Positions 1 to 62,000 of a stretch of DNA of 62,000 nt are shown in pieces. Numbering within the stretch: the first letter of the stretch is position 1; every line of letters begins with the position of its first letter. The DNA lies in NCBI GenBank assembly GCA_013265495.1, contig MU058065.1, positions 3,201,003-3,263,002 on the forward strand. Reading direction: 5' to 3'. Under the pieces are notes generated by a model, which did not search any database, was not told the origin of the DNA, and saw only the letters and a program-made list of their open reading frames with translations. Both the position numbers and the translations under genes were made by a program. Source of the stretch: Vicugna vicugna (lineage: Eukaryota).

Positions 1-739
1 AAATATATTCAGACTTTACAAAGCTTTGGAGAAATAACTTCTGGAGTTCATGAAAATCATTCACGTCGTTTGGCAACAAAAAACACATAAACTGCAAGGA
101 GAAGTCAGCAATTTCCTTCTAAGTACACAAACTGTCTTTAACCACAGAACACATTTTTTTAATTGGCTGCTGAAACTTTTAGAATGCTTAAGCAGTACTC
201 TGGGTAAGTGTCTATACTTGTACCCAAATTGACTTCAGTTGTGTCTACACTTAGAATAAGATTAATGCAATTTTAAAAATTCAGTTCTTTTTAAACGTTA
301 GCCTTTATATTTTAAGTTGCCCACTAAAACTGGGTAAAAGCCTTTCAAATGACAGCATTACCTGTGTTTAATGAGACTTGATGGTTTGAAATGGAATGAA
401 TTCCTATTTAAAAAAAAATCCTCAGGCTTATCAGTTTGTAATTTAGATGTAGTAGAATTCACACTTTTTAGGTGTTTAGTTTTCACAAATGGGATGCTTT
501 TATTGTGATTTTTAGAGTTAGCCACTAGCACAGTGAAGAGCTATAGAACTGAATGGCAATAAGCAGGATAGGAATCACTGATAACATAGAGCAAACATTC
601 CCACCTGTACCGTGTGCTCAGGCAGAGGGGTGTGTCCTTAATATGAATAATCTCAGCTGCTTCTCCCATCCCTATAGAAAATGTTCCTTTATAATCTCTA
701 CAGATGAGAAAACTGAAGCTTGGAGAAGTTGTTTTCTTT

Positions 740-1180
740 CTGTTTTTTTAATTGAAGTATATTTGATTTACAATGTTGTGCTAATTTCTGGTGTACAGCA
801 TAGTGATTCAGTTATGCTTATATATACATATTCTTTTTCATATTCTTTTTTATTGTGGGCTACTATAAAATATTGGATATAGTTCCTTGTGCTATATAGT
901 AGGACCTTGTTGTTTACCTATTTTATATACAGTAGTTTGTATCTGCTAATCCCTAACTCCTAATTTATCCCTCCCCTATCTGGCTTCCCCTTTGGTAACC
1001 ATGTTTGTTTTCTAAGTCTGTGAGTCTCTGTTTTGTAAGTAAGTTCATTTGTATCATTTTTTCAGATTTCACATATAAATGATACCATATATTTGTCTTT
1101 CTCTTTCTGACTTACTTTAATTAGTGTGACAATCTTTAGGTCCATCTATGAGGCCACAAATGGTATTATTTCATTCTTTT
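740..1180 (-). mobile_element. L1 3'-end fragment
   Basis: Artiodactyl-type L1 3'UTR (TTGAAGTATA..TTTACAATGTTGTG..CTGGTGTACAGCATAGTGATTC); similar to 5925-6092, 10588-11286 and 37600-37920. Confidence 0.8.
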
Positions 1181-4100
1181 GTAAAGTTAAATTTTTTGAC
1201 CAAAGTCACATACCCAGGAGGTGGCAGGCTCCCAAGCAGGGAGAATTTCCTGCCTTGTCACTAAGTAGTTTTGAGATTTGGGGAAATTCATTTGGCCTGT
1301 TAGGGCTTCGTTTCTCTCATTTGCATAAAGAGAAGGTCCTAGTAGCTTTCTGGTCCCCAGGCGTCCTTGATTCCCTGTCAGAGCCCCACCATCTTGGCTC
1401 CCAAGTGGAAATAAAACGTCTGATCAGCAGCAGCCGCAGGGTTGAGAGTCTCAGACAGACAGCTCCAGAAGTTGAAGAAGCAAGGAAGAAGCGCCATGCA
1501 CGCTTGGACAGAGCCCAGCCTGCACCCGCGGGAATGGTCCCCGCTCCCTCGCCATCAGCAGCTGGCGCGTGGGCGAGTACAATGCCATCTCGCCGAGTTC
1601 AGGAGGTCAGAGAAACACATGTGAGGAAGTACATTCGGCCTCAGTCCAGCAGAACAATGTGGCCACTGTCTTCTGTCCTGGCTTCTCTGGCCTCATCACA
1701 TCTTCACAGACCACGAATAAAGGGACTGGAGTTGGCCGAGTCACCCTCATTCTCCCAGCTTTCAGTTCTGCGGTTGCCAAGCCACCCTCCACCACATCAC
1801 CCATTCGCTGCCTCCTCCCACCACGCTCTCAGCAATGAAGGTTCCTTATTGTCCGGTCGCCTCCCAGGGAATTGGGAACGTGAGACTGGAGAGCTGAGGA
1901 TCACAAGGACGCCTCTTCTCCCCACAGCAGTCAAGTGAGTCTGGAGACCCACTTCCAAATTCTGACTGCCATCAAATGGCTGTGAATTGGGGCACTCCAT
2001 TATTCATTATCTTTCTTTTTTTAAAATTGGGACTGAAGTCAAGAAGTAAACGGCATGTCCCGAATAATAATTGGGATGTTGAAGGACCTGTGGAGGATAC
2101 TGCTTCTTTCTGACCATCCAACACCCTGTCTCCACTATGCTTCAGATTTAGAGCAGCTTTTATCCATGGAGAATAGCGCAGTATCATATTATGCACCAAC
2201 CTAATGGGTTTTTTCTTTCCTTTTTGCAAATTTCCACCTTGCTTTTCCAGGGAACTTCAGATTGACAGAGTCTTCTTTTAGGTCTTTACATACATAGTGG
2301 GTACTCAGCAAATGCTTGCTGATTGTCTATCATGGGAATCGACAGATAAAGATGAAAATGACCCAGCCCCAGAGTGGTTAATTTTAAAAACCTCATTTTA
2401 TAGGATAAAGTTCCTTTCTTAGTGGCAGAATGTCTGTTTTTTTTTTTCGATCCCCAAATATCTAACTTATCCAGGGACTCAGTTTCTACCTTTGGAAGAG
2501 AAAATTAATAATAACTTCAAAAGGCTCCTGCAAAGACCAAGAGAGATAATGCGCTTTAATAATGGCCACGTGTGAGTCCCAAAGTAGGGCTTCCTGGCGC
2601 ATTTTACCTGATGGCTCTCAGGGTAAAGGATGGTATTTGTACCGTGCACTGGGGATAAACTGACAAGGCAGCACAAAGGGTGTTCTCACTGCCCCAGGGC
2701 TCCAGTAACCCTAAAGACTCCTGCTACTGCAGTTCCCTCTCAGCAACCCCCAGGGATGAGAAGATCAGTAATTCATCACACCTGCAGTGTCTGTGGCTCA
2801 AGGCACACCTCTTGAAAAGCTATTCTGAACTTTCAAACAAATGCGCAAATGGAATGGAATAGTCAGATTGATGTGAGTCAATCACTTTACCCTCCTTCAC
2901 TCATTGGTTACAGGGGACTAATCAGCAAGATTATAATAGTATTTATAAAAGTAATACAATGACATATTTGGGCCAGTGGTGAAAGTAGACGTGCTTTTGG
3001 TCACAAAACACAGAACGCCAGTCACCTCAGCTTTTTTGTTCTTGCCTAACAGGGAGACTTGAGTTAGACAGCTACGGTATTGGTTTGGGATTTGTTGATG
3101 CCAGGTGTTGGACTGGTGTCTCTGGAAATTCCTTTGACCTTGCCCATGTGGTGGAAAGATGGCCACGGGGAACGCCAAAATGGCATGATCACCCCGTTCA
3201 AAGCCAGCCTGCAGCATCTCGCTCCCAGTGCCCCCACTCCACATCAGGAAAGGCAAAGGTTCCCACAGGCCCCTGAGCAAGCTCCCTTATACTTTACTGG
3301 CCAGAACTGGGACACACGGGCACTCTTTGCTGAGAGTAAGACCGAGAAAAAGGTGTCTGACCTATTGGATGCCAGTCAGGGAGAAGCGGTTTGGAGAAGC
3401 CAGTTTGTAGTGTCTGGCTTGTTGCTCTGCAAAGCATTTCTGGTTACAACTGAAAGGGAAAAGCAAGTCTTTATTTCCCAATATTACTCAAACAAACTGA
3501 CTTCCTATTATTAAAATATATAGACAAAATTGAAAAAAAATAAAAACAGAGAATCTGTAATTTCTACAACATCTGCCAACCCTGTTGATATTTGGCAGCT
3601 TGGTCCATAATTTCACTCAGATTTCTGAAAATAGAAATTCTCACTTTCCCTCCTGAAAATTCCAGGATTCTTTCAAATGCCTTCCTGTCTTAAGCCCAAG
3701 AGCTCTGTTGTAAACTGCTTCTTCCCTCTGATCCATCTGTGCTGCTCTTCTTACTAATTACTTCACAGAGAGACTGCCGGTGCATTGATTTCTCAGTATC
3801 TTCTTGAGAAGTTAACTCTTTCATTATTAACTTTTTCATTATTATCATATAAAACAATACTAAAACTAATAAAAATGTTAAAACACATTTTAATGTTATA
3901 AACATGGTTTCTTAAGTCAAATAAATATTGGCTTGTTATAAAAAACAACAATCTCCTGCCTCACCTTCAACACCCTCAAGTCCCGCTTCCAGTCAATAAT
4001 TTTCAACTCATTTAGCTTTCCTTTATTCATTCGTATCTATATTCTAAATTACTGCTTAAATTGCTATTTCTTGATTTTTTAAAAAATTTTGGACGTCAGC

Positions 4101-6168
4101 TGTTGGCTTCTTCTATGCAATAGGAGGATTTAGCTCCCTTATACATTCCTGAATCTCCCCCCATCATCCCTGTATAGCTATGTCACTTTCTTTTTTCTTA
4201 CTGCTCTATTTTTTACATAGCATTCTGTTCTTGTTTTATTGTTGCAGATTTTTCTCTTATCTAACTAAAGATATAAATTACCATAAATTTCCTCCCACTG
4301 TCTTCATCCTTCCCACGTTTCTCATTCATTATATTTGCACCTGTTGAAGATTTTCTTGAAATGTCTGGCCATGACTACCACTGTGTCAGCTCTGTGTAAA
4401 TAGAGTTTCTTCATTGGTTGACCTCATTATATTGTGGCACATGGGGACCCACAAAGATTGGAATCTATAGGTCTTCTCTCTTGGGTTGGTTGACTTCCCC
4501 AAAGAGGAATTCTCCACTCTCCTGGTAGGATAACAGAAGACTGGCTGCCCAGAATTATGGAAATCTAGTGTAGGAAGAGGGTTGTTGGGATTGCCATTTG
4601 TTATAAAGATTTCACTCAGTCTGCTTTAAAGGCACCTCACCACTCCATCCTCCCCCATTGAGCTTGGTGTCCCAGTGTTTATTTCCAAGAGCAAAGATCC
4701 TGTGCTCCATTCAGTTAGGAGACAGAGAAGCTGCAGGAGCTAGGGCAGGGAATCTGGGAGTCTGCTCCTTTAAGAACCTTTCTTTGTTTTTGGTCCCCTC
4801 CACACCCAACTTTCAATAGCTGCTGCCTTCCATGGCTCTGACTTTCCAAGATTCTTCAATGAGAATCAGTTTGCTTCTAACTGGACTTTCCCCCTCCACT
4901 CTCTCTGGCATTAAGTTTCTGTTTTTTTCTGTTCTGATGAGTCAGTTACCACTTGTCCATCTGTTTTCCATTTTGCAAAATAGTGTTGACATCACTTTCT
5001 CCTCTTACTCTTTCCCTGTTCTCTGACTTTTTGACTAATTTTTTTTTACCAGTTTATTTCTTTATCCTCATTTCAGTGAAGATTCATGAAGGAATAGAGA
5101 TTAATGGAAGCATACAATTTATCATGTTTAACCGAAAGTAAAAATGTTTCATTTTAGGTGTCTAATACTATCTGGACAGAAGCCCACTGAGCTATTTATG
5201 TCTTTATGTAAGTGTGTGTATATAGAAACAAGAAAACAAATACATTTATAGCTTAGATGAGAGAAGAACTATATTTCCCTTGTAGCCTGCTGTGCCAATA
5301 TAATGCGTACACTTCTGAGCCTTGGCATTAACATACAACCGTGTGCTTCTCTGCTGTCTCTCTGTTTTTCCCGTGGTCTAGAATGTGAGTGTGGCAGCAG
5401 CTAGCTTCAACTACACAGACAAGGGCAACACCCTAGATGATGGTGGCACAAAAAATGGAAGGAATTTGGGTCTTTTATTGAACACACCCAGCATCCTGGA
5501 CCGTTCACCTCCAGACTACTATGTGAGAAAGAAATTAATTTCTTACTTAGGCCTCCATAGTTTGGGGTCTCTGCTATGACAGCTCAGCCTGTACCCTAAT
5601 GAAATTCCATTGACTGGTTAACAAGGCAAGTCTACGGATGAGCTGTATTATCTATTGCCTGGGGTCACTTAAAAGTATACAGAATCTTGGACACCACTCG
5701 CAGATTCTGATTCAGTAAGTCTGAGGTAAGGGGCAGAAATCCTTTTTTTTTTTTAACTACCTAGATGTTTCTGATACATTGCCAAGATTGTGAACCATTG
5801 ACTTTATCCCATTAACTCTAAAATATTTTCTTTACCTTCCCATGGTTTTCCTATTCCTCATTCATTTTCTTTGAATCTCCTTATTGTCTTCTGATTTCTT
5901 TGTTAAAATTAATTTAAAAAAATTTTTTTATTGAAGTATAGTTGATTTACAATGTGTTAATTTCTTGTGTATAGCATAGTGATATATATCATATGTATAT
6001 GTGTATATATGCATATATATATATTCCTTTTCATATTCTTTTTCATTATAGGCCATTACAAGGTATTGAGTTTAGTTCCCTGTGCTCTACAGACAGTATG
6101 GGTCCTAAAGTGGTAAAACGGAGAGTTGACGCCTTGCTCCTTCCTGCCTTCAACATAGATGTGGTAAC

Positions 6169-6740
6169 TGTCGCAGAAGAGTGTGTTACAGCTCAGTGTT
6201 ACAGCTCAGTTGTAACAGCAACCTGGATCCAGGCAAGAGACCAAGCAGCACTTGGAGAGTTGGAGAACTCACATTTATTATGCCAGCAGGCCCAGAGGAG
6301 TTAACACTCCAAGCTCTGGACCCCATCTGTAGGTTTACACAGGCTTCTATAGGCTGCCAGTTTACATTTTGCAACATCATATGCAAATACGGTATAACAA
6401 AAGTTGACTAATTAGGAACAAGCTTTGCAGAAATAGACCAATCAGGAGTGAGAGAAATGGATCAATCAGGAGTGAAAGCAGTAACCAATCAGGAGTGAGG
6501 GAAATAACCAATCAGGAGTGAGCTCCATGCAAATGAAGCATTACAAATGGACCCATCAGGAGTTAGCTTAGGGAACCAATAGAATTTTAGGGGTAAGTTC
6601 CACTTTCCTAGAAGTAAACCGTTTCAGAGGCAAAAAGTGAGATAAAGCCTCTGGGCCAGGGAACCGGATGGTGTTGGCAGGAGAGTAATGGCCCTGCCTG
6701 GGGGTTCCGCCAGTCTTTTTTTATGGGGCTTCCCGCCTCA
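6169..6740 (-). mobile_element. ERV1-type solo LTR with CCAAT tandem array
   Basis: TG...CA termini; imperfect 4-bp TSD (TAAC/AAAC); minus-strand AATAAA near 6275; U3 tandem CCAATCAGGAGTGA repeats. Confidence 0.8.
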
Positions 6741-8240
6741 AAACAAGCATGAGGCTGACTGCATTTCCATTTGATATATTGCTTGTTTTTGGCCAAAGAT
6801 CTAATGCTTTCTTGGGCATCTGGCACTGGAGATGATTTGAAGCAGTCTATAGTTTTTCTAAACCTAATCTCCACAATGGTCACTGGGGAAAGACAGATGC
6901 TTCCCATGGGAAACTTTGTTTCTCTAGGAATTTGATTGTGGTCACGTAACCCCAGGCTCCAACTGAGGGGAGTTCAACTTTAGCCCAAGTTAAATCTGCC
7001 AAGGTATTTGGAGTGGAAGGATATAAAAAGTTTAAAAAGCTGTGTTCCAGGATTAAATGTGCTCATTTAACTGTGCCAAAGATGTAAAAGCATCAGTGTC
7101 TTCGTTCTTGCTACTCAGTGGATCTTCCGTAAAGGAGAGAGGGTTTTATTATTTTAAGTAAATACTCAGCTGGAATTTAATATTCTTATATGCAATTCTC
7201 CTTTTTATGAAGTTTTATAAGTGACAGTTTAGATAATGAAATCTCTAGCAGAGCCATTCCACCTATAGTCCTTTTGGGAGCAAGGTATAAATAAATACAG
7301 AAATCAGATTTACATAAAGTATATATTTATATTAAATAAAATAAATCCATTTTATAAATAAATAAATAAACATTTAACAAGTACAAGGTGGAACAAAACA
7401 AAAATAAAAACTTACAATAAATGCTACATAAAGATTAAGGCATTTTTCTAATATTTCAGACCTCTAAGTATATGTTGAATTTCAAAAGTCCCAGACTCTT
7501 GGCACCCATTCCTTAAAAATATTCTAGAAATCCATTATAGGAGAAAATAATTTATCCTTGTAGAGGGGCAAATTGAAGTTCAAAAAAGATGATCACAGTC
7601 AGTCACAGAATAACTCTCTCCACAGGATGCAGGCTCAGGGAATATTCCCTGAGGTTAGTCTTAAGGCCAATTAGACAAAAGAGGCTATTAAGGAGAATTC
7701 ATGACAGTGTCTCACTCAGGTGTATGTTGGCCTCCCAGAACCTGAAGCCCGTCATGCACATTGAACTCCCAGTTTCACAGGCTACAGAGCTAAGCTGGAA
7801 TTACTCGTTTTCCAAAACTTAGTTTAAAAGCTGCTCTTGGAAATATTAAAAAAAAAAAAAAGCCTCCCTGTTGTCCCTCCTAAAGTTAGAGGTTGCTGCT
7901 AGCTCTGCCTTCCTGCCTGCGGTGGCCTAACTTCCCACTTTTCTAGGGACCAAGGGAGGTTTCACTGCTAAAACCGGGAGAGTCCTGGGCAAACTGCGAC
8001 AAGTTGATCACCTTATTCTGACTCTTCTGCTTGAGACTCCCCTTCATGCTCACCTAGGTCCTTCTCAGCCTTGCAAGCCCAAGTCAATTCCACCCTCTCC
8101 ATGACTCCTCCCAGACTCCTCAGCCAGGAAATGCATCTGGGCATCTGCATCTCGGCAGTGAGGCCAGAGCTCCAGGCTGGTGCTGCTCTTGTGACATCAG
8201 CTTCCCTCTCTCTCTCCTATGCAATACTTTTCTAACTGTG

Positions 8241-8258
8241 GCCCCCTAGATGGCAGCA
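8241..8258 (+). promoter_or_regulatory. Candidate CTCF site
   Basis: GCCCCCTAGATGGCAGCA; one mismatch to the CTCF core. Confidence 0.45.
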
Positions 8259-10587
8259 CACGTGTCTTTGCCTTGGTTCTTTTCACGAGTCAGTTCTTGA
8301 TCGAAATTGTCAAATTGATTGGGGAGATGTTCAGAAGGACTGAGCCCCGAACATCTTCCTCCACGCCACATCCAGACTTCTTGCATTTACTTGCAGAAAC
8401 ATACCTTGCAGCATGAGCTTCGACTCCCTCCAGGAAAGTCTTTGAAGCAGGAAATTCCAACTGAATCTAGTAACCACAAACAAAGCTGAAAGTAATTCTT
8501 CAGCGGATTCTTGCCAAGTAATTCTGGCAGAGAATAGCCCTGATGGAACTCAGTGAATTAGCAGAAAACACATTACATACCCTAGACAGAGGATCAGACT
8601 GAAGCCGCTGTGTCCCTACGTTTCATAAAAACTAGACCCCAGAGCCAAGAGAAATCACAGACAGGACGGAAGAGAAATTTCTCCTTTGAAATAATGGCCC
8701 TGGGGCAGTTTCTAAGCCTGTCAAGATGTGGAAAGGGAAATAACATCTGCAATAGTCAGGCCAAAAGGATGTGGTAGCAGCTTCAGAGCAATTCAGAAGT
8801 GCAGAACCAATAGCTCCTTATGCAGAGGGACTTCTCTGGCTACAGTGAGCACGAGGGCACACAGCTCTGCCAACGCTCTGCCATCTGAACACAGCAGTTG
8901 TAGCCAAATGATCCTGATGGTTTGTTTCACAGAACTCCCAACAATAACCATGTAAATACATCCTACTAACGGTCACATTGCCTGTGCAGATTTAAACACC
9001 ATCTTACTATTCTGTTTTCACTTGACTGTTTGAGCCTTGCGCTAGTTGCTCATATCACCTGTCAACTTGGCATAGAATTGGGGGAGGGACATATAGGCTT
9101 TCAGAATCAACTGTAACTTTCAGCTAAGATTTTCAATGGTCTAGATATCTACGTTAAGATAGTAGATTCATGAATCAAGTAAGTAGCAAAGATCCTTATC
9201 ATAGATAAGGTAGAGCTAAGAAAATGTGAACTGCTAATGCAGGAATCACTCCTTCACATTATCAGGACAGGGCCGAGAAGAGGACAGAACTTCCCTCACT
9301 GGGGCACCATTTCTGAGATAACATTTCACTCAGGCAGCACCGGATGTGCTCCTGCCATCTGTTACTGAAATGAAAGTCCTCCTCCAGGACAGGGACACAC
9401 CATGGCATGGAACGTGAACAGTCCTTGAGTAGAGTCTCAAGATCTCCGCCTCCTCTCCAGGCAGTCTTCCTGCTTCCTTGCTAGCTCTTCCCTACTTCTG
9501 TGGTCCTTTGACCTGACCTCTGACAGACGTAAGCTTCTTGGGTTGCATCTTGCAATTCAACTTATCTCCTTTGCTTCCTCTTATTTTCCTTTTTCCTGGA
9601 TTATGGGCAAAGTAGAAACCAACGTTTTGAAAAAGACTTGAATAACAGAAGTTAGAAAAGGGGAGGCATGTGGATGGATGTGTGATCAAGGTCTCCCCTG
9701 GTTGCGAAGGTCACGCCTTCCTCTGGAGGTACAGGGTTTTTAAGGGCAGACATGCCTGTGTCCTGGTTTGAAACAACATAGTGAGTTGCTTCCTCTGGAA
9801 ATACCGTAATGTCACTATGCCGTATCTCCTGTGTTTACTTGTATTAATAATTGCACTAAGTTCAATCAACTATATATTATTCAAAATACTTAAATCAAAT
9901 CCATCTTTAAAAAAATAGCTTTAAAAAAAGTGTAGCTAATTCCCAAATGAATCATACTTGCTTTTATTTCAAGTGATTTAAATTTCTTTTATTTGGGTAT
10001 TATTTCAATAACAGTAATGAATATATATCTATATACCAATGTCTGTATTTATATCTAGATAATACATAAGTGCTTCTGCAAATAAAATCATTTAATGTGA
10101 CTTACATTCTATATGCATGAATTCAACGTTATTTTAAAGTTATGTGAATTTGAAATTACAAATTACGTGATACTGCTTACAGAGTCAACCAATCTAACAT
10201 AGATCACAGATAGATTCCTTTATTTCAGCATCACATGTAAAAATGTCAATACCAGGTCAAACTAAAGATCAAACTTCTTTTGCATCTGGAATTTCCAGAG
10301 ATGCTGTTGGCGAACCGGAGAAGGCAGGGAAGGAGATATCAAACAGTTTTTTCTTAAATTTGGAACACACAGCAATTGTATGGACAGAGAAACATATACA
10401 TATACACATGTGAGAAATAAAATGAATTTAACACAGTTTGGAAGAACGTCCTTTCCACAGCTAATCCTCTACGTAGTAATAGTAAAAAAATCAATTTTTA
10501 ACTAAACAGGTATTATTCATATAACACTTTAAATGTTTAACTTAGACAACAAATATTAGTCAACTGAAGAAATTTTCTTATTCTGTC

Positions 10588-11286
10588 CTTTTTTATTGAA
10601 ATATAGTCGGTTTACAATGTTGTGTTAACTTCTGGTGTACAGCATAGTGATTCCATTATACAAATATATATTTCTTTTCATAGTGTTTTTCATGACAGGC
10701 TATTACAAGGTATTGAATATAGTTCTCTATGCTATACAGTAGGACCTTGTTGTCTATTTTATAGCAGTTGGTATCTGCAAATCTTGAACTCATGATTTAT
10801 CCCTTCCCACCCTTTTCCCCCCCAGTAACCATAAGTTTGTCTTCTATGACTGTGAGTATGTTTCTGTTTTGTAAATACATTCATTGCATCACTTTTTTAG
10901 ATTCCACATATAAGCGATATCATATGGCATTTTTCTTTCTCTTTCGGATTTACTTCACTTAGTATGACAATCTCCAGGTCCATCCACGTTGCTGCAAATG
11001 GCATTATTTTATTCTTTTTGTGGTTGAGTAGTATTCCATTGTGTATATGTGTGTGTGTGTGTGTATACACCACATCTTCTTTATGCAATAATCTGCCCAT
11101 AGACATTTAGGTTGCTTCCACGTCTTGGCGATCGTAAATAGTGCTGCTACAAACATTGAGTGCATGTATCTTTTCAAATTAGAGTTTCCTCTGGATATAT
11201 ACCCAGGAGTGGGGTTGCTGGATCAAATGTTAAGTATATTTTTAGTTTTTTGAGGAAATACTGTTTTCCATAGCGGCTGCACCATT
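10588..11286 (-). mobile_element. L1 3' fragment (ORF2 end + 3'UTR)
   Basis: L1 3'-end signature peptide [20 protein letters not shown] in ORF 10897..11106; internal (TG)n. Confidence 0.88.
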
Positions 11287-14200
11287 ACTCTGTCATTTTA
11301 ATGGTGGACACAACATTTTCCCATCTCTCTGACTTTAGAATAGAATCATAGCTAGGTGCACATATAAATAACCTTCACAATCATGTTCCCCTTCTCATTT
11401 AAGAGGTAAAGAATATGGGATCACTTACCCAGAGCCAGCAAGTTAGAGAAAGAGACGGCACATGCCCCAGGACTCCAGAGCCCCACACCCAGAGCATGGG
11501 CTCTGGTCAGAGGACCCGGAGTCATGCCCGAGCTCCATTACCACCATCAGGGTTGCCTGATCAAAGCTCTTATCCCCACTGAGCCCCAGCATCCTATGGG
11601 TTAAAAATAGTATCAATCTATAGGGCTATTTTAAGAGCTAAATGCCACAATGTACATAAAATACTCAGCCCTGAATCTGGCACGTTGGAGGCGGTCAATA
11701 AATACTGACTGTTATCTTTACACGATAATATTTACTCAGTCTTAAGTCTTAAGCTTAAGTATTAATAAAATATTGGGGAAAATTAAAGTCAAACAGTATT
11801 TTACACAATAATAAAACAGCATGATCTTTACCCAATAAAATACTTTAAAAGAGTATTGAAAACACCTATCTTGATAACGAACATCAGAAATGCCAACAGG
11901 TCTCAGAAATCAAGGCATAAACTTTGTTGTCCAAAGTGCTGGCATCAAAGGGAGGCAATTTCATTTTTTACCCATGAAAAAAACAGAATTTGGTGTTTAA
12001 CTTCTTCCATTATTTTGACAAGAGTATGATGGACTGGAGTTTATAAAACGTCTTCATTGAGACATAATTCACAAACCATAAAATCCATCCATCTGAAGTG
12101 CAGCGTTTAGGGGGTTTTTGTGTATTCACAGAGTTGTGCAACCATCACCACCATCTAACTCTGAAACATTTTCATCATCCAAAAAGAAACCCGGGAGCCA
12201 CCAGCGGTGATTCAGCTGATTGGGAATTTGCACATTTTTTGACGGGTTTTTTACTATTTCAGGACCTGGAGGTGTCACACTTTTTGCAACCACGTGAGAC
12301 CACAGCAGTTTCCCAACTTGTTTCCTCTTACTGTCCTTGGCTCCTGCTTCATCCTGCACACCCACATTTCCCGTCAGCCCTGCCCTTGCTTTCTGTTCTG
12401 TGTTTGATCTCACCAAGTGGATTTCAAGGACTGACTCTTCAGGAGGAGAATTTGCAGAGCTCACCATTTCCTTGCAATTCCCTTGCTTGTCTTAACCTCA
12501 AGTCCAAGTTTTAATTCAGCCTTGTCAAAGCTGGGAAAAGGAAAAGCATTCCACACCTACACATTTGTAACTGGGGCATAAAGCACATTTATTGGTCAAA
12601 AGTTTACAAATTGAGAGGTTGGTTTTTTTTTTTTTGGCATTTTAATGGAGGTTTTTTTTTGTGCAAATTTTATTTTTTAATGATGTCTAGTTCATTTACT
12701 ATGTTATTTTCAGGTGTACAGCAAAGCAATTCGGTTGTACACATACACACATGTATATATTTTTTCAGATTATTTTCCGTTATAGCTTATTACACAAAAT
12801 TGAATATAGAACAAACTGAGAGCTTTTAAGAAACCCACAGCAACCTGTACAATAAAGAAAATATAAAAATTCACCATCTCCTATAAAGAGTTTAACAGAT
12901 AATTAACGTTATTCCCTAGTTTTGGATGATATAAAAGATATAGTTACAAAAGAGAAAACCTATTAGATAAATTTCTCTGATCTTTTTAGTTGACATTTAA
13001 ATTATTTCTTAGAAACACTATGACTAAAGGTCACCGTGATGCTGGAGAAATTTCAGTAGCAATTTGTGTTTTATATGCACCAAGAGAGTGACACAATCAT
13101 TTGAACTCACTGCGCATCTTAGAGGAACACAATCAAGTCAAGGTGGTACAGGAAACGGAAAAGTCATCAGATAAACCTGCATCTCCAACTAGATGCCATT
13201 CCTGTGGCAGAAAAAAGCCAAGCAGAGACCACAGAGGTAGAGCCAGAAGGGACCTTGGAGATCATTTGCTCCTAACTCTATCCACACGGACACCACTGAG
13301 CCCAGGGCACCCAGCCAGTTAAGGGAAGGTCAGAGGCGAAAGGATTATTTGAAAATGGGAGCCTGGGGAGTAGAAAAGAGTGGGACGGTTATTCTCAGGT
13401 TGTCTCAACATGACTGCACCCCCATAAAGGAAGGTTTGAAAAATAACCAGAAGGACCTCAGGCTCCAAGTTGGACTGGAAATGAAATAGGAGAGAATCAT
13501 GCAATTCTTGGGAATACAAGAAAGGTCTGATTTATCCTTTTCCCAAGAAAGCCTAAGATCATTCTTAACCAGAATCTAAGAGCTATTAAAGAAAAAAAAA
13601 AAAAAAAGGCAGCTGGGCTGACCCAGCTGGATGAGGCTGGGGCCGGCTTGGACTTGGGGCTGGGGGCTGTCAACGAGGTGAGAGAAGATCTACTTGTACC
13701 GCTGTCTGAGTAGTGGGATTGCTCCGGCTCCACTAATGACCACAACACAACACAGCAGAGAGGGGAGATGTCTGCACTCCCCTCTGCAGGAGGCACCTGG
13801 CCCCACCCTGCTGCTGCGATGCAGAAGGCTCCCGTGGCTAAGCTGCTGCTGGAAACTTGGACTTTACCCAGGACGGATCACCAAAATAACCCTTGCAAAG
13901 GGAAACATCAACAATGCAGTGTGCTGGTCTCAAGAAAGAAAAATACTCTCCATCCCAGTAAGACAGAGCTTGCTTCAGAGTCGTTAAATCTCTCGCCTTA
14001 AGTACCCTGTGTTTTGACACATCTGTTTTATAGGAGGATTCTTAGGTTTATGGATCTACAGTCATGGAAGAGTAGTACCTCCCGTTCAGTCCAGAACGTG
14101 GTCTCAGTTCTAGCCAGTATTAAACCTCACTGGGGTTCCACTGCTTCACTGGCAGAAGAAACAGCTGACAGATGGTGAAGTCCCTTCCAGCTCTAAAACT

Positions 14201-16051
14201 TGGCTTCTAATGGCACAGTCCATCAAACTTCCAGGTCAGTGCCGCGAGCTTTCACGGACAGACGGTGAAATTTCGCTCTCTTAGGGCCAGGATCGGAACA
14301 CACGCAACACACAGATTCTGCTACCGAGGAACTCATCATACCATACGTTATTTATGGATTAAGATAAACTTTCTTCTTCTCACGTAAGATATTAAGTGTC
14401 AGTTTCCTTGTTTTATTGTAGTTGCTAAGACATTACCATTGGGGCAAACTGGGTGAAGAGTACACCAGACCTCTTTGTACTTCTTTTTAAACTTACTGTG
14501 AATCTATAATTATTTCAAAATAAAACAATAATAAAAAAGATTAAAAAACCACTAAGCTGAAGATGTTTGGAAAGGATTAATTAAAATAAGTAAAATATAA
14601 GGCATTAGAGAAACCTCTTTGTTTTAAGTAGAAAGAATTGCTTCTGAGTTTGCCATCCTGGCGAAACTGGAGCAACTAGTTGCTTATTTCGAAGTTGCTT
14701 TGTTTTTCTCCTTTAAAAAGATATACAAATTCGACCTCAAGGATCTCTCCCAGCCCCACAAATTGACATTATTTGTGTCTTAGTGGGGTTAAAAAGTTAG
14801 TTATATATGAGAACTTAGTTACAAAATACATGTTATTATATATATTAAAATATATATGAGATATTCATTTATATATATATGAGAAATAGCAACCTAGGGC
14901 TATCGGAAAAAACCAACCAATCAACAAATCCCATCAACATTGTCTCTTGTTTCAGAGGAAAAGGAGGCAGAGATCAAGCACCCCAAACTTGTTTTCAGAT
15001 TTATTGTGAATTTGGCCGTCTGCTCCAGTGAGGCAGTTTGGAAAAGATGAGAAGTGACAGAAGTAAGGGCAGTGAATCTAGATTCCACCCCCTGTGCTTC
15101 CCACGACAAAAATGTACCTTCTACTAAAAGTAGGGGGTTTACTTTTAACCCTACGCACACAATAAAGGCTCACCCATCATCCCTGAAGGCTACAGACTTT
15201 GCTTGTGTTCACATTCATGGTGAAGGGTTTGTCATACAGCATCCCTTGCCCTGGTCCCCCCAAAGCCAAGCAAAACTGGCTGGCTTTCACAAGCACTGAA
15301 GCCTTCACTGTGAGTGTAACAGACCTCACTGGGTAGAGACAATTTCAGTACTTCTAACAGCCAGACAAAGGAAATGGCTCAGCCTGCACCTGGTGTGCAG
15401 AGGAAACAGGAGAAAGAAATGTCCAAATCAGGTAATACAAAGGCACATTTTCTTAAGGCAATAGGCCCAGTTTCTCTCCCAGGGTTCTGGGGTGATTTTT
15501 GCCATTATTGCTACTACTTTGTTTTGCTGTTTAAATTCTGGGTGCAGTTATATATTAGATGAGAATCTTTATAATAGGGACGATCTCCATCAAACCAGAC
15601 TAGCGAATATAACACACGGTTCATGTTTGTATGATAGCCAAACTTCCTGTCAAAAATTCATTTGCAATCTGTAGGACAGTATGGAACTTACAACTCTGCT
15701 TTGCTTTGAGTTTATGAAAGGAAGGCTGGCCTGGCTGGAGGAAGACTTCTGAAGGAAACCTTAAGAAAGGAAGGGCTAAAACTCCCTAACAGGTATCTAA
15801 AAGTAAGATTTTATGTATGCCAAAAATAAAAGTGGTTGATGGCTAGATTTTTTTAATGGCAAAATTCTAGATAAATTTGTCAAAGCAGAATGTTTGTCAT
15901 TTTTCAAGGCCTCTGCTTTACCAGCCGTGGGCTTTAATGCTTCCTAGACAATCCAGTGGAGGTTGGTGGTCCACTTGGCCCCCTCACCACTGAGTGTGAG
16001 ATTAAAATTCATCCCCTTGTGAAACAGCAAAGGACTGTGTCATGGTATTTT

Positions 16052-16541
16052 TTTTTACATTTTTTTATTGATTCATAATCATTTTACAGTGTTGTGTCAA
16101 ATTCCAGTGTTCAGCACAATTTTTCAGTCATTCATGGACATATACACACTCATTGTCACATTTTTTTTCTCTGTGATTTATCATAACATTTTGTGTATAT
16201 TTCCCTGTGCTATACAGTGTAATCTTGTTTATCTATTCTACAATTTTGAAATCCCAGTCTATCCCTTCCCACCCTCTACCCTCCCCACCCCCGGTAACCA
16301 CAAGTCTGTATTCTCTGTCCGTGAGTCTATTTCTGTCCTGTATTTATGCTTTGATTTTGTTTTTTAGATTCCACATATGAGTGATCTCATATGGTATTTT
16401 TCTTTCTCTTTCTGCCTTACTTCACTTAGAATGACATTCTCTAGGAGCATCCATGTTGCTGCAAATGGCATTATGTTGTCGGTTTTTATGGCTGAGTAGT
16501 ATTCCATTGTATAAATATACCACCTCTTCTTTATCCAGTCA
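16052..16541 (-). mobile_element. Young 5'-truncated L1 with TSD
   Basis: [25 protein letters not shown] peptide; perfect 16-bp TSD TGTGTCATGGTATTTT (16036-16051 / 16542-16557). Confidence 0.92.
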
Positions 16542-17086
16542 TGTGTCATGGTATTTTAATAAACTTCTCCAAAGGAGCGAAATTCTTGGGTTTTATAGTG
16601 ACTTAAAGGCCTTTAGTTGTGGTTGTTTGAGCCTCAGGGCTTTCTTCTGAAAGCCTGTCCCCTGACCAGCTAGGGTGTAATTTTATGTAAATGGTGCTCT
16701 TTTTCCATTGTTTGGTATTGAGCAGGATCAAAAAGGATTTACAGTCAAATGATCCACATCTATTAAAATAGGCTGTGTCCCACTTCCTGCTTTGACCAAA
16801 AAAAAAGCAAAAAATACGATTTAATTTTAAGGCCAGGTCAATGGACTCCTGGCCTGTCTGAAGTCAAAGGGATGCTGGCCAAAAGGCCTCATGGAGAAAA
16901 ACTGAGAAGGTTCAAGTTTTTTGTCTGTGAAATGCTTTTCTACTCAAGGCATCCCCCAGCCTGACTTTGTTTTGCTGCTGCTAAACCCAATCCAGGCTCT
17001 AGCTCAGGGCCTGATGTTTTAAAAATCAGGGGCTTTAACACATATTACCAAAAAGTTAGACCAACTCAGTGAAGCTGCCCCCAAAT

Positions 17087-17271
17087 AATGAGAGCGGAGG
17101 ACATAGAGAAGAAATACGTAGCATCATTTGGAAACTAGACAATCTTCTTACTTACTGAATAATTACTTAACACTTAGTGGCTAATTCTCAGAAACCTCCT
17201 ACTGACTTGCTCCTTACAAACCAGCCTGCAGTATTGTCAATCACTGGCACGGGACACTCAGACGTAGCACA
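17087..17271 (+). repeat. 185-bp direct repeat, copy 1 (downstream of MOGAT1 stop)
   Basis: Identical by eye to 18613-18797; not a recognisable transposon. Confidence 0.93.
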
Positions 17272-18411
17272 TCATCTCCTTCCGAAAGAGGGTCTTTTCC
17301 TGTAATAGGTTTCATCCTAGGATATAGCTTTAAAAATTCCTCACCTTTACAGCCAAGTTTACATTCACAGAACAAGTACTTACTTCATCCCTGCTAAGTG
17401 CTATGAGCCGATACTTCATGACTGCTAAGTGTCACGAGCTGACCCAGGCCCGAGAAGACAGCGGTGAACAGGAAGAAAGAGGCTCCCACCTGACATTCTG
17501 CTTTGGGGAGTCTCACATACCCCGAGTCACCTGTGAACTGGACACATCCCCCAGACAGAGCACTTGCTTTGAGCTCATCTTACTCGAAGAGGCCATATGG
17601 GAAAAAAAAAAATTAAAACCATTTCCATGACCATGAAAACCTTTTGGAATCTCAGTGTCTTAAAACGCATCAAAAGCACGTCTTCCAAAAGGCTTCCTTG
17701 TCTGTAGCAAATGAACATCTTTCTAAGCAAATGACAAGGATGAATATTTCTAAGCCTGATAGACCAGAGAAGGCATGCTCTTCTCCGTATGGGTTTCCAT
17801 GTGGTAGATTCATCCTATTTCCGAAACGGCATAAAAATTCTGCAGTAATGTATAAACATGTGTTGGCTGATACGACCTGAAAGATCAAATTGTCGAAGTC
17901 TTACAAGTAACAATGATTCACTAACAAAGGGTCTGTTTAAGCAGGAAAAAAAAAAGAGAAGAAACCATCTCCTCTTGTCCAGTATGGCAAATTATTTCAC
18001 ACATTCTCTTTTAAATGTTCCAGCTGTGACTAAGAACAGCTGTTATACTCAGTGAAAACACCACATTAAATTATTGTCATGTTTAGTAAAAGGGTCTAAT
18101 CATTTTTTGAAGCTGTCATTTTTTTAAGCACATGAATAATTCTAAATCTTTCCTTAACTTATAAAATAATGTTTACCTTTCTAAATGAGGAAGATTAGTA
18201 AAAGGCTTATAATCATCTCCAAGCTTAACCTAGAGTCACCCACTGGATTTTCAGTGACCACAGGGAAACATCGACGTTTGTCAACATAAATAATACTTTT
18301 CAGTTGTAAACTTGATTCCATAGCCAAATTTTTAAAAATTAACTTGTTGAAAATATCCAGTCTTTCAATGGGATGTCCCCTCATCCTTCTGTATACCTTC
18401 AAAGAGGACAG

Positions 18412-18566
18412 TTACCTAAAAACGAGAGTTTCATGTTCTGGAATACCATACTTCCCTTTGTGTTCTTCAAATAATTTCCTCAGCTCCTCCATGTAGGTCT
18501 TATGCAACTCCTCAATCTGCTCTGGGCTGGGGTGCGGGGTCTGACGAACAGGAATTGGGCGGCCAA
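18412..18566 (-). CDS. MOGAT1: MOGAT1 terminal exon 6 (155 coding nt)
   Basis: Acceptor [66 protein letters not shown] at 18414-18412. Confidence 0.96.
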
Positions 18567-21501
18567 CTGCCGAAAACGGAGAACACATCATACATAAGAA
18601 ACCAAAACCAAAAATGAGAGCGGAGGACATAGAGAAGAAATACGTAGCATCATTTGGAAACTAGACAATCTTCTTACTTACTGAATAATTACTTAACACT
18701 TAGTGGCTAATTCTCAGAAACCTCCTACTGACTTGCTCCTTACAAACCAGCCTGCAGTATTGTCAATCACTGGCACGGGACACTCAGACGTAGCACAGTA
18801 GACGTACTACTGCCTCAGATGGACAGCCCTTAGAAAGTTCTGCCAATCTGAATCCAACAGGCCCGTCGGCTCCAAACCCTGTCTCATTTTACTGGCTGCC
18901 TGTAGTGGTCCCACCATCCTTTTTGCTAACAAATGAAGAGCGTCCCTTCTCAGCAGATGCTGGATTGTCAGGACCCTGGTGATTCTGACTTGTGGAGTCA
19001 AATGAACTACTGCGCTAACTGCAGCTGTGAGGTGGGAGGATATCTCTGTGTGTGCACCTCACCAGCAGATTCCCTCGGGTGCAGCTGACAGCCGGCCCAC
19101 AGTGCCCTATGATGCCTGCCCGGGAAATCTTGAATCATGAGACATCAACCCTCTATTTGGACTCTTTTTAATATCACCCTAAAAAATGAAAAGAAATACA
19201 TATCCTCACTGCTAAGTATCTAGACCAAAAAAACACACGTAATCACAAGGATTCTTTTGCTTGTAACAGTAGAAAACAAAACCAAACCAAAGTCTCAATA
19301 GAAAAATTATTAAATAAGCCACAGACCATTCATTCAATGGAATCTTATGCAGCAATTTTTAAAAAAAAAAACTGAAATAGTACTTTTGTAACTATGTATG
19401 GTGACAGATGTTAAATAGGCTTACTGTGGTGATCATTTTGCAATATACACGAATATCAAATCATTATTTTGTGCACTTGAAACTAACATGTTATATGCAA
19501 TTATATCCCAATTAAAAGAATGAAACATATCTGTATGTACATACACACCCAGAGATGTCTAAATGTATTAGGTTTGGGAGTTTGAGATTTTCAAATCTTA
19601 ACCATTATATATAAAAATAGATAAAAAATAAATTTCTTCTGTATAGCACAGAAAACTATATTCAGTATCTTATAATAACCTTTAATGAAAAAGAATATGA
19701 AAACGAATATATGTCTGTATATGCATGACTGGGACATTGTGCTGTACACCTGAAATTGACACATTGTAACTGACTGTACTTCAACTGAAAAAAATTAGAA
19801 AATAATAAAATGTATTAGGCAGGAAAAATTATAAAATAATATGTATGATCCTATTTACTTAAAAATTTTTCTATTTCTGGGTACATTATAAGCTTTAGTG
19901 TGTTTAAGAAAATCAGCCAAGAGAGACTTTTCATGATTACTTGGAGAGAGGGAGGTAGAGTTGAGGGAAATTGCATTTATTTTATTGGCATTGTATGAAT
20001 TTTCTACAACGAGAATGCATTTGTGTCACCTGTGTTATTAAAAATGAACTAACTCATTTTTAAAAACCTGGCAACTTTCACGTGTGTTTTAAGGCATTTA
20101 TGTAGCAAATAACTTTTACCTCACTTGTCTCAGATTTTTAGACTAGACACACGTGGCTCTGGCCTGCTCTCCTGGGTCCTCACTGCTACTCATTGCGCCC
20201 TCTGCTGGTCTGATGCTGCTACTGATGGCAAGAGTTGAAAACGTACAGACGTTCAACTACTCCTTGGACAGCAGACTGCTTCTTACCTTTGATTAGCTTG
20301 GCCGCGAGGTCAAGTGGGGCTGTAAGTAACGGAATGGTACTCTCAAGGTTTCCTTTGCCTACCCCGAGTCTCTCCATGCTACCTCTAAGGCTCAACTGAT
20401 GTCAGTAACAAAAGGTGGTTAGTCACGAGGACACCAGAGAAAGAAGGAAGTGATAAATGACAACAGCATGGGAGGTAAGGGAACACAGAAAAGGGAGTCA
20501 TATACACACACAAACATATATATTACAATGTATTGTATATTAAGAACATATCTATCTATACTTATACACAACATTATACATAATCCATGTATCTATGTAT
20601 AGATACATATATCTCCTTACTGAAATATTCTCAAATTGCTAAGTTTTTAACCACAATAGCCTCAAGAAACTCATGTACAACCAGAAATTGACACACTGTG
20701 ACTGCACTTCAATTAAAAAAAAAAGAAGCTCATGTAGGTTTCCTTTGACAGCTTGGATGTCAAACTTATGTACAGCATCCATGAGTCCTTTGTAGTTCAC
20801 CATAACCATCTCGCTGTCAGCTGTGGTTGAAATACAGACTAGGAGGGGCTAATAGGGTGGAGTGGAATTGGGGGCTGGTGTCACGCAAGAAGCACTAGGC
20901 TGGAGCAGACCCAGTGCGAGTTCACCACGAGGTACACTGAGCTAATAAGTAATGGCCCCTCTGGCCTTAACTTCCACAGGTACAGGATAAAAGAGTAGGT
21001 GATCTTAAAGCTTCCTTCCAGCTCTGAACTTCGTTGTTGTTTGCGGGGAAAAAAAACTGAGAAATTTATGTGCAAACTGAAAAAATCTACCTTTAAATCT
21101 ACTAGCAAAATCATGGTTTTATAGAAAGAGCTTCTGTTTTCTTAGTGAGATGATCCCAAGGAGATAGATCACGTGCAGCTATCCTGGGTGGCGGGGGAGC
21201 TTATAAAGAGACACAGTGGTCTGAGAAGATGATGTTGTTCCCAGCTCACTTCAGTTAGGACTTGTGAATTCTGAATTATTGAACCTTGTTTCCTGTGAGC
21301 TACCCTGCAATTAATTTCAATCCTGTCCTTTTCCTAGTAATGGTTTTATCATATGCCAGATAGTTCTTCCACAGAGTCCAGACACACCCATATACTGAAT
21401 TCATCATCATAAGACTTCCGTGTAAACTGTGAGACAGTCATATTTGTCTTTCTTTTATTTATGTGGAGAGAAACTGAGATGCTGGATGTTCCTAAACTAT
21501 A

Positions 21502-21541
<40 letters not shown>

Positions 21542-24500
21542 AAATTAAATATTTGAACTCAGAACTCCTGCCCCTTGTTACTAACCTAACCCAAAATTGG
21601 ATTAGAGAGGAAGAAACCTTTCTCAATTACTTTTAAGGGATAAAGACAGAGATAACAAAACAAAAACTTGCAAATCTGAGAAGGGTCCCCAGAGCCTTAG
21701 ACGACCAGAATTCCCTCTTCCCACAAAAAGGGAGATTTTTTTCCTACTAAGCAGAAGAAAGCTGTTTTCATCATAAGACTACATTAGTTGCAAACTGCTG
21801 CACGGATCCCTTTTTACAACACAAAGGGAAAAACAGCTGTGCCAGGCTGCTGTTGGACACAGAACTCCTTGCCCTGGAAAAGTCAGCTAACTTCTACCTG
21901 TGGCAGAGTCAGGAATCTTAGCTCTTGTTTGTATCTCAGTGCTTTTTACAGCAGTTGTGCTCCTTTTTTCCCTTTTCCAATTCCACCCAACATTTCGAGA
22001 TCAGTTATGCCTTTATGGCCTCCCACAGCAGCCTTGCTCTAATTTCCATGCTGCTCTGTTGTCTTTACCTAAGATGAGGAACATTTACAGCTGGAGAAGA
22101 GCTCGGAGATGGGCACGATTTCCTTCTCATTGAGGCAAGGAGTAGATCTTTCACCATAAGAAGACTTTGTTCTATTTTTTTTTTGTAATTATGAAAATTC
22201 TGCAGAGTTTTTCTCTATAATGGTCTCATGCAGGAATTAGTCTTTCTGTAGCTGTGACAGAGCTGTACGCCAGAGAAACTAGGCAGATTGCTGTGTGGAG
22301 TGGGGTTGGGAAGAGTCAAAACCTAGGTTCAAGCACAACCTCTGGCTTATGGTGGAGTCTCAGAAGATGCCCAGTGTAAACAGGTGTGTGGGTATGTATA
22401 CGTACGCGTGCGCACACACACAGACACACAGTCTCATGAACATTTAATAAATACTTAAGATGTTGTACTGGGCACCATATTAACCCCCTTAGCATTATCA
22501 TCTCCTTTAATCCCTCCTTTACAATTCAAATTTAAGTTGGGTTCCCCTTCCTTTCTGTTTCAGAAAATCCCTTAGCCTGCTTTTTCCCCAGCAGGATGAA
22601 ATGACTTGAGACAAAATGGACTGCTTATGTCCCCCAGTGCCTCCAAACCAGTTTTATTACACATTACTTTCCCTATCTTTTTTCATTTAAAAAACCCAAA
22701 CCTATAGCAAAAATAATGCAATAAGCACTTGCATGCCCTTCCTGTCTAGATTCGCCAGTTTTAAACGTTTTGCACATACATGAAATGTGCATGTGGATAT
22801 CCACATGTAGTATATTTTTATAGAACCGTTTGAGAGTAAGTTATAGACATCATTGATTCGATCCTGTTATATCCCTAAATAGTTTGGAATGTGTATCTAA
22901 GAACAAGAACACTGCCATATATATAACCCCACCACCATCATAGCCAAGGAATTTAAACTCTGCACAACTGTACTTTGTACTTGATCCACATTCAAACTCG
23001 ATTCGTAGTCTGCATCACGTCCTTTATGGTTGTTCCCCTCCAGTCCATCACAGCCGCTGGGAGCTCTCTCTGAGCACTGTCTCTCTCTCCTTTTGGTCTT
23101 TAACGACATTGATATTTTTGAAGTCTAAGCCAGTTGTTTTGTAAGCTGAACCACAACCTGAATTTGTCAGATTATTTCCTCATGATTTGATTCAGAGAAA
23201 CATTTTGGCAGGAATACTTCCACAGGGGAATCAAAGCACAGTTTGGCAGCTCCCAGCATGATGGTCAAGAAGCCTTCTTCTGCTCTGAATACCAGCCCAC
23301 AGTCGCCAACCTCCCGGGGTGAACAGACAGCCTTCCCACGTGTCATGTCATCTAATCCCCAGAATAACCCTAAGAGAAGACAGGACAATTAGGATAGTCT
23401 CCTCTAGAAGCTGTAAAATCTGAGGCTCAGACAAGGTGAATGAGACATTCTAAGTCACTCCAAGTCTGACCTCAAACCCACACCATGTCCTTCTGTACCT
23501 TTGGCTGATGCGTAATAAACGCCTTCTTAATGTCAGTATCGATGTCTGTGTGTGGCTGGTACCTGAGCGTTCATTGCAGCCATCACACTGGGTGTACAGA
23601 TGGAAAGAACCAATTTATTAATGGCGTTGTTTGCATTTTTTCAATGTTGCCATAAGAATGAAAATGAAATAAACCACATCCATAATCAGAAGACAGGCTC
23701 AGGAGAAAGTCAGCGGAAGTTTTGAGGCTGGAAAACACGCGATTGGAGCCCTTTCTGTGCCACAGGCAAACACAGCTGATAAGACTGTCTGGGTGTCCAT
23801 AATTCAAATAATCAAGCCCTGGGAGGAGAGAAAGCTCTTCCGTATGGTAAGTGCCAAGGAATTAAGATAGAAGGAATACTAGAGTTAGAAAATCACCAGT
23901 TTGCAACCATGCCCATGATAACTGATGCAAGGGAGAATTATCAATGGATAGTAAAACCATCAAGTAAAGTTTGATGAAGAAAAGGATAATTACAGAAGTC
24001 TCTAAGTTACACTACCCCCAGGTTACTTGTTAATGTAAAGGGGAAAAAAGCTTTATGTTTATAAATATTAAAAAAAACAAATAAAGATTTATAAGGATAA
24101 ATCTATAAATTTACCTTTAAAGTAGAGGACAAACACTTTACCCAAGTGATCAAAGTTAGTATCACCAACAACGAGACAAACTGACATCAAGTGCCTCCCG
24201 ATGTTATTTACTGAGGACACAATACCATTTCTGTGGGACTCTTGCCAAATGCATAACTGGAAATATAACCATGAGGAAACACACCAACCCAGCTTGAGAA
24301 ACGTTCTGCAAAACAGCTGACCTATACTCTTCAAAAGTGCTCACGCCATAAAGACAAAGAAAAGTTGAAAAACAATCCCAGCTTAAAGTAGGCTAAGGAA
24401 ATGTGAAAATTACATGCAAGCATGATCCTGCTTAGGGAAAAAATACCCACTCCCCTCCCCGACAAAGAAAACCCCAGAGCTAAAAAGGAAGTTACCGCAG

Positions 24501-27500
24501 CAGTTGGTGAAATTGGACTATGGAGTGTACACTAGTCAGCAGCGCTTTATCGATGTTAAATTTCCTGCATTGTACTGACATTATGCAAGAGAGTAATCTT
24601 GTTCTTAAGAGATGTATGTAAAAGTATTAGGAACAGAGGGGAGCGTATAGCTCAGTGGTACAGTGTGTGCTTAGCAGGCACGAGGTCCTGGGTTCAATCC
24701 CCAGCACCTCCGTTAAAATAAACAAACCGACCGACCTAATTACCACCCACCCCTCAAAAAGTAATTAGAAGCAAATGATCATGATGTCTGCACTTAAACA
24801 GTTCTGTGATACCAATAATAGAAAGCATATTTGTGGTACCGTTAGAAATAAAAACTGTAGCAAAAATGTTAACCACGGGTGAGTCTAGGAAGAACACACA
24901 CAAGTGCTCAATTTACTCCTCGTGAAACTTTTCTGAACATTTGAAATTTTTCAACATAACATTTCAAAACTTAAAATCAACACACACTATGACACATGAA
25001 ATTTCCTCTTTTAACTAGCGAGCTTCCTTTGTGTCTTGCTTTCTTGTCCAGACAGCATTCTGTCCTAGCACCTGTACTGGCCCTATGACTTGAACTTAAT
25101 GGTAATTGATCTTAAAATGCTTAATGTGTACTCTGATTTCCGGAGACTTAAGAGTTGCAGTCAGACAAGCCTAGCTCAAGACTAGTTCACTTATTCACAA
25201 ATTTGTCTTGGGCTCCTACCCTGTGGGCGCTGGGAGTACAGTGCCCACCTGGAGCTCTGTGACGCAGGAAGAAAAAAGGCAACAAGTTCTTCTAAGGAAC
25301 CGTGACTCTTTACACGCTGTTCTTAAAGTCTAAATTCATTTCCATTTTCTCTCTCTGTTGTCATGATGGATGTGACACTGAAATCAGTTTCTCTCCATTC
25401 TTACATGATAAAATACAATATGTATGAACACTTTATTGCACTTTGATAAACTAATAATAACACTGATAAAATATGTAAATTACATACTATTAGTGACACA
25501 TGTAAGAAAATACATGGTAGCTTCCTCATAAATTACGTCCATCGAGAAGGGCCCTCAGCAAAAAGGAAAGAGAGTTTTATGGAGGGCTCAGAGAAACCTG
25601 ATGGTTTAGTAAAGGTGGGCCCAAGAAATATGAAGAGAGGGCAAGTCTGACCTGATGATGGCTCTTTGGAGTTAGCCAGAGCACCTTTTAAAGGGATTTT
25701 GATTAATAGGACATTAACAGGCAAAACCATTATGATGTTAGTGAATCTTACAGAACCTTACTAACACTGAAAGGAATGTTCTGGTTGAAGTTGCTAATAA
25801 AGTGGGGTCTGAGAGCATATGGGGAAACTATAGGATGGAGGATCAGAGCATCTCTGGATACCTGAGATTGAGAGGATTATAGATGAAGTACTGACTCGGG
25901 ATGAACTCAACTAATATTTAGTGAGTTCTTGTGATGCGAGGTAAACAAACTCTTAATTAAGTAGAAGGGGACCAGGAGGACCACAAAACGACTTGCTGCT
26001 CTGGATGCTGCCTGAGGTCTGCATAATCATATCTCAGAATTTTCCTCATATCCCCCCAAATGCTAACTACAGTCGTTTGCACATAAGGGATCAAAAACGA
26101 CTAATAAATATTATGCCAAAGAAACGTAACTGCTTCTCCTGAAAACCACAATTGCAAATAGATCTCAGTATTCCTATTACACTGATATGTCAATGGTTTG
26201 TTCACAGTCCCTTGGAGTCAAATACAGCATTTAAAAATAATGTCATGTGACTGCCTATGACATGCAAAGCTCTTGTAAACTGACAGTAGTAAAATCCCAT
26301 TCTAATAAAATAGACCTAAAAAAAATTTGAATTTCATTTAATGGGCTATTCAAGGTGAAATTATCACTGCCAGTTTCACATGAAGTATACAGTTTTGGTT
26401 AATTTTGCTACTAGCAACTGGCTTATCACTTTCTCCTTTTCTGCTCTCCGATCTCCTTTTCAGCCTCAGAAGCTAATTACTTTCCTCCTCTGTCTTCTAT
26501 TAATATGGTCACCACCCTCCTTCCGCATCTTAATGCCTCCCAACCATGCAATTTTTAAAGATGAAATCAGTCTGTGTAGAATACATATAAATATAACTAG
26601 TTGGAAAAAAATGTTTTTGCTGTAGAAACTGATGTCTGTATGAACTGAACATGATGAAGACATCTATTATACAGAAATGCCCGCATATTAATAGACTCCG
26701 ATGTAACATGTTCTAAGAATTGCTATGTTGTAATTTGTTGGTACAGAGAAATAGATTCATCATAGAGCATTAGAAACTCTATTTCTAAAATTGGATTCTA
26801 TTTCTAGTTCAAAGGTAATATTCTTGAAAGCAATCAATTCCCATTCAAATGGAAAATAGAGTCATTTCACAGATAAAAGGCATACTGTAAATGGAGCTCA
26901 AATAGCACCTACAGGATTATTGTTTTAGGAAGTTCTTACTCAAAGCTACTTTAGTAACAATAAACATTGCTACAAGTAAGGGAATCCTTTTGCTCAGTCT
27001 AACAAGCCTCTGGTCTTTGATGCACATACCAACAGAGCGAATGGGCTTCCTGTAGGGCATTAGGCCAAAATTGTATTGAAAAATTCCTCTAGCGTGGAAC
27101 AGTGGCAAAGCAAATCCCATGATCTTCTGTAGTTTCCCCTGCACAGTTCGAAGCCAGGAGCCTTCAGGGTTGCTAACTTGTTTAAATAGTTCATTTTCAC
27201 CAAAAGAAAACACTGGCACCAGATAAGCACTGCAAATAACAGGGGAGAAGAATAAGAATATTCAATGAAAAGAATTTAAATAGTTCATTCAGTCCAACTG
27301 ACTGTTGCAATACATTCTTAACAATTCTTTTAATGTTTCCAAGCTGCCCTACCTCACTTAGCTCATGTTCCATACACTGAAACTGACTTATACCTGAACT
27401 CCTTGGGCCGGGGAGAGGGACTTCAGCGATCTTAGTGATCTGTAGAATTTCAGTCTATAGAAAACCCAGGTTCCAGGAAGCTTCTTTTTCATCTGTGGTT

Positions 27501-30500
27501 TTGGCCACGGTTTGTTGGTTCATTTACACAGCGTATATAAAATTTTGTAATTTTTTTGTTCTGCTCTTAAAGACAAGTTGAATTTCTGGATGCCATGACA
27601 TTGACATGGCATGTCAATGACACAAGCCTTCCTTAGTGGGAGGGTTGTATTCCATTCCCCATGAACATCCACATCTGCTTTCACTGGAAGACCTATTAGG
27701 AGCCCTGTCTTTAAGGGCCAAAAAAATTTACTCTACTTCTTTGTGTTCATTGAATAATGTGTTAACTTCCCTGACCCAGTTGCCTGAAATGAAAAGCCAC
27801 TTACCCATGGGTCAAAGCAATTTTCACAAATCCCTTCCGCTGGCGGATGAACAGAGTGAATTTTCCAGGATGGGCCTCCAGTGATTCTTTTGCTCCCCCA
27901 GGGACAATGACTGAGATGTTTCCACCTCCCTCTTTGCTTAGCACGTGGGACACACTTTTCTTGGAAACTGAGACTGCCCCTTAGTGAATAAAACAAAAGG
28001 CATTCACTGGTTATCCTTCGACATTTTTATCACAAAATTCTATGGCACCATCAAATATTTAACAAAATTTCCTACACAGCTTACATTTGGAGCATTTTGC
28101 AGGTTCATAACTTTTCATAGCTAAATCTTTGGTAATAGAGCCCATTAATAAGACCTAACGTTTTGGCAGGTGATGGGCTAGGTCTTTAAAATGTCCCTTC
28201 ATGATTACTAGGTCTACCACTTGTTTGGGTAGGTTGTATACTGTTCAATTCTACAGACTACATCCATACTGCATTCTAAGTGAAAGGTGCCCCCTGGAGT
28301 TGTGCAGTGCACAACCTGGATAGCTGTATGTGTTGATCTTGATCATTACCCTGGCAGATTCTTGCTCAGAACTCAAAAGTTGGATCTTCTGAACACAAAA
28401 TGGCTTATTTTCAGATCTTCTATATAAATTCTTATTTCCCAAACATGGATTTATAATGCAAATGGTTTCAAAAATTCATTCATTTGACAAATAACCTACA
28501 TCAATTGCCAGGTCTCTGTATGGTTCCAAAATGTCTAGTTTGACTTCAGTAAATTGTTTGTTTAAGACGTAAGTTACGTAACTGTTCAGTCTTTGTATCA
28601 GGCTTTCCCATGTGAAAATAACATTAAAGACTCCTTTTTCAGATTTTAAATGTACTATGTACTCCTGGAGAAAAATACTATGAACTCTTGGTGGGAAAAA
28701 ATTGAGATGAAAACACAAACCACTCATGACCCATATTTCAGGGATAACTGCTTTTTAATGTCTTATTGTTTCCTTCCATTCTTGATTTTATCCACTTTTT
28801 TTAGTCGTAAAAGAATGTGTTAGCTCATAGCAGTTCACCTCTCGAAGGAAATTACTTGCTCATTTTCCTGTGGGCTATACTGGTGGAATATCAAATTGTG
28901 CCAGGATGCTGAATGACCAACCACCCTCGGAAGAGAAGAGAGAGAAGAGGGTGGACAACCAGAGCCCGGCTGGGTCTGCACTTCCACTGCGTTCAAGGCA
29001 TGGCCAGTCTGCTCTGCGTGCCCTGAGTGAGAGCCGGAGGCATCACATGCACTGGAAAGAGGGCCTCTTGGATTTCCAGACACCAGGCAGTCCTACTTTG
29101 CATCTGGCCACTTCTCAGTTTCCTCCTCAGAATTCTTTTCTTCAGGCCATCCTTAAATCCTACATTTCTTAGGGCTGTTAGGGACCAAATGTTTATGTTC
29201 CTCCAAAATTCATATATTGAAATCCTAACCCCCAATAGGATGGCATTAGGAGGTGGGGACTTTGGGAGGTAATTAGGTCATGAGAGTGAAGCCCCCATGA
29301 ATGGGATTAATGTTCTTATAAGAAGAGGAAGAGAGCCAGTGTGGTCTCTCCCCAGCATGGGAAGATACAATGAGAAGACAGCCATCTGCAAACCAGGAAG
29401 TGGGTCATCACCAAGTCACCAGATCTGCCACTGCCTTGATCCTGGAGTTTCCAGACTTCAGACTGTGAGAAATAAATTCCTATTATTCTAGTCACCCAGT
29501 CCACGGTATTCTCTTACAGCAGCTGAACTAAGGTCGGCTCCTTCATTGTCTCCACCATCTTCTAACCTTATCTATACACATGGATTCAACCACCACGTGT
29601 AAGTTCTGAGTTATCCCAAATCCATCCCTTGGGAGTTCTTCCTCATAAGGCTCCAGGCTCATACCCCCAATGGCTCAAAGACATCTCTACCCTTGACAGT
29701 TCAGGGACCCCTCAAACTTCATGTTTCCCAACCCAATGCATTAAATTCTTTCTCAAAGTTGTTTCTCCTCCAACATTACATCTCAGGGTGAATGGGATCA
29801 TCCTCTATCCAGCCACCCAAGTCAGGAACATGGGAACGTAGGCTCCTTCCATATATGTTCCCCTCTTCTCAGCCACCATGTTGACTCATCACTCACTCAC
29901 TCACTCACTCATTCATTCATCCAAAAACACTGAGGACCTCCTATAGGTAAGACACTATGTTAGATACTGACATGATGAGAAAATACCACTCCTGCCTTCA
30001 TGAGGCTGAATCAGTCACTGTCTTGTTGAATCTATCAACTATTTGTCACATCGATTCCTTGTTCTGTATTTCCACTGCCACAGCCACTGTGCTAATTTAG
30101 CCCTTATCACATCTCCCTTGGTCACTGCAGTGAGCTGCTTCCACCATCATTCTCCAGGCTCACTTCCTTCCAACATATCTCCAAGCTGCTGCCTGAGTGA
30201 TCAAACAGGCAAAATATATAGTCAGGTCCTTACTTCACCCAAAATCCCACATGGGTTCCTCATGGCTTAGATACAAGATAAAATCTAAAGTACATACTAG
30301 ATAAGGCTTTTGTGATTAGATCTCTGCTACTTGTCCACCCTTAATGGGTAGACAGAAAGGAACAAGAGCCTTGAAACAGAGTGTGCTCTCCCCGACACCT
30401 GCTGAGTACAGACTCAGCAAAATGGGCCAAGGGGAATGGGTTGGACGTAGGACTTACAGCCACAGAAATCTTTGGGGCAAAAGCAAAACAGACACATGTC

Positions 30501-33500
30501 AGCAAAGAACTTCTGAAACCCTATGGGTTCCTTAGTGCATGAGGTCTGGGGCACGTGGCTCTCTGTCTTTCACGCTCATGGAAGCAGCCCCCGCAGCACA
30601 CGTAGAGTGGAGGGGCAGCCTTGGACGGGGGGCTGTCCTAGGAAGCTGGTTCTGGGAAGGACTGACAACTCTCTAAACTTACAGACAAGGACAGCCTAAA
30701 CTTCTACAGGCTACAAGGTTGGATGGTTTTATTTAGCTTTAGGGCATCTCAGGTTACAGCAAAGGAGAAGAGCTCATGAAGTCATAAGCCAGTGAAAACA
30801 GACAGGTTTCATCTCTAGCACCAACTCTAGTAAACAGCAGTGGCACCACATTGAGAAAGACCCTAAGGTTCATTATCTGTATCTGACATGGCCATGGAGA
30901 TGGGTGTGCCTCCATCTCTCCTGCCACAAATTTGCCACACCTGCTCCTAATTACACCACCCAAACTCACCTATGGTTATACTTTGACTCAGCAAACACAC
31001 TGTAAATATATTTCTGTGACTATTTTTTTAATCTAAAAAACAAATCCCTTTAATTTTCTTCCTTTTATAAAACTCTAACCCAATGTCTGCAAAGTAAGAA
31101 AGAAAAGGGATTTTTTTTCCTACTTAATTCAAGAGATTGGAAGGAGGGTATAGCTCAAGTGGTAAACATATGCTTAGCATGCACGAGGTCCTGGGTTCAA
31201 TCTTCAGTATCTCCTCTAAAAATTAATTAATTAATTAATTAATTAATTAATTAAAAAATGAACTACCTCCCTCCCCGCCACCCCCAAAAATAAACAAAAA
31301 AAGAGATGGAGGTGAGGGAAGAGGGAGGAGAGAGTAGTGCGTCCTCTAGAGGCCAGATGCAGTGGCAGCCTAAACTGGACGCAGAGCCCAGGACTGTACC
31401 AGTGAAGGTCCATTAAGAGACCCTGAAAACCCAGCCACGGATGCTGGCCCTTGGGTGCTTAGTGACTTCCTACCAAGTATATAATGACAACAGAGAACTG
31501 AGAAATTAATAGGAAGTAATAAAAACCTGGAAGACCATTAAAAATTCTGCCTTTGAACATGCTACTTACTGATCGTGAAATTACAATTTTTCAAAGAGAC
31601 AATCTACTTTTCTTTATATCTAAGAAATGCAAAGACAATAAAAATTAACCTACACAATGATCATAAACATAAAGCACTTTGTAAGTTACTGTAGTTTCTG
31701 CTTAGTCAGTAAATTGGTCAAGTTGGAAAACCAAACAAGTTGGGACTCTTAAGGGGAAATAAGAACTATGAACACAAGCTTAGCCTTCTGTACACATTCC
31801 TAAAGTATCTTTATAGCATTTCCACTGAACTTTATTCTCTGAATTGGTATAATTATGATTTCACTAGTCAAAAAGTCTTCCCCAAGTTCAGACTAGCAGA
31901 ATAGAATGGACTCTTATCTCTGAGCCAAGTGGAACTTCACCTGGGAGGGAAAAGTCAGCAAATTCAGTATGTCTAGTTTATAAGTTGCCGTTACTTCAAG
32001 ACACACTGGAGAACATTTTCCATCTCTAATATTCAAAACAGCAAAGAGTCTTTCAATTTATCACTTATTGATCCAAGATTCTTTCTTCCACATCTGGAGA
32101 CATAAGATGGATTCATTCATTTATACTTTGATTGAATTAACATATACTAGATATTCCTAAATTCCAAGTACTGTGCTAGACCCTTGGGGTGATACAGAAA
32201 AAAAGACACAGTCTGTGTCTTCCTGGCACTTCCAGTCCGGTGGTATGGGAGGCAAGAAACATCCAAACAGCGTATGAAGTGTCAGATAGGGATAAAGACA
32301 CAGGGTTTTACTCTAAGAAACCGTAAACCTGATTGGTTTGGGAGGGGACATTCTATGTCGTCCTGCCACCCCAGAACACTATAGAAAGAATGAGCTGCCT
32401 TCACTTACCAGTGCTCATCAGATATTCTCGGAAGAGGGGACACTGGAACAAAAACGGGAGCACATGAAGATATGCGGTAAAGCCGGGAAACAGCTCCTTG
32501 AAGTTGGAATAATTTATACAGAAGTTTCCAAAAGCTCCAACACTAAGCACTCCATGGGGGTGAAACCCAAATACGTAGTTGCGACTTGGATCCAAATCCC
32601 ACGTTTTGATGAGCTACAGTGTATTTACATTGAGGTTTAAAATAAAACAAAATAAAATGCCCCCTGATTAGTTTCCAATAAGAAACAAAAGAACTTGGGA
32701 TTAGTTCTTATGCTCAAGAGGAAATGTAGAACATGAGTCGTTTTAGTTCCCTGGGGTAGAGCTGTTTCCAAATTTGTAAACTATTTCCTAAGCCCAGATC
32801 CCCTTACACAGCCTTCTAAATTTTGTCAGTTTAGCTGAGACTCCATTTAGTAACTTGGGCTAAATTGCAAGCTTTCTCCCCCTGAAAAGGGAAAAGCTTG
32901 AAAAAGATGTGACAAAAACAAATTTGTGTTCTTCTCCCAGCTCAAAAACCATACTATATAGAACAATTCTACTCACATGGATTGGAAAATACTCCTTAAA
33001 GTACCTCCAAATGGTCCAGCTTCTGACCCAGTTGGATCTCCTGCCTCCTTGCTCTGGAGTTCGCCAGTCAAAGTAAAGCCAGGTCAAATAAGGGACGTAG
33101 AGGAACCAGTAGTTGTGAATGATCAGGAGCACAATCACCCCAAAGCACACCTGCGCTGTAAGGAACAGGAAGACCTCAGGCACCAGAGCCAGTTATGGGG
33201 AGGGTATTGCTTGGTGAGGGCAGTGTATAGCGCAGTGGCAGAGCACATGCTTAGCATGCACCAGGTCCTGGATTCAATCCCCAGTACCTCCATTAAAATA
33301 ATTTTAATTAATTAATTTAAAAAACCGAATTATCTGCCCGCTACCCAAAGTCAGGTAGCATCTGCCCACTGTACTGTATAGTCTGTGGCCCGTGGTGGGG
33401 GGATCCAATACGTGCAAACTGGGTTCAGCTGGGATAATGTAACAAGACAGCAATGGTATAGCATTATTTAACATTTTTTGGATGTTTACTATATGCCAAG

Positions 33501-36500
33501 TATTGTATTGTAGACCTGGCCAAAATATTTTTGTATCTAATCCTCATATAGCCATAGCATCAGTGAAACAGCCCCTGCGCTCCCAATGTTCTTTCTACAG
33601 TAGGGAAAATGGTGGCTTAGAGAGGTTGCGTGAACTGCCCACGCCACACCAAATGTAAATGGTTGATCTGCCCAAGTTCAAGGTCCATTCTCAAAGCCTA
33701 TGGCCCAACACCACCTCCCAAGCACGGGATACGGAGGGACCGTCGCTGAAGGGGAGATGCGGGGGAGTTCCTACCACACGTGTTCACCTTGACTGACTGA
33801 GCAGTCGTTACTCACCTGCCCATGAAGAGGGCATGTTCCACTGATGAATTTTGTTTTCAGGGACCCTATTGCCAGAGATAGAAATAGCACAGGAGGGACT
33901 CAACATCTTAGCTTATCTACCACTTCCTGCGACATTTCATACTGACGGGGCAGTCCTAATTGTTTATGTACCTAATGACTGAGCTTCAAATACATGAAGC
34001 AAGAACTGACGAAACTTGGCCTGGGTCGTAGTGAGAAGGATATCTGCCTTCAAGTAATATATTAAGGCTGAGCTAGACATTTTCTTTTTATGTCTGTGCT
34101 GTGTGTTATACTAAAATTTATTTATAAAAAGAGAAATACATCAATGATGGGGGGATGGGCACAAAGACATAAAATCTGGCATGCAGTAAGTGCTCAATAA
34201 ATGCCAGTTATTTCTGTTACTTTAAGGAGTGTCATTGCCTCTTCCTTTTTTTTTATCATGTGCTACAGTCTCTAATCTGGTACTGACTTCAGGCCCGCAA
34301 ACTCCTATCCACTCTTGCCAACTTTGTTAAAAAAGAGCTTTGTCCCCAAACAACCTATCATGGTGTCTGAAAAAGAGCACCTTGATCTGTTATTGTTTTA
34401 TAGGTAAAGATATAGACATAGGTTTGTTTTGGGTTTTTTTTTTCGCAAAAACAGAATATGTGTTTATATTTCGAGAAATGTAAAAGTTAATAAATTTCTC
34501 AGTATAGACTTGACCCAAATACAGAATTGAAACCCATCAGAGGACTGACTCGCTCTCCCCAGGGTGGTTAAAGGTTAGAAAGTGTGTGAAAGGTTAAGGA
34601 AGCATGTGTCCCCCACCGTGGGGTGTTTTGTTGCATTCTGGAACAGCCAACAAAGTTTCCACGAGTCCGGAAGCAAAGCCAAAGGAGTGTCCCCTGACCT
34701 CATTCCTACTAAGACCATCTATTTTGTTTTATCTGCTTCCCTCTACCCAGGCCTGAGCATTGACAATTTACCACCACTGATTAATTTTCTGTTTATTTTA
34801 CTAAAATGAGCAAAAAACTTACAAGAGACACAAATAGGTCTCATTATTCTCTGTTCCAAGCTAGATCAGGTGAGCTGTGAGGGAGGAGGGGAGAGACAGA
34901 ATAGTTATTGAGTGTGACTGGCTCCATAGGAAACCCCATTAGTTCCTCACAACCCTCAAGATACACATTTCTGTCCCCATTTTGCAGTTATGGAAACTGG
35001 AGTTCAGGGAGTCTGAGTGCCCAAAGGACTTGAACCTGGATCTGCCTAATCCTTAAACCCAGGCACTTCTTTGCAAAACCAAATGATCCCCAGCTAATGA
35101 TAATAACACCATAAACTTTTAAGTGTGTATTACAAGGACATAAGCCAGTTCATGAGCGTAAAGAATCAGGCCCATGGAAGGTTCTGTTTCCTTTACTAGG
35201 AAGGTGGCAAAACTAAGACCAAAAGCATATTGACTTAATTTCAATCACAGGGTGAGTTGAGAGTGGGTCCAGAAACAAAGTCCCCCTCAGCTACTAATTC
35301 AATGTTCCACTAATTCAACCACACGTCCTTTAATTGAATACACACTGCATATCTCTTTAACATTCATCATGTGTTTTGCATGTACAGTGGTTAAGACATG
35401 GATCTGGAATTGGATTCCTTATGTTGGAAATTGCTACTGTCTAGCTGTCTGACCTGAGGCGAGGTCTTTTACCCCTTGAGCCTCAATTCCTTTACCTGTG
35501 AAATGGGCTAAGAGCAGCACCTCTCTCCAGAGACTGGGGAATAAACATAGAGATGGTACAGTGCCCTGCACAGAGCAAGTACTTGACAAATGGGAGCCAT
35601 TTTTGTAAGAACTGTATTTACAAGGATACAATTAGAGAATGCAAAAAGTAGAAACAGACAAGATATCACACATTCCTCTCACCCAACAAAAACTACTGTT
35701 AAATTTTCCCTTGTCTTTTTTTTTCCATCAAACAGGTTATGTTTCTTTAACATGGTTGATCATATATATTGCTTATTCTGTATTTTACCAGTTATGATTA
35801 TCTCACATTAGCTGCTTGGTATTATAAACATAACATTATAACCTCTTCACAAATGGTATTTTTAATGACTGAGCAACATTTCGTTGGTTGTCAGTGCTAA
35901 TTCAAATTCTTTTCTGTTTTTTTAATTAACAACCCAATCCAAAAATGGGCAGAAGACCTAAACAAGCAATTCTCCAATGAAGACATACAAATGGACAACA
36001 GGCACATGAAAAAATGCTCAATATTGCTAAGTATCAGAGAAATGCAAATCAAAACTACAACGAGGTATCACCTCACACCACCAGTCAGAATTGGTCATCA
36101 TTAAAAAGTTCACAAACAGTAAATGCTGGAGTGTGGAGAAAAGGAAACCCTCCTACACTGTTGGTGGGAATGTAGTTTGGTGCAGCCGTTATAGAAAAAA
36201 GTATGGAGATTCCTTTAAAAACTAAAAATAGACTTTCCATATGATTCAGCAATCCCACTCCTGGCCATATATCTGGAGGGAACCCTAATTCGAAAAGATA
36301 CATGCACCCCAGTGTTCACAGAAGCACTATTTACAATAGCCAAGACAGGGAAACAAATGCCTACTGACAGTTGACTGGATAAAGAACTTCTGGTATGTAC
36401 ACACAATGGAATACTACTCAGCCATAAAAAAAGAATAAAATAATGCCATTTGCTTCAACATGGATGGACTTGGAGTTCATCATTCTAAATGAAAATAAGT

Positions 36501-39500
36501 GGAAGGAGAAAGAAAAAAAATTTTGTTTTTGAATTTTTCTTTTGAATGTTCTGACAACTTTTCTGTACAAATGCAATCTTGCAAGATTGCATTTGTACAA
36601 GTACTTTGTTTCTACACATGTTGATTAACTGCCATAGGACAGTAAATTAAACACTGGCTCACTAAGCAGAAACATCTTTGCTACTTGATACCCTCTGATA
36701 ACTTACTACACAAAGGAGCTGTTCTATTTTAAACTCTCACTCCACACATTGCACACATTCTTTTATATTTCACATCATAAATTGAACCAGAAGAGTTTTT
36801 CAATGCCTTGATCCTGAACTGGATCAAAGCAGAAAATACTATAAAAACTAAGTGACTAGATCACCTCTAAAAATTTTTTTAAAGAAATAATTTAAAATAT
36901 ATAACTTATATGTGTATCCCTTCCACTTGTGACCAAGAAGTTTTCATTTTTTCCCGCTATGAAAATTGTTTCTATGCTTATTTTAACCATTTAACATAGT
37001 ATGGAGGAAGAAGATGGAATTCAGAGGCAAGTAAAATCCTTTAGCACACCACATTCTCGTCCTCTTCATTCCTGAGGCATTGTATTTCAAAACATCAATC
37101 AGTGCTATCTGCTGAGTATAAGAATGTAAGTATACAGAGAATACAGACTTGTGGTTAACAGGTGGGTAGAGTGTGGGAAGGGATAGACTGGGATTTCAAA
37201 ATTGTAGAATAGATAAACAAGATTACACTGTATAGCACAGGGAAATATACACAAAATGTTATGATAAATCAAAGAGAAAAAAATGTGACAATGAGTGTGT
37301 ATATGTCCATGAATGACTGAAAAATTGTGCTGAACACTGGAATTTGACACAACATTGTAAAATGATTATAAATCAATAAAAAATGTTAAAAAAAAGAATG
37401 TAAGTATAACATTCTTCTGATTTTTAAAATTCTTATTTTAAGAAAACTTGCCTCCCAGAGTTTCTTAGGATGAAGATGGTGCTAAAAGACAACCCATTCC
37501 TCAAATGTGGGTCTGCTTCACACTGTCTTTAAAAAGTATTCCTGTACAGAGATCCGCATTTTTCTTGTTTAAAAGCAAATTCATTATTGGACTTATTCCT
37601 TTTTTTTTTTAATTGAAGTACCATCAGTTACAGTGTGTCCATTTCTGGTGTGCCGCACAATGTCCCAGTCATGCGTATACATACATATATTCATTTTCAT
37701 ATTTTTTCTAATAAAGGTTATTACAAGATATTGAACATAGTTCCCTGTGCTATACAGAAGAAATGTGTTTTTTTTAATGAATTTTTATATATAGTGGCTA
37801 ACATTTGTAAATCTCAAACTCCCAAATTTATCCTCTCCCACCTCCTTAACCCCGGTAACCATAAGATTGTTCACTATGTCTGCGAGTCTGTTCCTGTTTT
37901 GTAGATGAGTTTATAGTGTTGGATCTATTTTTTTGTCTAATGAAGTCAAATAAATTACAGCTAGCATCCAGTTGAAACAAGTCCGGTGTTTTAATATTTC
38001 AGAAAGCTTTTCTTAGAAGCTGAAAGACAAAAGAAGTACAAGTACTTTGTGCCACAAACTGAAAACCTTGGATATAATCCACAATAAAAGAGGCTTAATA
38101 GGGTTTATGCAAGTCCAAGAATCTCATATGAATCACTGGAGTGAATGTTGAAATGCACTCCCTCAAAATTTCCCAGGCTAAAGGAGACTAAAAAGATGTA
38201 ACTAAATACAGTGTATGGACTTCTTTGCTATAAAGGACATCCGTGGGGCAATTGCTGAAATAAGAATAGGGCTTCTGGATTAGATCATAGTACAGCTTCA
38301 CTGTTATTTGTCTGATCTGGATAATTGTACTGTGGTTATATAGGAGAATGTCCTTGGTTTTAGGAAATATATACTGAACTATTTAAGGATAAAGGGAGAC
38401 AATGTTTGCAACTTACTCTTACAGAGTTGAAATAATAATAACAATAATTAATATTAATAATAATAACAATAATGTGTGTGGAGAGAGAGAAAGATAAAGG
38501 AAACACAGTAAAATGTTAACACTTGGGGAATTTGATGCAGGAATATAGGATTTGTGTGTGTGTGTGTAATTTTTTATAATTATTATTTCTGAAGTTATTT
38601 CCAAATAAAAATTTTGTAAGAATTTAAGGGCCCTCCCTGAGACCTATAGAGTCAAAGTTTCTGGGGAATCTGCATTTTAGTAAACCCCCAGGTGATTCTT
38701 AAATATGCTCTAAAGTTTGAAAACCTCTGCTACAAGTAAAATCATCAGTGGAAGAATCAGCACTTTTCTCCAAATTAAGCTATAGACTAATCTCAATCAA
38801 AAAGTAAACCCAGTGAAAATCCCAGCAGGCATTTTTGTAGAAATTGAGAAACTGATTCTAAAATGCATATGGAAATATAAAGAATCTATAATAGTCAAGA
38901 CAACTCTGAAAAAAAGAACAAAGCTTGAGGGCTATCACTGTCTGATTTCATGAATTATTATAAAGCCATAATAATGAAAGCAACATGGTACTGGCATGAA
39001 GTCAGACAAACAGGTCAATGGAACAGAATAGAGAGTCCAGAAATAAACCCACACATATATGGACAACTGATTCTTGACAAAACTACAAAGCCAATAAAAT
39101 ACAGAAAAGATAGCTTTTTTTTCCTTTTAAACAATACAGCTAGAAAAATTAGATTATACATATGCCAAAAAATGAACTTAGACTTTGCACCATATACAAA
39201 AATGAACCCAAAATGGATCATAGATCTATATGTAAAGCCTAGAACTCTAAAATTTGAAAAAAAACATAGAAAATGTTTATGACCTTGGATTAAGCAAAGA
39301 TTTCTTAGTCATAACACCAAAAACACAATTAATAGAAAGAAGATAGACAAGTCGGACTTCATCATTAAAAATTCCTGTTCTTCAAAGACACAAAAGACAA
39401 CCCATAGACTGGAAGAAAAAAAAAATCTACATAAAGCATATGCCTGATAAAGAACTTGGATCCAGAAGAATACCAACTCTCAAAACTCAGTAACAGGAAA

Positions 39501-42500
39501 AGAAGCAACCCAATTAAAAATGGGCAAAAGATTTAAACAGGTATTTCAACAAAGAAAATATACAATTGTCAAACAAGCTCATGAAAAGATGCTCAACATC
39601 ATCAGACATTAGGGAAATGCAAACTAAATCCACAATGAGACACCACTACACACCTAAGATTAAAAGGACTGACAGTATCAAGTGATGGCCAGGATATGGA
39701 GCAACTGAAACTGTCAGACATTGCTGGTAGAACTGTAAAATGGTACAGCCACTTGGGAAGACAGTTTGGCCATTTCTCAAAAAGTTAAACCTGCACCTAC
39801 CATATCGTGATCAGCCATTCCATTCCTACGCTTACCCAAGAATAAAGAAAGTGTATGCTCCTAAGACTTGTAGGTGTTCACAGCAGTATTATTCATAACA
39901 GCTACACCCCAAATACTCATCAACAGTGAATGGACAAACAAATTGCAATATATTCATTTACTAGAATATCACTTTGAAACAAAAAAGCTATGAACAACTT
40001 AATATACACAAAAAGAAACTCAAAATAATTACATTCAGCTAAAGAAGCCAGACAAAAAGAAAGAGTACATATGCTGTGTCCTCATTTATATAAAACACTA
40101 GAAAATGCAAACTAATCTGTATGACAGAAAGTCCATCAGTGGATGCTTAGAGACAGGGGAAGGATGAAGTATAAAAGGGGTATTTTTTTTCCAATTCACA
40201 GTGAACTTATTTTACATAAAAGAAAAAGCTTGCCATTAATGAAAACTTCAGTAGAAAACAGTTCTTCTCCTTTAATTTGGGGCTCAAAAGTAGAAGCTGC
40301 TTATTAGTGAACCCTCAGTAGAAAAAGAATTTTGTAAGAAAATATTCTTTAGGGATGATGGCTTTTTTCACTGCCTTAATTGTGGTGATGGTTTTTCCGG
40401 TATGCATATGTGACAACTTGTCAAACTGTACACTTTACGTATGTGCAGTTTACTGTATGACAGTATCTCAGTAAGGCTGCTTAAATAAGTAAGTAAATAA
40501 ACAGACCCATTCAGTAAAAGGTCATGGTTCCACCATGTGGTCTTCGGTAAGAAACTTACCTCTTGAGCTTCAGTTTTCTTATCCAAAAATAAATAAATAC
40601 ATAAATCGAATAATACCTGCTACAAGGGGTTATAGTTAGAAGACAATCAATAAATGTTGGCTCTCTCTTTTTCAGTTTTCTGCTTTTCAGTTAGCAGGTC
40701 AGTAGCACACAAGCTAATAAGAACTGTTTCCATTTCTTGAATATTAAGATTGGATGATAGGTGACCCAGTGATCCCAATTCCCAGTATTTACCTAAAGGA
40801 AACAAAATCACTATCTCGAAAATGTATTTGTAGCCCCATGTTCATTGCAGCATTATTTACAATAGTCAAGACATGGAAACCACTAGTGTCCATCAACAGA
40901 TGAATGGATAAGGAAAATGTGGTATATACTACACATATAATAGAATATAATTCAGCCATAGAAAAGGAAATCTTGCCATTTGAGACAAGGATGGACCTTG
41001 AGGGCATTATGCTAAGTGAAAAGAGTGAGACAGAGAAGAACAAAAACCACATGATCTCACAAACAAAATCAAAACCAAGGTCACAGATACAAAGACTAGA
41101 CTGGTGGTTGCCAGAGGCAGGGGTGGAGGTGGCAGCAAAATGGGTCAAGTTGTTTAAAAGGTGAAAACCTCCAGTTATAAGATAAATAAGTTCTGGGGAT
41201 GTAATGCACAGCATGGTGACTATAGTAATAATTAACAATATTGTATATTTGAAAGTTGCTAAAAGAGTAAATCTTAAAGATCTCATCACAAGAGGAATAA
41301 AAAATATAACTGTGTGGTGATGAATGTTAACTAAACTTATTCTGGAAATCATTTTCCAACAGACATAAGTCGAATCATTATGTTGTACACCTAAAACTAA
41401 TACAATATTAAAAGATCGGAAGACAGGTACTTAACATTTATCTCAAGGAAACAGGATTTGATTTCATGACTAAATAAGACATTTTGCTATTTGTTAAAAT
41501 ATCCCAAGTTCTAATAGCTTAAACTCATTTCCTGATGGTGGAAAGAAAAATACATTCCAAGATTTTGATACAGAGATCTTAAAACACATAGTTAATAAAA
41601 CTTCTCTTGTCACCACTGAAAGGAGATTTTATATCAACTCTTTAAAATAATTTAAATGAAAGAAATAAGCATTTATCCTAACTTTCCTGTTAGGATTAAA
41701 TTGTAGGGTAGTCAAATGGCCCTAGATGATGGAGAAAAATTATTCCTTGCATAAATTCTAGCTAATATGTGAAGAATGAATAATAGAATATGAAAACTAC
41801 CAGTTCGTAGTTCCAAATAAAACAGCTAACTTAGGCAAGGATTATTAAGGGAGATTTAAAGCACTAGGTGAAAAGTCAACGGTCCATGAGGAACTTTTAT
41901 TTGTGGCTAGTTACCACCTCACACGTTACTTCCTACCTGATCACTCTTAGACATTAATAATGGGATGACCAGACATCACATGCACCCTGACATAACACAA
42001 CGTGAGCACAGAGCCGCACCTAGGAAGAGGACTTGCAAAAAGGTTTCACCTAAATCTAACCAAGCCTTTAGCTCCAACTTCCATTTTAAAAGAAATACAG
42101 GGAATTGAGAAAAAAATTAACCCTACAAAATAGCAATTAAAGAAATCCTGAGGGTGAGACAGCTTGCAGACAGAAAATCTGCTTTCTTCGATGCTTCACT
42201 GACAAGAAAACAAATGGGGAACACTGTTCTAAATTAAAAGATACAGGCTGCTTCTCTCACTCCCTCCTCTTTGGAGATGGCCACAGGCACTCTATGGAGT
42301 GTGTATCTACTTTTACTTTAACCTGAGCACCCAAACCCCACACTTAAAAATCCTTCACTTAAAAAAAGAAACTTAAAAACTAAATACAACCGAACAGCTT
42401 TTTTTGGATCCTAGTTCAAATAAATCATCCATAAATATGTATTTTTGGCTCACTTTAGGAAAGCTGAATATTAACTTGGTTTAGATGATTTTAAGGAGGG

Positions 42501-45500
42501 GGAAGATTATAGCTCAGTGGTAGAGTGCGTGCTTAGCATGCACAAGGTCCTGAGTTCAATTCCCAGTACCTCCATTAAAAATAAATAAATAAATAAACCT
42601 AATTTCCTCCCTCCAAAAAAGAAAGAAAATTAAAAAAAAATGTTTTTAAGTAGATGATTTTAAGCCATTACTGTAAACTGTGCTACATGTGACTATGTTA
42701 TAATTACGTAAAAAGTACTTAATTTTAAAAAACACATCCTAAAGTATTTAGAATTAAAACATAATGTGATTTACTTTAAAATATTTTTGCAAAATAGATA
42801 AAACTAATATAGCAGCTTGTTAAAATAATTATAAATCCAAGTAATGAGTCTACAGGAGTGCATACCCTTCTGTCTACTGTTCTGTATACTTCAAATTTTT
42901 CCTAAGAAAATTTCCAAACCATATGATAATACAAAATAACATGCTCCTAGTAACACAAATGTCAAACGCATGCAATAAGAACATTTAAATTAATCGACTG
43001 TCAAGCCACTGTAGTTTGATTCAAATTAGGAGCGGTGGGTCACATCCAAGTCACTAGTCCACTCACATGTGACACATGTGGCTCCAACACCCGCAGTGAA
43101 CCAGGTGACCTTGAGCAATTTACTTCATCTCCAAGCTCTATCTTTGGTAAATGAGTACAGGGGTAGCCCCTACCTCATAGGGCCGCTGTGGAGATTTACG
43201 TTCTTGAGTTAATACAAGTACGGACACGTGGGATGGACAACTTCCCTTCTGGGTGACAGAGTAAAGACACTCCACCTGTGCTTATCATGAGCCTCCCATC
43301 GGCCAGGGAAGAAGAAATTTTCCTCTATGCTCTAGGTTCTTCTGATTGGTATAATAATTAAATTGCCATGAGACAGATTCACAGGAGAAAAATCAAACAA
43401 AATTTTAACTATATGTATGCATGGAGGAGACCCAGCAAAACTGAATAATTCACAAAAATGGCAGAAACACTCACCTTAAATACCAACCTCAGCTAAAGAC
43501 AAAAGAGGAGGTTGAGGGTGGGGAGAGTCAGTTATGGAAGGTTATGGGAGAAAGCACAGTAAACAAGGGATAAGGTTTTGGGCAGATTTAAGTCTCTGCC
43601 TTCTCCATTGATAAGTTTCTAGAGATTTGGTCATCCTCCTCTTCCCAATACAGCAAGAGAGACACCCTTACAGAGATTTCCCTTATAAATGGAAGTGTTT
43701 CTTACAAAAGGATAAATCCTACTTGGTTTTCAGAGTTTTTCCCATGTCTGCTGCTGTTTAGAAAGTAACCAGTTTAAAATAATTAATATACCAAAGAGAC
43801 ATGTTTTGAGATGGTAAATTCTGCTCCCCTACAGATGGCAATACGGATCTTTCTGGAATAACCACAGATATCCGCAACTATAGGCAATGACAAGGGGCCA
43901 TGAAAAAAAATGAGAGTGGGCTGTCAGAGATGTGCTGACTGATTAGCAAGAAAGTCAGTCTCCAAGTTTAAGACATTAAATAGGACAGCATAGTGGTTAA
44001 AGCAGGAACTCTGGATAGAATGTCTGGGTTTGCACCCAGCTTCTCCAGCTCCTACGAACTGTGACCTTGAATCATTCACTTCGCCTCTTAGCTCCCTCAT
44101 CTGCACAGTGAGTGCAGAAATGAACAGTCCTTTACCTCGTAGAGTTGTTGGGAAGATTACATGGTTAATAGTGTTTGGTGCTTAGAATAGTACCTGGCAC
44201 ACACTAAGCCCTTGATAAGTGTAGCTTATCTTGATGGTACTTTGGCTTAGAGCAAAACAAAGCGTAATGCTAGCAACATGTCTGACAGTTTGGCTTAAGA
44301 GGACTTGAGTTCATGCTTTGAAAGTCCTTTTTCAGTAAATGCTAGCTGCACTGTAGTCACCTGGAGAATTTGTTTAAACAAACAAACAAAAAATCCCGAT
44401 GTGCCAGCTTCATTCTGAAACAAATGAATTCGAAATTCTAGGGCTAGAGCCTGGACACCCAAGTTTTCAGAAACTCCTCCAGTGATTTTAATGTGTGGCC
44501 AGGGTTGCGAACCACTGATCCAGGCATTCAGAATGTAAAATCGTTTCAAAAGTGTAAACCTCTACAGTGCAACAAATGTATTAGTACTGTTATTACTGTG
44601 GCCCCAACAGTGTACGACCCATGATCTTATAGCATATAGACGACTTTAGCCTTCCTAAGAGTTTAAGTTCCCAATAATTCCCGGCCTCTTCTACCACATC
44701 CCTTCCTCCTGACCCGCCACCCCGGCCCCCTTTACTGCAAAAGCTGAACAAACATCCAGAGAAAACGAGCGCAGGTAAGCCGCCACCCAGCCACCCCCAC
44801 CCCCGCCCCACCAGTGGCTGGCTCCTGTGCGTTTCTACAGGGGCTTAACTTGGGATCCGGCTAGAACGCCCTCCTGGGTCGAATTATTTACAGAGGCCAC
44901 CCAACCCAATGTGTGGTACAGTCTTTGCAGCAAGGTACCCTTTTGCATCCCGAAAATTTTAAACACGGGTATTTGTCTTGAGGATGCGGAGAAGGAAGGA
45001 ATCAGGTTTTAAACACGTGGGCATTGTTCTTCCACTTATGAATCCACAATGCAAGAAACGAGTTTATCCACTCTTGACGGGCTTAAGGGCAACTTGCGAC
45101 AGCTCCATTGGGTCGTGGTTACCTTTGGCTGTGTGCATTTGTCAGAACTCGAGCTGTATACTTAGAATCTGTGGCTTTCGTTGTGGGTAAGGTACACCTC
45201 AATTTTTAAAAACAGCACAGGGAAAAATAAAGTTGGCAAACAGCCGTTTGACACGAGGTGCACGTGAAAAGGTGAATCAAAAGAAGGGAGTCCCAAGTTA
45301 GCTACAAACGCCCTCTGTAACCTGCCTACTCTGGCTTACAAGAGAAGTAGGGTTGGAATTTCTAAGTACGTCCCTTGGACCGTTAGGACTGTCCGGGAAC
45401 GAGGAGACTGAGCCCCACGCATCGCGGAGCTTCGCCTAGATCTTGAGCGGCCGAGAGTCCTTACCGAGCAGCAGGAAGGACAGGCCCCACTGCAGCACCG

Positions 45501-45558
45501 CCGCGGTCTGCAGCCGCCGCGCCAGTGGAATGTTGAGCGGCGCAAACTCGACCTTCAT
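18412..45558 (-). CDS. MOGAT1: Monoacylglycerol O-acyltransferase 1 (DGAT2 family), full 6-exon CDS span, 335 aa
   Basis: Exons 45558-45465, 33155-32977, 32613-32409, 27979-27805, 27229-27030 and 18566-18412 join through GT-AG junctions into an open 1008-nt frame, [18 protein letters not shown]...[18 protein letters not shown]2-family motifs YFP, HPHG, GGxx[10 protein letters not shown] and VPVFSFGE are present. Adjacency to FARSB fits known synteny. Confidence 0.97.
18613..18797 (+). repeat. 185-bp direct repeat, copy 2 (3' end of MOGAT1 intron 5)
   Basis: Identical by eye to 17087-17271; offset 1526 bp. Confidence 0.93.
19573..19807 (+). mobile_element. Short L1 3'-end insertion with TSD
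   Basis: 12-bp TSD AAATGTATTAGG (19561-19572 / 19808-19819); L1 3'UTR with A-rich tail. Confidence 0.85.
20193..20210 (-). promoter_or_regulatory. Candidate CTCF site
   Basis: Minus strand GACCAGCAGAGGGCGCAA closely matches the CTCF core CCASYAGRKGGCRS. Confidence 0.6.
21503..21537 (+). repeat. (CA)n microsatellite
   Basis: About 17 uninterrupted CA units in MOGAT1 intron 5. Confidence 0.95.
24638..24760 (+). mobile_element. tRNA-Ala-derived SINE (Vic-1-like)
   Basis: A box TAGCTCAGTGG, B box GGTTCAATCC, AT-rich tail, degenerate TSD. Confidence 0.88.
27030..27229 (-). CDS. MOGAT1: MOGAT1 exon 5 (200 nt)
   Basis: Acceptor [36 protein letters not shown]...[10 protein letters not shown]; donor G|GTATGT. 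Confidence 0.96.
27805..27979 (-). CDS. MOGAT1: MOGAT1 exon 4 (175 nt)
   Basis: Acceptor TTTTATTCACTAAG|GG; translated by hand as [59 protein letters not shown]; donor GG|GTAAGT. This frame is not in the ORF track. Confidence 0.95.
29176..29533 (+). mobile_element. MLT1A-like MaLR LTR
   Basis: Typical CCTCCAAAATTCATATATTGAAATCCTAACCCCCAA...CTGTGAGAAATAAATT sequence. Confidence 0.8.
31139..31302 (+). mobile_element. tRNA-Ala-derived SINE (Vic-1-like) with (ATTA)n expansion
   Basis: Same head; (ATTA)n at ~31222-31254; degenerate TSD AAGAGAT(T)GGA. Confidence 0.85.
32409..32613 (-). CDS. MOGAT1: MOGAT1 exon 3 (205 nt), contains HPHG motif
   Basis: Acceptor [40 protein letters not shown]...FREYLMST; donor G|GTAAGT. 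Confidence 0.96.
32977..33155 (-). CDS. MOGAT1: MOGAT1 exon 2 (179 nt)
   Basis: Acceptor TTCCTTACAG|CG; (A)[15 protein letters not shown]...[11 protein letters not shown]; donor |GTGAGT. Confidence 0.95.
33197..33348 (+). mobile_element. tRNA-Ala-derived SINE (Vic-1-like) next to the MOGAT1 exon 2 acceptor
   Basis: GTATAGCGCAGTGGCAGAGCACATGCTTAGCATGCACCAGGTCCTGGATTCAATCCCCAGTACCTCC; a head-like GGGGAGGGTA also occurs at 33197. Confidence 0.85.
35925..36520 (+). mobile_element. L1 ORF2 3' fragment
   Basis: Canonical AAAATGGGCAGAAGACCTAAACA...GAAATGCAAATCAAAACTACAA...ATGGAATACTACTCAGCCATAAAAAAGAAT. Confidence 0.88.
36564..36599. repeat. Perfect 36-bp palindrome
   Basis: TGTACAAATGCAATCTTG|CAAGATTGCATTTGTACA; 18-bp arms, no spacer. 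Confidence 0.95.
37135..37393 (+). mobile_element. Young L1 3'-end insertion with TSD
   Basis: 15-bp TSD AAGAATGTAAGTATA (37120-37134 / 37394-37408); 3'UTR nearly identical to the reverse complement of 16052-16290. Confidence 0.9.
37600..37920 (-). mobile_element. L1 3'-end fragment
   Basis: Poly-T followed by L1 3'UTR, similar to the other copies. Confidence 0.8.
38770..40470 (+). mobile_element. Old L1M ORF2/3'UTR fragment
   Basis: Degenerate ORF2 peptide [33 protein letters not shown]; frameshifted. Confidence 0.85.
40775..41410 (+). mobile_element. L1MA-type 3' fragment
   Basis: CCCATGTTCATTGCAGCATTATTTACAATAG...TCATTATGTTGTACACCTAAAACTAATACAAT. Confidence 0.82.
42496..42650 (+). mobile_element. 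tRNA-Ala-derived SINE (Vic-1-like)
   Basis: Same head and A-rich tail; perfect 14-bp TSD TAGATGATTTTAAG (42482-42495 / 42651-42664). Confidence 0.9.
43300..43833 (-). mobile_element. MER34-like ERV1 solo LTR in MOGAT1 intron 1
   Basis: Minus strand begins TGTAGGGGAGCAGAATTTACCATCTCAAAACATGTCTCTTTGG, typical of MER34/MER39-group LTR heads (from memory). Confidence 0.65.
43980..44230 (+). mobile_element. MIR SINE
   Basis: GCATAGTGGTTAA...CTGTGACCTTG...CCTCATCTG...CTTAGAATAGTACCTGGCACA core. Many other MIR/L2 remnants in the window are not listed. Confidence 0.75.
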
Positions 45559-45980
45559 GGCCCAGCCGAGGCGAGGACTGCGCCGAGCGCGGCCGCCGGG
45601 AACCTCGCTGCTCCGCGGCTCCTGCCGGGTGTGTGCCCTCCTGGCTCTGCGCTGGGCACTTGGCTGCGGCCAAGAAGTGCGTGAGGCCTGAACTAGGTCT
45701 TGAGGCGGAGGCGCACCGGGGCTGAGGCCGGAGGCTGCCAATCACTCGCGCCCAGCCCTGGAGCAGCTGCTGCGCCCGGGACGCATTGGCTGGCCCGCCC
45801 CGGCACCAGCGACAGCGCGCTGCGTTGGGTAAAAGGGACAGCGAAAGAAGTCAGCTGGCAGCCTGCCCGACCCGGCAGAGCTGGCTTGGCTACCTGGCAG
45901 AATACCTGGGATCCCTACCGGGATCTGACCATTGTTCAGCTGATCGATTTCTGCGCGCACGACTTCAGCAACCGTCGTTA
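45380..45980 (-). promoter_or_regulatory. MOGAT1 CpG island / promoter
   Basis: High GC and CpG across exon 1; CCAAT boxes at ~45738 (+) and ~45785 (-); GC box CCCGCCCC at ~45794. Confidence 0.8.
45465..45558 (-). CDS. MOGAT1: MOGAT1 coding exon 1 (94 nt)
   Basis: ATG at 45558; [31 protein letters not shown]; donor G|GTAAGG. Confidence 0.96.
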
Positions 45981-46974
45981 AACCCACCTCTTCCTCTGAA
46001 AGTTTCTCCAGCTAGGGAAAGGGTTAGTTCCCGCTTCTCCCACCAGCTGGAGAAAGGGGCAGGAGTTAGCTTCTCTGGAGCTTGCACCCTACTATTTGTG
46101 GGTCTGTGTCCCCCACACCACCCCCAAACTCTGGGGGCCTCCTCACTTTCGTGTCTCAGATTCCCACGTGAATTCTGGAAATCTTTCACTTACTCATTCA
46201 TTCAATGGACATTGATAGAATACCTACCAAGTGCCAGGAACCATTCTGAGCACTGGGGATACACCCAGTGACCAAGTCAGTCATCCATTCTGCTCTCACA
46301 GAGTACAAATTATGAGGAGAGACAAACATAAGAAAAATAACCACACATTGGGTGTGTAATTGCAAAATGAAACCCTACTATGAATGAAAGGGAAGGTTCT
46401 AGGATGTAAACTGGAGGGTCAGTCTCTGAAGAAGTGACTTTGACTTGAATTATAATGGTGAATCTAGTCCAAGCAAAGGGGAGCACACGTGCAAAGGTCC
46501 TATGGCTGAAACTCAAAGAAGACCAATATAGTGGGAGCTCAGGGAACAAGAAGGAGATTGGAATGAGATGAGCCAAAAATGGTGGCAAAGGGCCTGATCC
46601 TTGCAGGCTGTGTTTAGGGTTCAAGTCTTTACCCTAAGATTTGCCACTGAAGGGTTTCAATTATAATGGATTAAATAAAAAGATGGATTCTAAACTGTGC
46701 CTCATCCTGCGAGCACTCACTAAATGTTCTTTATAAAGCTTACTGTACAGTTGGACAACTCCAAGTAGCAGGTAGCTGTCAAGTCATTGCTACAGGGAAT
46801 TTGGAACAGGGCAAAACAACAGTTGAATACTCACCCCCTACCCCCACCATGCCCTTTTCTCCTTAACATTTTAATAGAAAGTTGGATTAAAAACAACAAC
46901 TGGGTCATTCAGGGGACTTGTTTGTGACTTTTAGTATTCAAAACGTGCTGTTTTTTTCCTAATTGAGAAATTAC

Positions 46975-47155
46975 TTTTTTTTCTGCTGCATTTTCTTTAT
47001 TTCAAGCCACAGATCTACTTGGAGGATCAGGCAGCAAGTGGCTTATAAATGAAATCAGAGTCTATGAATAGTGTCATCACATGAAGAGACAGAATCACTG
47101 GATTCTCTCCTTAGGTAAAGAGCTCCCATCTTCAGAATCCATGCATTGGTATTAT
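46975..47155 (-). terminator. GK retrocopy 3'UTR with poly(A) signal and A-tail remnant
   Basis: AATAAA at 47001-46996 (minus), followed 13 nt later by A8 (46982-46975). The UTR resembles my recollection of the parental GK 3'UTR. Confidence 0.8.
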
Positions 47156-48817
47156 TTATGGCACTCCTGAGAGGTACCTTGCTCCGATTAACATTACCAT
47201 GCTACTCACTATAAAAAAGCCCAAGGGTAGACTACTGAAGATACTAGGATCACCACTTTCTGGCGACTGCGTTGTAACCCAACCCATTGACTTCATCACA
47301 GCTTTTTTCCACGTAGAATAACGAATTTCACTTTCCTTAGCGTTGATCTGAGGTTCAAACCGCTCCATCGTGACAGCTGACAAATCCTCAGGTTCGAGGC
47401 TCCAAACGCCAACCCCTTCTGCAGCCCCTGCTGCCATGGCAGCTCCCAGGGCAGTTGTTTCGGGCATCGAGGGCTTCACTACTGGGATGTACAGAATGTC
47501 TGCTTGTAGCTGCATAAGAATTTTGTTGTTGGTCATTCCTCCGTCTACCTGCAAATGGCTGAGTGGAATTCCACAGTCACGGTTCATAGCGTCCAAAATC
47601 TCTCGGGTTTGGAAACAAACAGCTTCTAATGCAGCAAAAGCAATATGGCATTTATTGGTGAATTGAGTGAGCCCACAGATGATCCCTCTTGCACTGGGGT
47701 CCCAATAAGGTGCATACAGCCCTGAAAATGCTGGGACGAAATAGCAGTCGTAGGAAGTGCCTGCTTCTTTAGCAAGTTTTTCAATTTCCTCTGAGGTCTT
47801 TATAATTCCAAGATTGTCTCTTAGCCAGCGAATAACAGCACCAGCTATAGCTACCGAACCTTCTAATGCATAATATACTGGTTTGTCTCTGCCGAGCTTG
47901 TAAGCCACTGTGGTCAGAAGGCCATGTTCAGAAAATACACATTTGTGGCCTGTATTACATAGTAGGAAACAGCCTGTTCCATACGTGTTTTTGGCTTGTC
48001 CATCCTGGAAGCACATCTGTCCCACCAGCGCAGCAGATTGATCCCCCAAACACCCAGATATTGGCACACCTTCCAAGGTCCCCGCTTTCATTAGACCATA
48101 GATCTCAGAAGAACTCCTGACATTGGGAAGAATTTTCATTGGAACTTTAAAAAATTCACAGAGCTGTTTATCCCATTCCAAAGAATGAATGTTGAAAAGC
48201 ATCGTCCTACTTGCATTTGTTACATCTGTACAATGGACACCTCCTGTGGCTCCTCCTGTCAAGCTCCAAATAAGCCATGAATCAATGGTCCCAAAAAGAG
48301 CTCTATCTTCTTCAACTGCCTTTTGAATTTTTTTCACGTTGTCAAGGAGCCAACGAAGTTTCACTGCACTGAAGTAAGTGCTAAGTGGAAGGCCTGTCTT
48401 GGACTTGACAAAGTTGTTATTTACTGGAATGCTTTTACTAAGATTCTCAACGGTAGACTGGGTTCTTAGATCAAGCCACACCACAGCATTGTAGAGAGGC
48501 TCTCCAGTTAACTTGTCCCAGACCACAGTGGTTTCCCTTTGGTTACTGACGCCAATAGCTTTTATGTTGGAAATATCAATGTTGAGCCGTCCCAATTTCT
48601 CACACGTTTTCTCTACACACTCATAGACAGAATGCAGGATTTCCTTAGGGTCTTGTTCCACCCATCCTTCTTTTGGAAATTGTTGTTTTATTTCCACTTG
48701 ATGATGACTAAGTAGTTCGGCAGTCTTTGAATTGAAAACCAAAAAGCGTGTCGAGCTGGTGCCCTGGTCCACTGCTCCTACTAGCGGCCCCAAAAGCGCT
48801 TTCTTCGTGGCTGCCAT
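47156..48817 (-). CDS. GK: Glycerol kinase, intronless retrocopy of X-linked GK with intact ORF (553 aa from canonical ATG; 595 aa from upstream ATG at 48943)
   Basis: Single uninterrupted 1662-nt [28 protein letters not shown]...[14 protein letters not shown] kinase motifs DQGTSS, NQRETT, GDQ, TYGTG and DGG are intact. No introns, whereas parental GK is multi-exon. The symbol names the parent; the copy itself is GK2-like or unnamed. Confidence 0.95.
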
Positions 48818-48990
48818 GAAACTAGCTTCGGTCGGCGGGCAGGCGATCGCGTTCCGTTTCCCGGGTGACGGCGGCGGGCGGGGGAGGGGCGGACGGCGAG
48901 TCGGGAGGGTCAGACGGCGCGCAGCCGTAGAACGCTTTATCATTCCTCACCTCTTCCTTCTCCTCCCTCCTCTCTTTTAGATTTCTTCCT
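48730..48990 (-). promoter_or_regulatory. CpG-rich 5' end / candidate promoter of the GK retrocopy
   Basis: Dense CpG and GC-box-like CCGCCCC / CCCGCCC runs at 48830-48935, with a purine-rich tract immediately upstream. Confidence 0.55.
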
Positions 48991-49953
48991 TGAACCTTCC
49001 CCAGTGCTACTGGGGATACTGTGAGTGCACACCACGTCAGACTGTGCAGAGCCCTTCACCAGCCTGAGCTTATCCTAGATCAATCCTGCAAAATGATCAT
49101 TAGCTCATCTGGCAGTTAGTGAAGGGCCAGGCTCAAAGTCACACAGCTGGAAGAGCGGAAAAGATTCAAATATACTTCTGTCTAAAGCCTGGAGAGGAGA
49201 GTCATCCCCTCTTCAATTGACTCAAACATGGAACAAATATTTACGGAGTGCCTGCTTTGCACCAGGCATTGCCCTCGGTGCTAACACAAAGGTGAGTTAA
49301 GACATGGTCTCTCAGCCTTTGAGAATTCACACGCGTTCATTCATTGACTATTTAGGGAAAAGCTTCTACCTGCTAAGCACTAGGTGGGGAGTAGGGGTGG
49401 GCTGAATAAGATAGGGTGAATAAGAAAGGTCTCTGTCGTCATGGGACTCACAGTCTAGCGAGGGAAACAGAAAGCAATCATATAGGTATATAACGAAATG
49501 AGTGCTCGTGCCCTGAAAGAAACATAGGTTCCAGTGATAGAGAATGAGCCCCTATTTACAACAGATTGGAGGTAACAAGAGTGGAAGTAGGGAGACCCTA
49601 AGGAGGCTATTGGAGGGTGGAAGTAGAGGATGGTGGCTTGGTCTACAGGGGAGAATACAGATGGATTTAACGTATGCTTTGGAGATGTAAATTGCAGGAC
49701 CAATTGATTATCTGGATTCACAATCTATGGTACATAAGAAGAGCAGGACACCCAGAACTCCTAATCACTTGGAGTTCAATCTACTGAATCATGCTCTTGT
49801 CTCTTTCCTGGAGCCCTCAGCAGGTAGAAAAGAACTGTCATTCCCCATCACAGACCATTTAAGCAAAGCAGGGACCCAGGAGGGTCCATCACCATTTTAA
49901 TTAGCAATTAAATCATTCACTCATTTGTTTGACAGTCAACACGTGTTCATTTG

Positions 49954-50479
49954 TGTATTATATTGGGTCCCAGGTTATTGGAATTAAATTGTTACTGGGT
50001 AGGGGTTATTCATTCTGTGAAGGAAAAACCGGGCTGGTCTAACAAGATAACTCACAAGTCTAGGAATGTGAAGGAGAGGCTGGGCTGGTCTAACAAGATA
50101 ACTCACAAATCTAAGTATTGGAATACTGATCTGAGTTCTGCTAGACTAATTTGTAAATCTAGGTTAATTAGTGTTGGTTTGCTGTTCATGTTTTTTGCTA
50201 GTCAGCTGGGTTTTCAAAGATACATATCTGGCTTTGGAATGTTGGTTTGCTGCCTCCCCGCCTCCACTTTTGTGATGATAATGCTGATAAAGCTGTTCCA
50301 TGCCTATTGGCCTAATACCCCAAGCTTGTACTTTACCCTATAAAACCTCATGCGCACGTCTTGGAGGTGCTCAGAGCTTCGGAGCAGAAGCCCCTCTGAG
50401 CCCGCCGGCGTAATACATCTGAGTACTACAACCCTCCGAGTGGTGCTTGTTTCTTGACTGGCCTGTCGTTTCCGTAACA
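49954..50479 (+). mobile_element. ERV1-type solo LTR inserted in an L2-like tail
   Basis: TG...GTAACA termini; imperfect TSD TTTG/TTTC; TATAAAA ~50339; AATACA ~50412; internal 51-bp tandem duplication. R/U5 resembles the LTR at 6169-6740. The left boundary could instead be 49990. Confidence 0.78.
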
Positions 50480-53400
50480 TTTCAGTCAACAAATATTTAC
50501 CAGTCACATACTAGGTGGTTGGCATTGGGTAAGTATGAATGAATAAAACATGTATAACTTTTCAGTAATTCAACAAAAATGCGTCAAGCACTTTTGCTGT
50601 GATAAATCCAGAGGTGGCCATGGTGATAGGAAATCAACACTGTCTGGCTTGAAGATCTGAGTCTCCACCAACCAAGTGTGGTTCCTCTTTCCACTTCTCA
50701 ATGCTAATTAAGGAATGAGATGGTGACAGTTCAGATTGCCTCATAGATTACAAACGCCTACCATTGGGAAATGAATAGCTAAAAATTACTTCCTTGTTTT
50801 GTTTTTTTTTCCCCTGTGCATTTTACCATAGCTAACTTCTACCAGCAAGAAGATGACAATTTTTTCTATAACATGACATTTTACTGTAATTTGAGTTAAA
50901 AATGTTCCTATTAAGTTTTAAAGGAAACAGCATTCTCTCTAGATTGAGACTCCTTAGAGGGTACAGTTTAGGACAAAGATCACTGTTCTGGTTTTCACAA
51001 GGTGCATTAATCACAAAGGTAAATATTTCTCTCTCATCACACATACACCACACACATGGAATGCAACCATCCCAGTTACCATAATTCATCAAGAGTGATG
51101 AGCTCCGGTTAAAGTCAAGTAGAGGACCATCACCGTGGTAGTTTCAGTGGAATGTCCTTTAAGACGTTCCATTTTCAAGGCTCTTTTGAACAAAGTTCAA
51201 GAAATTTGCCATGGGCCCCTCTGTTTTCTCAATGAGTTATTTTATCCATCTGACAGGGCTGGAGTGTGTTTGTCCTGGGCAAAGTTTTAGGAGTCTTGCC
51301 CAAGATAGCGAGACTTTGTACCCACCACATTTACAGTCCAAGGTTTCCTTTCCTCTGTATCTTCTTGTTGCTATAGGCATATACAAGTCTCAGACTCCAC
51401 ACACCATTCTGTCCTTCCACATTCTCCTTTGACAACTTCATTGATATAAATTTAGTCATTAGCCTTCCATTAGTTAATGTTAGTATATGATTATTTGCTC
51501 TACAAAATAGATGCTTTCATAGCTGCTCTTTTAACCTGTTATAACACTATGAATAATCACTCTTAGAAATTAGTATGGTAATCACTAGTATTTATTAAGT
51601 GTCCTTTCTCTTCCCATGACCCTCATTCCCACTTTTGTTTGCAAGTGGCCTGGGAAACTTCTTGGGGTGAAACTAAGAGAGAGAGACTGGAAAGGCCTAC
51701 TGCAACTGATCTCATCCAGGACAGGCTCTTGAAAGAAGCAGTCAGCAACTCAAACAGCAGGGTCCTTGGAGGTGCAGCAAAACAGGCTCCATCAGTTACT
51801 TCTAATTTCCAGGAAGGTTCACTCCAATGGATGGACTTTCACTCATGTTTGTATCTTTCTGATTGTTTATGGCTACATGGTATATGACCTGTTGATTCTT
51901 CTGGTCTATTATTATTACTTTTCCCCCCACAACACATGCCATTTCCCAAGTTCTGGCTGCTATCATTTCTCCTCTGGATTACTGCAACCTCCTAAATGAT
52001 TTATGTGCCTTGTGTTTGGTCCCCTGAACTACCATCCCTAATCCCTTCTCTACAATGTAACTAAAGTGATGTTTCCAAAATACCAAATTAATCATGTCAT
52101 TTCTCTGCTTAAAATATTTGAATCTCTTCCCATTGCTCTTAAAATAAAGTCCAAACTCTTTAATGTAGTTTTGGGCCCTGCACAATGGGGTATCCATCCC
52201 CTCAGTCTCAGATATAACCCTCCTACTCTCACAGTCAAAGCTTTAATCCTTCTGAATTTCATTCAGTTGAACAACCAAGTTTCAGGAAGAAGAGGGAGCC
52301 ACCTAAGTCTTAAGAACAACCAGGGATTTAAATGCTTCTAGGTCTCTCTCCACTATCTTTTCTTCCAATGTCCGTATCATTTTAGCACACTGCAGATTAG
52401 TTTTCTCTGTATGGTGGCAAACATGGCTGCCAATGGCTCCAGACTTGCATCTTACTGTTTCCACTGTTAAATAAAATGGACCTCAAGTTCTCTGTGGTTC
52501 CAGGTCCAAAAAACAGTTTGGTTCAGGTGTTTACAGCTGGACCAATTCACTGGCATGAGACACAGGGTCCCATTGCTCAAAGGAAAAAAAAGGAATGCTG
52601 AGCAGATTATCCCAAGTTTTCTCAATCATAATCAGTTAGAAGAGAGAAATGAAGGAGGGGGACTTCAGTATTTCTGGCTTGGACCACTCGGTAGATGCTC
52701 ATGACATTGAAAAAGATAGAGAGTACATGGGGAAGAACAAATTTGGGCGAAAGTGCAATGTTCAGTTTTTGAGTGTGAGATGACAGCCTGTTGGACATTC
52801 AGGTCCGGATGTTCAGAAGCTGGTAAGAAATATGCACGGAAGAGAGATATAAGTTGAAGGTTAGAATGGGAGCCACCTGTGTTAGGTGGTAGTGAAAGCT
52901 GAGATCTTTTCAGGGAGAAGATCACCAAAGACATAACTTTAGAGGGTACTCCACACCGAAGGTAGGAAAGGGTGGTGTAGGAAGTAGAAGAGCCTGCGAG
53001 AGTCAATATTTATCAAGTGTTCACAATATGCCAAACATGAACTCTTATATTAAAATTTGCACAAACATGTTATACCTATGAAGTAGATATTATATTATTA
53101 TCTTCATTCTATAAGGAACTAAGGCTTCTCAGTATTTAGTAATTGGTCCAAGGTCTCAGTAAGCGGTAGATACAGAATGGTAATCTGTGACTAATTTATA
53201 AAACTCTTGACACTGCATTTTTATTACCTCTCAGATAATAGAAAAATCCAAGGAGTCAGGAAAACTGAGAAAGGAGAATTTCAAGAATGAGGGAATGTTC
53301 AATAATATAAAATGTCTAACAATTTTATTTTTAAAATACAATTAAAAATAAACATTGGTATGACAATTAGGAAGCCAGTACTGATCAATCTGATTCTTGG

Positions 53401-54901
53401 CAGGTCTAGCAGACTTTCCTGGTTCCATATAGATTCATCAATAGAAGCTCAAGAAGATACATGGACATTGATCATGTCCTAAAGTTTCAGGATAATCTAC
53501 AAAGGGATTAGAATGCCCCAGGAGATTTATAAGAAAGGCATATGAGGTTCTAGCCAGAACAAAACTACTTCTGGATACATAGCAAGTAAAATAAGGCCAG
53601 TTATTGTCAATTATATCATCTATTACCTGAATTTACAGCCCTATCTCACTCTCCTGGAGGCAGCAGCCCAAGTTTTAGTAAGCTTAATACCAGAGATAAT
53701 TTATAGTCTCAGATCACTTGGATTGTTAGCTTGAGTGTAAATATCTAATATATGAAAGGCGTTTAGTATGTTTCAAATTGTTTCCACATACTTTATCCCC
53801 AAAACCATCCAGTAAGGTCCTACCTCCACTTTATGGATGAGGAAACTAAGGCTGGGAGTGGATGATATTTGGTTTTGGGGAGGGAAGCACATACATAATG
53901 TTCGCATGCCACTTTAGAAAACCTGCTACTCCACTGTGAGATGTCATCAGACACAGTACTGCATTTTCGGGACCTAAGTGGGAAGGATTTCAGACCAGAC
54001 AACATCTCTTTCCCAATTGCTACCCAATCCACAAGCATTACAGGAAAATGGCACAATCATTTCAGAAACTTTCTCCACATATGTTACATGTTTTACAGGG
54101 GAAAACATCATGATTGCACAGATCTACACAGGCTCTGATCCTGTGTGGTGATGAAAGAGCTAGATGAAAGAGCCACCAACATTTGATTAGGCAAGGAGGA
54201 GAACCAAACATGATTGGGTAGGTGAGCTGCATATAGCAGATAGGAGCAGAATGCCCCTGGGTAGTCTGAGGATAGCAGGAAACTGACTAGGGGGATCGAT
54301 AACGATAATGACAAAGCCCAATTTCTAAGACCTCTGACACAAGAACTATGCTAGTCATTTGTGAGTATTATTTCTAATTCTTACAATAATTCTTGAAGGT
54401 GTATATTATTACCATCTCTACTTTATAGATGAGGAAACTGAAGTTAAAAGCCACAGAATTCTTTGGAATGCCCAGAGGAGAGCAGGTCAGCATGTAATAA
54501 TTCAGGAAGTCCTTTATTCACTAATTCATTATTCAGTAACTGAGTACCAACTTGAGGACAGAGAATTTTATTTGGCATTGGAGATATTTGCCATTGATGG
54601 GGCCTCTGCCAACCTATTTTGTTGGACACTGGGAAGGGACTGCCTGCAGCCATAGAGGGAAGCTAACAAAGGGGGAAAAAATCTGCTTGATTGGCAGCCA
54701 GGAAGGCCTAAATCCCACCCAGCTACCCTTCCCTCACCTGAATGGACTTGGAGGCCTTCACTCACTGTGCGGTAGAAAGAATAAGGGCAAGGCTCCCTTG
54801 TGGAAGCGTGTCAGCTCTGCTTTCTGTGTTGGGTGACTCAGATAGAGTGGGCCTCAGTTTTATCATTTGTAAAATGGGGATTAATAGTAGCACTTACTGA
54901 G

Positions 54902-55359
54902 TGTATTACTTCCCCATAGTTGCTGTAACAAATTATCACAAACTTGGTGAGTTAAAATAAAGAAATATATTCTTTCACCCATCTGGGTGTTAGAAGTCCA
55001 AAATCAGTTTCACTGAGCCAAAAACAAAGTGTCTGTAGACACCACAGGGCTGCCCTGGAAGGGTAAGGGAGAATCCTTCCTTCCCTCTTCAGTTTCTAGT
55101 GGCTGCTAGCATTCCTTGGCTTGCGGCTGCAGCACTCCAGTCTCTGCCCCAGTGGTTATGCTGACTAGTTTCTCTGTCAAATCTCCCCTTTATAAAGATA
55201 GGTGACTGCATCTAGGGCCCATTCTGATAATCTAGGATAATCTCTCCACTTCGAAATCCTTAACTTAATCTGAAAAGACTGTTTCCACTTAAGATGACAT
55301 TTACAGGTTCCAGGGATTAGGGCCAGATATCTTTGGGGGCTGTTATTCTGCCTATTACA
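54902..55359 (-). mobile_element. MLT1-type MaLR LTR nested in a MIR
   Basis: TG...CA termini with a perfect 5-bp TSD CTGAG (54897-54901 / 55360-55364); MIR sequence continues on both sides. Confidence 0.82.
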
Positions 55360-55609
55360 CTGAGGGTTGTTAGAAGGCGATCTAACGCTGGAAGAGGACT
55401 GAGCACAGCACCTACCAGTGGAGAACAGAGTAAATAGCAGTCTGTTTCCGCTTTTAAAACGAGGTTATTTAAGGAAGCCGGCCCTTATAGGGCTGCAGTA
55501 AGGTTCAAACAAAGCACAGTTATAACACGTAGCAGGGCATAAGGGAGATTAAGGAATGAGATGAAAGCAGGTCTGTAGATTCTCTCGCTCCCACTGTTTT
55601 TGCACATCT

Positions 55610-56330
55610 TTCTATGCCGGCGGCCTCAGACCCCGCCTACTCACAGTCCCACCCCTCCCGGGAGGATTCTCCACCTCGATGCCCCGCCCCCTTTTACGTA
55701 CCCACCCCACCCCCACCCCGCCCACCTGTCTTGGCGCCCTCCGTCCGTCGTGCGTTTGAGGCGTGAGGGCCTTCGCGGTCTGTTCATTCTACTGCCCATC
55801 AAATCCTAGCCCATTCTACCCAATTCTGTCTCCTTTCTCAGCCTGTAGTACATTCACCCAAAGAAGTTAGATTTTCCGAGCTTAGTGGTGGCCACTTACT
55901 TGCTTTCAGATGAAAAGCGAGAGGAGAAGCTTTGGGGAGCAGACTGGCGATATTCAAGACAGCCCTCACGGACGGGGCCGGGTCCTACACACCTCGGTCG
56001 CCGAGCCCGGGCCAGATCCCCGCGCAAGCGCAGTGGGCCCGACTCGCCATGCCGACTGTCAGCGTGAAGCGTGATCTGCTCTTCCGAGCCCTGGGCCGGA
56101 CCTACAGTGAGTGCGGGCCGCGTAGTTCTGCGCCTCTCCTCGGAGGCTGGGACCCCCTCCAAAAGGTTTCGTGGCAACGTTCATGCTGCCCAGCTGGTTT
56201 CGGCCTTGGGCGCTCGAGGTCTAGATAGGGCTGACGGCCTCCGCGGCCAGGCCAGGGTGATGTAGCCTCTGGGAACCGGTGTCGCCGCGGGTGCCATTGC
56301 ATCACCTGCAGGTGCTGGGCTCGCAGTGTC
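55610..56330 (+). promoter_or_regulatory. FARSB CpG island / promoter
   Basis: CpG-rich; GC boxes (CCCCGCCCC ~55682, CCCCGCCC ~55716); NRF1-like GCGCAAGCGC at ~56022, just upstream of the ATG. Confidence 0.8.
56049..56106 (+). CDS. FARSB: Phenylalanyl-tRNA synthetase beta subunit, coding exon 1 (58 nt)
   Basis: GCCATGC start; MPTVSVKRDLLFRALGRTY; donor A|GTGAGT; lies in a CpG island. Confidence 0.96.
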
Positions 56331-57085
56331 ATTCATTCAGGGCTCTCATCGAGCGCCTACTGCCTGCCTGATGCCAGGGAATAGAACAGGAGTGAAGCCC
56401 CGGGTTGCATCCCGAGTGTAGCCAATTAAGTGCTGTAAGAAAAGCGCTGTGGAAACTCCGTTTGTGAATAGGAGAGGGGACGGCATTCTGTCCTTGTTTT
56501 ATTTTTTTAACTTTTACTGAGCTCCTGTTAGGTGCCAGGCACTGGCCTAAGAGCTTTGGGAGTACAGTGGTGCCCATAGCACTTAAGGTCCACGTTCATA
56601 TTCGGATAAGGGAGGCAGATAATAAATCCAGCATATTAATAAAATGATTTCGGATAACGTTAAATGCTGTCAGGGAGAGAAAAAAAAAAGATATCGTGCT
56701 AAGAACAACATTAGGTAGGGCGGTAACATTTGGGCTGAGCCCTGAGTGTTGAGTCTTCACTGGATGGGCTTGGTCATCATGCTACACTTAGGTTCTTCAG
56801 TTCGAAAACCACTAGCGTTAAAAAAAAAAGGGGAGACATATTAGGTACAATTATCAGTTACCATATAGATGTAGCAGTTGAAGTGACATCTGCCCCGCCC
56901 CATATTATCAGCTTGTATAACGGCTGTAGCAATTGATTTGTGAGAGCTATTTTTGGTTTTAGGATTAGATATGACAAAGCCCTAGTCGGTTTAATAGATA
57001 CTGCTTCCTACAGTAAGATACTACTGTGGAAATAAAGTTAGCTTTTGAAAACTTAACCTAAAGGTTCACTTTTAGATACTACATA

Positions 57086-57296
57086 CAGTTGACCCTTGAA
57101 CAACCCAGGTTTGAACAGGGCAGATCCACCTATAGAAGGATTTATTTTCAACAGTAAATACTACAACATAATCTGTGGTTGTTCAGTCCCTAAATGCAGA
57201 ACCCAGGAGGGCCAACTATATAAGTTATACAGAGATTTTTGGACATGATGGAGGCAATGGGAACCCTTGAGCCTTGCCTTGTTCAAGGGTCAGCTG
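57086..57296. mobile_element. MER8/Tigger2-type non-autonomous DNA transposon
   Basis: Terminal inverted repeats CAGTTGACCCTTGAACAA / TTGTTCAAGGGTCAGCTG flanked by TA. Confidence 0.85.
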
Positions 57297-59862
57297 TATT
57301 CTTAAAGTGTTATTCTCCTTCTGCCATAAGGCCCTGGAAAGAGTTAATTATTTTGTCCTCTGAACTTGGCTCTAATTCCCTACACTTTTTATTTCATACT
57401 GTGCATAATTATGTTCCTTACCCATCCTTCTAAAACATATTCTCACTCATGTACGATGTACCTGAATTATACAAGAGAGTAGGTGGCAAATATTTGCTGA
57501 AGACATCTGTGATCAGTTTCCACGTGGGTATCCATATCTGGGAAAGTAAGAGATAATCCAAGTTTTTAAAAATGATGAGATTTATAACCTATTCACTGTC
57601 ATCTGATGTTTTAATGTATTCCCTAGCTGCCCCCTTCCCTTTTTTTTCATATTGAGAGAGATCGGGTAAGCTTAATTATCCACAAATATCTGTCAGCTAC
57701 TGACTCATTAAAATTTCACTCAGCAAAATCTGTGTTGAGATGTACTTCAGACAGGTTAGAAATAATACTTATCATTAGTTTGTATTTCATGTGTTATTTC
57801 TTGAAATATTTTAAATGTTAATTAGGTTGGGATAAAAGTTGGAAAAACATTTTGGCAAAGCTTCTGGTTTCCAAGTAGTGCGAATCCGACTTGTCCCCTC
57901 TCCCTTTTTTTTCTCTTTCAGTGTTTTTCTCTTCTTGTTTTCAGATAATGTCTCATTCACTCTTCTATCCCCATTCCCTCTATTCTACAGTCCCTCCATG
58001 GTTGCTTTTCGTCTGTCCTAAAATTCCATTGTTGCATCAGTCACTGCCTTCCCTTTCGCCACCTCTTTGCTTATTGAGGATTAGCAAAGAATATTTTTCG
58101 GGCTGCTTTTATTCTTTAATATTGCTCCTCTGGGGCAGTTTTGTCACCTTTGTCTACCTTTTTATCGTCTTTCTGCTCAGATGTTTTCCTCTTGCCACTC
58201 ATTTTCTTGTTAACTGATTTATTTTCACTGTTCTTCAATTCTGGTCCTGTTCTGCCTTGGTGTAATAGCAAGGTGTGGCTGGGCTGGAGAATATGCTTCC
58301 AAGCTCACGCTTGTGGTTGTTTCAGACCTCAGTTCCCAGAAGGGTGTGAATAGCAGGAGGCAGGGAATCACTGGAAGCCTCTGTTATTTCCTGCCCCAGT
58401 TAACTATACCCCTGCTCACATGTTCACCCACACCAGAGACCTGGGAGTCCTCCTGCTCACTCACGGTTCCCACCTCTCTCCTGGTCAGTCTTCGAGCCTT
58501 ATGGAATCTGTCTCTGATGTTTCTCACATTCTTCTTTCTCAGACTCCCTGCTCTGCTTTGATCAAGTCCTCACTGTCTCACTTGGCTGTTGGCAGTAGAT
58601 TGTCTGCTCCAGTTCTTCCACCACCATGCCAGCATTCTTTAAAACGCAGATCTAATTGAGCTGTTGTCCAGCTGGAAATCCTTTAGTGTAACTCCCCATT
58701 ACCTCATGCAGGGCAGAGGGCATCACCAGCTGACTTCTTCTTACTTGTTCCATCATGTCTCCTGACATGAACCTCATGCTTCATCCGTATTGAACTTTCT
58801 ACATTTGTCATGCTGATTCTCACTCCCTACCATTCCTGTCAAATAAACTCATCCTTTCTCTGAAGCCTCAGCTGACCCTTGGTGGAGCTGATTACTTCCT
58901 TTGTGCCTACGCTGTACCTTACACTTATCATAATTGTATTTACACATCTAGCTTGTTTACTACAGTAGGAAGTAGTTAAGGCAGGAATTGTGTTTTATTT
59001 ATCTTTGCAGCCCTGATACCTAGTTAAGTGCCAGGATATAGTAGGTGCTCAATAAATGTTTGGTAAATGGCAGTTCAGTATCAGGATCAGGAATTTTAAG
59101 ATCAGCTTTTTGCTAGACTATACTGGTAATGACAGTTTGTGTTCAGTTTTGGTTGACAAGAAAACCTTAAAAATGTTGTGTCAGGTAGCAAAGCAGAATA
59201 GAATATAATTTAAAAGTAAGGAAGAGAACTATTAATTTTTGCAGACCTACCACATTTCAGGGCATTATGCCAGGCCCATTATCTGCATGAACTCATTTAA
59301 ATCTTTCCAACAGTTGCATGCTTTAAATCAGTGGCTGTAAAATGCTAATTTTTGGATGAGGCATTTTAGCTCACTTTATGGATGAGACATAGGAATCAGA
59401 AGGTTTACATAAGGTGCTAAGCTCTCAGAACTAGTAAACTGAACAGTCATAATTCAAACTGGGATTGGCACGGCTCCAAAGTCAATTGTTAGGCCACCTT
59501 AGAATTTTAAATGATAGGATTTATATGACGTTGTTCCATCATGTTGGATCTGTGATTCTGTGCCTACTTTACATTGGGTCCCTACTTAGGAGGTTACTTT
59601 TCTTCTGAGTAAATGTAAAGTCCCCAGTGCAGGTAACCTGATTCCGTAGTTGATACTATTTAGATGAATCAGCCTTGTAATAGTTTTCTTTTTCTTTAAA
59701 AATTTTTCTTGGCCAAACTTTCAAAATTTGTTTTTAAATGGTGATATCTGATGCCTGATATTTAGTATGCTTGATGTAAGGCAATTTAAAAAATGCAATT
59801 TATATGCTATACTCATTTGTACTGAACAGATTAGAATTAGCAATCTCTTTTTTTTTTTCTAG

Positions 59863-59918
59863 CTGACGAAGAATTTGACGAGCTATGTTTTGAATTTGGC
59901 CTGGAACTTGATGAAATT
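59863..59918 (+). CDS. FARSB: FARSB exon 2 (56 nt); gene continues beyond the window
   Basis: Poly-T tract + CTAG| acceptor; (T)DEEFDELCFEFGLELDEI in phase with exon 1; donor |GTATGT. Confidence 0.95.
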
Positions 59919-62000
59919 GTATGTATTGGTTATTTATTTGTCTCATATCCTGTGTATAAGTTCATTTTTCAGAAGTTTATTATATTTTATCTTTGTTATA
60001 AGATGGAATATTTGTGGGCCGTGGTAATTTTTATGTTAAGGGGCTAAGCTCTGGTTCTAAGTGTGTCTGTTGCTTTGTGTAAAGTCTCAAAAGGGGTCCC
60101 TGCCTTATTCGGATGCAGACACCTTAAGCTGTCAGGTTAGTGCTGTGGAGGTGGGTAGACCCTCTCAGGTAACCCTAGAGTGAGAGTGAGCTCCCGGTGT
60201 GCCATTTGCAGATGACCTTATGGAGAGGGGTCTGGGAGCAATGGAAGCTCTGCTTCAGCCAGAGTTGCTGTCTCCTTGGCCTCTGACTTCTACATTTCCT
60301 CTGTGCCCACCTCACCTTCCTCCATGTTTGTTTAACCAGCGTTAATTCATTCTTCCTTCACTACTGTATACATTGATCTTGTAAAATCATCTCCTATTTT
60401 TTGAAGAATTGCTTGTAAAAATGATTTTGAAGCATTTTCCTGGTCTTTTGATTGTATAATGGTTAAAATGTTTAAACAATAGCTTTATTTACAAAATATA
60501 TTACTAGTAATGATTATATATTAAAGACATTTGTAACTAAAAAGATAATTAATATTTCTCTGGTAATTAGTGTTATTTTTTCCCCCAAACCTTTTATCTT
60601 CTTAGTCTGTTCAGTGTTTTCTAACACTATAAAGTTTGAGGAGCTTCAGACTGACAAAATGTGTATTGTCTTGTTTTTCTTGCTGTTTATTTACTAACAT
60701 TACAGGAAGATTTTTTTTTTTAAATTAGTGATCATCTGTATCTTGAGAGGTCAGCTGAGACTTCTGTAGTTTATATTAAATTGTTATTAATTTTATTAGG
60801 ACTCAAAATTATGTTTGAGGCTGTGTGATATTGAAGAGCATTGGACTGGATATCAGAAAATTTGAGTAACAGTTCAAGCTTCCACATTTACTAGCTATGT
60901 GACTATGGACAATTACATTGCCTCTCTGGACTTCATCTGTTGGTCACTCTGGGCCTCCTTTTCATCCGTGAAATAAGGGGGTTTGGCTTATATGATCTTT
61001 ATAGAACCCTTTGGCTCTGAAATTTCTGTGGTCATTGATTTCCATAACATTTTTGTCAGCATTGACAAACCCAGTCTTCACATATGATCTTTGCATGAAC
61101 TGAGATACTGAAAACGAAGGAGGGTTTAAGCAGCTGTGTCTTTTTTTGCAAAAGAATTAGGTTTTTTTTGTTCAGGTGTTTTCTCTTCTCTGGTTACCAC
61201 ATTTTTTCCCCCTTGCTTATGGGGGTCCCTCCTGAAATCCACCATCATCTTTCTTCACTAAAAAAAAGGTACAGCACTTTTATTGATCCCTTTGAACTTG
61301 GTTTAAATTCTGATTCCTCTTCTTGCCTCTTTTCATAGCCTTCCCTATCGCCCTCATCTCTTTTCTCCTCTCCTGCTCCCTCCTTTTTATCCTCCTTTTA
61401 TTATTTTTATATTTCCTCTGATTTTTAAAATTGTCTCCTGAGTTTGAGATACCCAGGGTAGGCATTCCCAGGAGCCGGACCCAGCCTTGTGCGGTCCCAG
61501 CATTGTATGGACCCCTGTGATTCCTCGAATATGACTCGGGTGTGCAGTGCTTATTGACTGAATTCTTCTACCTGCCGTGCAGGTGTAGACTATAACTCTT
61601 TATTTGGGCAATGATTTGAAGTGCTCGTATTGTGACAGTGGGAGGGCACCACGTAAGAGAAAAATCATTACATGTTTTGATAGGAATCCATCAGTTATTT
61701 TAGCAGGTTGGTGGTGGTAGAAGCAGTGGGAGTTCCAGTTAAGTGGGGTTTCCAGATAATTAGTGAGTAGCATTAACAGTTGGATTATGACTTTTAAGCA
61801 TTTTGATTGAAAATTTCTTACGTATACCTACAGTTCCCTGCTGTAGTAAACATAGGCAATGGAATTTAATTTCTTGGCAATGGTTGTTTTTTAAGAAAAT
61901 ATGTTATTCTCTGCTCTAATGTGGTGATTGAGATATTCTAAGCTTTTTGCCACTGCGTTAAAAATTCTCCTAGTGTTACTTCTCTTCTTCCTCTTGTTTG

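Follow-up and report, generated by a model that had tools for sequence, protein, structure and literature searches.

An intact glycerol kinase retrogene beside MOGAT1 in the vicuña, probably a germ-line copy of X-linked GK shared among artiodactyls

The window, the whole 62,000-nucleotide stretch of vicuña DNA that was analysed, carries an intronless glycerol kinase (GK) ORF between FARSB and MOGAT1 (Table 1). As a first-pass annotation of this DNA had reported, the ORF is intact: its 1662 nt on the minus strand encode 553 residues and a stop, with no internal stops or frameshifts. The protein matches Pfam FGGY_N and FGGY_C and aligns without gaps with 553-residue GK proteins. The parent X-linked GK gene at Xp21 has 21 exons, whereas the copy is a single ORF in which the alternative exons are resolved as one isoform, the pattern of a retrocopy of the GK2/Gykl1 kind. 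Its 5´ UTR derives from the CpG island of the parent and is likely the promoter; the match to upstream translations of X-type GK ends at about 48931-48934, and a motif scan for a promoter at the retrocopy found neither a TATA box nor a full CRE. The eroded A-tail noted earlier corresponds to an A8 remnant, and a search for a target-site duplication around the retrocopy found none, the best match being 8/9 nt in A/G-rich sequence. Such an absence is expected of an old insertion.

The flank beyond the retrocopy aligns with the N-terminal extension of a deer protein, P0002, with a score of 40 that was reached by 1/2000 shuffles. Scanning the whole window gave a single chance block, made up of two overlapping windows, with a higher score of 42, so the match depends on its position. 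This alignment suggests that the vicuña and deer genes may share an insertion site. Because it aligns to the immediate flank, we no longer regard the deer extension as a spliced exon antisense to FARSB.

MOGAT1 lies on the same strand with its ATG at 45558, and the retrogene, as annotated earlier, is upstream of it, ending 1.4 kb away (1417 nt from the A8 remnant to the ATG, and about 1.1 kb to the MOGAT1 CpG island, across CpG-poor DNA with a ratio of 0.26). The six MOGAT1 exons (94+179+205+175+200+155 = 1008 nt) have AG/GT ends; exons 2-6 give DAGAT matches, and the top named matches are MOGAT1. ACSL3 is absent from the window: no match to an acyl-CoA synthetase family came from the 140 frames scanned, namely the GK ORF, five plus-strand frames and, below 46 kb, all 134 minus-strand frames of at least 52 aa. 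In cattle, the ACSL3 SNPs begin 218 kb past the last MOGAT1 SNP, which places the two genes about 0.2 Mb apart. On cattle chromosome 2, LOC538702, which we take to be a GK gene, sits between FARSB and MOGAT1; in the literature searched it is named by two papers, each time in a gene list.

Table 1. Features of the GK retrogene and its neighbours, in window coordinates
Feature	Position	Strand	Remarks
MOGAT1 exons 2-6	33155-32977, 32613-32409, 27979-27805, 27229-27030, 18566-18412	-	
MOGAT1 promoter CpG island	45380..45860	.	69% GC, obs/exp 0.87
MOGAT1 coding exon 1	45465..45558	-	
A8 remnant of poly(A) tail	46975..46982	-	no target-site duplication
Short 3´ UTR of GK retrocopy	46984..47155	-	AATAAA at 47001-46996
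GK retrogene CDS	47156..48817	-	553 aa, intronless; lacks 6-aa and 28-aa alternative exons, has 29-aa tail exon
C-terminal tail, predicted hydrophobic helix	47156..47253	-	19-residue hydropathy peak 2.12 from residue 526
Lys494 codon, clade-diagnostic	47336..47338	-	in four clade members only among first 121 proteins; also in 7NIE chain
Residues 129-140	48398..48433	-	clade-specific changes at 129, 132, and 139 (4/5 members); adjoin Lys140
Asp17 codon	48767..48769	-	Asp kept in window protein, Val in GK2
Retroposed 5´ UTR	48818..48934	-	74% GC, 21 CpG, obs/exp 1.43, two GC boxes
Flank beyond retrocopy	48958..49038	-	aligns with N-terminal extension of deer protein P0002
FARSB coding exon 1	56049..56106	+	divergent neighbour, 7.1 kb from retrocopy; weak Pfam match, E 0.005

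In a tree of 25 of the 149 GK proteins collected, the window protein groups at a support of 100/97 with the pig protein of PDB entry 7NIE and with proteins from pilot whale, deer and goat, all 92-96% identical to it. The camelid branches first and the pig next, in agreement with the accepted species tree, with weaker support at the inner nodes (88/81 and 87/32). GK2 proteins of dromedary, hippo and whale form a separate clade; a GK2 orthologue was rejected as the identity of the window gene, which falls outside that clade and lacks Val17. The combination V132, V225, H291 and K494 occurs in 5/149 proteins, precisely the five clade members, and no protein has three of the four; these residues were picked from four of the five members, before 7NIE was examined. 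The pig 7NIE sequence differs from pig X-type GK at 24/487 sites, and joining the two in the tree was rejected (AU p 0.00065). This grouping, apart from both X-type GK and GK2, fits a single retroposition in a cetartiodactyl ancestor, and it upholds the earlier proposals that the copy arose independently from GK rather than from GK2 and that the insertion is old and common to other artiodactyls. A metagenome scan that used the goat protein as query yielded no orthologous DNA: from 162 candidate stretches came 18 loci, each only 44-49% identical, and none of them resembled a mammalian sequence. The literature searched, mostly outside subscription journals and older papers, does not describe the gene as a retrogene.

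Conservation is concentrated in the coding sequence: identity to deer is 95% there, drops to 69% across the translated 5´ UTR and reaches 10/27 columns in the flank. In a neutral simulation with parameters of our choosing, 0/1000 frames survived at 0.1 or more substitutions per site. By this simulation and a protein-level proxy, the frame has been maintained across the five-species clade, and the within-clade identity implies purifying selection, as the first-pass annotation had argued from the open frame. The terminal branch of the retrogene lineage is 0.03, compared with 0.004-0.006 for the X-type GK of whale and cattle. In the pilot whale model the branch is long and the tail is missing.

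The protein retains each of the 11 catalytic or ligand residues that were checked (D17, T20, R24, R94, E95, Y148, D259, Q260, T281, G427 and N431); those other than D17 follow bacterial GK. Asp17 has been named catalytic (PMC5566117), and Lys140 of GK cross-links to VDAC3 in boar sperm (PMC8609336). The peptide with Lys140 starts with Thr in the 7NIE sequence but with Ser in pig X-type GK. The C-terminal tail is a predicted mitochondrial anchor; in mouse Gykl1 the matching 29 residues direct the protein to mitochondria. The retrogene product is possibly still an active kinase. In vitro activity is absent for Gykl1 and Gk2 according to passages in citing papers, and boar sperm are said, again in a citing paper, to use added glycerol slowly via glyceraldehyde. 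Glycerokinase activity was reported in bull and goat sperm in 1967-1970, and an active retrogene kinase could account for those reports.

The functional evidence comes from sperm. PDB 7NIE models GK arrays on the VDAC lattices of boar sperm mitochondria; Leung et al. (2021) based it on pig GK, following proteomics of sperm and cross-linking to VDAC2/3, and call the assignment probable (PMC8609336). In mouse, both Gk2 and Gykl1 are testis-specific, and the sperm mitochondrial sheath requires them. Three RNA runs labelled reproductive system contain 0.36-0.43 of the words of the stretch queried, a share too high to be explained by MOGAT1 exon 1 or by transcripts of a diverged parent. They come from one study with sex and tissue unstated, could reflect genomic DNA and are no more than suggestive. 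Four RNA runs with another organism label and no tissue label contain 0.23-0.34. Seven RNA rows stand at 0.08 and are no evidence, because the parent transcript at about 94% identity gives 0.06 (up to 0.115) and MOGAT1 exon 1 with its UTR would give 0.09.

We consider it probable that the window contains a functional retrogene of X-linked GK that arrived between FARSB and MOGAT1 by a single insertion, before camelids, pigs, whales and ruminants diverged, and that has been retained for its use in the male germ line. The best reading is that it stands in, in the sperm mitochondrial sheath, for an X-linked GK that is silenced at meiosis. The sequence shows that the copy stems from a spliced GK mRNA that included the tail exon, and that the reading frame and the catalytic residues have been conserved since. 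In spermatocytes or spermatids, at the stage when X-linked GK falls silent, it would be transcribed from the CpG-rich 5´ end that it brought along. To judge from the pig member and the mouse paralogues, the hydrophobic tail would tether it to the outer mitochondrial membrane; there, seated on VDAC2/3 lattices, the protein may help shape the sheath. Finally, with roughly even chances, the protein may be an active kinase, unlike GK2, one that receives ATP via VDAC and hands its glycerol-3-phosphate on to the mitochondrial dehydrogenase. That artiodactyl sperm GK arrays are built largely from the retrogene, and that it is also a working kinase, is a tentative and rather doubtful combination. Adjacency to MOGAT1 would be incidental.

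The first-pass annotation had instead raised the possibility of a glycerolipid cluster built by retroposition, in which the copy would share enhancers or read-through with MOGAT1 and ACSL3 and serve triglyceride synthesis in liver, fat or hump. The shared strand, the short spacing, an arrangement that seems retained in cattle and the intact catalytic residues speak for this tempting story about fat metabolism, which is unsupported and which we regard as quite improbable. GK feeds the glycerol-phosphate route that MOGAT1 bypasses, so that these are alternative routes to diacylglycerol, and GK, MOGAT1 and ACSL3 are not the closely spaced, consecutive steps of a metabolic cluster. ACSL3 also lies well away from MOGAT1 in cattle. 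Both a CpG-rich 5´ end and an AATAAA belong to the retrocopy itself, and CpG-poor DNA precedes the MOGAT1 island; the sole functional evidence found, for the pig member, stems from work on sperm mitochondria; somatic tissue is already served by X-linked GK; and the literature searched has no text naming MOGAT1, FARSB and glycerol kinase together.

A somatic back-up for GK, expressed broadly from the CpG-island 5´ end, unconnected with MOGAT1 and without a particular task in sperm, would suit a 5´ UTR lacking a TATA box or full CRE, the presence of the stretch in the RNA runs without tissue label, and a protein still about 95% identical to X-type GK. We think it unlikely, given that the sperm array model used the sequence of the pig member, that the GK retrogenes described so far are testis-specific, and that the lineage evolves faster than the X-type GK of whale and of cattle. 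That the copy is a processed pseudogene, young or dead, with a frame open by chance, is scarcely credible: the pilot whale model looks relaxed, but derived residues are common to four artiodactyl lineages, the tail is eroded with no duplication, and neutral frames did not survive the simulation.

If the germ-line reading is correct, this locus is a further case of the repeated copying of GK from the X to an autosome for sperm. If, beyond that, the artiodactyl sperm arrays consist largely of the retrogene product, one and the same conserved structure of sperm would be assembled in different mammalian orders from genes that were retroposed independently. Because the retrogene keeps catalytic residues that GK2 lost, the question of an active kinase in livestock sperm is directly testable, and it bears on fertility markers and semen freezing. 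Should the kinase be active as well, bull, goat, boar and camelid sperm, unlike those of mouse, could phosphorylate glycerol at the mitochondrial surface, the retrogene would be the gene behind the early glycerokinase activity, and species differences in the response to glycerol cryoprotectant would have a testable cause.

Several known glycerol kinases can be compared with the window protein. The pig protein of 7NIE, identical at 466/487 residues and in the same clade, is probably its orthologue. The pig sequence in this published in-cell structure is reassigned to a third, artiodactyl-specific gene, distinct from X-type GK and from GK2. The available text of that paper calls it ‘GK’ or ‘GK-like’ and ties it to isoforms of mouse sperm; a retrogene particular to artiodactyls is not mentioned there (PMC8609336). 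The 7NIE chain lacks the tail and window residues 294-320, which correspond to a GT-AG-bounded 81-nt stretch of the window ORF. The goat K5549_016283 and fallow deer ‘glycerol kinase-like’ proteins, 95% identical and within the clade, are automatic annotations, as is cattle LOC538702, which shares the FARSB-MOGAT1 position of the window gene. X-linked GK, 94-95% identical, has the same full catalytic set and is known to bind VDAC, but it has introns, is somatic and is alternatively spliced, whereas the window copy fixes one isoform. GK2, the eutherian testis retrogene, was likewise retroposed from X-linked GK and has 553 aa and a tail anchor, but forms a separate clade, is 86-88% identical, and has Val17 in place of Asp17 and, in artiodactyls, His24 in place of Arg24; camelids have both genes, as dromedary GK2 (P0074) exists besides the retrogene. 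Mouse Gykl1, which fertility requires and whose product is tail-anchored to the mitochondria of sperm, resembles the window gene in being a second, lineage-restricted GK retrogene beside Gk2, though it is a rodent gene of presumably separate origin and, in the citing papers available, is reported to be inactive in vitro.

Judged from sequence comparison, the glycerol kinase (GK) copy between FARSB and MOGAT1 is real, old and functional. Its uninterrupted ORF of 553 residues contains both FGGY domains. The first-pass annotation had described an intact, intronless frame on the MOGAT1 strand, with a poly(A) remnant about 1.4 kb from the MOGAT1 ATG and no clear target-site duplication. All of this holds: the A-tract lies 1417 nt from that ATG, and a search for a target-site duplication at the retrocopy found none. 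Dromedary is the top match for MOGAT1 exon 6 (exons 4-6, 93-95% identical to dromedary), so the DNA probably comes from another camelid species. Some MOGAT1 residues in exons 1, 4 and 5 are unusual when set against pig, whale and cattle, and against dromedary as far as it is covered (Gly25, Pro replacing Leu before the GGA motif, and Gly replacing Glu in exon 5); the frame and the HPHG motif are intact. Upstream of the retrocopy, at a distance of about 1.06 kb, an LTR-like element showed no matching flanks, and the ORFs of an AT-rich stretch, which presumably resemble decayed L1 sequence, gave no match in a Pfam search.

Features of the GK-MOGAT1 interval (window positions)
Feature	Position	Strand	Detail
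GK ORF	48817-47156	minus	open frame and FGGY domain matches
GK 3´ UTR, 172 nt	AATAAA at 47001-46996	minus	
A8 tract	46982-46975	minus	end of retrocopy 3´ UTR
MOGAT1	ATG at 45558	minus	same strand as GK, downstream of it; six exons, total 1008 nt
FARSB start	56049	opposite to GK	
In-frame upstream ATG	48943-48941	minus	595-aa protein if used
GT/AG-bounded stretch, 81 nt	47940-47860	minus	in frame
GT/AG-bounded stretch, 87 nt	47253-47167	minus	in frame
LTR-like element	49990-50479		termini TGTTAC / GTAACA; 51-nt internal duplication
AT-rich stretch	38900-41400		MOGAT1 intron 1

The earlier suggestion that the insertion is old and shared with other artiodactyls is supported by trees and clade-wide residues. 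Among the best 120 of 1366 matches, the closest are deer and goat proteins (95% identity). In a tree of 44 of 121 proteins, the window GK groups with proteins from pilot whale, deer and goat (support 99/96). GK2 (100/100), with dromedary, hippo and whale among its sequences, lies far off; whale and cattle X-type GK adjoin the clade at 85/75, which is not firm. T4, S129, V132, V225, H291 and K494 are common to the window, pilot whale, deer and goat and occur in none of four artiodactyl X-type rows. The deer model has an N-terminal extension of 76 residues, of which residues 27-76 align with the window 5´ UTR frame (36/52) and residues 3-29 with the flank at 49038-48958 (10 of 27 columns, a score reached by 1 of 2000 shuffles). 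Because this alignment continues beyond about 48931-48934, where the match of upstream X-type GK translations to the window ends, it suggests that the deer copy occupies the same insertion site. The upstream ATG falls just outside what derives from the parent gene, and no Met stands at this position in the deer extension. The cattle gene LOC538702 presumably encodes GK. Two cattle papers place it between FARSB and MOGAT1, and the first MOGAT1 SNP is 6.5 kb away from a SNP listed for it. Among 149 proteins, the clade drew no member from horse, carnivores, bats or primates; since these came from the best 120 clusters per search, this is weak evidence for restriction to artiodactyls. Several further GK-like proteins of 553 aa, from bats, New World monkeys, sloth, pika, opossum and rodents, have Asp17 and the C-terminal tail and fall on separate branches; the same isoform may have been retroposed repeatedly and independently. 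Q46, A352 and D357, confined within the clade to the window, reappear in GK-like proteins of rodents (Fukomys, Octodon, Thomomys; among 121 proteins, D357 in six and Q46 in five), possibly by convergence.

That an open frame in so old a copy implies selection is likewise upheld, with an estimate at the protein level. Identity between window and deer is 95% in the coding region, 69% in the 5´ UTR and 37% in the flank. In neutral simulations of the ORF, with two-thirds transitions and 0.07 indels per substitution as our chosen assumptions, the frame survived in 1 of 1000 runs at 0.05 substitutions per site and in none of 1000 at 0.1 or more. The protein difference of 4-5% amounts to only about 0.02 substitutions per site. 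With a camelid-ruminant neutral distance of about 0.3, dN/dS would be near 0.1, an estimate rather than a measured value. The 118-nt 5´ UTR keeps 21 CpGs (observed/expected 1.43, vs 0.23 in the flank), which suggests an unmethylated germ-line promoter. The pilot whale protein (P0113) has the clade's longest branch; in it, Ser replaces Gly19 of the phosphate loop, 2 residues are deleted and the tail is missing, possibly reflecting relaxation in toothed whales.

The top PDB match of the window GK is 7NIE chain A, from the model by Leung et al. (2021, PMC8609336) in which GK-like proteins sit on the VDAC arrays of mitochondria in pig sperm. As described there, GK is abundant in boar sperm and cross-links to VDAC2 and, via Lys140, to VDAC3; the authors made a homology model of pig GK and graded the assignment probable. 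The 7NIE sequence (P0125) carries V132, V225, H291 and K494, a full set present in 5 of 149 proteins (three of the four in none), and 24 of 487 sites separate it from pig X-type GK. A tree built on 25 of the 149 proteins puts it inside the window clade (100/97), with the camelid on one side and the whale-ruminant group on the other; grouping it with pig X-type GK was rejected (AU p 0.00065). Its 27-residue gap corresponds to the 81-nt GT-AG-bounded segment within the window ORF. A pig X-type isoform (P0139) skips the same exon with the junction shifted by one residue, so the gap fits a gene model drawn over an intronless copy. The 81- and 87-nt stretches coincide with gaps in the models of pig and pilot whale, which are probably annotation artefacts; true splicing would yield a tail-less, soluble GK form. 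Three of ten clade-wide changes lie within 11 residues of Lys140 (resampling p 0.003-0.008, for an interval picked post hoc), which is only a hint of clustering. Retrogenes of GK are an established class, and the locus has automatic annotations. A literature search with little coverage of subscription or older papers gave no account of this gene as an artiodactyl retrogene and no tie to 7NIE; the supplement of Leung et al. may name it. A 2025 GK2 review places boar data under GK2 (PMC12467085).

Three RNA runs labelled reproductive system, from one study, contained 0.36-0.43 of the words of region 45400-48990, and four of another label contained 0.23-0.34 (among 24 runs listed). The coding region makes up 0.46 of that region and exon 1 of MOGAT1 plus its UTR 0.09, and parent GK at 90-96% identity would be expected to contribute 0.02-0.13. 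Because the shares exceed both the parent's and exon 1's, they need near-identical retrocopy sequence; they are compatible with genomic DNA and silent on strand, ends and read-through. A pseudogene is very unlikely, and a somatic back-up of GK is unlikely. The proposed retroposition-built glycerolipid cluster with MOGAT1 and ACSL3 is not supported and is quite improbable: adjacency of GK and MOGAT1 is the sole point in its favor, whereas ACSL3 lies about 0.2 Mb away in cattle, and MOGAT1 acts on monoacylglycerol, bypassing the glycerol-3-phosphate that GK makes.

The retrogene product may be an active kinase. The window GK keeps Asp17, where GK2 has Val, together with all ten further positions checked, which we take to be catalytic or ligand sites, and this intactness favors activity. 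Glycerokinase was reportedly found in bull sperm (the title of Mohri and Masaki, 1967) and goat sperm (that of Mohri and colleagues, 1970); against activity, Pan and colleagues are said to have found Gykl1 and Gk2 inactive in vitro in 1999. Bull sperm metabolize labelled glycerol (PMC12795705), in favor of activity, and boar sperm reportedly use it slowly, via glyceraldehyde, which speaks against it (PMC11617388, citing Jones et al.). Asp17 is described as a catalytic residue of GK (PMC5566117). Besides Val17, artiodactyl GK2 has His for Arg24 in all four proteins shown (P0074, P0068, P0069, P0110), so that GK2 has moved still farther from a catalytic enzyme in the very lineage that acquired the retrogene.

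The window GK also has the hydrophobic 29-residue tail; in mouse Gykl1, a 29-residue tail is reportedly both required and enough to direct the protein to mitochondria (PMC5566117). Gk2 and Gykl1 of mouse are described as X-derived and testis-specific, and their loss disorders the mitochondrial sheath (PMC6473107, PMC5566117). By analogy, the simplest reading, and in our view a likely one, is that the artiodactyl retrogene plays a similar role in the sperm mitochondrial sheath.
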